The notes under the pieces are model-generated. The model did no database searches. It was given only the letters and a program-made list of their open reading frames with translations, and had not been told where the DNA came from. DNA of 58,246 bases from Trichosphaerium sp. ATCC 40318 (taxonomy: Eukaryota; Protista; Tubulinea): assembly GCA_038496445.1 (NCBI GenBank), contig JALMLS010000260.1, positions 1 to 58,246 of the forward strand, given 5' to 3'. A program made the translations under genes and the position numbers. This document shows positions 1 through 58,246 of this stretch, piece after piece; the first letter of the stretch is position 1, and every line of letters begins with the position of its first letter.

Positions 1-2571
1 TGCAATTTTGGCATTCGCACACAAGGTAACATTTGGTAATTTTTTAAATTTCTATCAATACCTGTTAATAACTCAACTAGTACAGAAATTACATGGTTTT
101 GGATATGCTCATCAGCGCAATACTGGCACAAATCACTGCATCAGAGCTACATGTATAGCACACTGAGACTAGATGGAACTTAAGTTGACGTGTTGTAATA
201 CCAAGTTAAAAGAAGTTGCATTGTTTTTTGGTACCATCTTGTTTGGATATTTTAAGTGAGTTTGTACACCATCCTTCTTTTTTACTTATCTTAATACAGC
301 TGGTTTGTTTTGGATTGACCCACATATTTTCAGGTAGGTCAAATAGTATGCCTTCCATTAATTCTCCATGCTCAAACCAAAAGGTCTTTAAAAACAACTT
401 GTTATTTGAATGTCACAAAATGAACAGTGTCGTACTGAAGATTGTACAACTATGCGATCATATGTACAGATTAAATAACAAATCCCTTTTTGTAATGCAA
501 GTTTAAAATAAGATCGTGTTGGCTTGTGATAAAAATTAGTTTACAAGCTCTGTGAAAAAGAAAGGGCATACCAAGTATTGTAACCATTTTGCAAGATTGA
601 GTCTCCATTGTGGCACTTTGTTCAAAGCGCAAGATAGCCATAGTTGGCGGGAGCGTTTACCATTTGGGAATACTGTCAAGACAGTTTCAAATACAGAAAT
701 GAACAAGGAATCATTATCAACAACACCCAATAGTATCTTTTTAAATATTGTTTGTTGCCATACATTTGTATCCAGTGAAATGGCTTTACTCATTTTCAAC
801 AACGTAACAACAACAGAACTATAGCCAAAGTACGCTAGGAATGTTACACACTCGTGTGTCAACAATAAGGTAGCATCATACCTGCATGCTGCAAAGCTGT
901 CCATCCTTCGTTGTCTTTTGCTTCAATATCTGCGTTAGAACCAAGTAATATTTCAACAACTTTACTACGCCCACCACGTGCTAAGAAATATAAGTTACAA
1001 CAAGTTGTACATAAATAGACAACAGTAACACCTGCATAATGGAGAGCTGTCCATCCTTTAACATTTTTTGCTTCTATATCTGCATTGAAACCAAGCAATT
1101 TTTTAGCAGCTTTTCTCCTTCCATTACGTGCTAAAAGAATGGTTTATATTTTGGTGTAACAGCAATAAGGTACCTGCAATATGGAGAGCTGTACATTCAT
1201 TTTTATTTTTAGCTTCAATATCAGCGTTTGATCTAAGCAATATTTCAATGACTTTAATGTGTCCTTTGCTGGCTAAAAAAATATAAGTTACATCAATTTG
1301 TAGCAGTGACAACAGGTTAGTACATGCAAAATGAAGAGGTGTCCATCCTCCCTCATCTTTTGCTTCTATATTTGCGTTTGAACCAAGTAACATTTCAACA
1401 ACCCTACTCTGTCCGAAATTTGCTAAGTTTACAATTATTATACATTGAGTGACACCAAGTTGTACCTGCATGATGGAGAGCTGTAGCTTCTTCGTTGTCT
1501 TTTGCTTCAATATCTGCGTTTGAACCAAATAATACTTCAATGACTTTAATGCGTCCATCATTTGCTATAGGCCAAGTTACATCAATTGTACATTGACAAC
1601 AATAAGGGTACCTGCAACATGGAGAGCTGTCCATCCAGATTTGTCTTTTGCTTCAATATCTGCGTTTGAACGAAGTAATACTTCAGCAACTTTACTATGT
1701 CCATTTTGTGCTAGTACAAGTTCAATAATTTAAGATTGCTAATAAAGGTACCTGAAAGATGGAGAGCTGTCCATGCTTTGTTATTTTTTGCCTCAATATC
1801 TGCATTTGAACTGATTAATACTTCAGCAACTTTGCTATGCCCACTCTTTGCTAGAAGAAGTTACATCAATCTTAAATTGACACCTATAAAGTACCTGCAT
1901 GGTGAAGAGCTGTCCATCCAGAGTTGTCTTTTGCTTCAATGTCTGCGTTAGAATCAAGTAATAATTCAACAACTTTACTCTGTCCATCATATGCTAAGTT
2001 GTCAATAATTATACATTGACTGACACCGATTTGTACCTGCACGATGCAGAGCTGTCCATCCATTTTCAGACCGTACTTCAATATTTACACCTAAACCAAG
2101 CAATGTTTCAACGACTTCACAATGTCCTTGATGTGCTAGAGGTACAAGTTACAATTGTATATTGATAACAATATAGGTACCGGCATAATGGAGAGCTGTC
2201 CATCCTCCATTATCCATATATTCAAAGTTTGCCCCCTTTTGTACACAAATTGTTACAATAATAGGCATACCATTCTGTGCTAAAATCCAGTTACATTCAC
2301 TCGTGGTCAGATGTTTACCTGCAAACAATAAAATTGTGTCGCCGAATTGTGTTTTACACAATCTGCTGTTTAGCTCCTTTACTACAGATTGTCAAACATC
2401 TTAAAAACCATGGTAAGATTAAGCGCACCCGTTGTAATACTTTCATATCGTCCCCTCAGTATTGCCAATTCGTCTGCATAACTGTTAAATAGAGCACGTG
2501 AAAATATCCTGTTCTTGTTACTAACCTTCTAACGTTAACGCTTCTTCTGTACTTTGTTTTTGTTCAGACAT
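1..2571 (-). CDS. Ankyrin-repeat protein (~10 one-exon repeats) with a frameshifted Cys/His-rich (UBR-box-like) C-terminal region; possibly decaying, runs off the window start
   Basis: Repeated 99-nt exons encoding ...LLGSNADIEAKDxxGWTALHxA, separated by ~45-nt phase-1 GT-AG introns (~880-2280). The 3' part yields CYTC..IC/QYCADEH..H/VCEC only across frameshifts. Start codon uncertain. Confidence 0.8.
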
Positions 2572-3141
2572 CAAGAGGTGTTGTAACGCACGTTGTATAA
2601 TAGAAAATATAACCTCAACACTGTTTGTGGTTGTGAATCATGTACTTGTTTTGGTACTCCGCCTGTCCCACTTCAATCATTGCCCACGTGCGGTTCTGGC
2701 ACACTGTTCAGCTATCAAGGGCAAAAGAACCCGCCGGAGTTGAAATGGCGCAATGGTGTACAAAAGCACAAGACGTTTTTTCAGGGGCGTTCACAATGTA
2801 CACATCCCATTTAGCACAACATCGCTATAAGGGCATTTTAACTTATCGTGATGTATCAGAAAATAGTCTACAACTCATAGTATGAACCACCCAAACATTT
2901 TACTATTTTTCTTCTCTACGCTGTTGGTACTGTTCAGCATTGAAGGTTGTTCGTAGGGATTAACTCAACAATTCAAGGCTGTTCCAGCTTCATCATAATG
3001 TATCTGTTTCCTGTTGTGGATTGAAAACAAGGAAAGGGAAACCTATGCCCAATAATATTTGAGGTTTGTTGTCGACATCATTAATTACAAGTGAGGAAAG
3101 AATTAACTTGTAATTTATTTTCAGTCCTAGTACAAGTGTTT

Positions 3142-6100
3142 TTAACGTTTCTGGTGGCGAATAAAACGAAGTGCTAGCATAGCAATAATAACAAAAACAA
3201 AGTATATGCCATATAATACAACCATATCAATCCATTTCAAGTCAACATTCATTTCGAAAGCATCAATTATGATATTTCCGTTTGTGATAGGACAATAGAA
3301 TTGCGTCACATTCATTCCTGATTCTGATTGGAATGATATAGGTATTGCACCAACGTTACCCTAAATGTGAGTAAGAGACTGGGTGCACCAAATATTGTGG
3401 ATCGGAACAACAAAAAACACGAAAAAAAAAAAGAAAAAAATACAAAGATAGCGTACAGGGCATTCAAATACACGATCTTTTAATTCATTGATTGAAAGCG
3501 CTTCAAGAGAGTAGTGTATGAATGAAATCCAATACCACCATCCAAACCAATCTAAGCTCATAGTTAGTGCTGGTAAGAGAGTACCCACATGGAGTTGTGT
3601 CGAATGGAAACGTGGCTATTTAAGCCAATAAAGCTTGCGAAATAGAAACAAACGTACTTGGCATGGCACTTCTAACGGTGATGAATCCAGCAGTTAAGAA
3701 ATTAAGTGTCAGGAAAGCAGAGAAAGACAAGTTTCCAACAGCAATGTTTGGTGTCAAGAAGCCTTTAACAAAAAAAGTTAACAAAACAGTTGCTTTAATA
3801 TAAGAGTGATGATACTTACTGACAGCCAATGCGAATGCAGATGTAGCAAGCATAAGTCCAAAAGATCCAAGCATGTAAAATAAATAAGCTGTAAAGGTAG
3901 GCTATAAAACAAAGTAAGCGAATCTTCTTTCACCAGGGTTTTGTTTTGTTTCGTACGTTCAAGCCAGCAAGAATATAAACGATAGTTGATGAAACAACGA
4001 CCTAAGCAAACTTGTTATTATACAATACAATAAACAATGTTGTCTAATATTAAAAAAACAGCCTGTGATTTGAGAGTCAAGGCAAATGAGTTTTAGTTCA
4101 CTTACAGTGATAAGAATGGTTGGAAGATCAAGTAACACCATTCCCAGAACATAAGAAATTGAACTGTACATTCCAGCTGATTTCTCTCTGTAGTACACGG
4201 CACGTGTTTCATAAGTCCTTTGAAAAGAAAATTTGTCAGCATCAGTGTACCCAAAAATAAGTTTGAAGACGACGAAGAACAAGATGCAAAATATGTTGCC
4301 AGTAACATACCTTGGAATAATACCAAAAGCGAATAAATTCGCAAACAGAGCTGAGAAAAATACCAGATTAACACGTTCATTTGCACCAGTTTGATCATTA
4401 GCAGTTTGAAGGTATGTAAGACCTAAAAAAAAGACAAATTAGTTGGTACCAACTTCAAAAAAAATTACAAAACTCGGATAACTGTTGGGTTGCTATTGAG
4501 TTACAACATACCTAGTAGCAATGAAACAAAAAGAGTACGAATAAATCCAAGTGTGAACTCAATTGGTTGTCTCCAAAAGTATCTCCACCAACGAGCTGAG
4601 TTTAGACTTAATTGGAGTGCAAAAGAAGCGTTGTACTATGATGTTTCATGTAAGTATTCAACAGTTAGTTAAAAGAGAATGAAAATATAAGGTCTGTTTT
4701 CACAAGATAAAAGGGTGAGTCTTACACGCTTGCTACGCTTTGCAGGAGGAGCAGGATTTTTATGAAGCTTCTTCAAATCTTTCTTCAGTTTTATTCCTAG
4801 TTTGGTATCTTTGAATTGATCTGGTAGGCTTCTATCGTCATCTTTGGATTTGAGTTTAGATGAAGCAATATCCAATACAACATCTGCTGGATTTTGTTGG
4901 TTTGGTATCGTATATCCAAGGTTCTTGAAGTGGTTAAGAAGTGCTAAAATATATGTCAATAGAAACGCAATCAAAAAAAAAAAGATTATCACTGTGGCTC
5001 TACGTACTTTTTGATCTATCCCCTGTTGGTCCAAAGTATACTTGTATACCTCCTCTCTTCAGTAGAAGTAAATGGGAGCATCTATCGAATATACGTGTTG
5101 AAGGCTGATGGATTGTGCAGACAACAGAGCATCCTTCTTTTGCAATATTCGCAATAGCAGTCATTACTTCATCAGCACCTGCTGAGTCCAATCCTAAGCA
5201 AAGAGCGTAAGTACTTATATTGTAATGATATGCTAAGGAGTACCAGAAGTAGGTTCATCCAAGAAAATGACAGGAGGACTCACAACATACCTAAAGATGT
5301 TAATTTGAGAACAAACACCAAAAAAAAAGGCTACGTACTCAATGGCAATAGTAACTCTCTTTGCTTGAGCTTGAGATAGATTCTCAACAAGCTCGTTTGC
5401 AATATCTACAAGATCTAGAACTTTCATTGTTCTTTGTAATGAATTAGACAAGACTTTCAACAATCTCATTTTACCTGTCTATATGTGCGGCCATTGCAGC
5501 TTTCTCGTCATTTCCAGTGTATCTCAAACGAGCACTGAACTGAACTGTCTCAAAAACAGTTTGACTCTAAACCACGTGATGAGAAATAAAAAACAAAACA
5601 TAATCCCGATAAGAAAGACTTACATGCATATGAACATCTGTTTGCTCACAATATCCAATTGAAGCTGCGAAACCACCTCCAGTTACAGCTCCATCAATCA
5701 ATACTTCACCAGTGATACTACCAATATTCTTTCTTTGTGCAAGAACGTCCAAAAGAGTAGTTTTACCAGCACCAGAAGGTCTTGAAGCAGAAAAAGTCAA
5801 AACAATTAAACATCTTTTTTGTCACGTACCCCATGAGCGCCACAACCATACCTGGTTTGACATACCTAATTACAAAGTATTTAATAAATCGTGTTTTGGT
5901 ACATAGAGATGGTGCATCTACATACCCGTTTATGTTGGTGAGTAACTGAATTGTCTTTGGCTTTCCAGGAACAAAGTAGTTCAACTACAACATTGTTAGT
6001 TTAAAGGTTAAACGTTGAGCATCATCTGTCCTGACTTACGTCTTTCCAACTTAAAACAGCACCTTGAATCTCTTCTTTCAATAAAGCGTTGTCTTCTTCA

Positions 6101-9100
6101 AGATCAAACTCGAAAAGCTTCTCTAAAACGCTACGTAAGCACTTTGACTTTGATGAAATAAACCCGCTATTCATTTGGTAATATCACTTGATATCAAACT
6201 TACTTGGTGTTGAACGGACTACCTCTTTTGGTATACTGAATCTCATTGCCAAATAAAGAGCAAAGTTCCAGAATACAACCCAGCCAAACAAACCAATTAA
6301 CATATACCTATAAACGAACAAGTAAGCAATTTACACCAAGAATTGTTAAAGACCCTTACCATCTATCGTTAGCCCCACTCAAGAAGCTTCTGGATTCTAA
6401 AGCTTGTGTACCAGTTGTCAATGGGCAGACTTGGTTACCTTCATAAAAAAGGTTAAAAAGAGAAACTCATGTTGTTCAAACAAAAAAGTGTTTTTAAGTT
6501 AATTGGTTCACGTGTTTCTTCATACCCTCAAATCCGCCTTCTTCAAATGTTGCATTAAAAGTAGGAAGTATAGTAGGTGGTACAAGATCATCAGCTACAC
6601 AAAAGTGAGTAAATAACTCTATGTAAAGTCTATTAGTTTCAAATGCACATACCGCTACATTCAAAAGTCAAAGGAAAGAATTCATTGATGGCAATTGCGT
6701 TGAATGCGTAGAACATTGGGTTGATCCAAAATAGCCACACAAGGTATCCAGGTTGTTCTCCACGTTGTATCAAGAATCCTTAAGAGAAATCAGTACACTA
6801 AGAGCCAAAACAAGGTATTAAATACAACATACCACTGTACAAAATCAAAAACGCAATGACGTTTGATCCATAAACGAAAGCAGCCGATTGAGATGGACTA
6901 AGGTATGCAACAACTTGTATTATAGCGAGAACAGATAGATAAAGAAAGTATGAGGTCAACAAGAAGAAAAAGTATGCTCCAACATCTGCACGAAGCCCAG
7001 CTAGAAAAAAAAGTAAATAACAAAACTATGACAAAAAAAAAAGTAAGGTAGGTACCCGCCCAGTATCCTATTGATCCAAATACGAATACCTGCCAGAATC
7101 CCCATACAGTTTCGTGAATAAGATCAACAATCATAAAAGGAACAACAGAATGCCAATGTTGCTTTCGATGAAGATCAAATATCGGTCTCCACTAAAAGAT
7201 AACAATCAACAATAAAACACCAAGGAAAGACTTCGCTAATGAGATACTTACCTGGAATATAGTACCAATAATACCAACACCCAGTAGACCAATTTGATTG
7301 GACAATGAGTACATAAAACCCAAGCGAAGTGCGATTTGATCGTAGTCTTCATCAAATCTGAAAAAGAAAAATCCAAGAATTAAGGCTAAAAGGAAAAGAG
7401 TAAGTGTTCTGTCAAGTATGCACATATAAATCACTTTTAACAACTCAAAATAAATGATAAACGTACATAGGAATATGAGATTCAAAGTTATAACAATATA
7501 CTTTGGTTTTTCTCTCCATGAATGAAGAAGTTTTCGATGAAGCAATAAGCCGATTTGTTCCATTGTTGTTGTATCATAAGGACTTGTTTCTTTTTTAGTA
7601 CGAGAAATTGTTGTGGTTGCTGTTTTACTCGTATTAAGAGTCTCGCCTTTGTTGATCTCCTTTGTAATCTTCCTCTTTTCTTTTGACTCATTCCACTTGT
7701 AAATCAGCTCCGAACTAAACATATGATCAACAAAACTTAACATTCAAGCTCCTTTTTGCCATACCTTCTTGTTATCTTACACTTATCTGTTGCAAAATCG
7801 AGTGGATTGTCAACAAGAGTACTAAATTAGACGTGTAAGTGGTACAACCAGATACAATATTTTATGAACCTGAGGTATTCTCCAGCATTGTAATCATCTG
7901 GACATTCAAATCCAAGTTTTTGGAAGTACGACTTTGCCTTATCACGTGGTCCCTTTTGATCATGTTAGTATTGAAAACCCATCATCGAAATAATACTTCA
8001 CACTTACGGCATAAGCGATACGACCATTTGATAGAAGAATGACTTGATCGTAAAGGTTCAAAACCTGAAAACAAAAAATTAAAAAAACCACTAAATGATT
8101 GAAGCGTTCATACCTCTTCAGCAGGCTGTAACAAGCTCGCCATTACCTATGATATCGCATTAGTAACGCTTACATGTATTAGTCACTAAAACGTACAGGT
8201 ACACCTCCTTCTTGACTCAAAATCTGGAGAACTTTGGATAGTCTCAAAGCAGCCGCTGAATCCAAACCAGTTGTTGGTTCATCAAGTAGAAGAAAGTTTG
8301 GCTAAAATACAATAAGCTTTCAAACAGAAGGTAACGTTTGAGGAAACTCGCCCGTCTTAACCATGCAGCTCCTACTGTTACACGTCTCTTTTCACCTCCA
8401 GAAATACCTCTACACGACGTTAATACAAATTTGACACAATTTTTTTTGTTGGAGAATGAAGAAATTCTTGACTACCTGACAAGTGGTCCACCAACAATGG
8501 TATCAGCGCAATTGGTAAGCTCAAGTAGTTGAAGAATAACATTCGATATCCTCTCCACATCAGCTACAAACAGTAAGTAACAAAATCTCGTAAAAATAAA
8601 AAGTAAACCTGGTTGTACCTGCTGGAACACCTTGAAACCTCGCTGCAAAGTAGAATGTCTCACGGACTGTCAACAAAGGCAGATGAACGTCTTGTTGTAA
8701 GGTATAACTGTAAAGCTTGTGAAACGTCCTTCCTGTGAATACCTTTCCAGGTACTTCAACATCAACAATACCAGTAATTGTCCCGTCTCTAAGTAACATG
8801 TTAAAAAAAATAAAATAAAAATGGTTTAATTGGAAGTTGTGAACAAATAACGCGAGCTAAAAAACATTTTGACTCCTTCAACACCAAAAAAGGTAGGCAC
8901 TTTTTTCAATGCGTAAAACCACCAAGCCAAGCGCACGTGCGCGAATACGAAAATAAAAAATGAATAAAAACTAAAGTACGACATAAAATGACGGAGTTTT
9001 ACGTGTCTTCGTTATACAGAACGTTGTATTTGAGTGAGGCTGATTTTACAGTATTCAAAAAAAATTACAATAAAGAAAAAAGTCACATACCTGGTTCCAA

Positions 9101-9883
9101 CCATAACATCAAGTAACGATGTCTTACCACTCTTAGGAGCTCCTAGAAGAGCAGTCATTTGACCCTTTTTTAAGATGAAGGAGTGATTTTCCAATACAGG
9201 TAACCTACAAAAAAAAAATGAACGAGTTAACAAAAGTTTCTCCTTTTCTCTCTTTTTACCTGACTGTAGCAGTGCTTTGGTTTAAAATAGTAGAGAAGCT
9301 ACCAGTATCTAGTTTTGCAGCATAACTCAAGCGATCTACGATGACAGTAGCTCCTTCAAAGCCAGCCTGAAAAAGGATAAGATTTTCAAACCATTAAATC
9401 AGCAGTAAAAATAAATACGCCTAGGAGTTAAACTACGCCCAACGTACATCTTTTGCGATCTTCCTGAAGGATACAGTTTTACCGGTACTTATTTTAACTG
9501 TAGGTGTTTTAATTACTCCATCTTCGGCATCAACGATATCATCATCGTCATCTATAGAACGTGAGTACTAATAAGCGACAAAAAAGAATCTCGGTTTTAT
9601 TTTTTTAATTACCCGTTTCTCGCTGTTTCTTGCTTTTCTTCTTCTTTGATGATACAGGTATCATTTCCACGTCTTCATCGTGATGTTTGTGTTTCTTACG
9701 TTTCTTTTTTTTGTTTTCGTCTTTATGACCTTCGCTATCATGTGCTAGCGGCTGCATAAGATCGCTTGACTCAGAATCACTCTGTTTAGACTCGGAAGAA
9801 GAATCTGCCACTTTATTCACAGCGTCGTTTTGTGACACCTCTGAAAGCGATGCATTATCAGTGCTATCGCTTGATGAGCTCAT
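3142..9883 (-). CDS. Full-size ABCG/PDR-type transporter (NBD-TMD-NBD-TMD), many introns
   Basis: NBD1 [42 protein letters not shown]; NBD2 [33 protein letters not shown]; two TMDs; ends LRFIRHQKR*. Confidence 0.95.
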
Positions 9884-11083
9884 TTTTATTGATTTATCCC
9901 TAAGTTGTGATCAGACTAGTGTTGTACTATTAATTTTAAATTAACACTGAAAATGACGACATAGAAAACTCATGTGTTTTCAAGGGGTAAATAATTGTGC
10001 GGTAAAGATCACTTAAAACAGAAAGTGGAACGCGAAAAAAAAGCAGTATTAACACTTGAAAGCCTACAAAGTCGCTTTTCGGCGGAAAAACTATTTATCG
10101 TACCGAATTTCGCTATTGTATATCTATATGAACTCTAGAGGGTGTAGCGGTATTGTACAGCATAGCGGGGCAAAAAAATCGTAGATACGCATTTATATCC
10201 TTTCCAAATTTAGTTAAATGGTACGAAACATGTCTCCTACGCATAGCATTATTATATACCGTAATGGTATTTAGCTTCGCACCGGTGCGGGCAAAAGTTT
10301 TGAAATTGCCCGAAAAAAATCGCGTTACTCCTTTGGATTGCCCGCTCTTTTTTTTTTTGAGTTCAAATCACGTCACTCGTTTCAGTCGCCTATAAATCTT
10401 TAATACAGTAATGCACCAAAATGTTGGGAAACCAATCTAAGCACGTGCACCAACGAAACTAATGTTCCTACACTTTTCTTAGGTAGTCCAATAACACAAT
10501 CGTAGAGTGTACGTAAGCATACGTTTGTACAGAAACATACGTACTAGTACGAATACATTACCATAGTGATTGTTTTCTAATTGCTTCGCTCTCTTACAAC
10601 TTTTTTATTGTCAAAATGGCTCGGGTATCGACTGAATTCCCATCAAACATGTTATGACCACTAAACGCCTTAACAGCAAGACTGTATAAAGCTTGAAGAC
10701 ATGGTGATGCCAATTGCACAACACCACCAATGGGAGGGATTAAAAATGAAGGAAAAATCTGCTGATGGCACGTGAAAAAAAAAATCATTTGGCTGACTTT
10801 GTTATGTTCCATTTGGCTAAGGCGATATTTCAAGGCATTAGCAGACAATCACTATAACGCCAGCATGTTGAGAATAGATATTTTAGTTGACTTATCACGT
10901 GCCAAAGCCATAAATTTAAGAGGTTCAGTAAACGTCTTTTTTATGCTACTCTTGTCATTTGTCAGTAGCAAGTTGGCCTCATTCTCCTAAAAATGTCAAA
11001 GAACATCTGATCTTCTTCTCTGTGATCAATAACATTCAGTTAAGTTACTTTCTTGATACCTTGGTAATCAGTTGTGAGTTCCA

Positions 11084-14000
11084 ATGACGGACGAGGTTGT
11101 TTACGACCTATCTGATTACCCGCTTGAATTATTAGTAAGTTTTAACTTATATATAGCGTAAGGTTGCTAATACGCCTAGGAACACATATTTGGCGCGTTA
11201 AATGGCATATCTCTTGCAAATGTGTCCTCTGTGTGTCAGTTATGGCGAGATCTCAGCAATACGGAGGAAAACTGGTTCGTATACGCAATAAGAGCGCTAC
11301 AAACTTATCACAAGGAAGGTCAAGAGTATTGAGACGATTTGAAAGCCAGGTTCTGTTAGTTGATGATACATCACCCAAGAGAGCAGAAGATATGGAAGAA
11401 GAGTTTAAAACGTCGTTAAAATTTTTAAACGAAGACGAAGTTTGTACTTATCAAGACGTATACGATAAAATGCCTCCTAAGCAGCTATACAGGCATATGG
11501 TACGGTGAACTAGCGTAATATAATGGAGCTTAACGGATTTTAATGCAAAGTCCACGTTCTTGATCGTGTGCTGCCAACCATTAAACACCGGAGATGTGGG
11601 ACTTTCATTTAAGGATAGAGAAGGAGCACCAATAAGGAAAAAACGTATTTTCAGTTCACCAGAGGATGCCTTGGATGCCTGCTGTGATGGAGATGCTATT
11701 TTTTTTGAAAACGGTACAAATGCTGTTGTTTTCTTCTTTTTTTCCTATTGCGTTAACTCGGTAATCACGTGGGCTAATATTGTTGTTTAGGAAATCATAC
11801 AGTGGATAACAGTCTTAGTTTAATAGTAGATAAATCTATACTCTTGTTGGGAGATAATGCAACAAGTAAGCAATGAAAAAATAAACGTTGCGCTTTGAAA
11901 AAAAAAATAACATGTGTAGGTATTGAGTGTCCCTTAGATTTTTATACGAACTATGCTATCATGTTTGGACTAAATGTACCCCATGTTAAAGTACTACCTG
12001 GCGCTATGGTGTTGATGTACACATGCAGAGTTAAAAAAAGTGAGTCTTTGTTCTATTGAAGTACTTGTTGTTAACTTTTTTTTTAGGTGTTAATGTGTAC
12101 CGACATGCTTCAGCTTACATTTGCTATGCGCATGTGCGAATCAACGAAGTTTATTTTTTAATTAATATCTACTAGATTTCTTCTCTTGAACTAGAAGAAG
12201 GTTTTATTAGTATATGTTGCCCGTTTTACCAGTTCGTCAAGGAACCATACTCAAATCAACGTAAGCACTTTTTTTGATTGTTTTTCCACATAATTTAATA
12301 AAACACATCTGATGTAATGCCCTAGAGATTGATATGCTGGTTAATAAGCTAATAACCAGTACTGATCCATCAGTGATTGGATCATTATGCTTTACGTTAA
12401 GCGGAGTATTAGGCGCTAATTGTAAGTCAACAACAAGCAGTTTTTTTCTAGCTAAAACCTTCTAGCAGGAGAAGTGTCAGGACCATCCAAAGAGCATCTG
12501 ATGTCGCATAATATAGTACCACAACTATGTGCATTTATAAATAAGTACAAGGATAATGTGAGACTGTTGGTATGCCTTTTTGAGATATTTTTAACTCATC
12601 TAACATAAAACCAGGCTGCTGTGGCTTGTGCATTGATACCATTTGGAAATGGTGATGTAGAGTGCTTAGAGAGAAATGAGGATATAGAATATATGATAAA
12701 TGCTGGTATCGTGTTAATTATGATGCGTGGTATCGAGAAATACGTCTCCACTACCTATTCGTTTTATTTAAAACAGGTATATAAAAAAAAACATACTTTG
12801 TTTATCACGTGAACTGAACAAGTTCTTTAGATCTCCGTTCTATTGTTTGAAATTTATGCCTATGCTGTAAACTTAGATACATTACGTGCAACATGTACGT
12901 TATGAAATTAAGGTATAGCATTATCTGTACTAAGCTGTGTTAGTGTCGAACATGCCAGACAATGTTAAGATTCTACTGAATATTGCTGATAATATAAAAC
13001 AAACACAATCAACAGTTGATTATACAGTACTATACTCAATACTTTCTCGAACATTTAGTGTTCACCTTCAGCACCGCATGCGATTTTATAATTATAGAAT
13101 GAATTAAGCTTCAAACTAACCACTTGCTTAGAACATAATATCACTGCGTTTATTTCTTTGAATGGTTTTGAACGTATATTTAAACTTCTGCCTAAAGTAA
13201 ACACATATCTTGTTGGTCTATTCTTAGGTGTATTCTTGCCTGTCATAAATAAGGGTATGTTAAATATACATTAAGCGGGGAGACCTAATCTTGCAAGAAC
13301 TTGTTTTTTTGTTTGATTTTTACATTATTTTGTAGATATCTGTGGATCATTTGCTGACTCATTTCTAAAATATTGGGATTCCACGCTTTCCAAAGTAGAT
13401 TTTTTAAAAGAGGCTGATGAAGTATTGTTTGAGAGCGTTGTATCTCTGTTAGTTTGTCTAGACAGAGGTAAGATGAAGAAAAAAAAAAACCACATATTCT
13501 TGCTTACATTGGTATCGTAGAACCTCTCATTCGATCTATATGTGACTACCTTGTTACAACAGAAAGAACTAAATGGGTATATGCATTGAAATTTGTTATG
13601 GCGTTTTGTCACAGAGGTAATTCCTATTTTTTTCTTCTTTTTTCTAATTTGTTTAGAGCCATCTGCCCTCCTTGTAATCAAATACAATATTTTAAAGCAT
13701 TTGAGAGAGCAAGCAGAAAAAACGAGATCACCTGAAGTATTCCAAGACATTGTCTATCTCCTTCATATTCTCGCAAGCCACAAAAAAGTCAGGGAAAAAG
13801 TAGCAGAGGTATTGTTGCTTCTTTTTCTTTATTCTTAATTTAATCTCTTCAATAGACCTTGGAGAGTATTAAACCAGTACTTTTGAAAAGTAAACTATAT
13901 CATGGTGCAGAGCCTTGGGTGTCATCGTTTTGTAAACTACTTGAAGGTACTTCTCATTTTCTGGTTTTTTTCTTTGTTTTTTTACAAACCTTGTTCTGGG

Positions 14001-14802
14001 CTCTTATTAATTTCTTCTTTTCGATTAGATGTGCCTATATCAGATAAAGAAATGCGTATGAGGTCAGAAAATATTTGTTTAATTTCACATGATGGTTTAC
14101 ACATAAAGAATATCTACAAAAGTAGTTTCCCATCTGCTACTGGAAATATTTTCTTAACATCAGGAAAATGGTATTATGAGGTTGAAATAATAATACCTGA
14201 GGTTATGCAAATAGGTACTTGACAATTCTATTCTTTTACTTTAGAAACAATATGTCAAAACACGTGCATAGAATCTAAGCACTCAAAAAACACCCTTTTC
14301 TTGTTTTTTTTCCATACTGATGTTTATTTAAGGCTGGACAAGACGGACTTATGATACTTTTTATACTGCTACAAACATGGGTGTTGGTGATGATAAAGAC
14401 TCTTGGGGATGTGATCTGTGGAGACATGTGCTATTTAATGGAGACTGTAAACAGTTTGGAACTTCAGGTACTGTCTTTTTTAGAACATCTGTTTGTTCCT
14501 ATCTCTTATTCTTGTAGAGCCAAGATGGAAGTCCGGTGATATATTACAGTGTTCAATAGACTTAGACAACCGCATAATGAGCTTTGGTATAAACGGCAAA
14601 GACCTAGGTAAATCGTTGAAGTTTCAACCGTTTTTTTGTTAAATGCTTTAAAATAGGTGTTGCTGCCAGTGGCTTTGATGTTTTAACTGGCTTTACACCT
14701 GGTATGTCGTTGACTGAAGAATGTAAGATGAACTTTGGAAGTACTAAATTCAAGTATGGTCCTCCAACAGGCTACTCGGGATATAATTCACTTCCAAAAT
14801 AA
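11084..14802 (+). CDS. F-box protein with beta-helix-like segment, ARM-like helical repeats and C-terminal SPRY domain
   Basis: Spliced N-terminus DLSDYPLELLEHIFGALNGISLANVSSVCQLWRDL (F-box). C-terminus GKWYYEVEI..MQIGW..GVGDDKDSWG..WKSGDI..IDLD..SFGINGKDLG..NFG..FKY (SPRY). Confidence 0.85.
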
Positions 14803-15247
14803 ACAACAAATACTACTCTATAATCTTACCTTAATTTCAAGTGATCATCAAGTATAGCCATGTAGGCTTCAAAACTTCAACGTATTTGTATCCTTTGAAG
14901 CATAGAAAGCCAGTATAGTGCTACTATCGCAGAAGAACAAAGTACAAGATACGATAATAATCTCATACTATTTATGGCGGATAGTATGTAGTTAACAATC
15001 ACATGCGCTTAAGTTGTTCAGTCACGTGACACTGCAGGACAACTTGTCTAAGTGATACACTTACTTTGTGGCTAATTCTCTAGCCCTTAACATCAATCTT
15101 TACATGAGTGGAGGAATCAAACAAGTACTATAACGGTTTTGAATGCATGGAAGGATATTGCTAGTTGGCTCAATTAAATGTTGAAACAAATGAAGCAGTA
15201 AAACGATTCATTGCTAATGTAGGTTTATTGTTATAATTTATAAAAGG

Positions 15248-16736
15248 CTACCTAACCCATAATTCATCACTCTCTGTAAATGCTATAATGCATTCGCTCT
15301 CTTCATCATAGCAAGTGACAACAAAAGCTGACTTTATGGCATTATTGTATCCTGCGTTAAAGGTTCCTGAAACAAATGTTAAACAATCAATATATCAAGT
15401 ATGTACTTGATGCCCATGAAAAAGTGTGACTTTGGGGAATCGCCGTATCATTCCATGCGCAAACATCAAAGTTGTCATCAATTGTTCTCAATTTTTTAAG
15501 CAATCTATAAGTATAAATCACGTGTGATTTCTACGAGTGATATTTTAAGAGAACGTACACTTTGCCTATGGGATGAGATTCCTTTGTTAAGCTTCGACAT
15601 GCTGATATTTTATAAACTTCTTTGTCAGCTTCACGGAAAGGAGCAATCCGAAGGTAATTTGGCGAATGTATTTCGTATGTAGTACGCACGGACTCTGCAT
15701 CTTGTACCAGATATGGTGGACTTTAATTCAAGGCGTTAGCGGTATCAGAAGCGTATTTTAAGGCGTACAGAGTGTGGTTGGCAAGGAAATGATAGACGAA
15801 TTGTCCAATAGTCATTGAAGCTGTTTCTTTAGCTTTCCAATTTTCTACAACACCAAGAGATATGACATCTTCCATACGCTCTTTGCCAGTTGCATGGCGT
15901 AACATTGCCATCAGAGCACATAGTCCATGGGACAGTGAAGTGTTTTCGTGCATCTCAAGATCAAAGGCTTGATATGAAAGAAGTGCGTTGGGACCATCTA
16001 GCAACAATAAAAGCAAGTGAGAAATTAATTTACATTCTTACGATCTGCGACTACAAGTAAGTAAGCAACTTACTCAAGCAATAATTAATCTTACTCTCAC
16101 AAGAGTTGATACCCTCAATGAAACCTCTACAACAGAAATAAGTTAGTAAACAATCAATCAATTAGATTCTGATTAGTCATCAAATTATGTTCTCAGGTTT
16201 TAAACGTTATCAAAGCATAGGTTAAAGGAGTGTGGTATCAGAGCTACGCACTCAAATCTATCAGAAAATTGGTATTCAACTGATTTTGGAAAACGTTTAA
16301 ATTGTGTAATGAAAAGTTGATGCCAAAACTTGTCCCCAATGTCATCTGTTATTATTGACTCGTTTGTTTCTTTCATATTTTCTTTCCAAACAAATGTAGA
16401 AAAGAAAAACCTCTTCCACAACACATTAGCGCAACCAACCTTGAAGAAAACAAATGTCAAGCTAGATAAAATTCGAAGCGTTTGTTTTGTTATGGACATA
16501 CATCATACCAAGCCTTAGATACACTTTGAACACTACTAACATCGTCACATGATAAGAATGACAAAATATGGAGCAAACAGTCATAAGACAGCTCTTGTTT
16601 TGGTTTAACGCCATCATGTTTAAGTTTTTTTGCTTTAGTGCTCTGTTCTATCGCTTTTGACCCTGTTTGAGGTTGTCAATGAACTACAATACACCGCATA
16701 TTTACCTGCACTATCTAGAGACTGGTTTCTTGACAT
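15248..16736 (-). CDS. F-box family A protein, copy 1
   Basis: Spliced frame gives ELSYDCLLHILSFLSCDDVSSVQSVSKAWYD. Same exon structure as 23089-24584 and 44316-45771. Confidence 0.8.
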
Positions 16737-17229
16737 GATTTTGTATAGCATGCCTGTCGCTTGGCAGTTGCTGGAATCAAAAAGTGAGTATACCAACGAC
16801 AATGCTTGTACTTAATCACGCACTTAATGTTCGGAGGAACTTATATTTAGCCGAGTACCTGGAAAAGCGGCTGTTGATAAACATCTTTGTAACAGTGTCA
16901 CATAGTTATTTGTACTTGTAACATAAACAAGATGTATTGTGCACTACATTAGGTAAACAAAAAAGCGCAAGCGTCATGTATATAAAGGATTTCTATGATT
17001 TGTACAACACTAAAGAAGTAAAGCAAATGTGTCACGTACTTTAATGAACAGGTGCTATTCATCGAAAAGAAAGTGTTGTATTTGAACACCATTGTTCCAA
17101 CTTCACACACTTGTATTACACTCCCAATCGTACATATAAAACTTATGTACCACTCCTATAATATCCCCTATTCTACAACTATAAACTTTTGGACAAGGCA
17201 AAAACTCAGAGTGGCCATTCCAATGTAAC

Positions 17230-17640
17230 AGGATCGAAATGCCTGAGCTTTATGCTTCATCCGTAGCACCTTCAATACCACTAATCCCAATGGTATGAAT
17301 ACCTGAAAGCCCGTTGATACCTTCACCTGTAATACCATTACCCTGAGCGATAACTATGAACATCAGAAAGCGATTTAATAGCTTCATCAGTAAAACCCAC
17401 AGCCACTAAGATGAATGGTATGGACACCAAAAAGTGCTTTGATACCTTACATGTAATACCATTGCAGCGATATGTATACTATGAAGACCAAAAAGCGCTT
17501 TGAAGCCTCCAGCTTTTAAGCCATAGCAACCATAGAGACAGCTGATATTTAATACCTCCACCTGTAAGGGTTTCCACAAAACTCAAGATTGATGGTGTGA
17601 ACACCAGCAAATTCTTTGACAATACTAATAGTATAAAGAC
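17230..17640 (-). pseudogene. Degenerate intronless leucine-rich-repeat gene remnant (22-aa ITDEGIKxLxGIHTIxLSGC-type repeats)
   Basis: Fragments NGITGEGINGLSGIHTIGISG and GIKALFGVHTIHLSGC/GFTDEAIKSLSDVHS, broken by frameshifts and stops. May extend upstream to ~18260. Confidence 0.7.
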
Positions 17641-18787
17641 TGTCAGTAATTGAGATCTTGTTTGTCGGAGAGCACTAGGGTGTTCAACTGCAACGAATGG
17701 TAGAATCCAGATGCCCGTTGCAAAAATTATGAAACTCAGTATATCTCTTCTTTAATTCTTCTAAACAGCCACCTTTCAGTAAAGTTGAAATCTTGATTGT
17801 TGTTTATCTTTTCTATGTACAATCCGGGTAAATTCTTTGCTTACTGAAAAGCAAACAATTTTCTGAGGTACATTTCTAAGGGACGTGTTCTCCTTGGATA
17901 ATTGGGTCAACTCCAAAGTCACTCGTTGGTCAAAAAAAAGTGCACTTCGCAGATCGAACAATTACAAACCCATGCTTGTAGCTATATTCGAAACTGCTTA
18001 TTTTATAATTCAAGTTCTCTCTGTACTCTTTTCACTCGCTGTCATTGCTGCTCCTATACCAATTCTTGAAAACCTACCTCCGGAGTGGACACAAAGCCCA
18101 CCACAACGCCCTCTATCACCCAAAAACAGTTTCTTGATTACCTAAAAAGGCTTTGGCGGTTAAAACGCGTAAATACTCATCACAAGCCATCACACGTAAT
18201 CAATATATCCAGCTTTATCGATACATATCGATTAGGGTTCAATAGTACCATCAGAATCCTAAATACAACACTTTTGTAAATAAAAACTCAACTCTTTGTA
18301 CAAATCAGTTTACGACTTCTCCGAAGTGCCAATACTTTATTTTATCGCTATTGTACGGTGTTGTACTTCCAATTCCCGTTTTAAGCAAGTAGCCAAACTC
18401 AAATTAGAGTCTACCATCTAACAGCTTTTTCTGTCTCCCTGCGCGTAGGTAAAATGATCCGCGTAGTTTTCGGCGTTCACAGAGTACATGCAGCGGATTA
18501 AGTCCAAAAAAACGAACAAGACATGTATGCCTACCACGAAAAATACGTACTCGCGTTGTAACGTGTGCAACACGAAAACAGCAAACTTCACAACGTATAA
18601 CGCAATAAACTATTTGTAAACGGACAATAAGACAATACTACCAATAAACACTACCAAAACAACCGCTTGAATACAGTTCGGTTTAAGTTTTTCGCTTTAT
18701 TTCAGCAAAAGTGCGTTTTTTCAGTACACTCTCCTTATTTTTACGTCAACAGCTCCTAAAAAGTTCATTTGAAATAAAGTACGCGTA

Positions 18788-21067
18788 ATGGGAAAGGTGC
18801 AGTCTCGTAAACGTAAAAAGGAAAGGAACGCATACCATTATCGTCGTAGGGCAAATACAATAGCCGGAGGAGATGCGGGAGTACCTGCAGGCAGTTTATT
18901 TGAGACTAAAACAAATTACGACAAACTAGCCAAAGAAGCGTTTAACCGTGATGCCGGTATAAAACAGAAGGAACAAGAGATAGAAGCACGTGAGGAGCAA
19001 ATTCAGAGTAAAATTCGGACAGCAGGACGAGATGAAGCTTCGGATTTTAATTGCCCGACGCCTAAGGCTTGTGCGAGGATAGAGAGACGATATAAGAAAA
19101 ATGCTTCATTACGAGTAAACCCAAAACACTATGAAAAGCCTCCACCTAGTTTATGTGAGATTGGTGCGTCTTGTAATATGATTTTATTATGAAAAAGAGT
19201 ACAAACAAGCTCGTTTTTTTTGAAACAAAACCAAAAAAAAAAAAAACTTGGTGGAAAAAAAAAAAAACAAAACGAAAAATTAACGCACACCAATGAAAAA
19301 TACTGCATTAAAAATTAACCTCCGTATAATAGGAGATTTTAAGGAACCTTCTACTGCATTATTGAAGATGTATAAAGCTACTAAAATAACACAAAAAGAA
19401 CTGAAACATTGGGCAAATTACGGAGGATCTCAATTATTTTACAACGCAAATCAACTTGAGAATAGAATTTCTACTGTTATACAGTACTGCGAGCAAGATG
19501 AGGTACTACTTTCAGTACACTAATATTATGATATTATAATAATACTCTCCTGATCTCTTTTCCATAAAAAAATGTGTACAACGAGAGGAGTGATGTTTTA
19601 CTTTTTTTTTTTCGAGTTGGTTTTTTTTTTTAAGTGTCCTTTAGGAATCACGTGTATGTAAAACTTTGAGACATATTACTCATCTCCTAAAAACGCAACC
19701 TGACGATTTTGATCGCGCAAATATTTTCATACTCCTAGCAGCTCATGGTGGTACGTGAACGCAAAAATATCGCGCTATCAAAAAAAAAAATTTCTCCTCG
19801 CTATTTTTTTATGAAGTACATCACTTTTCATTGTCACGTGATTTTTAGTTAATTTTTTCGAAACAAAGAAAACAATTTCTGGTTTATTTTATGTTACATT
19901 ACTGACACCTTTTTTTAACTAAAGGTATGTGTAATGTACAAAAGGAAGTTGGCGTGAGGACTGCTTATAACATGATGACGAATAATCTAAAAACGGAACT
20001 TGAGAAGGAGTCAATAGCAAACATAATTGGTACGTTCTCAAAAAAGTGGTTGTGAAATGTCCAGTTCCTTTATAACGACACTGTGGCATGTAGTAGCTTC
20101 GCTTGTTGATCTTTCATTCTTTTGTCTGACAATTTGTGCGATAGGGAGATTACTGGCAGATCAAAGAATGAGTCTAGCGGAGAATGTTGGTATACAAAAG
20201 GGTTTAACTCGAAATACGCACTGGCTAATTCCATACCAAAACGCTCTCGCTCCTCAGATTGGTATAGATCTTGTACCTGATCCAAATGGTACGTTCAGCG
20301 CCAAATAGAATGTTTTGTATTTTCATCATTTATCAAACTTTTTTTTCTTCACTGGCGCCTGAGTTTTTTCTTTTTTTTGACACTATATTGATGTTTTATA
20401 ATCCTTACCCTTCATTAGCGGTACACCATGAATTTCAACAGACTGACCTTGACTTATTTCTTAAATTGTATACAGTTAATTTTATTGTCAATGCAGTGCG
20501 TGTTTTTTTCTTTTTTCGCTTTTTTTTATACTCCGTATCCCAGTTTTGGAAATGTAGGAGTTTTGGATGAGTGTAATTTTTTGTTAATCACGTGATACTC
20601 ACGTGATAAAAGGCAACGATTGGTATTAATGAAAAACCTCGTAAAGTACCTTATACTAAAGTAACAGACTGGTTAAAGGAGCATACTCCGAAAGGTAACA
20701 ATTGAAAAAATCCGAAAAAAAAAAAAATTAAAACGCTCGCATAGGTCTTGATGCATACGAGTTTCTCAGCAACGCATATGACATGGACGTCGGTACATTG
20801 AAGCCACAATACGTTAGATGGATGCTAGTAAAAATGGGTATCCTTACACGCATCAGTCGTTCAAAAACCAAAGCTGCCAAAGAAAATACCACAAAAAAGC
20901 GGAGAGCAAAAAAAGCGCCGGATACACCTACAAAACAGAAGAAAGTTGAGCCTGTGGTGAAAAAAGATACAACTAGTAGTAATTTACCCGTGAAGAGAAG
21001 AAGAAGACGTCATAGCGATCCAGGAAAATTAAATTTCAAAGACGTTGAAAGCTCTGAAAAAAAGTAG
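18788..21067 (+). CDS. Multi-exon protein of unknown function, basic N- and C-termini (likely nuclear)
   Basis: Chain of exons with canonical splice sites; Lys/Arg-rich tails; central segment FILLAAHGGMCNVQKEVG. One exon junction (~19480-19645) is ambiguous. Confidence 0.7.
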
Positions 21068-21440
21068 CAAAACCCAAAAACAAAAAAGGCTTTGTTACTC
21101 TTTTTGAAAAACCTTGTACACTAGTGTAAAATTGAAACCTAAACACCAACCTCCCTCTTGAACCTGTTGTTATATGATTTTGACGAAAGTGAAGTAGATG
21201 ACGGTAAGCAAACACGTGAAACATTTTTGGTTCTTGTTTGCTTTATTTTACGTGTTGCAGGAAGAAAGTTACCTTTTTTGAACAACAAGAATCCAAACTT
21301 GGCGATCGTACATCTGAATGATTCATTCGGCAAAACAACGCACCAACAACTCTTGTACATTTACCTTTCCAAAAGTCACAATAGATAGCCTACTTGTAGT
21401 AATACGCACTGAAATACTCATTCTCGCAATACAACCTTGT

Positions 21441-21752
21441 TTATTTAAATAAAACAAAAGAAAGTACAACCAGCACACCACCGAGTACTGCGTCGATCAT
21501 AAGTACAACAACAAGCCAAATAATAAGGCTTGATAGCGTAGTGTAACCATCCTTTAAAATACAACTCCAGAGGTATCCCATAAAGAAATTCAGCTCACAT
21601 CCACTTATTCTTATATTTCTCCCTGTGTTCTCATCAATACCTTGGTAAGTAGACGTCTGACTTGATATCACCTTGTACAGAAAAAACCCAATATGGATAA
21701 AACCTGCAAGAGCGAATACTGCTATGCCTGTAATTAAAAGATAGAGCTGCAT
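21441..21752 (-). CDS. Small intronless membrane protein (103 aa, 2 hydrophobic segments)
   Basis: Complete ATG-to-stop ORF with hydrophobic N- and C-terminal helices; no family recognised. Confidence 0.45.
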   Translation of the reverse strand: MQLYLLITGIAVFALAGFIHIGFFLYKVISSQTSTYQGIDENTGRNIRISGCELNFFMGYLWSCILKDGYTTLSSLIIWLVVVLMIDAVLGGVLVVLSFVLFK

Positions 21753-22539
21753 GGTGTAACGTGTTGATGAAACTTAAATGAAACGAACCGTTAAGCACAA
21801 AGCACAAGTATTAAGCCAAGTCGGGCTTGCTGACAAGCGCTGCTAAGATGAAATGCATCAATATCCTTCGATAAAGGCGTGGGTGGGTTTTTAAGATAAC
21901 TGATCCGTGTGTACTCCTAAACATTTAGTAATTCAATGAAATCGTACTGGGTTCTTGTATGTACACGAGAGTTTCAATTGCTCTGAAAGTATCCCCAAAT
22001 ATTGGGACCGTTACGAGGGCTGCTCATTGCAGATATAGAGAAGTTATACTAAGAGGTTGTCCCATGAAACGTGGTAGTGGTACCGCTTAGGTTATTAGAA
22101 CTAGCATCTAGCTCTCAATAAGCTGTTAAATTAACGTCAGGAGCTACCATTAGCGATATGGTTCCACGACAGACTTGGTGTAGAGAAGAAATACATAATA
22201 ATACAGTACTCAGCAATCATTGTTATGATTCTCACTATTGCAGGTGACCGTGTAAAGCTTCATACTCTAGGTAACAGTAAAGCCAGTGTTTGCTTTACAT
22301 TACATTACAGCTTTCGTAGATCAAGAAGCATAGACTACATCGAGTAGACAAAGTACATCCACTGTTGTATAAATATCATACTTAGGAGACTATGTATTGA
22401 AAAAGTAGTAATGCACCTCCTTTACGAGGTGCCAATTGACTCACAGTAACTCGAGATTCACCGGCTATCCATCATCAACTCCTTTGTTTTGGTTGTACTA
22501 CTGACAAGTGTTCTCGCCATCACTACCTTACGCATCATA

Positions 22540-22826
22540 ACAAATGACTACAGACGTTGTGGCTACAAGGACCCTGAGGAAGGTGGTACAACTTGACCAT
22601 TTCTGGTACATAATCTGTGCAACAAATGTCAACTGGTCTCTTTATCTATGCTTACGCTATTTTCTACTACATCTATAGATCCAACATGACGTATCTCGTT
22701 CAGGTATCATATTACTTTGGCTACATGGCTCTCATTTGCTATTTTTTGTTCCTCATATTGGATTTTGTCGGCTGGTACAGTTCGCTCATATTTGTCCGCA
22801 AACATTTTCAAGAGCGTCCGTTTTGA
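22540..22826 (+). pseudogene. 5'-truncated, intronless C-terminal fragment of a TM9SF/nonaspanin (EMP70) gene
   Basis: STGLFIYAYAIFYYIYRSNM..LVQVSYYFGYMALICYFLFLIL.FVGWYSSLIFVR matches the TM9SF C-terminus. A degenerate NDYRRC (EDYRWWW) lies upstream. No intact 5' part. Confidence 0.8.
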
Positions 22827-23088
22827 TTGATTTCTTCCGTTGTTTGTTCTCATCTTTTTAATAAATTCATATACATTAGCGTATGAGTTCCATTGAAGAA
22901 TGTGAGAACTAGCAGAAGAAGTAGTGAATTTTTTTTGAGTTGAATGACTTTTAACTTTTTCAATACAGATTACATAGTAACTAACTGTTGGTGAGCGTTA
23001 ATTTATCGTATTAATTAATTCAGCTATTCCTTGAAAGAACGATTAAGTAAACCTTTCCTGGGTTCTATCTCAACAAACGTTGCTCTAA

Positions 23089-24584
23089 ATGATATCACCA
23101 CAAGAGTCGCTAGATAGTGCAGGTAAAGATCACGTGGAATGTAAATGTAGTTCATTGACAACCTCAAACAGGGTCAAAAGCGACAGAACAGAGCACTAAA
23201 GCAAAAAAACTTAAACATGATGGCGTTAAACCAAAACAAGAGCTGTCTTATGACTGTTTGCTCCATATTTTGTCATTCTTATCATGTGGTGATGTTAGTA
23301 GTGTTCAAAGTGTATCTAAGGCTTGGTATGATGTGCGTCAATAGCTGGAACGCTTCGAAGAAGTCCTGGTCTTGTATCAAGCTTAACTGTTGTTTTCTTC
23401 AAGGTTGGTTGCGCTAATGTGTTGTGGAAGAGGTTTTTCTTTTCAACATTTGTTTGGAAGAAAAATAAGAAGCAAACTCGCAAGTCATTAAAAAAACTTG
23501 TAAAGAATGATGGGTTTTGGCATCAACTTTTCATTACACAATTTAAACGTTTTCCAAAATCAGTTGAACCCCAATTTTCTGATAGATTTGAGTGCGTAGC
23601 TCTGATACCACACTCCTTTAACCTATGCTTTGATACCGTTTAAAATCCGAAAACACAAAGTTGAACAGAATCAAAACAAAAAGTTGATTGATTGTTCACT
23701 AACTTATTTCTGTTACAGAGGTTTCATTGATGGTATCAACTCTTTCTCACGTAAGATTACATTGTCTATTATATATTTAACTTACTCTTTTTACAGTTCC
23801 TGCTCGTAAGAAGAGTCAAGTCTACAACTTTCTTACTTTTTGTTGTTGATAGATGGTCCCAAAGCACTTCTTTCATATCAAGCCTTTGATCTTGAGATGC
23901 ACGAAAACACTTCACTTTCCCATGGAATATGTGCTCTAATGGCAATGATACGCCATGCAACTGGCAAAGAGCGTATGGAAGATGTCATATCTCTCGGTGT
24001 TGTAGAAAAGTGGTCAGGTAAAAAAACAGCTTCAATGACCATTGGACAATTCGTCTATCATTTCCTTGCCAACCATACTCTGTACGCCTTAAACTACGCT
24101 TCTGGATCAGCCTAATCAATTGAATCAAAGTCCTCCATACCTGATACATAAACGAGAGTTCCTGAAGATCGCTCCGTTCCGTGAAGATGACAAGGTTTCT
24201 AAAACACCAAAACGTAGATTTGTAAGAAAATCATCAATTCATCCAATTGGTGACGTGTACGTTCTGTTAGATCTTATCACTCATATTAATCACGTGATTT
24301 ATACTTTTAGGCTGATTGAAAAATTAAAAGAAATTGATGACACCTTCGATATTCGCACTTGGAATGATACGGCAAATCCACAACATGGCGATGGTTTTTC
24401 ATGGGCATCAGGTACACATTTTAACTCATTGTTCAATTGTTTAACATTTCTCTAAAACAACTCAGAAACCTTCAATGCGGGATACAATACTGATATAAGG
24501 TCAGCTTTTGTTGTCACTTGCTATGATAAAGAGAATAAGCGCATGATAGCATTTACAGAGAGTGACGTTTTGTGGGTATTCTAA
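23089..24584 (+). CDS. F-box family A protein, copy 2
   Basis: MISPQESLDSA|GSKATEQSTKAKKLKHDGVKPKQELSYDCLLHILSFLSCGDVSSVQSVSKAWYD|VGCANVLWKRFF...AFTESDVLWVF*. Eight GT-AG introns, including those flanking a 9-nt microexon at 23797-23805. Confidence 0.85.
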
Positions 24585-24661
24585 ATAACAATGAGAAATA
24601 AAGTAACATGATACTTGGCTGAGAAAACCTTGTACCAGCTCTAGACTTAGTGCGGTGTCTT

Positions 24662-25697
24662 TTATTTATTCTTTTCTAGACAAATACAAAAATGATGAAT
24701 AAAAGTGTTTGCAAAGTACTTGAACCAACCACATAAAATACCATGAAACATCCGTAAAGGAAAAAAGATCGTGTTGAACGATCTTATCAATAAGCTACTA
24801 CTTCTACTTTGAGTACCAAAGTGGTGTTTTTTCCTTCTTGATTTGAACCATCTCCTTACCTCATCATTCGCTTCTTCAAAAGGCTCTCCATTCTCAAGCC
24901 ATGTTTTCTTATCAGTTAGCTTACCATCAACCATGGTGGCCACTGACCAAAGTTGCCCATTTTCATACCACAGCTTAGATTCACCCTTTTCTTTACCATT
25001 TACAAAAGTCGCTTGACTGTTAAGTTGTCCATTACTATACCAGCATTTGTATTCACCGTTAGCTTTACCATCAATCCATGAGCACTGTGACGAAAGTTGC
25101 CCGTTTTCAAACCAATATTTGGCTTCACCATTTGCTTTACCATCAATCCATGAGCACTGTGCCTTTAGTTGCCCGTTTTCAAACCAGTTCTTGAATACAC
25201 CATTCCGTTTACCATCAATCCGTATGCCATGCACCCTAAGTTGTCCATTCTCATAAAATGTTTTACTAATGCCATGTTGCTTATTATCAGCGAACATGTA
25301 CTTGTATTCTAAGTTGTCCAGTTTCATACCATTGTTTCACTTCGCCATGTCGTTTACCATTGACCCACATCCCATGTTCCTTAAGTTGACCATTTTCATG
25401 CCATTCTTTGCCTTCACCATGGCGTTTACCGTCAACTAACATCCACTGTGACCCAAGTTGCCCATTCTCATACCAACTTTGATACAATCCAGTCTTTGCA
25501 TGTCTATGGGTGTTGACTTTTCCGCTTTTATACCATCTGATCCATTTTCCTTTCTGTTCTAACGATTCATTGAAATGTGTACTTATTGCTGCTCTCCTTG
25601 ACAACGTATGGAACTTTGTGAATGTTTCACAATTGAAAGTACAAATGTACTGTTGAATATCACTTGGAAGATCCAACAAAGTCAACGAAGAAGCCAT
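24662..25697 (-). pseudogene. F-box-like + MORN2 (YwqK-like) repeat gene, family B copy 1, with a +1 frameshift
   Basis: LLDLPSDIQQYICTF then ~23-aa WYENGQL..W.DGK..GE.K repeats. One extra base at ~25302 relative to copy 2 splits the ORF (real lesion or sequencing error). Confidence 0.8.
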
Positions 25698-26496
25698 TGT
25701 AAGCACAAAAACTAAAATAAAACGTAAGGACAGTTTCACAACAAACATTGCAAGTGAGAAGTTGAATCGTAAATTCAATTCCAACACTTTACGCAAATCT
25801 TACAACAAACAAAAACAACAGCAAGAGCGCTTCGCCACGTGCTTGGCTATTCGAAAAGGATGGCCGTTACTACGGTATCGTTTGATAACCAAAGGCGACT
25901 TCAGGACTTTAATGATAGGGTAAGTTGGTGAGTTCACAATTTTAAGGAGTTTAGAATGTAATAGTTTCCCAAACGCCGTTAAGAACGTATTTTGAGTGAA
26001 CCAAAGGATTTGACCCGAAATAACGCTATTTTGTTTTAGCGCTAAGCCTGATTTTTCAGGAGGGTTTGTGAGCATAGGTAACCTTGTGCAACTCTGCAAG
26101 CTACACCGCTAGTGTATCCTTATGAAGTACTTCACATGAGTATAAAAGCTGAAAGTCACGTGCGTGCTACAAATCGATAGTGGCCTTTTACAAAGTAGGC
26201 TTAGCGCTACAATACAATAGCGTTATTTCAAAACAAATCCAAAGTGAGGTATGCCAGGACAAAAAGCATGTATGAATACGTACGATTTGAATATAGAAGC
26301 ACTTGTGACGGCCTTTTGGCAAAGCAATGCCTAGACTTACTAAACGACCAGTGAGTTTAGAGCTGAGAAAAATACAATTTTACGTCAGTAAAATGTTGTG
26401 TGGTTACATACCTACTTGCGTTATTCGTTGTGCAGTCTGGTATGGTCGTTGTGTTATGACTATAACTTAACTAACTTTAGTTTGTAGCACGTGACA
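24662..26496. repeat. Inverted dispersed duplication of the family B gene plus upstream DNA (partner 45836-47545)
   Basis: Near-identical across the 5' coding half; diverged but alignable upstream blocks (e.g. aacttaactaactttag, gagttcacaattttaagg) ending near a CACGTGACA motif. Confidence 0.85.
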
Positions 26497-26741
26497 TAGT
26501 TACGCTTAAAAACCTGTACGTAGCACCACATACAATCGTTTACTCAATGTAGAATAAATTAAAATAAATACAAAATACAATATACGCGTGGCACTTGAAT
26601 ATTTAGTGTACTAAGTCCGTACAGGTACAACAATAGAAAAAGAAACACAAACTGTTTGGATGTTTATACAAATTGTTTATTGATAAACCTTTTTATCTAC
26701 TGTACTTCATTTATTCTCCACCCTTGGAAAATATGTTTGAT

Positions 26742-29478
26742 TTATTCTCCATAGGACTTGTACACTTGATCGATGTCGTCTTGGGTATCTTTTGAGTACG
26801 ATTCAGTACCACGACAAGAGCCAATTTTATACATGTTAAACTTGAAATCAGTGCCAAAGATATCGTTCCCTTTAACCCTATAATCAGTTTCATCACCTTT
26901 TACAATATTTGGACTATTCCATCCTTTTCCTTTTATGCCAGGAGGACGTCTTGAAGATTGTCCCAATACACCTAAAGTAAACAACAATAAGAACTTAAAT
27001 TATTCTTTTACACAAGCAGTGTTAAAGGAGTGTCTTACCATGAGGTAGTGGAGATCCTTTTCTATGAGCATATGAAGTTCTCATATTTAAATGACAAGAT
27101 GAATGACTACTCTCCGAGAACCTTACAACGATATGGTAACCGTATCCAATCTTTATCATCGTCTTACCGTCTTTTTCTAACCCTCTAGTACACGTCTTAG
27201 TTTCCATGAAACGAGATAGTACGCAAGAAATTAGTGTTCAATTACCTTCGAATGTACAAAGTATTTCCAAAGAAAAGAGTTTCGTTAAATGCAATATCTT
27301 TATCATTAACACGAACAATGTAATCATGCTCTTCACGGTTACCTACAAAATAAAATACATTAATACCTTACAAGAACGCAGTTCCATTTTGTTAAGATTG
27401 AGCAGGTCATCGCCTGCGGAGCAAAATAAAACGATTTTCTCAACCTCAAGTAGTAAACTTCTTTTTTTCTTTTTCTTTTTTCTCTTACACTCAAAGTAGA
27501 CACGGATGTCTTGTTCTTCCTCTGGATAACAAAGACGTAGTCCTAATTTACCCATGTATGTTTCTTTTTTACCAGGACGTAGATCAGCATGATAGAAATA
27601 AGAATTGAGTTGAAGGTTTGTATCAGTGATAAGGCTAAAAATAGTTGAGCTCAACGAAGCAAAAAACTCAATAATCAAAACTAGAAACGCACTTGAAAGT
27701 CGTGTCAGGAATACCATGGAAATCATCTAAAATATGGCTTAAGAGTTTAAAACAATCACGTGCGTTTAGTAAAAAAAATCACGTGCATTTTTGTCCTTTG
27801 AATCCAATAAAGTGAGGATCTAAGCAAATATATAAATACTTGGAGTTTACTGTATCGTTCTATAAATGGTGCTACTATAGTTCGACTTACCACCGCTTAT
27901 TGTTGGAGCAAGTGTCGTTGGTAAACGACCACCAACTATCAATCTACTTGGTACAGCTGGATTGCATAAGTCAACGCTACCAGCTCTGCATACGGCCGTT
28001 AGTAAAAGGTGTGCGCGGATACTATTTTGTACCTGTTTTCTCCATCTGTTGAGTGACTTATTGCCATTGAATTAAAGTTAAGAATATCAAAGAAAAAGTC
28101 GCCAGTATCACCAGAATTAACAAAGGAGATATTAAAGCTACAAGACGATATTTCTCCTTCGTTAAGATTTAAATCATTGGTGAAGCTGTTTCCTACAATA
28201 GAAGCACCAGACTGTACAAGTTAGATTAAAGCATAGTAGAATGACATTACATTTGGTGTGCACGTCAATGAAGATGAATCCAAGGCACCAAAAGAAGGAA
28301 AGTTCAAGGAAGCCCTTCAAAGATAGCATGTAAGCAAAGTTTCTGTGTCTCAAAAAAACACTTCGTTCGCGTTGTTATAACGTACCTGATGTTTTCTACT
28401 CTTGGCGGACGTGTGACGTAGTTTTGACAATTAATAGTGAGTTGTACAGTGTCACCTAAGAAGAAACTTAGACTGCCTCTAAACAAGAACACTTTTAAAA
28501 AATGGTACCTATTATCAAAGAGTTTGGTCCGTTTCCCAAAAAGTCGATATTGTGCCAACAAGATACAGCAGGTGCGCAACAGGTGAAATTCAACGCCGCA
28601 TCAGCACTATCCAGGGTCGTACCCAACTCAATGGAGACGCCTGTGACAGCAGAATAGGCTGATCTTTGTCCAACAAACATTGGACAAATCTCAACGCCTG
28701 GAAAGTTGACACCTAAATGAATGAATGTTAACCCTGAGTGTTATGATGAACAGTAATCACCTCCGGTATTAATAGACGTTGTTAAGTTTCCTCCATCTAC
28801 GGTCATAGCAGTGAACCTTGCCATTATACCAACCTCATCTACTGATTCGAAACGAGAAAGCCAACAGTCTAGATTAGAACAATCTCATTAGTACACGCTT
28901 TTATAGTTTTATATGTGATCAAACATGAGCGTGGCTTACCGCACGAGGAGAAGTCAAGTGGAGGCATAAAACCAGCAAAATTCTCGCCGAAGTAATCCAC
29001 TCTACAAGAACCAGTCTGCTCATTATCGGAGTTTAAAGAAAAGCGATCATTAACAACAGCGCAACGAATACCCAAAATCCCTTGACCTATACAAAAAAGG
29101 TTATGACAAATAAAATCCATCCTCATGAGAGAAACAGATTAAAGAAAACGTACCAACGCCAGTAAGATGTGTAGCAGTTAACCACCTTTAAAAAAGTAGT
29201 TATTTTCTGCAGTTAATTTCGTCTTAATGTAGAAAACAAGGCACGTGATCCGGTATGCCATTATTCGTACAAGAGGACAACTGTAGGGTTTTATTTAATT
29301 AAATGCAGTACCTTGTTCCACCCAGGATCCTAGAATCAGATGTATTACTTATAACAACTGGAGAATTGTCGCTGGCAAAAGCAATATCAATTGTTTCGAA
29401 ATTATCAACTCTAATGCCCTCCGAGTGTATCCCAATGATTAACACAGCCGTAACCAGTAAGATAACAAAATTACGCAT
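26742..29478 (-). CDS. Secreted protein with C-terminal GDPH-containing VWD/ITIH-C-like domain
   Basis: Signal peptide MRNFVILLVTAVLIIGIHS; spliced GDPHFIGFKGQKYDFHGIPD..SLITDTNLQLN; terminal PHGVLGQ..GDETDYRV..DIFGTDFKFN. Confidence 0.8.
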
Positions 29479-29890
29479 GACGCCTCGCAGTATTGAGCGA
29501 GATTTACGTTCAGAGACTGCAAAAAACGCAAAAGTCAAAAAAAGTTGCAAGGACGGTTAACTCATCCGAAATGTACGGAAGTGATACGGTAGGCGTAGAA
29601 AAACAACATAGAGTAGGGTAAGTAAAAATTCTTTGTTTATTTATGTCCAAAGGACTATCTCAAATTACAACATGTTGCTACGGGGTCGTTGCATGGCTTA
29701 CAGTGGAGTTTCAGCTCCTATGCTGAATGTTGACCTACCCGTAGTGTAGTTTGTATTTGAAGTTTTGTCGCTCTTCGCGAATCCTATTGCGAGCGCTACT
29801 GAGCAGCGTATATAGCTTAGCCTAAGTAAAGAGTAAATACTAGATTCTCGTCATTCTGATTTGAGAAAAACAAAGAAAGATAGATTTTAA

Positions 29891-29951
29891 TGCGTCAGTG
29901 CCTAAGTTAATGCCATCACGAATTGGTCAGCTCATTGTGTCATCACGCGCA
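29891..29951 (-). ncRNA. Box C/D snoRNA, intronic
   Basis: Minus strand reads tgcg-c-GTGATGA(C)-cacaatgag-CTGA(D')-ccaattcg-TGATGG(C')-cattaacttaggca-CTGA(D)-cgca, with a 4-bp terminal stem. It lies in GT-AG intron 30005-29822. Confidence 0.75.
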
Positions 29952-30686
29952 AATGAAAAAAAAGGAAAAAGAGTTGCTAGGTGTTTAAACAAATAGAAAA
30001 CGTACCAGTCGTTAGCGCCGCATGTTGCGTGTTTAGCGCAGTTGGTTTAATGCAACTGCGTTCTACTTTTCTTCTGTTGAGAGTGCCATGCGCAAAGAAG
30101 AGCAGGTATAATGCTTTTATCTGGGCATTCTTGAGTAATGGTACGGGGTAACACGAGGCATTGCTTTGCTGTGTTGAGCCGAGAAATATGGAAGAAGCGA
30201 GAAAATATTGGACTTGAGTTTTTCTCGGTGCAACTAAACGCCTGCTTTTAACTGCAACACTGGTAGTAAGCGCAAACTTGCGTCACATTGAATCATTGAT
30301 ACTGAGGCTAGAGATTAGCTGCAATATTTGACACATTGAGTTGACATGTAGTGTGACAGTATTAACTGTTACATACACGAGCAGTATAACTGTTGGAACA
30401 GAATAAGAGTGACACGGTTTAACAACACGCGCTGTCTAGTTGTTATAAATACAATACATAGTAGTCCCACCTCCCGAAGTAACTCGCGATTTGTATAGTT
30501 TTACTATGATACGCGGAGTCCCGTGCTTAAGAGCTAACTCACTCCTTAATCTGCGCGGCAGCTTCTTTATACTGCAAAAGGTAGCAAGGCAATTAGATCA
30601 AGACGCTAATATTAAAGCATCAAATAAGAGCTTGAACTGAATGACTTGAACCTGTAAAACGCACTGCATCAATACTCTTGGCTCTG

Positions 30687-33600
30687 ATGAGCGGTATTTA
30701 CGCTCAGGCGATGGACCTGAAGCAAAATTTTGAGAAGCTTCCTTTTGTGATGTTCTACCGGTATTTATGGCGAAAGTACGCTATAAATTACAATCAGCGG
30801 GTGCTCTAACGACATTTTTAAGGAACAAACTCTTATTATTCAAAACACTCTTCGTTAACTACGTATTTGGACTGCTGCTTGAATTGTTACCTCTGTACGC
30901 AAGTTAAAGCTTTTAAGTTAAATGAATCCGAACTCCTCGCCAAACACCTTCGTGCTTACCAAAACTAGTTGGTACTTCTCGAGGCGCAAGCTAGGACGAA
31001 AGTTACGAACTGCCAGAATTAAAAGTACGTAATTGCTTGCATTCACTACGCTGTGCGCCCCACGCGATATCAAGTGACACCGCAGTGCATCAGTAATATT
31101 TGTCTTGTTTTGTAGTTTTATCACCAGTAAAATCCCTATTTCGCTATGATTACGCCAAAACTCACTCATTCTAGTAAACCACAATATGGTAACTGGGAGA
31201 CCTTTCTCTTGGAACTTAATGAAAGACTTCTTGATCAAAACTGTCCTATTTGCAGCACTTGATTCATTACATCGGTATCTAAAGGTAAGCAAAGCAAAAA
31301 CAATCGATATGAAGCCTTGCAAAACAATCGAAAAAAAAAAAAAAAGAAAAAAAAAGTTTCACAAAAATCTGGCGTTGAACTCGGATATAATCAAGTATTA
31401 TCCATCTCTGATACTTTATATAGGATAGAATTGCACTAGAGAATAAGTTTGTAGTAAAAAGACTTGTCCTAGAACGTATTTTATACGCCGAACCTCTTTA
31501 TTTTTCGGTTAATATGCCAGATTCAAATCTTGCAACAAAACTCATGACGGGCGTGTCACAGACATTACATTTCTTCAATACATACTTGCCTTCTCTGTTT
31601 CAAGCTTCATACGCACTAATACTTGAAGGATCCGTATTGTATCAGAAGAGGTACGAAACAAAGCCGTTGAGTAAACAGCTTTTGTAATCAAAACAAATGA
31701 CTTTTGCTTGTTTATTTTAACCTAATACGTGATCCCTAGACATGCTATAGATAGATTAGCTCTATTTTATCCATTGCTTATCGGACTAGTTCAACGTGCT
31801 GTCTCTTATTGGCAGTACACATATGTCACAAAGGTACTGAGGCGTTGGGTTTATCAACATCAGCTAGTTTTTTACGTATTTTACTCATCTGTTGTTTCTA
31901 GAAACAAAAGAAGAGATCTAAAGCTCATGCTTCTAAAATGGACTCTACTATCAATACAGCACTTGTTGGGATCCAAGATATCCAACTGAATAACCTTCAA
32001 GGTGCTCAACTCGATCATTTTGATAAAATCGCTGCACAAGAAATTATCAACAAACAAGGTACGTACCTTCATCCTCTTTGTGACTTATAAATTTACGTAA
32101 TTCTATTAAGGTATAATGCGTTGGTTTAATAAGACAGTACAGACTTGGAACACAAGTATGAGTGTCTTTGCTTATGCTCTAGAAGTGTACTTTGTTCATG
32201 TCATTATGAAACGACAAAACATGAATTATCGTGAATTTGCAAAGATCCAACAAGAAATAGACCATGTACGTACCCAATGACCACACAATGGCATATATGC
32301 ACCGCGGTTGGGTTGCTTAAAGCCAATTTCTTTAAAATATTTTTGTGTTTATTTTTTTTTTAGGTTGTTAGTGTTGGTACAAAAGCTTTTCAGTTAACTC
32401 GTCGATGTAAACATATTCTTGAGCATCAGTCAGAAGTTGCACAACTTCTCAATGTTCCTAACTTTATACACGAAATAGATCATCCAGATCCTAATCAGCA
32501 GTACGTTGCAATAAGTGCATTTCGACTTTTCAAAAAAAAGCAATGCCAAAGAGAAACTGTCAGTTTTGCATTTCCCTTTGAAGTCTTACGCTTTGTTTCC
32601 CAGGAAGCCTGCTGTTTTGGAATCTGTGAAGATACGTTCACTAAGATTCGCTTATCCTTTGGTCACTCAGCCAACGTTATCAATATATAGCCCTATAACG
32701 CTAAATGCTGGTAAAAAATATGCTATAACTGGAAAAAACAAAGCAGGAAAATCAACGCTTTGCAAAGTTTTAACAAATCTCTATCCTCCTGAGAACCCAA
32801 AAAGTATAATGCTAAATGATATACCATTCGCTAATATCTCACGTACGTACAAAAAATTTCGTAGGTCGCGACTAAAGTCAAACACAATCACTTTTGTTCA
32901 TATCAGAAAACAATTTCAAGTTTTTTTTCTTGACGTTTCTTTGGAGGTGTTGTTTGTGTACTTATACGCCTGTTATTTATTGAATACTTTAGGTCAACAC
33001 ATACACAAGATGATAGCGTATGTATCTCAAAAACCTTTTGTATTCCCTGGAACTGTACGACAGAACATTCGAGTCGGAAATCCTTCTGCTACTTCTAAAG
33101 AAGTTTACTTCGCTGCAAGGTGTGCAGGTCTATTTGATTTTGACCAAAAGATTTCTCTACCTAAGAACCTTTCTTCACATGATTTCAACTTTTTGCTTTC
33201 AAACTCGGACATGACAACAAGTCCAAAACAAAAGAAGAAGAAAAGAAGAAAAAAGAAGAAAAAAAATAAGAAGAAAAAACCAAAGAGAGAATCGGTTGTT
33301 AAAGGGTTACATTCAAGTTCATCTATGCAATTCCGCACTGTTTCCTATGGAGAATTTGCTGATATTGTAGATCCAAACTATAAAGGCGATTTTTACAACG
33401 TGAGTGCTAAGAAAGACTATTTGGATGATTCTGACTTGGAAGATGAAGAAGACTTTTTTGGTTCTGAATCAGATGAATCTCCTTTGCTTTCTGATATGGA
33501 GGGTACAGACGATGAAGATATGCCTAATGATATTGGTGGCGATTTTCTTGGTGGTATAGATTATAATCAATTACAAGGTGGCGAAGAAGAGGTTAATGAA

Positions 33601-34145
33601 CAAGAAGAACAATTCTTGGAGGAACAAATCGGTCCTCATATTTATGAGACATCACCAGCTTTGGCTCAACAAATAGCTCTAGCACGTACGTTATTGTTAC
33701 CATTTAAATTCAATCACATAAAAATTATCACGTGATTTCTATGACAAGCTTCATAAATCTCCAAAAAAACTTTTTTTTCTTTTTTTTACTTGTTTTTTTC
33801 GTTTTTAACGATACTCACGTTCACCAAAGGTTTGTTCCTTCGTGAAGGTTCTCAGATGATTATACTAGATGAGGTATATTTTATTACATATATTTACTTT
33901 TAACCTTACATTTTACATAGGCGTTATCGGGTATTGATCATTTTCGTCTTCGAAATATTTTTCCTCAAATTGTAAGACTTGCTGAAAGCCAAAATTCGGC
34001 TTTGGTTGTTATTACACATAACCCTTGGATTATAAAACAAATGGATCATATTATCATATTAGATAATGGTAATGTTGCTGTACAAGGTAAATTTGGTGAG
34101 GTATCAAGGACAGAGAAGTATAATCAGTTGTTTGGATACAGTTGA
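30687..34145 (+). CDS. ABC half-transporter (TMD-NBD, ABCB-like) with a large low-complexity insertion in the NBD
   Basis: Walker A GKNKAGKST, Q-loop YVSQKPFVFPGTVRQNI, QIALAR, Walker B IILDEALSGID, H-loop VITH; many exons upstream. Confidence 0.85.
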
Positions 34146-34563
34146 TTTTTTTGATTGAAAAAAAAAAAACCAAGCTTCATTCTCTTCTTCCTTTGATTGT
34201 ACATGACTTTTCTCTTTTTGTATAAAAATGTAAGAATAAAATACACTCATTCTAAATGTCTCTCTGGACCTAGCCTTCCTTCATGCTCAATAGGCATGTG
34301 ACGCTTTGGTACTAAAAATGTCTGGTACATGGTTTTCTCACCCTTACGACATAGATTTAAATGCAAAGAAAAATAACCAACTATTTTCATGACACGTGCC
34401 ACGTTACTACAAATTGAGAACAAGTCTTTGCCCCAACAAAACTTGGAGCATGTAACCAAGGGGCAATTGTCAAAAAAAAACAATTGTATTTATTTCTTTG
34501 GTTCTCCTTTAACAACATATATCTAAATGAATAACAATATTATCTCATAATGGTTGTACTATT

Positions 34564-37339
34564 CTAATCGTAGAATCTCATCAAGGCACTTTGTAAACTT
34601 GTAGCAGCCTAGAAAAGTTGGTAAATAAAACCTTGTCAACTTTGATTCAAAAAAAAAAAAAAAAGAAGAAATCACTCTCGTCACGTTGTTGAAAAAAGTT
34701 ACACAAAAAAAAACATTTTTTTACCTTCTTACTGGCCTCATGCTTTCGTCTTCCTAATAAGTATTTCATCGACTCTTCATATGTTACAGGAACAACACGG
34801 TTTACAATAGCTAGGGAAAGAGCGTAAGTGACTACTACAAAAAGGAAGTGTTGTTCTAGAATAAAATCTCTAAAAAGTAGAAAGTAGCTCAGGGAGGAGT
34901 TGAACCTCCGTCTACTCTTCATGAGAGAGTCGTGCTAAACCGTTACACCACAGAGCTTTGATACACTAATAACACGTTCTAGCATGACGAGCGGACAAAA
35001 AAACAATGGAATCATGCTTAAGGTATATACACAAATCAAAGCGAAAAGAAAAAACAAGCGCCCAGTTTTGAAGCAAAAAATATTCTTGGTTTTTTCTCAT
35101 AGACGTTAAATTTCTGACTCGACAATGTGGTGTCCAACAGCGTACCATCTGGGCAAGTGAATAAGAAATGAAATGTGTTAGATTTGACTTTTGTATGTGT
35201 CTTATAGTTCATAACTTCAGCAACCTTACAGAAAAAAAAATCAGCAAGGTTTAAGAAAATAAAGAAAAGTAAGACTTACAACTTCAATACCAATAGTAGG
35301 ACCATGTGTATACACAACCTGAGATGTAAAGAATACAATATCACCAATAGATACAGGTCTATGGAAAATGACTTCATCCAAAGCCAAGAATCTTGGCTGA
35401 CTTGCACTGAACACATGAGCATTCGTCCATGCTAAAAAAAAAGCATTAAAAAATAAGGACGTTTATGGAGTTTTCAACGAAAACTGCTGTATTTATATAC
35501 ACCTGAGATGTCGCAAATGTCGTACCCAAGTTAAACGCTTGTTTCATAAGGTATCCACCAAAGACTTTGTTATTTGTGTTTCTCTATTGGAACAAAAAGT
35601 TAGTGTACATAGGAACACCACAAATTGATTAATACCTCTTGTAATTGACATTGCAATACTGAATCAAGCGTAGTAGATGCCATTGATATAGTATTGACAT
35701 CACTACGTACCGAGTTGGGCATTAACTTCCTACCAGTCACTTCCTACGCAACATATCAGTTTTTTCCTGCCTTGAAACAAAAAATCGTCTGTGTGGCGTA
35801 CCAAAAATAAGTTATGAATGATTAGACGCTCATCTTCAGTAGGCGGTGCTTATTTGAACGTAAATACCATGAACAAAGAAGAAAAAAGCAAGTGACACGC
35901 AAAGTCGGTTGAAAACTTCAAAAAGAGATTCAAAGGATTTGTGAACAATATAAAATCGTGTAACACAATCCCACGTGATCACTCGAACTCAAAAAATATG
36001 TCTTACCGAAGCTCAAGCTCTTCTTAGACTCCTCCTTGCGCGCTTTTTTGTTTTCCTTTCCAGTGTTGAATAGTTGCTGTTCTTCTTCACAACTTGGCAC
36101 CAAGTGATTCACAGGGGCTGCTTTACCATCGTATGTAGCAACCATAGTGAAGTATGCATTCACAAGAGTCTCAAGACCTTATGAGAGTTAATAAACCACC
36201 AACACAAGTTGATAAGGGGTAACCATACGCAAAAAAAACTTTGCAAAGTTTCTTCTCAAAAAAGTAGGGCAATTTCCGTTAGCATGTACCATCTTTTTGT
36301 CCTTCAGGAACAGCATCTAGAGATACCTGGATTTCCATACTACTTCTACCAACATAAATGACTCTACCCGACAACTTTAGATCTCTGTCTGGTAGCAACT
36401 TGTTGAGTAAATCAATGCGTGCCAAAGACGCTGTTACTATCGTCAAAGGTCTTGTAACCTATTACCCATTTTAATACCCACACAAGCACAACAAAGTAAT
36501 ACAAAACAATAGATCCACAAATAGTGTAGGACGTTAAATGTAAGGATATAAATAGTACATAAAAAAAACAGTGCACTCAAGATTTTCATTCGCGAAAAAA
36601 AAAATAAAGCCAACGGGTTGGAAATGAAGTTGTTAGTCGTACTGGATTTGCATCGTCTGCATGCATATGTGCAACGTTTCCTGCCATAGCATCCATGTCC
36701 TCTGTTATTGTGAGCATAGATATTACGTTGGTAGAGAGAATGTACCCAGAATACGTCCAAAATTGAGTTCTTTGTAAACATTGAGGTATTGCTTTTGCGT
36801 GACATTAACAATGATACGCGAAAGGGTGTTCAAATAAAGAAGGCTGAATGCTTCAAAGTTAAAAAGTGACGTACTTCTCGTAGCTCTTGATCAGTGCTGA
36901 ATGGAAGCCATATCTCTTTTAAGGAGTCTGCGGGGGACTTTTTAATCAAGTGCGTTGGGTCTGGAACGTTTGTCAGAAGAAAAATGACATTTAAACTGTA
37001 ATGTACATGCCTTGCGTTCCGATATCTTCTGGAGCGATCTACAGTGTTTGTAAGCCAAAAAAAGCGGTTAACGCTATTACATTAGTTTCTTGCTCCTGCG
37101 TTAAAGACTGACGATCATGCCATAACATAGACGTTATTCGTGTACGCGCAGAATGCTGTTGCTGATCTTTAGCGCTTTTTACGCAGTATAATCGCTTAGC
37201 AACAACTCGGAAGCGTTTGGGATCCTTTTAACATCGTTAGAGATAAGCTTATTTGACAGAATTTGTGAGAGCGTACCCTAGCGATGCGCGCACGCGAAAG
37301 TGATATGGAGCGATGGAGGAAGCGCCTTGAGGCCAACAT
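34564..37339 (-). CDS. ACOT9: Double-HotDog acyl-CoA thioesterase (ACOT9-like), probable mitochondrial presequence
   Basis: Spliced FGRILEDMDAMAG, PLTIVTAS.ARID, YVGRSSMEI, ERNTNNKVFGGYLMK.AF.LAW, VVPVTYEESMKYL.GRR; Arg-rich N-terminus. Confidence 0.9.
34885..34957 (-). tRNA. tRNA-Met: tRNA with CAT anticodon (Met), atypical body, intronic
   Basis: AGCTCTG TG GTGT AACGGTTTA GCAC G ACTCT CTCATGA AGAGT AGAC GGAGG TTCAACT CCTCC CTGAGCT A folds as a 73-nt cloverleaf. A T5 Pol III terminator follows ~10 nt downstream. Confidence 0.9.
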
Positions 37340-38430
37340 TATTAAAATTTAGAACAGTAAAAACGTGTTGCCGCGAAAAAAAGAACACCAACCAGTTTTT
37401 GTGACTGTAATACTCCAAGGTAGTCACACCAAGACATCAGTATTAACAAATGCTTCAGCGCTTTGTTTACAAACTCGCGACATCAACTAGATTAGGATTC
37501 AAGCCGCACACGTAATCGCTCGCTCCCGTGCTATGTCAACGAGACAGTGAATAGAGAAACATTTTCGTGTGAGTTGAACATTTTTCATTTATTTGAAAAC
37601 CCGCTATCGCAAATATACACTACACCGGGCTTTTATGGCGCAAGGCGCTATCACGAAGGTTTAACAGTGGGACCGTAGTGGGATCGGGGCACAATTTCAA
37701 ACGAACTTCGCACAAAACGCATTGTGCAACACACGGCGCTACACAAAAACAAAAAAAAATAAATGGAAAGTTTGTTGTTTTCAGTGGTAGGGAGATAGAT
37801 ACGCAATGTCCGCAAAGTGCGTCAAACGCATTGCACCCGTAGTGACGAGCGTTTGCAGCAATAAAATAGGTTTTTGTAAAGCCAGTTTTTTATATGATTG
37901 CACTACTAATGGAGAGTATGTACTCCGTTTCGCGTGAAGGTTACTAGGAGTTGGCGTTTTAGTTTTTCTCTCCGTGTCCAGAAAGGGAGTTTTGGTTTTT
38001 TTAAAAGTTTAAGAAGGTTTTGCGCCACGTACTTCTACATGCGCTGTTTATGACAAATTTCGTCATGACGTAACGCAATAAAATACGGACTACGATCTGA
38101 TTTAGTAACTACCTCTCTTTCGGTCGTCTACACATTGCGACAGAGCTTAGAACAACAACATTATGCAGTGTCGGCGTTTATGGAGTGTAATAGCTCCACA
38201 ATCAACTGCAAGCTGCAATACCCGAAGAAAACCCGATTCTGTCAACAGAAGGGCACAGCAGCGCAATAAACGATGGTATGCTCTAAAAAGATAAACTAGT
38301 ATCAATTCGCAAGAAAATCACAAAACAAGAAAATATTGCGGAAAGAAAAATGCGGACCTACCTTTTCAGGCACTTTTTCGCGATTATCGTACAAAGCCAA
38401 GCTCTTCCCCCTAAATTATAAAAATATACA

Positions 38431-39031
38431 ATGAGTGACTTCAGCAACGGACTCTTCGGATGCATGTCTGGTACGTTACTCGTTCTTTGGAGCACCTTCT
38501 CTTCTTAATCGCCCAACTTTCGGCCGAGTGTTTTTTTTTGCTCTTTTTTTTTTTTTTGGTTTTAACCTTCTTAAAATTAAATGAACGTAACCCGCGACTC
38601 ACAAGACCGTTGCCTTTCCCAAAACTAGACCTTTTTAAACTAAAAACTAACCGGTACTCTTTTCCTCTAACTTTTTACTTGTAGACTTCGGTACTTGCAT
38701 CATCACATGCTTCTTGCCATGCTACACCGCCGCCAACAACAAGGCTACCATTGACGAGCGTGAGTGCACTTTCTGCGATTTCATCTGCACCCCAAACATC
38801 TACCAAACACGTAACTCCATCCGCGCCAAATACGGTTACGAGGTACCCTACTTTTTAGCCTTTTTCCCCTAGTTTCCCTTTTTTTCCCCAAAACTCGCTT
38901 CCTAAACCAAATTAACACTTACTTTTTAGTTCAACCCTCTCATGGATTGCTTGACCACATGGATCTGCCAACTTTGCTCCATCTGCCAACACGCTGCTGA
39001 AATCGCAGATAAGAGCGGTGGTTCCGAATAA
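38431..39031 (+). CDS. PLAC8-family Cys-rich protein (3 exons)
   Basis: MSDFSNGLFGCMSDFGTCIITCFLPCYTAA...RNSIRAKYGYE..MDCLTTWICQLCSICQHAAEI; strong C-ending codon bias. Missed by the ORF track. Confidence 0.92.
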
Positions 39032-39757
39032 TTTAATTATTATCATCACCATGGCTGTGTTTTGTAGCTAATAAAGTAATTTAAACGTTACCACTTTATG
39101 AGTCTTTAATTCGAAATTTTTTTTTTTGCTTTTTCAGCTATTCTGTAATATCTACGAATTGCCACAAGCGCTGTTTATAAAAGAGCGTTGTTTACTTTCA
39201 AATTGGTGTTGTTTTATCTGTTCGCGTGAAAAGCGTAATATTTGTTGAACAATTGCATTGTCCCTCTGCACTTATATATTGCTGCGGAAATACAGCCTGT
39301 TTCTTTTGTTTCTGTTTTTTACCAAATTCGGTTTATTTGCGACATAGGAGCACTATGTGTTTATTCTTTGCGCGCGTAACGAATCCTAAGGAGGTAATTG
39401 TTGTTTTGTAGCACTTGTGTTGAACTTTCAATTTATCAACAAATGGGCGCGATTTGACTCCAGAATGAGCTCATAATTGGGTATACTCAAGCAACTATAA
39501 ACGCAAAGACGTTTTGTGTTGTTTGTGTTTGCGGCTGCTAGCATTAAAGCACAACCTCGACGAATGGTGTTGGCATGAAAAGTTAACGGTTTTTGTTCTC
39601 TAAAGACTCATACTACATTTTTGTATATTGTCACTCTTGATGGTCAATTTCATTTATTGGTGGTGGCGTGGAGTGTCGCTATGGTGATTGACGCCCAAAA
39701 ACCGTTTTGAGTTTCAGTACATCATTGTAACTCTGTAAACTCGGTGAAAATAACCTG

Positions 39758-40972
39758 ATGGATCCAAATGAGGATGATCCGTCACTAGGCGACGCAATAG
39801 AAGAGCCTAAGAGGAAAAGGCTTGTAAGAAGGAAAATAGGCGCGAGACCTGTTACAAACACTATTCCACACGATGGGCGTATCAAAGACGACCGCGTAAC
39901 CAAGGAGAGGCAAACATGCATAAGCAAGTTAAATGGACTCTTACGATACGGTACGCAACACACCTGCATTTTTTTCGCGTTGTGACACTACGATTTCTCA
40001 AATTAAACTTTTCATATCAATTACGCTTGCATTACATTTCAAGAGTACTATTTTGAAGTTCAAAGAGATTTTTTTTGTCAAATAGCCACACAAAATTTTA
40101 AAGTCATTATTGTGGCGTAATTATAGTGTAGTAATGCTTATTACGCATAGATCCGTTCGTGAGACAAATGCTGAAAGCAATAGAGAACGCAGGTACACAT
40201 TTTTTTACCTTTTTTTTTGCTATGTCTTCTGCATAGCCTCAAGCTTAAAGACTCACACCTAACAAAGGCTGCGCTATCCCTGGCAATTTTTTCCTGTGTC
40301 GCACTTGTCCTTTGCCCATGGGCGCCTTCTTTGAGCCTGGTATTGGTGTACGTGTCACCCATTTGTTTTCGCTGAAAACGTTTCTTACGTGTGCTGTAAA
40401 AGATCCTTCTGTATGTAACCTAAGAGGCATTTTAACATTTTCATAGGTTGTTGCTTGCGAAAATTTTCCAACAAAGAAAACAACCTTTAGAAACATTGTT
40501 ATACATGAGTTAGTCCATGCTTGGGACTTTTGCACTCGTGAAACGCATGGTGATAAGGATGATGAGGATTATTGTTACAAACTTGCTTGCCAGGAAGTAC
40601 GTCGCTCTAGCAATCAATATAACCAAAGACACCTTTTGGTTGAACCTTTTTATGTGAAAGGTGTTTTAAATCCTTGTAAACTCACTAGACATTGTTAGGT
40701 TCACGCTATAAATATGAGTAGTGAGTGTAATTGGTCTGAAGAGTTAAGGCGGAGGTTTGTTGGCCCTGGGCAGGGATTCGTACGCGTTTTTTTTTGTTGA
40801 AATTCACAAAAAAAAGATATTTACTCCGCTTTTTTAGAAATGCGTACGTAGACGCGCAATTGTAAACGTGGCAGCAGAACCAAAATGTACACGGTTAGCA
40901 GAGGATTATGTTGACTTTGTATTTGATTCTTGCGCACATGACATCGAACCTCTTGGATATTTTCCGTGGTAA
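39758..40972 (+). CDS. ATP23: Mitochondrial inner-membrane metalloprotease ATP23 (peptidase M76)
   Basis: DPFVRQMLKAIENAGC..., HELVHAWD zinc motif, LACQEV.A.NMS.EC, KCVRRRAI, VDFVFDSCAHDIEP. Confidence 0.92.
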
Positions 40973-41766
40973 CAAAAAAAAAGAAATGCTGGCACGAGGA
41001 TAAGCGAAAGAAATTAAAATAATCACACCACAGTGTAACGAGTACTGTTCTTTTAGCGGCCTTTACGGCGCTGTAAAAATGCAGGATATTACTTGACATC
41101 TATTTAACTCATCGTACTGTTACGTATTATACGATTACAGATGGAGAAATAAACAACAAGAGGCTGACTTGAATTACCATCTAGTACTTTTTTGGAAAAT
41201 CTGAGAGCGTATTCATTTCAAGGCAATTTTGGGTGTAGGCCCCTTACAGTACATATCAGGTGAGTGAGCAAGTACCAGTAGCCATTGTTTCGTATGCATT
41301 TAGCTGTGATGGAAGTAACATTTCACAGATTTCCTGTTTAGTTTACGTCAAAGAAAAACTAATTAACGTTGCAATAGCGCCCAAGAAATTAAAATGACTT
41401 CCTTTTCTGAGCATCATTTTTTTAATCCCGATACGTCACTGATTGATTGTAGTACTTGTAATAGTTGGTTCCCGAAAGTACTAGAGGTGTGTTGTACTGT
41501 TTGATTGCAGCAAGTGCTTTGGGGGTGGCAGAGAGTACTTTCGATAACTGGAAATTTTTATTGTTCACAATAAAAAAAGTCATTCTTGGTCTCTTTTTAA
41601 TCTTAACACATCACACGTTTCGAAAAAGGGATCGTTCCTGAAAATATTGTAATAATTGGTACGCGTTTAATCTTGTTAGCTAGATGGGGAAGTGGTTTCT
41701 GAATTTTCTATTGAGATTAGACATTTTGACGTGAAATAGTCGTTCTCACAAAGTGTTTAGTATAAG

Positions 41767-43732
41767 ATGACTCTACCGAATAAAGGAGGCTACGTCGCTG
41801 GCGCTGCACCAAGAAAACAACCAAAAAAGACTTATAATTCATACTACGGTACGTACCAAACTATGACGAGGCGTGGAGATACAATAGAAGCCTTAACTAC
41901 GCCTACACAATGAAATTCACAAAATCAATACTCTAAAACGCCAACTCAACAAAACCCATCTGCTTGAGTGTTTATGCCCTTCAGTTTTTGGAAATCTATT
42001 GTTTTATGTAGTTAGCCGTTTATGTTTGCTTTACACAGCATCCTGCTTTTTGCTTTATCGATGGTGTTTCGTACATAATTTAATATAAAGAATGACGCCC
42101 GTCACGTTTCAATCTTTTCTGTCGTCCTTTATTTTTTTTAATTTGTCCACGTGATTTTTTTTTTACCTTCTCCAAAACTTTCTGGCTATCGACAGATTTT
42201 TGCTTTTATGACATTGGAAGCCTGTGGATTATGTGTATGAGGTGTTTTTGCCTTTTTGGCTGATTTGATTTTGTAGACAGAATAATGGAGATATGGAGCA
42301 GTATAATGGCTCATAAATGGGAGCCACGAAACTTTGAAGTGTGTCGTGCTGTAGTACAAAAGAACCCATATTATCCAACAGTAAGTGACTGATTACCTAA
42401 CTCCACTTTGTTTATTCCATCACGACTTATGTTTGGTTATGTAGATGCTTAAGATAGAGAAGATGATGCACTATGATACACGTAATACACAAGCTCAACT
42501 TGTTCAACCTGATACATTTCAATTCGACGTGAACGTTTTCTTAAAGAAGAATAAGATCGTTGTCCAACATCCTGTTATTAAATTCAAGCTATCATGGCTA
42601 AGCGAGAGGTAATAGATTCTCCTTTTTGGACTTTTTTTTCTCAACATAAAATTTACAGATACCAAAAAGAAACAGAAAAAATCAACTCTTTGTGCGACAA
42701 TCTCGTATCTCGCATGGAATCAGTTTTGAGCGTTGGTCCACCACTACCACAGGTAAGTAAATATAAAACACATGGTCACATCTTTAACTTCGTTATACAC
42801 ACGTATTTAAACCAGTGAACTGATTTTTTTTCTTCTTGTAATAGGAGCTTTATAACGCTAAGATTCAACGTATTAAAGATTCATTCTTACCTTTGAAAGA
42901 AAGGCTTCGTACATCAATAGAAAAATCAATGTTAAAAGTGGTACGTACTCTTGAGGATAACATAATTTATTTCAAGTAGTATCACTGTTAACGTCATTAT
43001 CTAGGCTGTAAATATCCCACCTCAGTCACGTGCTGGAAGAAGAAGCTTTGGCGAAAGAGCTTCAACGATACTATGGACATGGTTTTATCGTAATTTAGAT
43101 AATCCTTACCCAGTACGTGTTTACTTGTAGTACTATTATTATCAAGAAATTCTAATGGTGTTATTATAGACAGTACGTTGAATATAGAGTTGAAGATAGT
43201 ATTATACATGAACAAACAAAAACGTGTTAATTTTTTTCTAAATAGGAAGAAGAGAAAAAGAGGTTGGCATTCATGTGTTCACTCTCTTTGAAGCAGGTTA
43301 GTACCAATTGAACCATACTTTGTTTTACTAAAATTTGGGAATTTAAGGTTAACACGTGGTTTGCAAATCATCGTGAGCGGTATAAACAGGTATCTATTTC
43401 TTGTTTATTACATTGAACATTCAAAAAAAAACGCTTAAAAAAACCTTATGCTTATACTTAGCGTTATTTGGATCGCAAAAAACAACTTGATCAAGATCAA
43501 GGTGGATCTCAACGAATGGAGCAAGGACTTATGAGTCCATTGCCTGTAACACTGGCACAGCAGCAACCTGTAAACAATGGGTTACAATATCAGCGTGGAC
43601 CAGTTCGGTGCGTTGCTATATTCCATCTTTTGCGCATGCCCTTTTTGCACTTTACTCTGGTATTAAGTTAACCTGGATTTCAGGACTTCTCCTCAGACAC
43701 AACGTCATAGATACCACCCTTATCAACAATAA
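41767..43732 (+). CDS. TALE-class homeodomain protein with a MEINOX-like N-terminal helix
   Basis: RRSFGERASTILWTWFYRNLDNPYP(T)EEEKKRLAFMCSLSLKQVNTWFANHRERYK; upstream VVQKNPYYPTML resembles the KNOX1/MEIS HPLYP motif. Confidence 0.88.
43170..43172 (+). other. Predicted 3-nt microexon (ACA, Thr) in the homeobox
   Basis: tctaat..ttattaTAG|ACA|GTACGT inside the 133-nt gap between PYP and EEEK; gives introns of 57 and 73 nt. Confidence 0.75.
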
Positions 43733-43989
43733 CAGCAAGTATTCTTAGAGTTGCTTATTGCAGAAAAGGCTGAATTACGAACTAACAATTTTTAACAAAG
43801 TAAATAAACACAATATTTCCCTGTACTCTTTGTTCAACTGTTGTCAAAGGGTCTAAACAATATTTGTATTATTAACGTGCAAGTATTATTGAGATTTGCA
43901 CGAAGTGCAATATATAACACGTGGCAAAATTCAAGTGTATTATTTGGCTGACAGTCAAGTAATTAGCTGATTGTATTGTATTCAAACAA

Positions 43990-44275
43990 AGACCCAGTTT
44001 AGATTTCTTTCAAGTGATCTTCGTAGCTCTAATAGAGGTGGCTTCTCTTTTTTTCAACATGCTTATTTTCCGTTCAGAGTCTGACACTTGACATTGTTTA
44101 ACGCAAGTTTGCGGCGTTTTTAGTTTTCTCCAAATCATAGATAAACTAAAAAACGTCATGGTGTGCACAAACGTTATGACAATGGCCAATTGGAAGAACA
44201 TAGCAAGTATTTCAACTGTAAATTGGAAGGTGAGTGCAAGTGTTGATATGACAATGGTCATCTAAAAGATCTGTG
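43990..44275 (+). pseudogene. Decayed F-box/MORN2 (family B) remnant
   Basis: HGVHKRYDNGQLEEHSKYFNCKLEGECKC*YDNGHLKD; upstream ttcaagtgatctt resembles the LPSDI codons of family B. Confidence 0.7.
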
Positions 44276-44315
44276 TTGCTCTTTTGTGTCATGTAACTTT
44301 ATTTGTAATTGTTAT

Positions 44316-45771
44316 TTAGAATACCCACAAAACGTCACTCTCTGTAAATGCTATCATGCGCTTATTCTCTTTATCATAGCAAGTGACAACAAAAACTGAC
44401 CTTATGGCATTATTGTATCCCGCATTGAAGGTTTCTGAGTTGTTTAGAGAAACGTTAAACAATTCAACAATGAGTTAATATTACCTGATGCCCATGAAAA
44501 CCTTTTGTGTCGTGTATCTGACTCATCATCCCATGTGCAAATATCAAAGTTCTCATCAATTTCTTTTAATTTTTCAATCAACCTAAAAGTATAAATCACG
44601 TGATTAATAAGAGTGATGTTATCTAACAGAACGTACACACTGCCTATTGGATGAAAATATTTAGCTAAGTTTTTACATTCTGATATTTTAGAAACATTGT
44701 AAACTTCACGGAACGGAGTGATCTCAAGGAACTCTTGGTTGTGAATCAGATATGAAGGGCTTTAATTCAATGAGTTAGAGGTATATGAAGCGTATTTTAA
44801 GACATACAGAGTGTGGTTGGCAAGGAAATGATAGACGAATTGTCCAATGGTCATTGAAGCTGTTTCTTTAGCTTTCCAATTTTCTACAACACCAAGAGAT
44901 ATGACATCTTCCATACGCTCTTTGCCAGTTGCATGGCGTAACATTGCCATTAGAGCACATATTCCATGGGAAAGTGAAGTGTTTTCGTGCATCTCAAGAT
45001 CAAAGGCTTGATATGAAAGAAATGCTTTGGGGTCATCTATCAACAATAAAAAGTAAGAAAGTTGTAGACTTGACACTCTTACGATCCTCAGGGACTGTAA
45101 GAGAGAGTAAGTTAATATATGAGCGGCGATGTCATGTAATCTTACTTGTGAAAGAGTTGATACCATCAATGAAACCTCTGTAACAGAACAAGTTAGTAAA
45201 CAATCAATCAACTTTTTGTTTCGATTACAGAGGTTGAAGTTGTATTTCAAGTTTAGCAAAATGTCGTACTCAAATCTATCCGAAAACTGGTATTCAACTG
45301 ATTTTGGAAAACGTTTAAATTGAGTAATGAAGAGTTGATGCCAAAACTTGTCCCCAATGTCATCTGTTTTTATTGACTCTTTTGTTTCTTTCATATTTTC
45401 CTTCCAAACAAATGTTGAAAAGAAAAACCTCTTCCACAACACATTAGCGCAACCAACCTTGAAGAAAACAAACGGTAAGCTAATAAAAAACCAGGACTTC
45501 TTTGAAACGTTACAGGATTTGTTGCGCACATACATCATACCAAGCCTTAGATACACTTTGAGCACTACTAGCATCGTCACATGATAAGAATGACAAAATA
45601 TGGAGCAAACAGTCATAAGACAGCTCTTGTTTTGGTTTAACGCCATCATGTTTAAGTTTTTTTGCTTTAGTGCTCTGTTCTGTCGCTTTTGACCCTGTTT
45701 GAGGTTGTCAATAAACTACATTCCACGTGATATTTACCTGCACTATCTAGCGACTCTTGTGGTGATATCAT
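44316..45771 (-). CDS. F-box family A protein, copy 3
   Basis: Same exon structure as copies 1 and 2; 12-nt microexon at 45083-45094. Confidence 0.85.
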
Positions 45772-46435
45772 TTAGAGCAACGTTTGTTGAGATTGCTGAG
45801 AATAGGTTAAGGCTTAACTTTTAAGCTGTACAATGTGTCACGTGTTACACAAGCTAAAGTTAGTTAAGTTAGAGTCACAATACAACGCTCACAAGACTCC
45901 ACAAGGAATAACGCAAGTATGTATGTAACGACATAACATTTACTAACATAAAAGTGGTTTTTCTCAAACTGTAAACTCACCAATTGGTTTAGTAACTTCA
46001 GGTACAGCGTCGCCAAAAGGCAGTCTAAAACACTTCTCTACATTCAGGTCGTACGTATCCATGCTTTTTGTCCAGGACATACATTACTTTTGTTTCATCA
46101 ACAAAATCAGTTCTAGTGCGATTGTCAAACTGTTACATTCTAAACTCACCTTAAAATTGTGAACTCAGCAACTTACCCTTGGTAACATCTTTGTTAACGA
46201 ACGATACCGTAGTGGTAATGCGATCTTTTACGTAAATACCCAAGCACGTGGCGAAAACGCTACTTGCTTTTTTTTTTGAGTGCTTAGTTTCTTTCTTGTG
46301 TGTCCAACGTAAGACGCACCTTTTTCTTGTAAGAATTTGCGTAAAGTGTTGGAATTGAATTTACGATTCAACTTCTCAGTTGCGATGTTTGTTGTGAAAC
46401 TGTCCTTACGTTTTATTTTAGTTTTTGTGCTTACA

Positions 46436-47539
46436 ATGGCTTCTTCGTTGACTTTGTTGGATCTTCCAAGTGATATTCAACAGTACATTTGTACTTTCAA
46501 TTGTGAAACATTCACAAAGTTCCATACGTTGTCAAGAAGAGCAGCAATAAGTACACATTTCAATGAATCATTAGAACAGAAAGGAAAATGGATCAGATGG
46601 TATAAAAGCGGAAAAGTCAACACCCATAGACATGCAAAGACTGGATTGTATCAAAGTTGGTATGAGAATGGGCAACTTGGGTCACAGTGGATGTTAGTTG
46701 ACGGTAAACGACATGGTGAAGGCAAAGAATGGCATGAAAACGGTCAACTTAAGGAACATGGGATGTGGGTCAATGGTAAACGACATGGTGAAGTGAAACA
46801 ATGGTATGAAACTGGACAACTTAGAATACAGTACATGTTCGCTGATAATAAGCAACATGGCATTAGTAAAACATTTTATGAGAATGGACAACTTAGGGTG
46901 CATGGCACACGGATTGATGGTAAACGGAATGGTGTATTCAAGAACTGGTTTGAAAATGGGCAACTAAAGGCACAGTGCTCATGGATTGATGATAAAGAAA
47001 ATGGTGAAGCCAAATATTGGTTTGAAAACGGACAACTTCGTATGCAAACCACATGGGTCAATGGTAAACAAAATGGCAAAGCTAAGGAGTGGTATGAAGA
47101 TGGTCAACTTAAGTCAGTTGGTACATGGATTGATGGTACATCAAACGGTGAATCCAAATACTGGTATAGTAATGGACAACTCAACGGTCAAGCGACTTTT
47201 GTAAATGGTAAAGAAAACGGTGAATCTAAGGTGTGGTATGAAAATGGGCAACTTTGGTCAGTGTACACCATGGTTGATGGTAAGCTAACTGATGAGAAAA
47301 GATGGCTTGAGAATGGAGAGCCTTTTGAAGAAGCGAATGGTGAGGTAAGGAGATGGTTCAAATCAAGAAGGAAAAAACAACACTTTGGTACTCAAAGTAG
47401 AAGTAGTAGCTTATTGATAAGATCGTTCAACACGATCTTTTTTCCTTTACAGATGTTTCAAGGTATTTTATATGGTTGGTTCAAGTACTTTGCAAACACC
47501 TTTTATTCATCATTTTTGTATTTGTCTAGAAAAGAATAA
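46436..47539 (+). CDS. F-box-like + MORN2 (YwqK-like) repeat protein, family B copy 2, intact and intronless over the repeat region
   Basis: MASSLTLLDLPSDIQQYICTF followed by ~10 MORN2-type repeats in one uninterrupted ORF. Confidence 0.85.
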   Translation: MASSLTLLDLPSDIQQYICTFNCETFTKFHTLSRRAAISTHFNESLEQKGKWIRWYKSGKVNTHRHAKTGLYQSWYENGQLGSQWMLVDGKRHGEGKEWHENGQLKEHGMWVNGKRHGEVKQWYETGQLRIQYMFADNKQHGISKTFYENGQLRVHGTRIDGKRNGVFKNWFENGQLKAQCSWIDDKENGEAKYWFENGQLRMQTTWVNGKQNGKAKEWYEDGQLKSVGTWIDGTSNGESKYWYSNGQLNGQATFVNGKENGESKVWYENGQLWSVYTMVDGKLTDEKRWLENGEPFEEANGEVRRWFKSRRKKQHFGTQSRSSSLLIRSFNTIFFPLQMFQGILYGWFKYFANTFYSSFLYLSRKE

Positions 47540-47716
47540 ATAAATCAACTGTGACAAATAATGATACCCTTTCGGAACTGATTTGAATGAATATTCTTTG
47601 TTGCGTGTTAAGTAATCTATTGCCAAATTATTTCTACTTCATTAGTAAATCAAGAAAGAATAAAGGAGTTTTGACATAAAAAAACCCGAGCTAATAAAGT
47701 ACAATTAATTGTTTAT

Positions 47717-50700
47717 TTATACTGGTCTTTTGGTTTTTTGGGTTGTGCTTACTACTCCACGCGGTAGCAAACAGCTTTTATCTGCCTCATCCATGAATGC
47801 CACGACTGTACATTTGTAGCACGAAATGTAAGCAAAGTATCTTTCTTTTGTTTTGGATTTCTAGCACGAAGTTTAAACATGTTTTGTGATTCCATCTGCT
47901 CTAAAATATATCCTTTCAAGTCATAGAATACAGAAGGATTTTGCTATGATACGTTAGCTCTGAATACACGAGTGGTGGATGTTGAAGAGGGAGGGGCATT
48001 TGAAAAAAATCGTACGACATTGGATGATTTAAATGTGAAGAGAGTCGTTTTCTTGAGACGGAAGAAACCACTTCTCCATTGACCCTTCTCCCATCTTTGA
48101 TACATTAAAACGCCCTCACATTTTGTTGCAGCGTAAAAATCAGGCCGTGTTGGTATAGATGTAGTACGCCGTGACTAAAAAATTAGAACTTGCAAACTTA
48201 TTGTTATACCAAAAGTACGTACAATTTGGCTCCTTGCAGCCTTAGGTGCTGATGCATGGATGCCACTGAGATAGTGCAACTATATGGTGTAAATACTTTC
48301 AAATTTTATATGCACGTGATTATCACGTGGTTTTTTAGTAATGGTACCCAGTTCGTTTTTTCAAATTCTGATGGGCAAGAAAGAACTTTACATGCGTTTC
48401 CGTCTTTGTTACATAACGACCATATCATAACATGTTTGACTCCGCCTGTAGATGTATAAGAAACTATAAAGTGTATATTTTAATGAATAGCGTACCTAGT
48501 ACCTCTATTGGAGGTACATCAAATACTTTAATGTCCGTGTCAAAAACGAAATAATTTTCTTGTAGAATGGAGCTATGTGGGTTGACAAACAACACTAGAT
48601 CGTTAAATAGGTAGCACGTGTAATCTGTTGAAACATGTTTTTCTCCTTCTACGTTATGTTCTGTTACCATTCCTTGTTGTACAAAGCTTCTTCCGGTGCG
48701 TTCAAGATTCTAATTTTAACAAGTAAGAAAAAACCTGGAATTGATTTTTTCAATTGCTTTTTTGTGCTCACCAAAAATTCTGCTTTCTTTACTGTCTGGG
48801 ATATTGTAACGACTTTCTGTCTATTCCGCTCCTTTACGAACATGTTTGTTGTTTTTACCATATTACTATCAAGTGTAGATAGGCAATCCTCTATTAAATT
48901 TCTGTATGTGGAGTCTTCGGGCTGACTTTTAAGCATTTGCTGAGAGTTGTTAAAAAAAATTGACAAAAAAAAATTATCAAGTTCAACTAACCTTGTGGAG
49001 CAATATTATCTTTGGTCCATGCTGCACCTTATGAAAGTATTAACACTGAATTAGAATATATTAGTAAGCTGTGTTCATACTGGAGCTGAAAGTAAACTTT
49101 CAACGGAAAGATCTATCCTATCTTTTGATGTTGAAGAGTTTAGTGCTTTCCACGCTTGAGACTCAAATTTCTCAATCCTCTAAGTGGCATATTAGGAATA
49201 AATGCAAAATACAACATTTGTGTTATGAATTCAAGGTACCCTCAAGTCCTTATCCAATACTCTATTTTGCAAACGACATTGCTTTAAAACATGCTGTGAT
49301 TCCAAGTAGTTCTACATGAAAATAAGTCAAAGAAAGCTGATAGATTAAGTACGAACGTCTTGGTCTAAGAATGGCCCATATGTGAGTAAATAATCCAATT
49401 CTTTGTTAAAAACCTCGGCAAGACATCTTGAGAATCCATGGTGTTGAACATGATCTTCAAGTTTTACCTTTAGAAAACGACTTTAGAAATTTGGTTTCTG
49501 TGTTTGAGGTGTACCCAGACTTGTTTTGTACTACTATAAATACTGTGTATATTACCAAATATTTGGTCTAGCGCCTCATTACTCAAGCCATTCTTTTTAT
49601 CACCTTTAAGCGCCAAAAAGTATCTCTACACTAATAAGTCAAGGCACGTGTTACAAAAGCATGATGGTTTTGTTTTTTTAATTTTCAACTTGTTAGAAAA
49701 CCGTACCACTAGAAGTATCTCCAGTTTGTGTACATAACCTTTAAAGTAGTTATAAATCTCTAGATAAACCAAGTACAATTCATCTTCTTTTGGTTTCTCA
49801 GCCTCAACCTGTGACCTTTTTTTTTGTAAGAAAAATGTACTCAAACAAAATAAAATCTTACGCTAGAAGCTTAGAGCCAAGTCTCCTTAAAGTTTCGAAC
49901 TCTGGATTGGTAGCGTTATTCTCGTTTGCTCTATTTATGCCTACTTGTGTTGTACTATTCATGCGTATCATTGGAGGAGAACCTCTCATGAGAGGCAGAG
50001 GTATTTTTTGCTGGACAACCTGTGTTGTACTGTTTATACGCCTCATAGGTGGAAGATTAGGTTTCTTTGGAGAATAGCTTGGTGGTAGGTTTGTAACAGT
50101 TGCCGATCGTTTGGGTGGAGTTGCAGGAACTACTGAAGGTGGAGGGGTGTTAGGAATAGGCGGTGCACCTTTTGGACGAGAAGGTGGAGCTGTTTTAGGT
50201 GAAGAACTATTTGGGGTGAGCACGACAAACGGGTTTAGGAATACAAGTAAGCTTGGTACCTGCCATTTCCTACAACCTGATTGCTTGGTTTCTTGAGCTT
50301 AGGTGGATTGACAGGAATCATCAATGTAGGTACACCATTCTTGGGCATGGGTGGACGTGGTGCAGGCTATAGCAGTGATTATTAAGTTTTGCAATTTATT
50401 TATCGACTTAGTATTTCAGGCGTACGTTGAGTGGAATACTTGGCACTGATTTTGTTGGTCTTTGTACACCAACTCTCCTTGGTTTTTCTATTGATGGTGC
50501 AGTGACAGATCGCCTAGTGTTGTATTTGTAAGGAAATATTTTGAGCAATCTAGATCATACAAAAGAGGGTTTGGTGCTGGTTTTCCGGGAGGTGGTGGCA
50601 AATGATCAGCACTCTGCTCTTTTTGGTCTTCAGCGCTCTAGATTGTAGTTGAGATAAAAGAAAACTAGAATGCATAAAAGTTCCAATACTTACAGCAGAT

Positions 50701-52803
50701 GATACAGAGCTGTTACGATCTGAAGTATTGGAACTTTGATCCTCTTCTACTGTTGGTGGTATGCCTGGTTGTCCAGCTTTTCCTCCAGAATTCAAGCATT
50801 GTACAAAATCGTTGAGGTGTAAACTCTTTGCAAGGTCCAACGCAGAATCAGATTTGCCTCAGCGAGATGTAAGAAAACACATGCAAAAAGAAGTTCAGAG
50901 AAATGAGAAGATAAAAAACAATGAAAAATTGTGTCAAACAAATCAAAAGTTAATGTCTTACCTAGCTCTCCTTCAAAAGTAGTAAATGGGTTGGCTCCAT
51001 TTTTTAGAAGAAGTTTAGTATGGTCCATCAAGTTATTTTGTATCGCCCGATGTAAAACAGTTTTACCTTGCCTGTAAAAAAAGTTTTAGTTTTTTTTTTT
51101 AATACATGGCTTAAAATATCATACTTGGTGTGGGCGTTTGGGTCTGCTCCATTTTTAAGTAATAATTGCATAACGAATAAAGGACATCCCACGTGAGCAG
51201 CTTGGTGAATAGGTTTCTCATCACTCGTTGTTGTGCCTGTGTTTATATCTAATCCACCACGCAGCAACAAAGCGAAAACCTAATTTTGTTTTTCTGGTAA
51301 GTTCATTTATTTGTTTCCATGAAACATACCTTTAAAAATTGTAGTATGAACGTAAGCGTTATCTCAACGTTTGTGAATAAAATTAAATAGTGAAGTGGCG
51401 TGTGTCCAGATGCAGGTACTTTTGTAGGATCAGCACCAGCCTCTAAAAGAACAATCGCTTTTGCCAAACGCCGCTACAATATAATAAGTATTTTAAGTTA
51501 TAATGGTTGGTGCCTCGTGTGTGGATACACACGCCAATAGCGGTGTTACACCATCGACTCCAGAAGTCGTATTTACATCACCGGGTCGTAAAGCAACGAC
51601 TGCTGTAACATCATCTATAGTTCCGTTTCTTACAGCCTCTAGCAGACCACCAACCTTTTTATGCTTAGCATAAACGTTAGTTGCATAGACGGCGTACCTT
51701 GTTGAATGAATTGTCAGTAAGCGTTGCTCTATGCGCTTGTTTACTAGTCTTTAGTGTTGCATAACTTCCAGAACCAGTGGCCCTACAGGAACTGATTAAC
51801 AAAAATTGTTATTTAAATACTATGTCAACTCACTTGCGATTGAATGAGCTAACGCTCCATGATGAGACATCACTACTAGTCCGATTATGCTTCACTGCAA
51901 CTGGTACATTTGTCTTAGGAATCTCTATACGATAATTAATAAGGTTGTGACAAATACAAGCACGTGATAAATTAGACTTTACCTCTTGGAGTTGAAAAAT
52001 TGATTTCGTAAGTGTTCAAATCGCCTAAAGTCTTTTCAAGATCAAGCTCTTCTTTTGTTTCAGCGTCAAGTGGTATGAAAGCGTCTATCTCTATATCACG
52101 CCTAAAAAATTTATCAATTTTCACTAAACGGCCTTTTTCAGAACCAAATTTACGTGTTTGAGTATTAAAGGCTAAAATCACGTGGACACAAAAAAAACTT
52201 GGCCCAGTACAAAAAAAATAAAATTACTTTGTTTTTATGTTACATACCGTAGCGCACATACCCTCTCTAGTACTTGTCGTAGTACTAGATGTGGTTTAAA
52301 CAATACGACTTGTTGTTGCGCATTAGGTAAGTAAATACGGATGAAATCTTGAGAGGTGTTCGGTCGCGCTTAAATGAACTCTGTTAGAATACTATGATCG
52401 TAAAATAAAAGAAAAATGACTTCAAGAAACAATCTCGGTATTTCTCCAAACACGATGTGCAAAAAAGACAATGTTTAACATAAGTGACTTGGTAGAGTTG
52501 TTATAACCATTGATTTTTGATCGTTGTGACGAAACGTGGTGGTTCAAACTGGTTTTTTTGAATTTCCGTGATTATAATTTTGTGCTGTGTTTTTAAACGT
52601 ACGAGGAGACTCTGCTTCTTTAGCTGTTTTTGTTCCTTTTACTCTGCCAATAGTTTGGCGTAATCTCTTGTTACTGACTTGTCCTACGCGCTTTGCGAGG
52701 TTCTAGCGCTTATGAGAATACAATACCAATGGCAGTTGTAAGAAAAGCAAACCTTAACCCTTATAGACCCTCTGTTTTGCTTCTTTGTATTGGGATTGCT
52801 CAT
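47717..52803 (-). CDS. Multidomain signalling protein: Raf-like Ras-binding domain, ankyrin repeats, Pro-rich region, divergent DH (RhoGEF), PH, PH
   Basis: FIRIYLPNAQQQVV (RBD); LLKNGADPNA (ANK); PPSRPKGAPPIP; DQIFGNIHSI and SLLSAPVQ (DH); YLFNDLVLF and EGVLMYQR..WRSGFFRL (PH). Confidence 0.85.
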
Positions 52804-53028
52804 ATGCGCCACAAGCGTTGTAGACGCATGAAACAAGACCGAAAAATACGCTGTGATCACCGGAGCAGACAAATGTGATTTGTCTCTGCTTTGACATCCT
52901 TCGTTGTTTATGAATTATACAATAGTGCAACTACGGCGTAACGTAAATAAAATACAATTGTCACAGACAGAATTATCTAGTCAAAACTTAATCGTGTCAT
53001 ACAAGTACAAATAAAGTACATCTTGGCG

Positions 53029-56000
53029 ATGTTTTGCAAGTGCCATCGTGGTTTAAGCCCGATAGTGGCTTGGAACTCACGCAGCTTTCTCAAATTGAAA
53101 ACTACGCGTTCTAATCAACGGAAGGCACCCATTGCGTGTTATAATAGCCTTGTATTAACAAATAAACACGTAGGCTTCTGTACGCAATGTAAAACGCGCC
53201 AGCTCATCTTATGAAACTCACGCGTATACAAATGATGCTGCGATGGATGAAGTAGAATCTAGTGCAAAAGAATTATTAAAAGAAGTAAAGGAGCCCAACT
53301 TACGCCTATTCGTCACTCATTCTCAAGGTACACTTGTTCTTTAGCGTAAATAAATTATAAACAATATCAGAGGAAGCAACAGCTATTGCAAGAGCATTGG
53401 ACCTACCTGTAGATACAAAAAAACGCGCTACAGGGTTTTACGCATCACAAGAATCGCCTTCCGTACGTTTCTTCGTTTTATTCTCAAAACACATCCAAAT
53501 GACGCTAAAATCGTATTATTAATAGGATGTCGTGTTTTGGACCAATGCAAGTGCTTCATTGGATATAATGGACACGGTAGACCAACCAGGCATTCCAGCA
53601 TTGCCACCTAGACTTACGCCAACCTTCCCAGTACGCCTTGGCCTTGCAATTTAATTGTACAAAGTTAACCGAGTTTGTAGCGTAAGTATGCTGATGAAGC
53701 TTTACTTCTCCACGCGTTTGGTCAAAAGTCAAAGGGTACGAGATACGTTTACCTTTGAAATTTTTTTTTGACACATTGTGACACGTTTTAAATTATATTT
53801 CATTTAATTTTTGAGTTAGAGATTTTGAACGCATTTGAACCTACAGAACAAGGCGAGATATATTTTAGAGATTTTTTTAGCCTTGATAAAGACTTGCAAA
53901 AATCCAAGAGACTTTGGCTTACTTCACTTGCACCAAAGAAGGGCACTTTGAATAGGTTTGATTTTTGGAAAAACCTTTTTTTTTGCTAAACTGTCTGTTA
54001 GTTTTATTTTGGACAAAGAGCGACCTGACTTGTATTCGTTTGGCAAAACCGCCCGAGAAATGGACTGGCTAGCTTTTTTTAACTTTTCTGAGCTTTGCTC
54101 GTCGTATTGGCAGGAACGTAACGGTGGAGCATGTCCTATAGGTACTTCAACGAGTTTCTTCTTGTTGTAAAAACTTATCTTGTGCATAGGTAGAATTGAA
54201 GCAGTTGTATTACACCTTATCACCAAGAGGTTTCAAGAAACCGAAAATGCAAACCTGTGCGTTGGATCAGTTGTGATAGAGGTATTAATTGTCTTGACAC
54301 AGGAGAAATATGCCGAGGTTTGGGTCAAAGCAAAGATAGATGATAATACCATTCCACTACGGTATGAAGGCCGTGTGGGTGATATTGAGACAAAAGGTCG
54401 AGTGTTTGACACTAACGAACTTTTCGAAGTTCAAGCAGGAATTAAAGGTTGCGTAGTTGTATTCTGTAGTGAGTTAACAAAGTTGTAGCTGATGCCACTG
54501 TAAAGGAATTTAAGATTGTTAAAACTGTAAGTATAGAATATATCATTTGTGATCTTCCTAACACATCATTTTTTCAAAGCTTGTTCAACCGCCATTGCTG
54601 TTTGATCTTGCACAACTACAAAAGTCAATGTATAATAAGTATCGGTATACACTGAGCCAAACTAGAGCAGTACTAAAGGTACATAAATGACATGACATGA
54701 TAGTCACCTTTAAGGTTATCGTTCTTACTAGTCTCGGTAGAAACTCTACTCTTGTGGGCTAATCACGTTTCCTTTTACAACGTCACGACATTTGCCTTTG
54801 ACGCTTACCAATACTATACGAGAGACTCTAAAGTAAGTGATGCACCTTACTTTTGCAAACAGCTAGTTGTACTTATTTTTTTCCTCTAGAAACGCAAAGA
54901 ACCTCAAGAAGCTAAACCGAACCGCAACAACTGTAAATAAAGATAATCTGCGCGTATTTAGCGATGTTCAAGGAAAGGATGACCTACATGCTATCATACC
55001 AATATTGCGGGATGACTATAAAAGAACTTTTCGTGCTCTTACCAAGGCAGAGAAGGTAGTGTTTGGCGCTATTATGCAACGATTTATAGGTACTCCATGT
55101 CAACACTACAAGAGATTTAACTTTTGTTTCACAGCTGCATTTATGCCAGCCGCACAAGAGACGCATGAACGTTTAGAGATTGTTAGCAATGATGAATTTG
55201 TATTTGTAAAAGAGAAGGTGTTTGAAATATATCCTGGGTGGCGTGCTATGGATGGTAACAGTGTAGATACAGACCCAGGTATGCAATGATTTTATAAAAG
55301 TACGTTTGTTGATTGTTTGTTAGAAGATTTTCTGCCATTACTGACGGAAGGAGATGCTGTTGAACTCAAAATCCCTCCAAGGACAGTAGTACGTTCTTGG
55401 CTTTTATTGTATTGTCAAGGGTATTTACTTGAGCTAATTATCTCAAAAGACTCGTGAAACATCGGTTCCTGGATTGTATAATGATGCCACTATCATAACA
55501 GCAATGCAAACGTATGCAAAAGATAGTGAAGAAGATTTTGTTGAGCAAAAAGGTAAGTAAATACTCGGGTTTCTATGTTAACTTTGTATAGGTCTTGGCA
55601 CTCCTGCCTCTCGCGTAGAGATAGTTAATAGATTATTACATGAAGGTTACATAAAACGTACACTTGATGGGTTTGTACCTACACACAAGGGTAACAAAAT
55701 GAACGAACTCCTTCAACATGTACGCTGTCACCTTTTTATATCTTCAAAAGTTATTAAGCTTACATCCGATAGGTGGATGTTGTCGATGTTGAACAAGTAG
55801 GTGTTTTGGAAGACAAATTGAAAGCAGTGATGGCTGGTGCAGCTAAATCAGAGGAAGTGCTGGATGATTACCGCCAGTGGATAAAGGTTCTTTTTAATTT
55901 GTGTTTCCACAAAAATATTACTGTTCTTACTGTTATACAGGATAGTATCACAACGTTCAACTCTAATCCAATAGAACTTGGAGAATTCACTCCATTACAA

Positions 56001-56832
56001 ACGAAGAGAGAGCGCACTAACAAGTCTAAAATAAGTTCAGACTGTGAAGGTAAGTATTAGGTTCAATGTAATGTACTCTAAATATCTACCTCTAGAGCAA
56101 TGCGAAATTGGTGTTGGTAAAAAATCATACTATTGCAATGTCCCTGGATGTGATTTTTACTTTATGAAGTATCAATACGGTTACACAATATCTAAGGTTC
56201 GTTGAAAAGATATTTTTGTGTGACCACTTCACAAAGATTATTTTTAAAACATGTTGTTATGCTTGATTATTAGTAGCTCACTCTTGGAAGTACGCCTTTA
56301 ATAACTCCGTATTAGGACATGGCAGATGATATTTTTTATGACAAGAGGTCTGAGCATGTTGGTGGTTTGAGATCCGCTAATGGAAAGAGATTCGGTGGAT
56401 ACTTTTTTGTTGATAGCAAAGAGAAGAAGGTGAAGCTCCAGTTTCAACCTATGAGTCCAAAAGAGACTTCTGGAAAGTTCAAAAATGCATGGACCTCAGA
56501 GAGTAAACACAAAATCAGAGATGACATATGGCCCGACGAACAAGGTAACAAGGGGAAAAATCTTAAACATTGTATGATTGACTAACACGTGCATTTTAGA
56601 GTTTGTAGAGAAAGAACGACAACCACACAATCCAAAGACAGTGTTACAAGTTGCTCCACTTGTTCAAGAGGACAAGCACATCCATGAATTTAAAGAAGCT
56701 CAGGAAAATAGCAAGGCTAAAGCTTTTGAGCATTTAATGAAATGGAACAGGCAATCTAAGCGGCAGATGGCTAATAAGCGAGAGCAAGTCTCAAGGAGAA
56801 GACAAAACGATCGTTATCAAGATCATGAATAA
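53029..56832 (+). CDS. Bacterial TopB (topoisomerase III)-like type IA topoisomerase homolog, predicted catalytically inactive, putative mitochondrial presequence
   Basis: Collinear motifs AIARAL, NAFEPTEQGEIYFR, KRLWLTSL, DWL..FN, IGRIE, PPLLFDLAQLQK, LYSCGLITFPFT, HAIIP, GLGTPASRVEIV.RL...GYI, CDF..K/GLRSANGKRF C-terminal repeat; many spliceosomal introns. Confidence 0.88.
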
Positions 56833-57021
56833 AAAAAACTAATAACAGACGGTGTCTGCCAGATCCACTGTATTATACATAATGGTCTTTGTTGCATGAA
56901 CTCAGTAATGATAAATTTTTTTTTCTTTGGACTTTTTTATTTAGTGCATCTCAATTGTGTCACGTGACGGAGATAAATAAATATCTAGTAAATATCTCCG
57001 TCACATCGCAAGTAAAATAAT

Positions 57022-57618
57022 TCAAGCCTTTGTTTGATACATCCAACCGTAGTACATGTTCATTAGACCGAGGAGTGCATGAGGAAGTGCACCCAACAAA
57101 ACATGAGTCATATCTTTTGCTGCAAAGAGGTCGTGTTGGAACAAATAAATGCCCATGTTTACAATGTTGCTTACAGCCAAACATTTTGTGATGGCCTAGA
57201 AGGACTCTAGTTAGGCCAAAGCAGCACACATAAGAAAAAATACAAATATACAAACAACGTGCCGTTTGTTGATTTCTGTCGGTTTCGTTGCTTGCGTATG
57301 AGACCATACCTAGTGTTACCAATAGCCCAGCGCTTCCCTGATGGAAGTCAAACAAAAAAGAAAATGGTTGAGTTTAGTTTAATGCCCTATGTACACGGCG
57401 TTCGCACCTGAAAAAGGGACACCTCAGCAGCGGCTAAGAAGAATTGTAAGTTATTTTATTTAGGGGTGGCAAATAGCATTTGACGCACAGGCAGTTGAGT
57501 GAATGGCCTCTAGAATGATTTTCGGAGCAAATAGAGCTAATCCGCCCCAAAGAAGCGTAAGGCCGCCATTAATTGACAGAATGGTCTTTAGACGTGGATC
57601 AAATGTAATTGAATTCAT
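57022..57618 (-). CDS. Small multi-pass membrane protein (4 exons), family not recognised
   Basis: MNSITFDPRLKTILSINGGLTLLWGGLALFAP...GSAGLLVTLGMVS...NMGIYLFQ..LLGALPHALLGLMNMYYGWMYQTKA*, assembled over splice sites. Confidence 0.65.
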
Positions 57619-57819
57619 AATAAGCGTTGTTTGTTGAATCTAAACGAGAGTATTGACCAAGTTGTGCTAAAAGGCTTTAAGCCAACTTACACTTTCCCTC
57701 GTGTACTTCTTTTCAACTCTGATCAATTAGCACTGGTGCTAGGTGCATTACATTACCGCCCAGTTTCAAACACTAGCCGTTATTTGTAATCAAGCGTTAT
57801 TTATCTACCTGGGGCATTG

Positions 57820-58246
57820 ATGGAACGTCGCAGATCTCTAACCGACTCAATGGAGGATTTTCAACCTGTACAAAAGCGACGCTCCAAACGACTTCAAAAG
57901 AACAGCGGACAACCGCTTTCAGCGTCTAAATCGTGTAGTCCCACAGCTACAGGATGGTTGTCAACAAGAGACAAGGGCTCTGCTCAAAAACGGAAACAAA
58001 CAGACTCTAGCGCACACCACAAGAGCGCTCCTAAGCGTAAGAAGCAGAAAACCAACAATAAGCCTTTGATAGAAACTACAAATACTCGCCCCTCCGAAAG
58101 TGCTCCATGCGCCTCAAACATGGGTATGTTGATCGTACTACGCTATTAAAATGTCAATGTAATTAACTGGCTATTAATTAGGCACTATTGCCAGTCGCTT
58201 GAAATGCCGCTCGCCGAAGAAATCGCGTGTGCAACAACAGGTTTTT
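57820..58246 (+). CDS. 5' end of a gene with a basic, low-complexity N-terminus (truncated by the window end)
   Basis: First exon with NLS-like KRRSKRLQK and KRKKQK motifs, followed by a GTATGT donor near 58124. Confidence 0.55.

Follow-up and report, generated by a model that had tools for sequence, protein, structure and literature searches.

The 58,246-nt contig JALMLS010000260.1 of the amoeba Trichosphaerium sp. ATCC 40318 (hereinafter, the window) carries a single copy of a real nuclear gene of the amoeba that encodes a pseudo-topoisomerase of the bacterial type. Judging from its sequence, the product is a catalytically dead member of the type IA topoisomerases in which every residue for DNA cutting has been lost, and the loss of the cleavage and religation residues implies that it would be unable to form the covalent DNA intermediate or to pass strands. 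The explanation that best accounts for the observations as a whole, and that we consider probable, is that the gene descends from a bacterial-type topoisomerase III (Topo III), was intronized and lost catalysis, and that its product probably functions as a non-catalytic nucleic acid binder or recruiter of partners.

Gene structure and expression

The gene rebuilt by hand (Table 1) consists of 20 exons with 19 introns of 39-119 nt, and its 2523-nt coding sequence, which ends with the stop codon at 56830-56832, encodes a product of 840 aa. Introns range in GC content from 25 to 40%, most being close to 30%, compared with 40% for the exons. Comparison of the product with a profile of 41 diverse bacterial Topo III proteins yields 263 bits, with residues 83-747 aligned. 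With all 840 codons open and all 19 pairs of splice sites conforming to GT-AG, this match bears out the preliminary description of the locus as an intact, spliced homolog of bacterial-type topoisomerase III.

The gene is transcribed, because one public read set contains a spliced junction of it: a contig from run X1 skips exactly the 46-nt intron 56050-56095, which has GT..AG ends. The RNA coverage in this run is thin, amounting to four 151-nt contigs at a depth of 2-3. The open frame, the 19 intact pairs of splice sites and one junction at low depth agree with an intact and expressed gene, as expected of a maintained pseudoenzyme. The predicted splicing is confirmed across this intron, whereas one of the four contigs is unspliced across the 39-nt intron 55553-55591, the retention of which would stop translation. 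The two listed differences between the X1 contigs and the window are both synonymous changes in the third codon position when the codons are read in the frame of the model (GCA>GCT at 55518 and AAA>AAG at 56483).

Table 1. Coordinates of the gene, its exons and its recognizable motifs in the window
Feature	Position	Strand	Basis
Minimal gene model	53243..56832	+	Open frame, all introns GT-AG; 263-bit profile score
Exons 1-10	53243-53327, 53371-53462, 53526-53630, 53681-53735, 53820-53955, 54002-54141, 54190-54447, 54489-54526, 54580-54678, 54741-54832	+	
Exons 11-20	54890-55089, 55135-55278, 55324-55385, 55450-55552, 55592-55719, 55773-55886, 55941-56049, 56096-56196, 56316-56544, 56600-56832	+	
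Candidate first exon, 47 codons from ATG, presequence-like	53029..53169	+	Sequence composition; join to the gene is a candidate
Remnant of first TOPRIM strand, LRLFVTHSQ(E)	53300..53327	+	MAFFT columns; sub-profile gives the same register, weakly
Degenerate TOPRIM acidic motif, EPTEQGE for D(P/A)(D/G)REGE	53837..53857	+	Three alignments, high posterior probability in profile
Predicted dead active-site loop, LITFPFTTS for L(I/V)TYPRTDS	54759..54785	+	TopB alignment, bacterial Topo III alignment, profile HMM
LHAIIP for (H/D)H(A/F)AIIP	54984..55001	+	Bacterial Topo III alignment, profile
Domain IV motif, (G)LGTPASR versus family GLGTPATR	55594..55614	+	Pfam PF01131 on exon, profile
Four-Cys zinc ribbon	56043..56151	+	Cys codons 56043, 56101, 56134, 56149; split by RNA-confirmed intron 56050-56095
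Single Toprim_Crpt-like repeat, ..ISKDMADD..GGLRSANGKRFGGYFF..KVKLQF	56152..56444	+	Aligned to bacterial C-terminal repeat; interrupted by intron 56197-56315
Charged C-terminal tail, about 128 aa	56445..56829	+	No detectable relatives, no Pfam family

Loss of the catalytic residues

The exon that begins at 54741 reads KLYSCGLITFPFTTSRHLP. As had been noticed from the sequence, the nucleophilic Tyr is replaced by Phe (54768-54770), the adjacent Arg by another Phe (54774-54776) and the Asp by Thr (54780-54782). Alignments with E. coli TopB, with 26 bacterial Topo III proteins and with the profile HMM all pair these residues with Y328, R330 and the Asp of YPRTDS, so that FPFTT stands where type IA enzymes have the catalytic Tyr and its partner Arg in the YPR(T/S)D loop. 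An alternative exon restoring this loop would have overturned the interpretation, and no exon encoding YPR(T/S)(D/E) was found anywhere in the window. In the bacterial Topo III alignment, the near-invariant positions E7, K8, D103, R106, E107, Y328, R330 and H381 are all replaced. Of the HHAIIP motif of E. coli, all but the first His, which is changed to Leu, is kept, whereas the GHL and GRVQTP motifs are replaced.

The TOPRIM Glu and the DxD/DxxREG metal site of type IA enzymes are likewise missing, with THSQE and EPTEQGE, respectively, in their places. The conversion of DxxREG to ExxEQG in the acidic motif is aligned with high posterior probability in the profile. In the first strand, the MAFFT columns read, in E. 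coli TopB numbering, A6T, E7H, K8S, P9Q and S10E, with a His (53318-53320) in place of the catalytic Glu of AEKPS; the N-terminal sub-profile supports this register weakly (48 of 2000 shuffles score as well), and the full Topo III profile does not align residues 1-82. The erasure of the TOPRIM motifs, as originally proposed, is accordingly firm for the acidic motif and tentative for the register of THSQ against AEKP.

Preserved scaffold and C-terminal region

The profile match takes in the second half of the TOPRIM domain, the toroid core, the four-Cys zinc ribbon and one Toprim_Crpt-type repeat. As expected of a type IA protein, the product is homologous to Topoisom_bac in the toroid core (domains II-IV). 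In phmmer searches it scores 124-138 bits with the best of the bacterial and prophage Topo III proteins, whereas E. coli TopB and TopA yield 64.7 and 28.6 bits, respectively. The product retains 54 of the 104 near-invariant bacterial columns. Among the invariant positions, retention is significantly higher at structural than at polar ones (40/63 versus 14/41; Fisher p=0.0048), which, at the sequence level, upholds the claim that the scaffold is preserved and suggests that the padlock fold retains its scaffold positions occupied by hydrophobic residues, Gly and Pro. The equivalents of E. coli TopB D169, N175, R197, T524 and R528 in the groove are kept; those of R165, R178, Q199 and T200 are lost.

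Searches with isolated exons gave weak matches or none. The best single-exon match to PF01131 (Topoisom_bac) has E=5.6e-7 and falls on the exon with the (G)LGTPASR motif, and a second exon matches with E=0.012; owing to the shortness of the exons, neither match reaches the gathering score. These two weak matches are the only ones in the single-exon Pfam runs, with none for TOPRIM or PF13342. Sequence searches of the PDB with exon pieces detected no topoisomerase. In the ESM Atlas, exons 12-13 lie near bacterial Topoisom_bac fragments with sub-threshold scores, and the Crpt exon finds no match; a tblastn search of plasmids with the exons gives weak matches (E=0.3-5), which nevertheless led to full-length bacterial sequences.

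The zinc ribbon and the Toprim_Crpt repeat of bacterial Topo III C-termini are both present, aligned with high posterior probability in the profile around the core G(F/L)xSxxGKxF...F. Searched on its own against about 200 bacterial sequences, the C-terminal piece reaches 22 bits (E=2e-6), in agreement with the bacterial-style C-terminal repeat read at this locus before; PF13342 is not called by Pfam on the isolated Crpt exon. The tail that follows includes KRQMANKREQVSRRR (56758-56802), a KR-x10-RRR string that resembles a bipartite nuclear import signal of the consensus KR-x10-12-basic and might act as one.

Divergence and origin

The identity to the bacterial family consensus is about 25-34% per domain, and the divergence of the product exceeds that between TopA and TopB. 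In a quick tree, its branch length is 7.8 substitutions per site versus a median of 0.44, and the position of the protein cannot be read from it. A search of 1.84 billion representatives with exons 12-13, which orthologs below about 30-35% identity would escape, detected no relative, and neither did a scan of metagenome and viral contigs with the exons. Two giant repeat proteins returned by the read-through search with exons 12-13 are spurious, and the sole viral/metagenome match (L078) is an unrelated phage-like protein that shares the 8-mer search pattern. These searches yielded neither an ortholog nor a paralog, and purifying selection is inferred only from the open frame, the intact splice sites and the kinds of residues that have been retained. 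Transfer from bacteria appears to be the likely origin.

Comparison with other topoisomerases

The order of domains is the same as in bacterial Topo III (PF01751 + PF01131 + PF13342; e.g., P0117, Janthinobacterium plasmid WP_070225056.1), and the homology to the Crpt-containing forms, 138 bits in pairwise comparison, begins at the DxxREG region and continues through the first zinc ribbon and Crpt repeat. The motifs LFDLxxLQ, HAIIP, GW and GLGTPAxR are shared. Unlike bacterial Topo III, the amoeba protein has all catalytic residues replaced, 19 introns in its gene, a novel charged tail, and one Crpt-type C-terminal repeat rather than two or three. E. coli TopB, to which the protein is closer than to TopA, has the same core but is active and possesses a short basic tail only. 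Plasmid and prophage Topo III proteins outscore chromosomal TopB in comparisons with the amoeba protein.

The eukaryotic enzymes TOP3A and TOP3B share the type IA toroid but are catalytically active and lack the Crpt repeat, in place of which they have C-terminal fingers of the zf-GRF, zf-CCHC or Topo_C_ZnRpt type (PMC9369019). No zf-GRF, zf-CCHC or RGG-type C-terminus was seen in the amoeba protein by Pfam on exons or in the profile alignment. A precedent for non-catalytic use of the Topo III scaffold may be provided by the Topo III-like Exc protein of CTnDOT, the Tyr-to-Phe mutant of which lost DNA relaxation and in vitro excision, whereas excision in vivo proceeded without noticeable defect (PMC3809561). 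Exc itself is naturally active and bacterial, whereas the inactivation in the amoeba protein is natural, complete and occurs in a eukaryote. Degenerate subunits derived from topoisomerases, such as the Topo VI-B-like partners of SPO11, likewise put a topoisomerase scaffold to a use that differs from its ancestral catalysis, but these belong to the unrelated type IIB family, are widespread and conserved, and have known partners.

Possible functions and alternative explanations

Under the favored explanation, the ancestor would have been a bacterial-type Topo III with TOPRIM, toroid core, zinc ribbon and Toprim_Crpt repeat. Once in a eukaryote, the gene would have gained its spliceosomal introns and diverged enormously, with the loss of the cleavage and religation machinery, namely the nucleophilic Tyr and its Arg, the His and the metal-binding acids of TOPRIM. 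What would be left is the set of padlock-fold scaffold positions, part of the single-strand-binding groove, and the intact four-Cys zinc ribbon with the Crpt repeat. The present role is most likely the binding of single-stranded DNA or RNA without catalysis, or recruitment of partners to either; nucleic acid binding is not assured because of the long branch and the loss of several groove residues.

Whether the protein would enter mitochondria depends on the 5' end of the gene. The candidate mitochondrial presequence, the basic N-terminus free of acidic residues in the preliminary description, exists as an ORF whose start codon is the first ATG downstream of an in-frame stop and which includes no Asp or Glu and 9 Lys+Arg (net charge +9). 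This composition is rare, given that only 3 of the 126 ATG-ORFs of >=50 aa in the window combine >=8 basic with 0 acidic residues in the first 47 aa. Its attachment to the gene, however, relies on a candidate 121-nt GT..AG intron, the best in-frame join (donor 53170, acceptor ending at 53290), which would put the presequence directly before EPNLRLFV, where bacterial enzymes start. The PWM scores of this join are 6.3 for the donor and 2.5 for the acceptor versus minima of 3.9 and 2.6 among the gene's own sites, so that the acceptor lies at the bottom of the gene's range, and more than 10 other in-frame 5' joins are available; a 33-nt intron (53170-53202) leads into a stop codon and was discarded. 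No reads cover the 5' end, the start at ATG 53243 needs no intron and yields an acidic N-terminus (net charge -2), and the string in the tail that resembles a nuclear import signal may point elsewhere. Import into mitochondria by the 47-aa presequence, with action on the nucleoid, RNA or the mitoribosome, accordingly seems a minority possibility; mitochondrial location via the upstream exon, nuclear location via the basic tail, or both are the candidate locations. A mitochondrial isoform is known for TOP3A. Somewhat more speculative still is the scenario in which a captured Topo III became a non-cutting single-strand clamp that alternative first exons would direct to mitochondria and possibly to the nucleus, for a structural role on the organelle genome or RNA.

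A transcribed relic, that is, a gene that was acquired by transfer, has ceased to function and drifts with a frame open by chance or after recent decay, would be compatible with the failure of representative, metagenome and viral searches to find orthologs, the extreme branch, the very low read depth with one unspliced read, and an N-terminal TOPRIM half degenerate past profile detection. Drift is nevertheless hard to reconcile with 840 stop-free codons and 19 introns that keep GT-AG and frame despite a divergence greater than that of TopA and TopB, with losses that concentrate on polar functional positions while the scaffold positions and the four zinc ligands persist, with an exon GC content clearly above that of introns, and with two scored polymorphisms that are both synonymous; we consider this explanation improbable. 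The disappearance of several DNA-groove residues along with the catalytic ones, and the long charged tail without homologs, could instead point to a protein-binding regulator, either a decoy or adaptor competing for the partners of active type IA enzymes (helicases, SSB-like proteins) or a toroid platform subunit. No partner is known, however, and the zinc ribbon with the Crpt repeat is the best-preserved accessory part, and type IA C-terminal repeat domains are discussed as nucleic acid-binding modules (PMC9369019), which makes such a regulator a poor candidate. Finally, the Glu found at the first Asp position of the TOPRIM motif and the retained Tyr339 of the LY motif might be taken to indicate a topoisomerase or nuclease that works through non-canonical residues. 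Given that the nucleophilic Tyr and its Arg have disappeared together with the TOPRIM Glu and the third acidic residue of the motif, and that the Tyr-to-Phe change alone abolishes relaxation in Exc (PMC3809561), persisting activity is highly implausible.

Significance

Type IA topoisomerases are studied as enzymes, and the literature searched describes no intact member of the family that is naturally dead. A drifting relic would be a mere curiosity. If the protein is functional, it would show what the padlock fold and the zinc ribbon/Crpt tail do without strand cleavage, would bear on the suspected non-catalytic roles of Exc and TOP3 complexes, and would be a clear case of a transferred bacterial gene that was intronized and re-purposed in an amoeba. 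Should the reading as a clamp be true, the type IA topoisomerase family would gain its first natural pseudoenzyme.

Gene structure and family assignment

The gene model was built by hand from the three forward frames of 52950–56900, with exons connected at GT..AG sites, and consists of 20 exons with a CDS of 2523 nt that encodes 840 aa. The introns (39–119 nt each) are GT-AG in 19 of 19 cases, and the exons have a GC content of 40% compared with 25–40% (mostly ~30%) for the introns. A tblastn search with the product and its bacterial relatives as queries identifies one gene copy within the window. The splice sites have an unusual character, with GTAC at the start of 9 of the 19 donors and TAG in place of CAG at 14 of the 19 acceptors.

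Features of the locus and some of the residues replaced in the amoeba protein (replacements in E. coli TopB numbering, from the 27-sequence alignment)
Feature	Position or replacement	Strand	Remark
Topoisomerase-like gene	53243–56832	+	ATG 53243, stop codon 56830–56832
Introns of the gene	53328–56599	+	
Codon TTT	54768–54770	+	Phe for Tyr
Intron crossed by unspliced X1 contig	55553–55591	+	
Intron omitted by X1 contig	56050–56095	+	GT..AG ends
Four Cys, 3' of core	56043, 56101, 56134, 56149	+	
Presequence-like ORF	53029–53214		
Candidate presequence	53029–53169		47 codons
Top-scoring join	53170–53290		121 nt
Perfect 12-bp inverted repeat	56964–57004		GTGACGGAGATA / TATCTCCGTCAC, loop 17 nt
MORN-repeat gene, copy	46337–47539	+	
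MORN-repeat gene, copy	24662–25796	-	broken into two ORFs
Ankyrin-repeat exons	50550–51270; 1124–1561	-	LLKNGA.PN.. motifs
AEKPS motif	A6T, E7H, K8S, P9Q, S10E		
GHL	G43A, H44S		
	D103E, R106E, E107Q		
	R165A, R178E		
GRVQTP	V198I, Q199E, T200A, P201V		
	E321S, K324G, Y328F, R330F, E338L, H381L, T527S, E533N		

A Pfam search with single exons detects Topoisom_bac on exon 16 (E=5.6e-7) and exon 10 (E=0.012) and no other family, weak scores being expected with queries of only 30–85 aa. The 840-aa model was scored against retrieved real sequences, namely TopB and TopA of E. coli as annotated in the K-12 record, three plasmid-encoded Topo III proteins traced via weak tblastn matches, 120 bacterial Topo III proteins from a profile search, and additional bacterial-type Topo III proteins encoded at 71 loci in a viral-contig scan. 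In phmmer comparisons, the model scores 64.7 bits against TopB, 28.6 bits against TopA and 76–99 bits against the plasmid enzymes; the maximum, 138 bits, is reached with proteins of ~900 aa whose annotation is DNA topoisomerase III and each of which contains PF01131, PF01751 and PF13342. A profile of 41 mutually diverse bacterial sequences gives 263 bits and covers model residues 83–747 with high posterior probability, from DxxREG through the core to the C-terminal module.

Together with the unit ..CDFYFMKYQYGYTISKDMADD..GGLRSANGKRFGGYFF..KVKLQF, the four Cys align to the bacterial zinc ribbon and Toprim_Crpt repeat, and the C-terminal piece by itself yields 22 bits (E=2e-6 against ~200 sequences). 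The amoeba protein has one such unit, whereas bacterial relatives have two or three. Eukaryotic TOP3 C-termini carry zf-GRF, zf-CCHC and Topo_C_ZnRpt fingers (PMC9369019), so that the architecture, with TOP3 compared by this published description only, argues for a bacterial-type ancestor. The last ~128 residues are charged and show no relatives in Pfam or in comparison with the Topo III set; within this tail, KRQMANKREQVSRRR matches the classical bipartite nuclear-signal pattern and would fit a nuclear signal.

Loss of catalytic residues

In an alignment of the amoeba protein with 26 bacterial enzymes, 54 of the 104 columns near-invariant among the latter are retained. Retention amounts to 14 of 41 polar or charged positions versus 40 of 63 hydrophobic, Gly, Pro or Ala positions (Fisher p=0.0048), indicating that the losses hit the chemistry and not the scaffold. 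The Tyr-to-Phe change lies exactly where the preliminary description placed it, and a search for an alternative exon restoring the active site finds YPR(T/S)(D/E) in no frame of the window.

The first 82 model residues do not align to the bacterial Topo III profile. A sub-profile of the bacterial N-terminus sets THSQEEATAIARAL opposite AEKPSvArdiaaal, the register proposed earlier and also produced by MAFFT, but with a score of 1 bit, equalled by 48 of 2000 shuffles; the first half of TOPRIM is degenerate, though still recognisable by eye. The original observation holds up, and its reading as an intact, catalytically dead homolog of bacterial-type Topo III is well supported.

Expression and likely maintenance

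The only public run with parts of the locus is the read set X1 (share 0.09), with four contigs of 151 nt each (depth 2–3) over exons 15–21 and none on the active-site exon or at the 5' end. One omits an intron exactly, confirming it and showing that X1 includes spliced RNA of this gene. A second, separate contig is unspliced from 55449 across the gene's shortest intron (39 nt), retention of which would give a stop codon; this contig could represent nascent RNA, intron retention or DNA, and the intron may be spliced inefficiently or its retention may truncate the protein ahead of the GLGTPASR motif. The two differences listed between X1 and the window are both synonymous, at third positions of codons read in the model frame.

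With the exon 12–13 read-through as query (113 genuine residues including HAIIP), exhaustive HMMER searching across 1.84 billion representatives detects no real relative, in a library without the window's own ORF and with orthologs below ~30–35% identity in this region being missed. Metagenome and viral contigs, scanned for sequence patterns, also yield no relative; the sole match of these scans, L078, was rejected as unrelated. In a quick maximum-likelihood tree, the terminal branch of the amoeba protein is 7.8 substitutions per site (median 0.44; TopA outgroup 5.1), and the tree does not place the protein; no donor can be named. Indirect evidence that the gene is maintained comes from the fact that, for all this divergence, 840 codons are open and 19 splice-site pairs are intact, from the residue bias, and from the exon/intron GC contrast.

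Neighborhood

The inverted repeat, ~130 nt past the stop codon, could be a 3'-end hairpin or a piece of a small mobile element. Two near-identical MORN-repeat gene copies, ~21 kb apart in opposite orientation, have in common the N-terminus MASSLTLLDLPSDIQQYICTF and a C-terminal hydrophobic tail. The ankyrin-repeat exons are located on the other strand, upstream of the topoisomerase-like gene, and the two genes probably have a common divergent intergenic region of ~1–2 kb.

Possible targeting and function

The presequence-like ORF begins at the first ATG past an in-frame stop. Residues 1–47 contain no Asp or Glu and have a net charge of +9, a composition found in only 3 of 126 ATG-ORFs of at least 50 aa in the six frames of the window. 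This ORF does not read through directly into the gene. All in-frame GT..AG joins were enumerated and scored with matrices from the gene's own 19 introns; the best (donor 6.3, acceptor 2.5; the gene's own minima are 3.9 and 2.6) would attach the 47 residues straight onto EPNLRLFV, where bacterial enzymes begin. The alternative start, ATG 53243, requires no intron and gives an acidic N-terminus. Mitochondrial targeting is thus plausible, if unproven, and the gene could have two alternative first exons.

A search of the published literature found no description of a dead type IA topoisomerase homolog. The nearest functional precedent for the amoeba pseudo-topoisomerase is Exc of CTnDOT, in which replacing Tyr by Phe abolishes DNA relaxation and excision in vitro, yet leaves excision in vivo without noticeable defect (PMC3809561). 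On indirect evidence, the amoeba gene is likely domesticated; it is reasonable to hypothesise that its product acts in mitochondria as a clamp or scaffold, but we would assign this a rather low probability.
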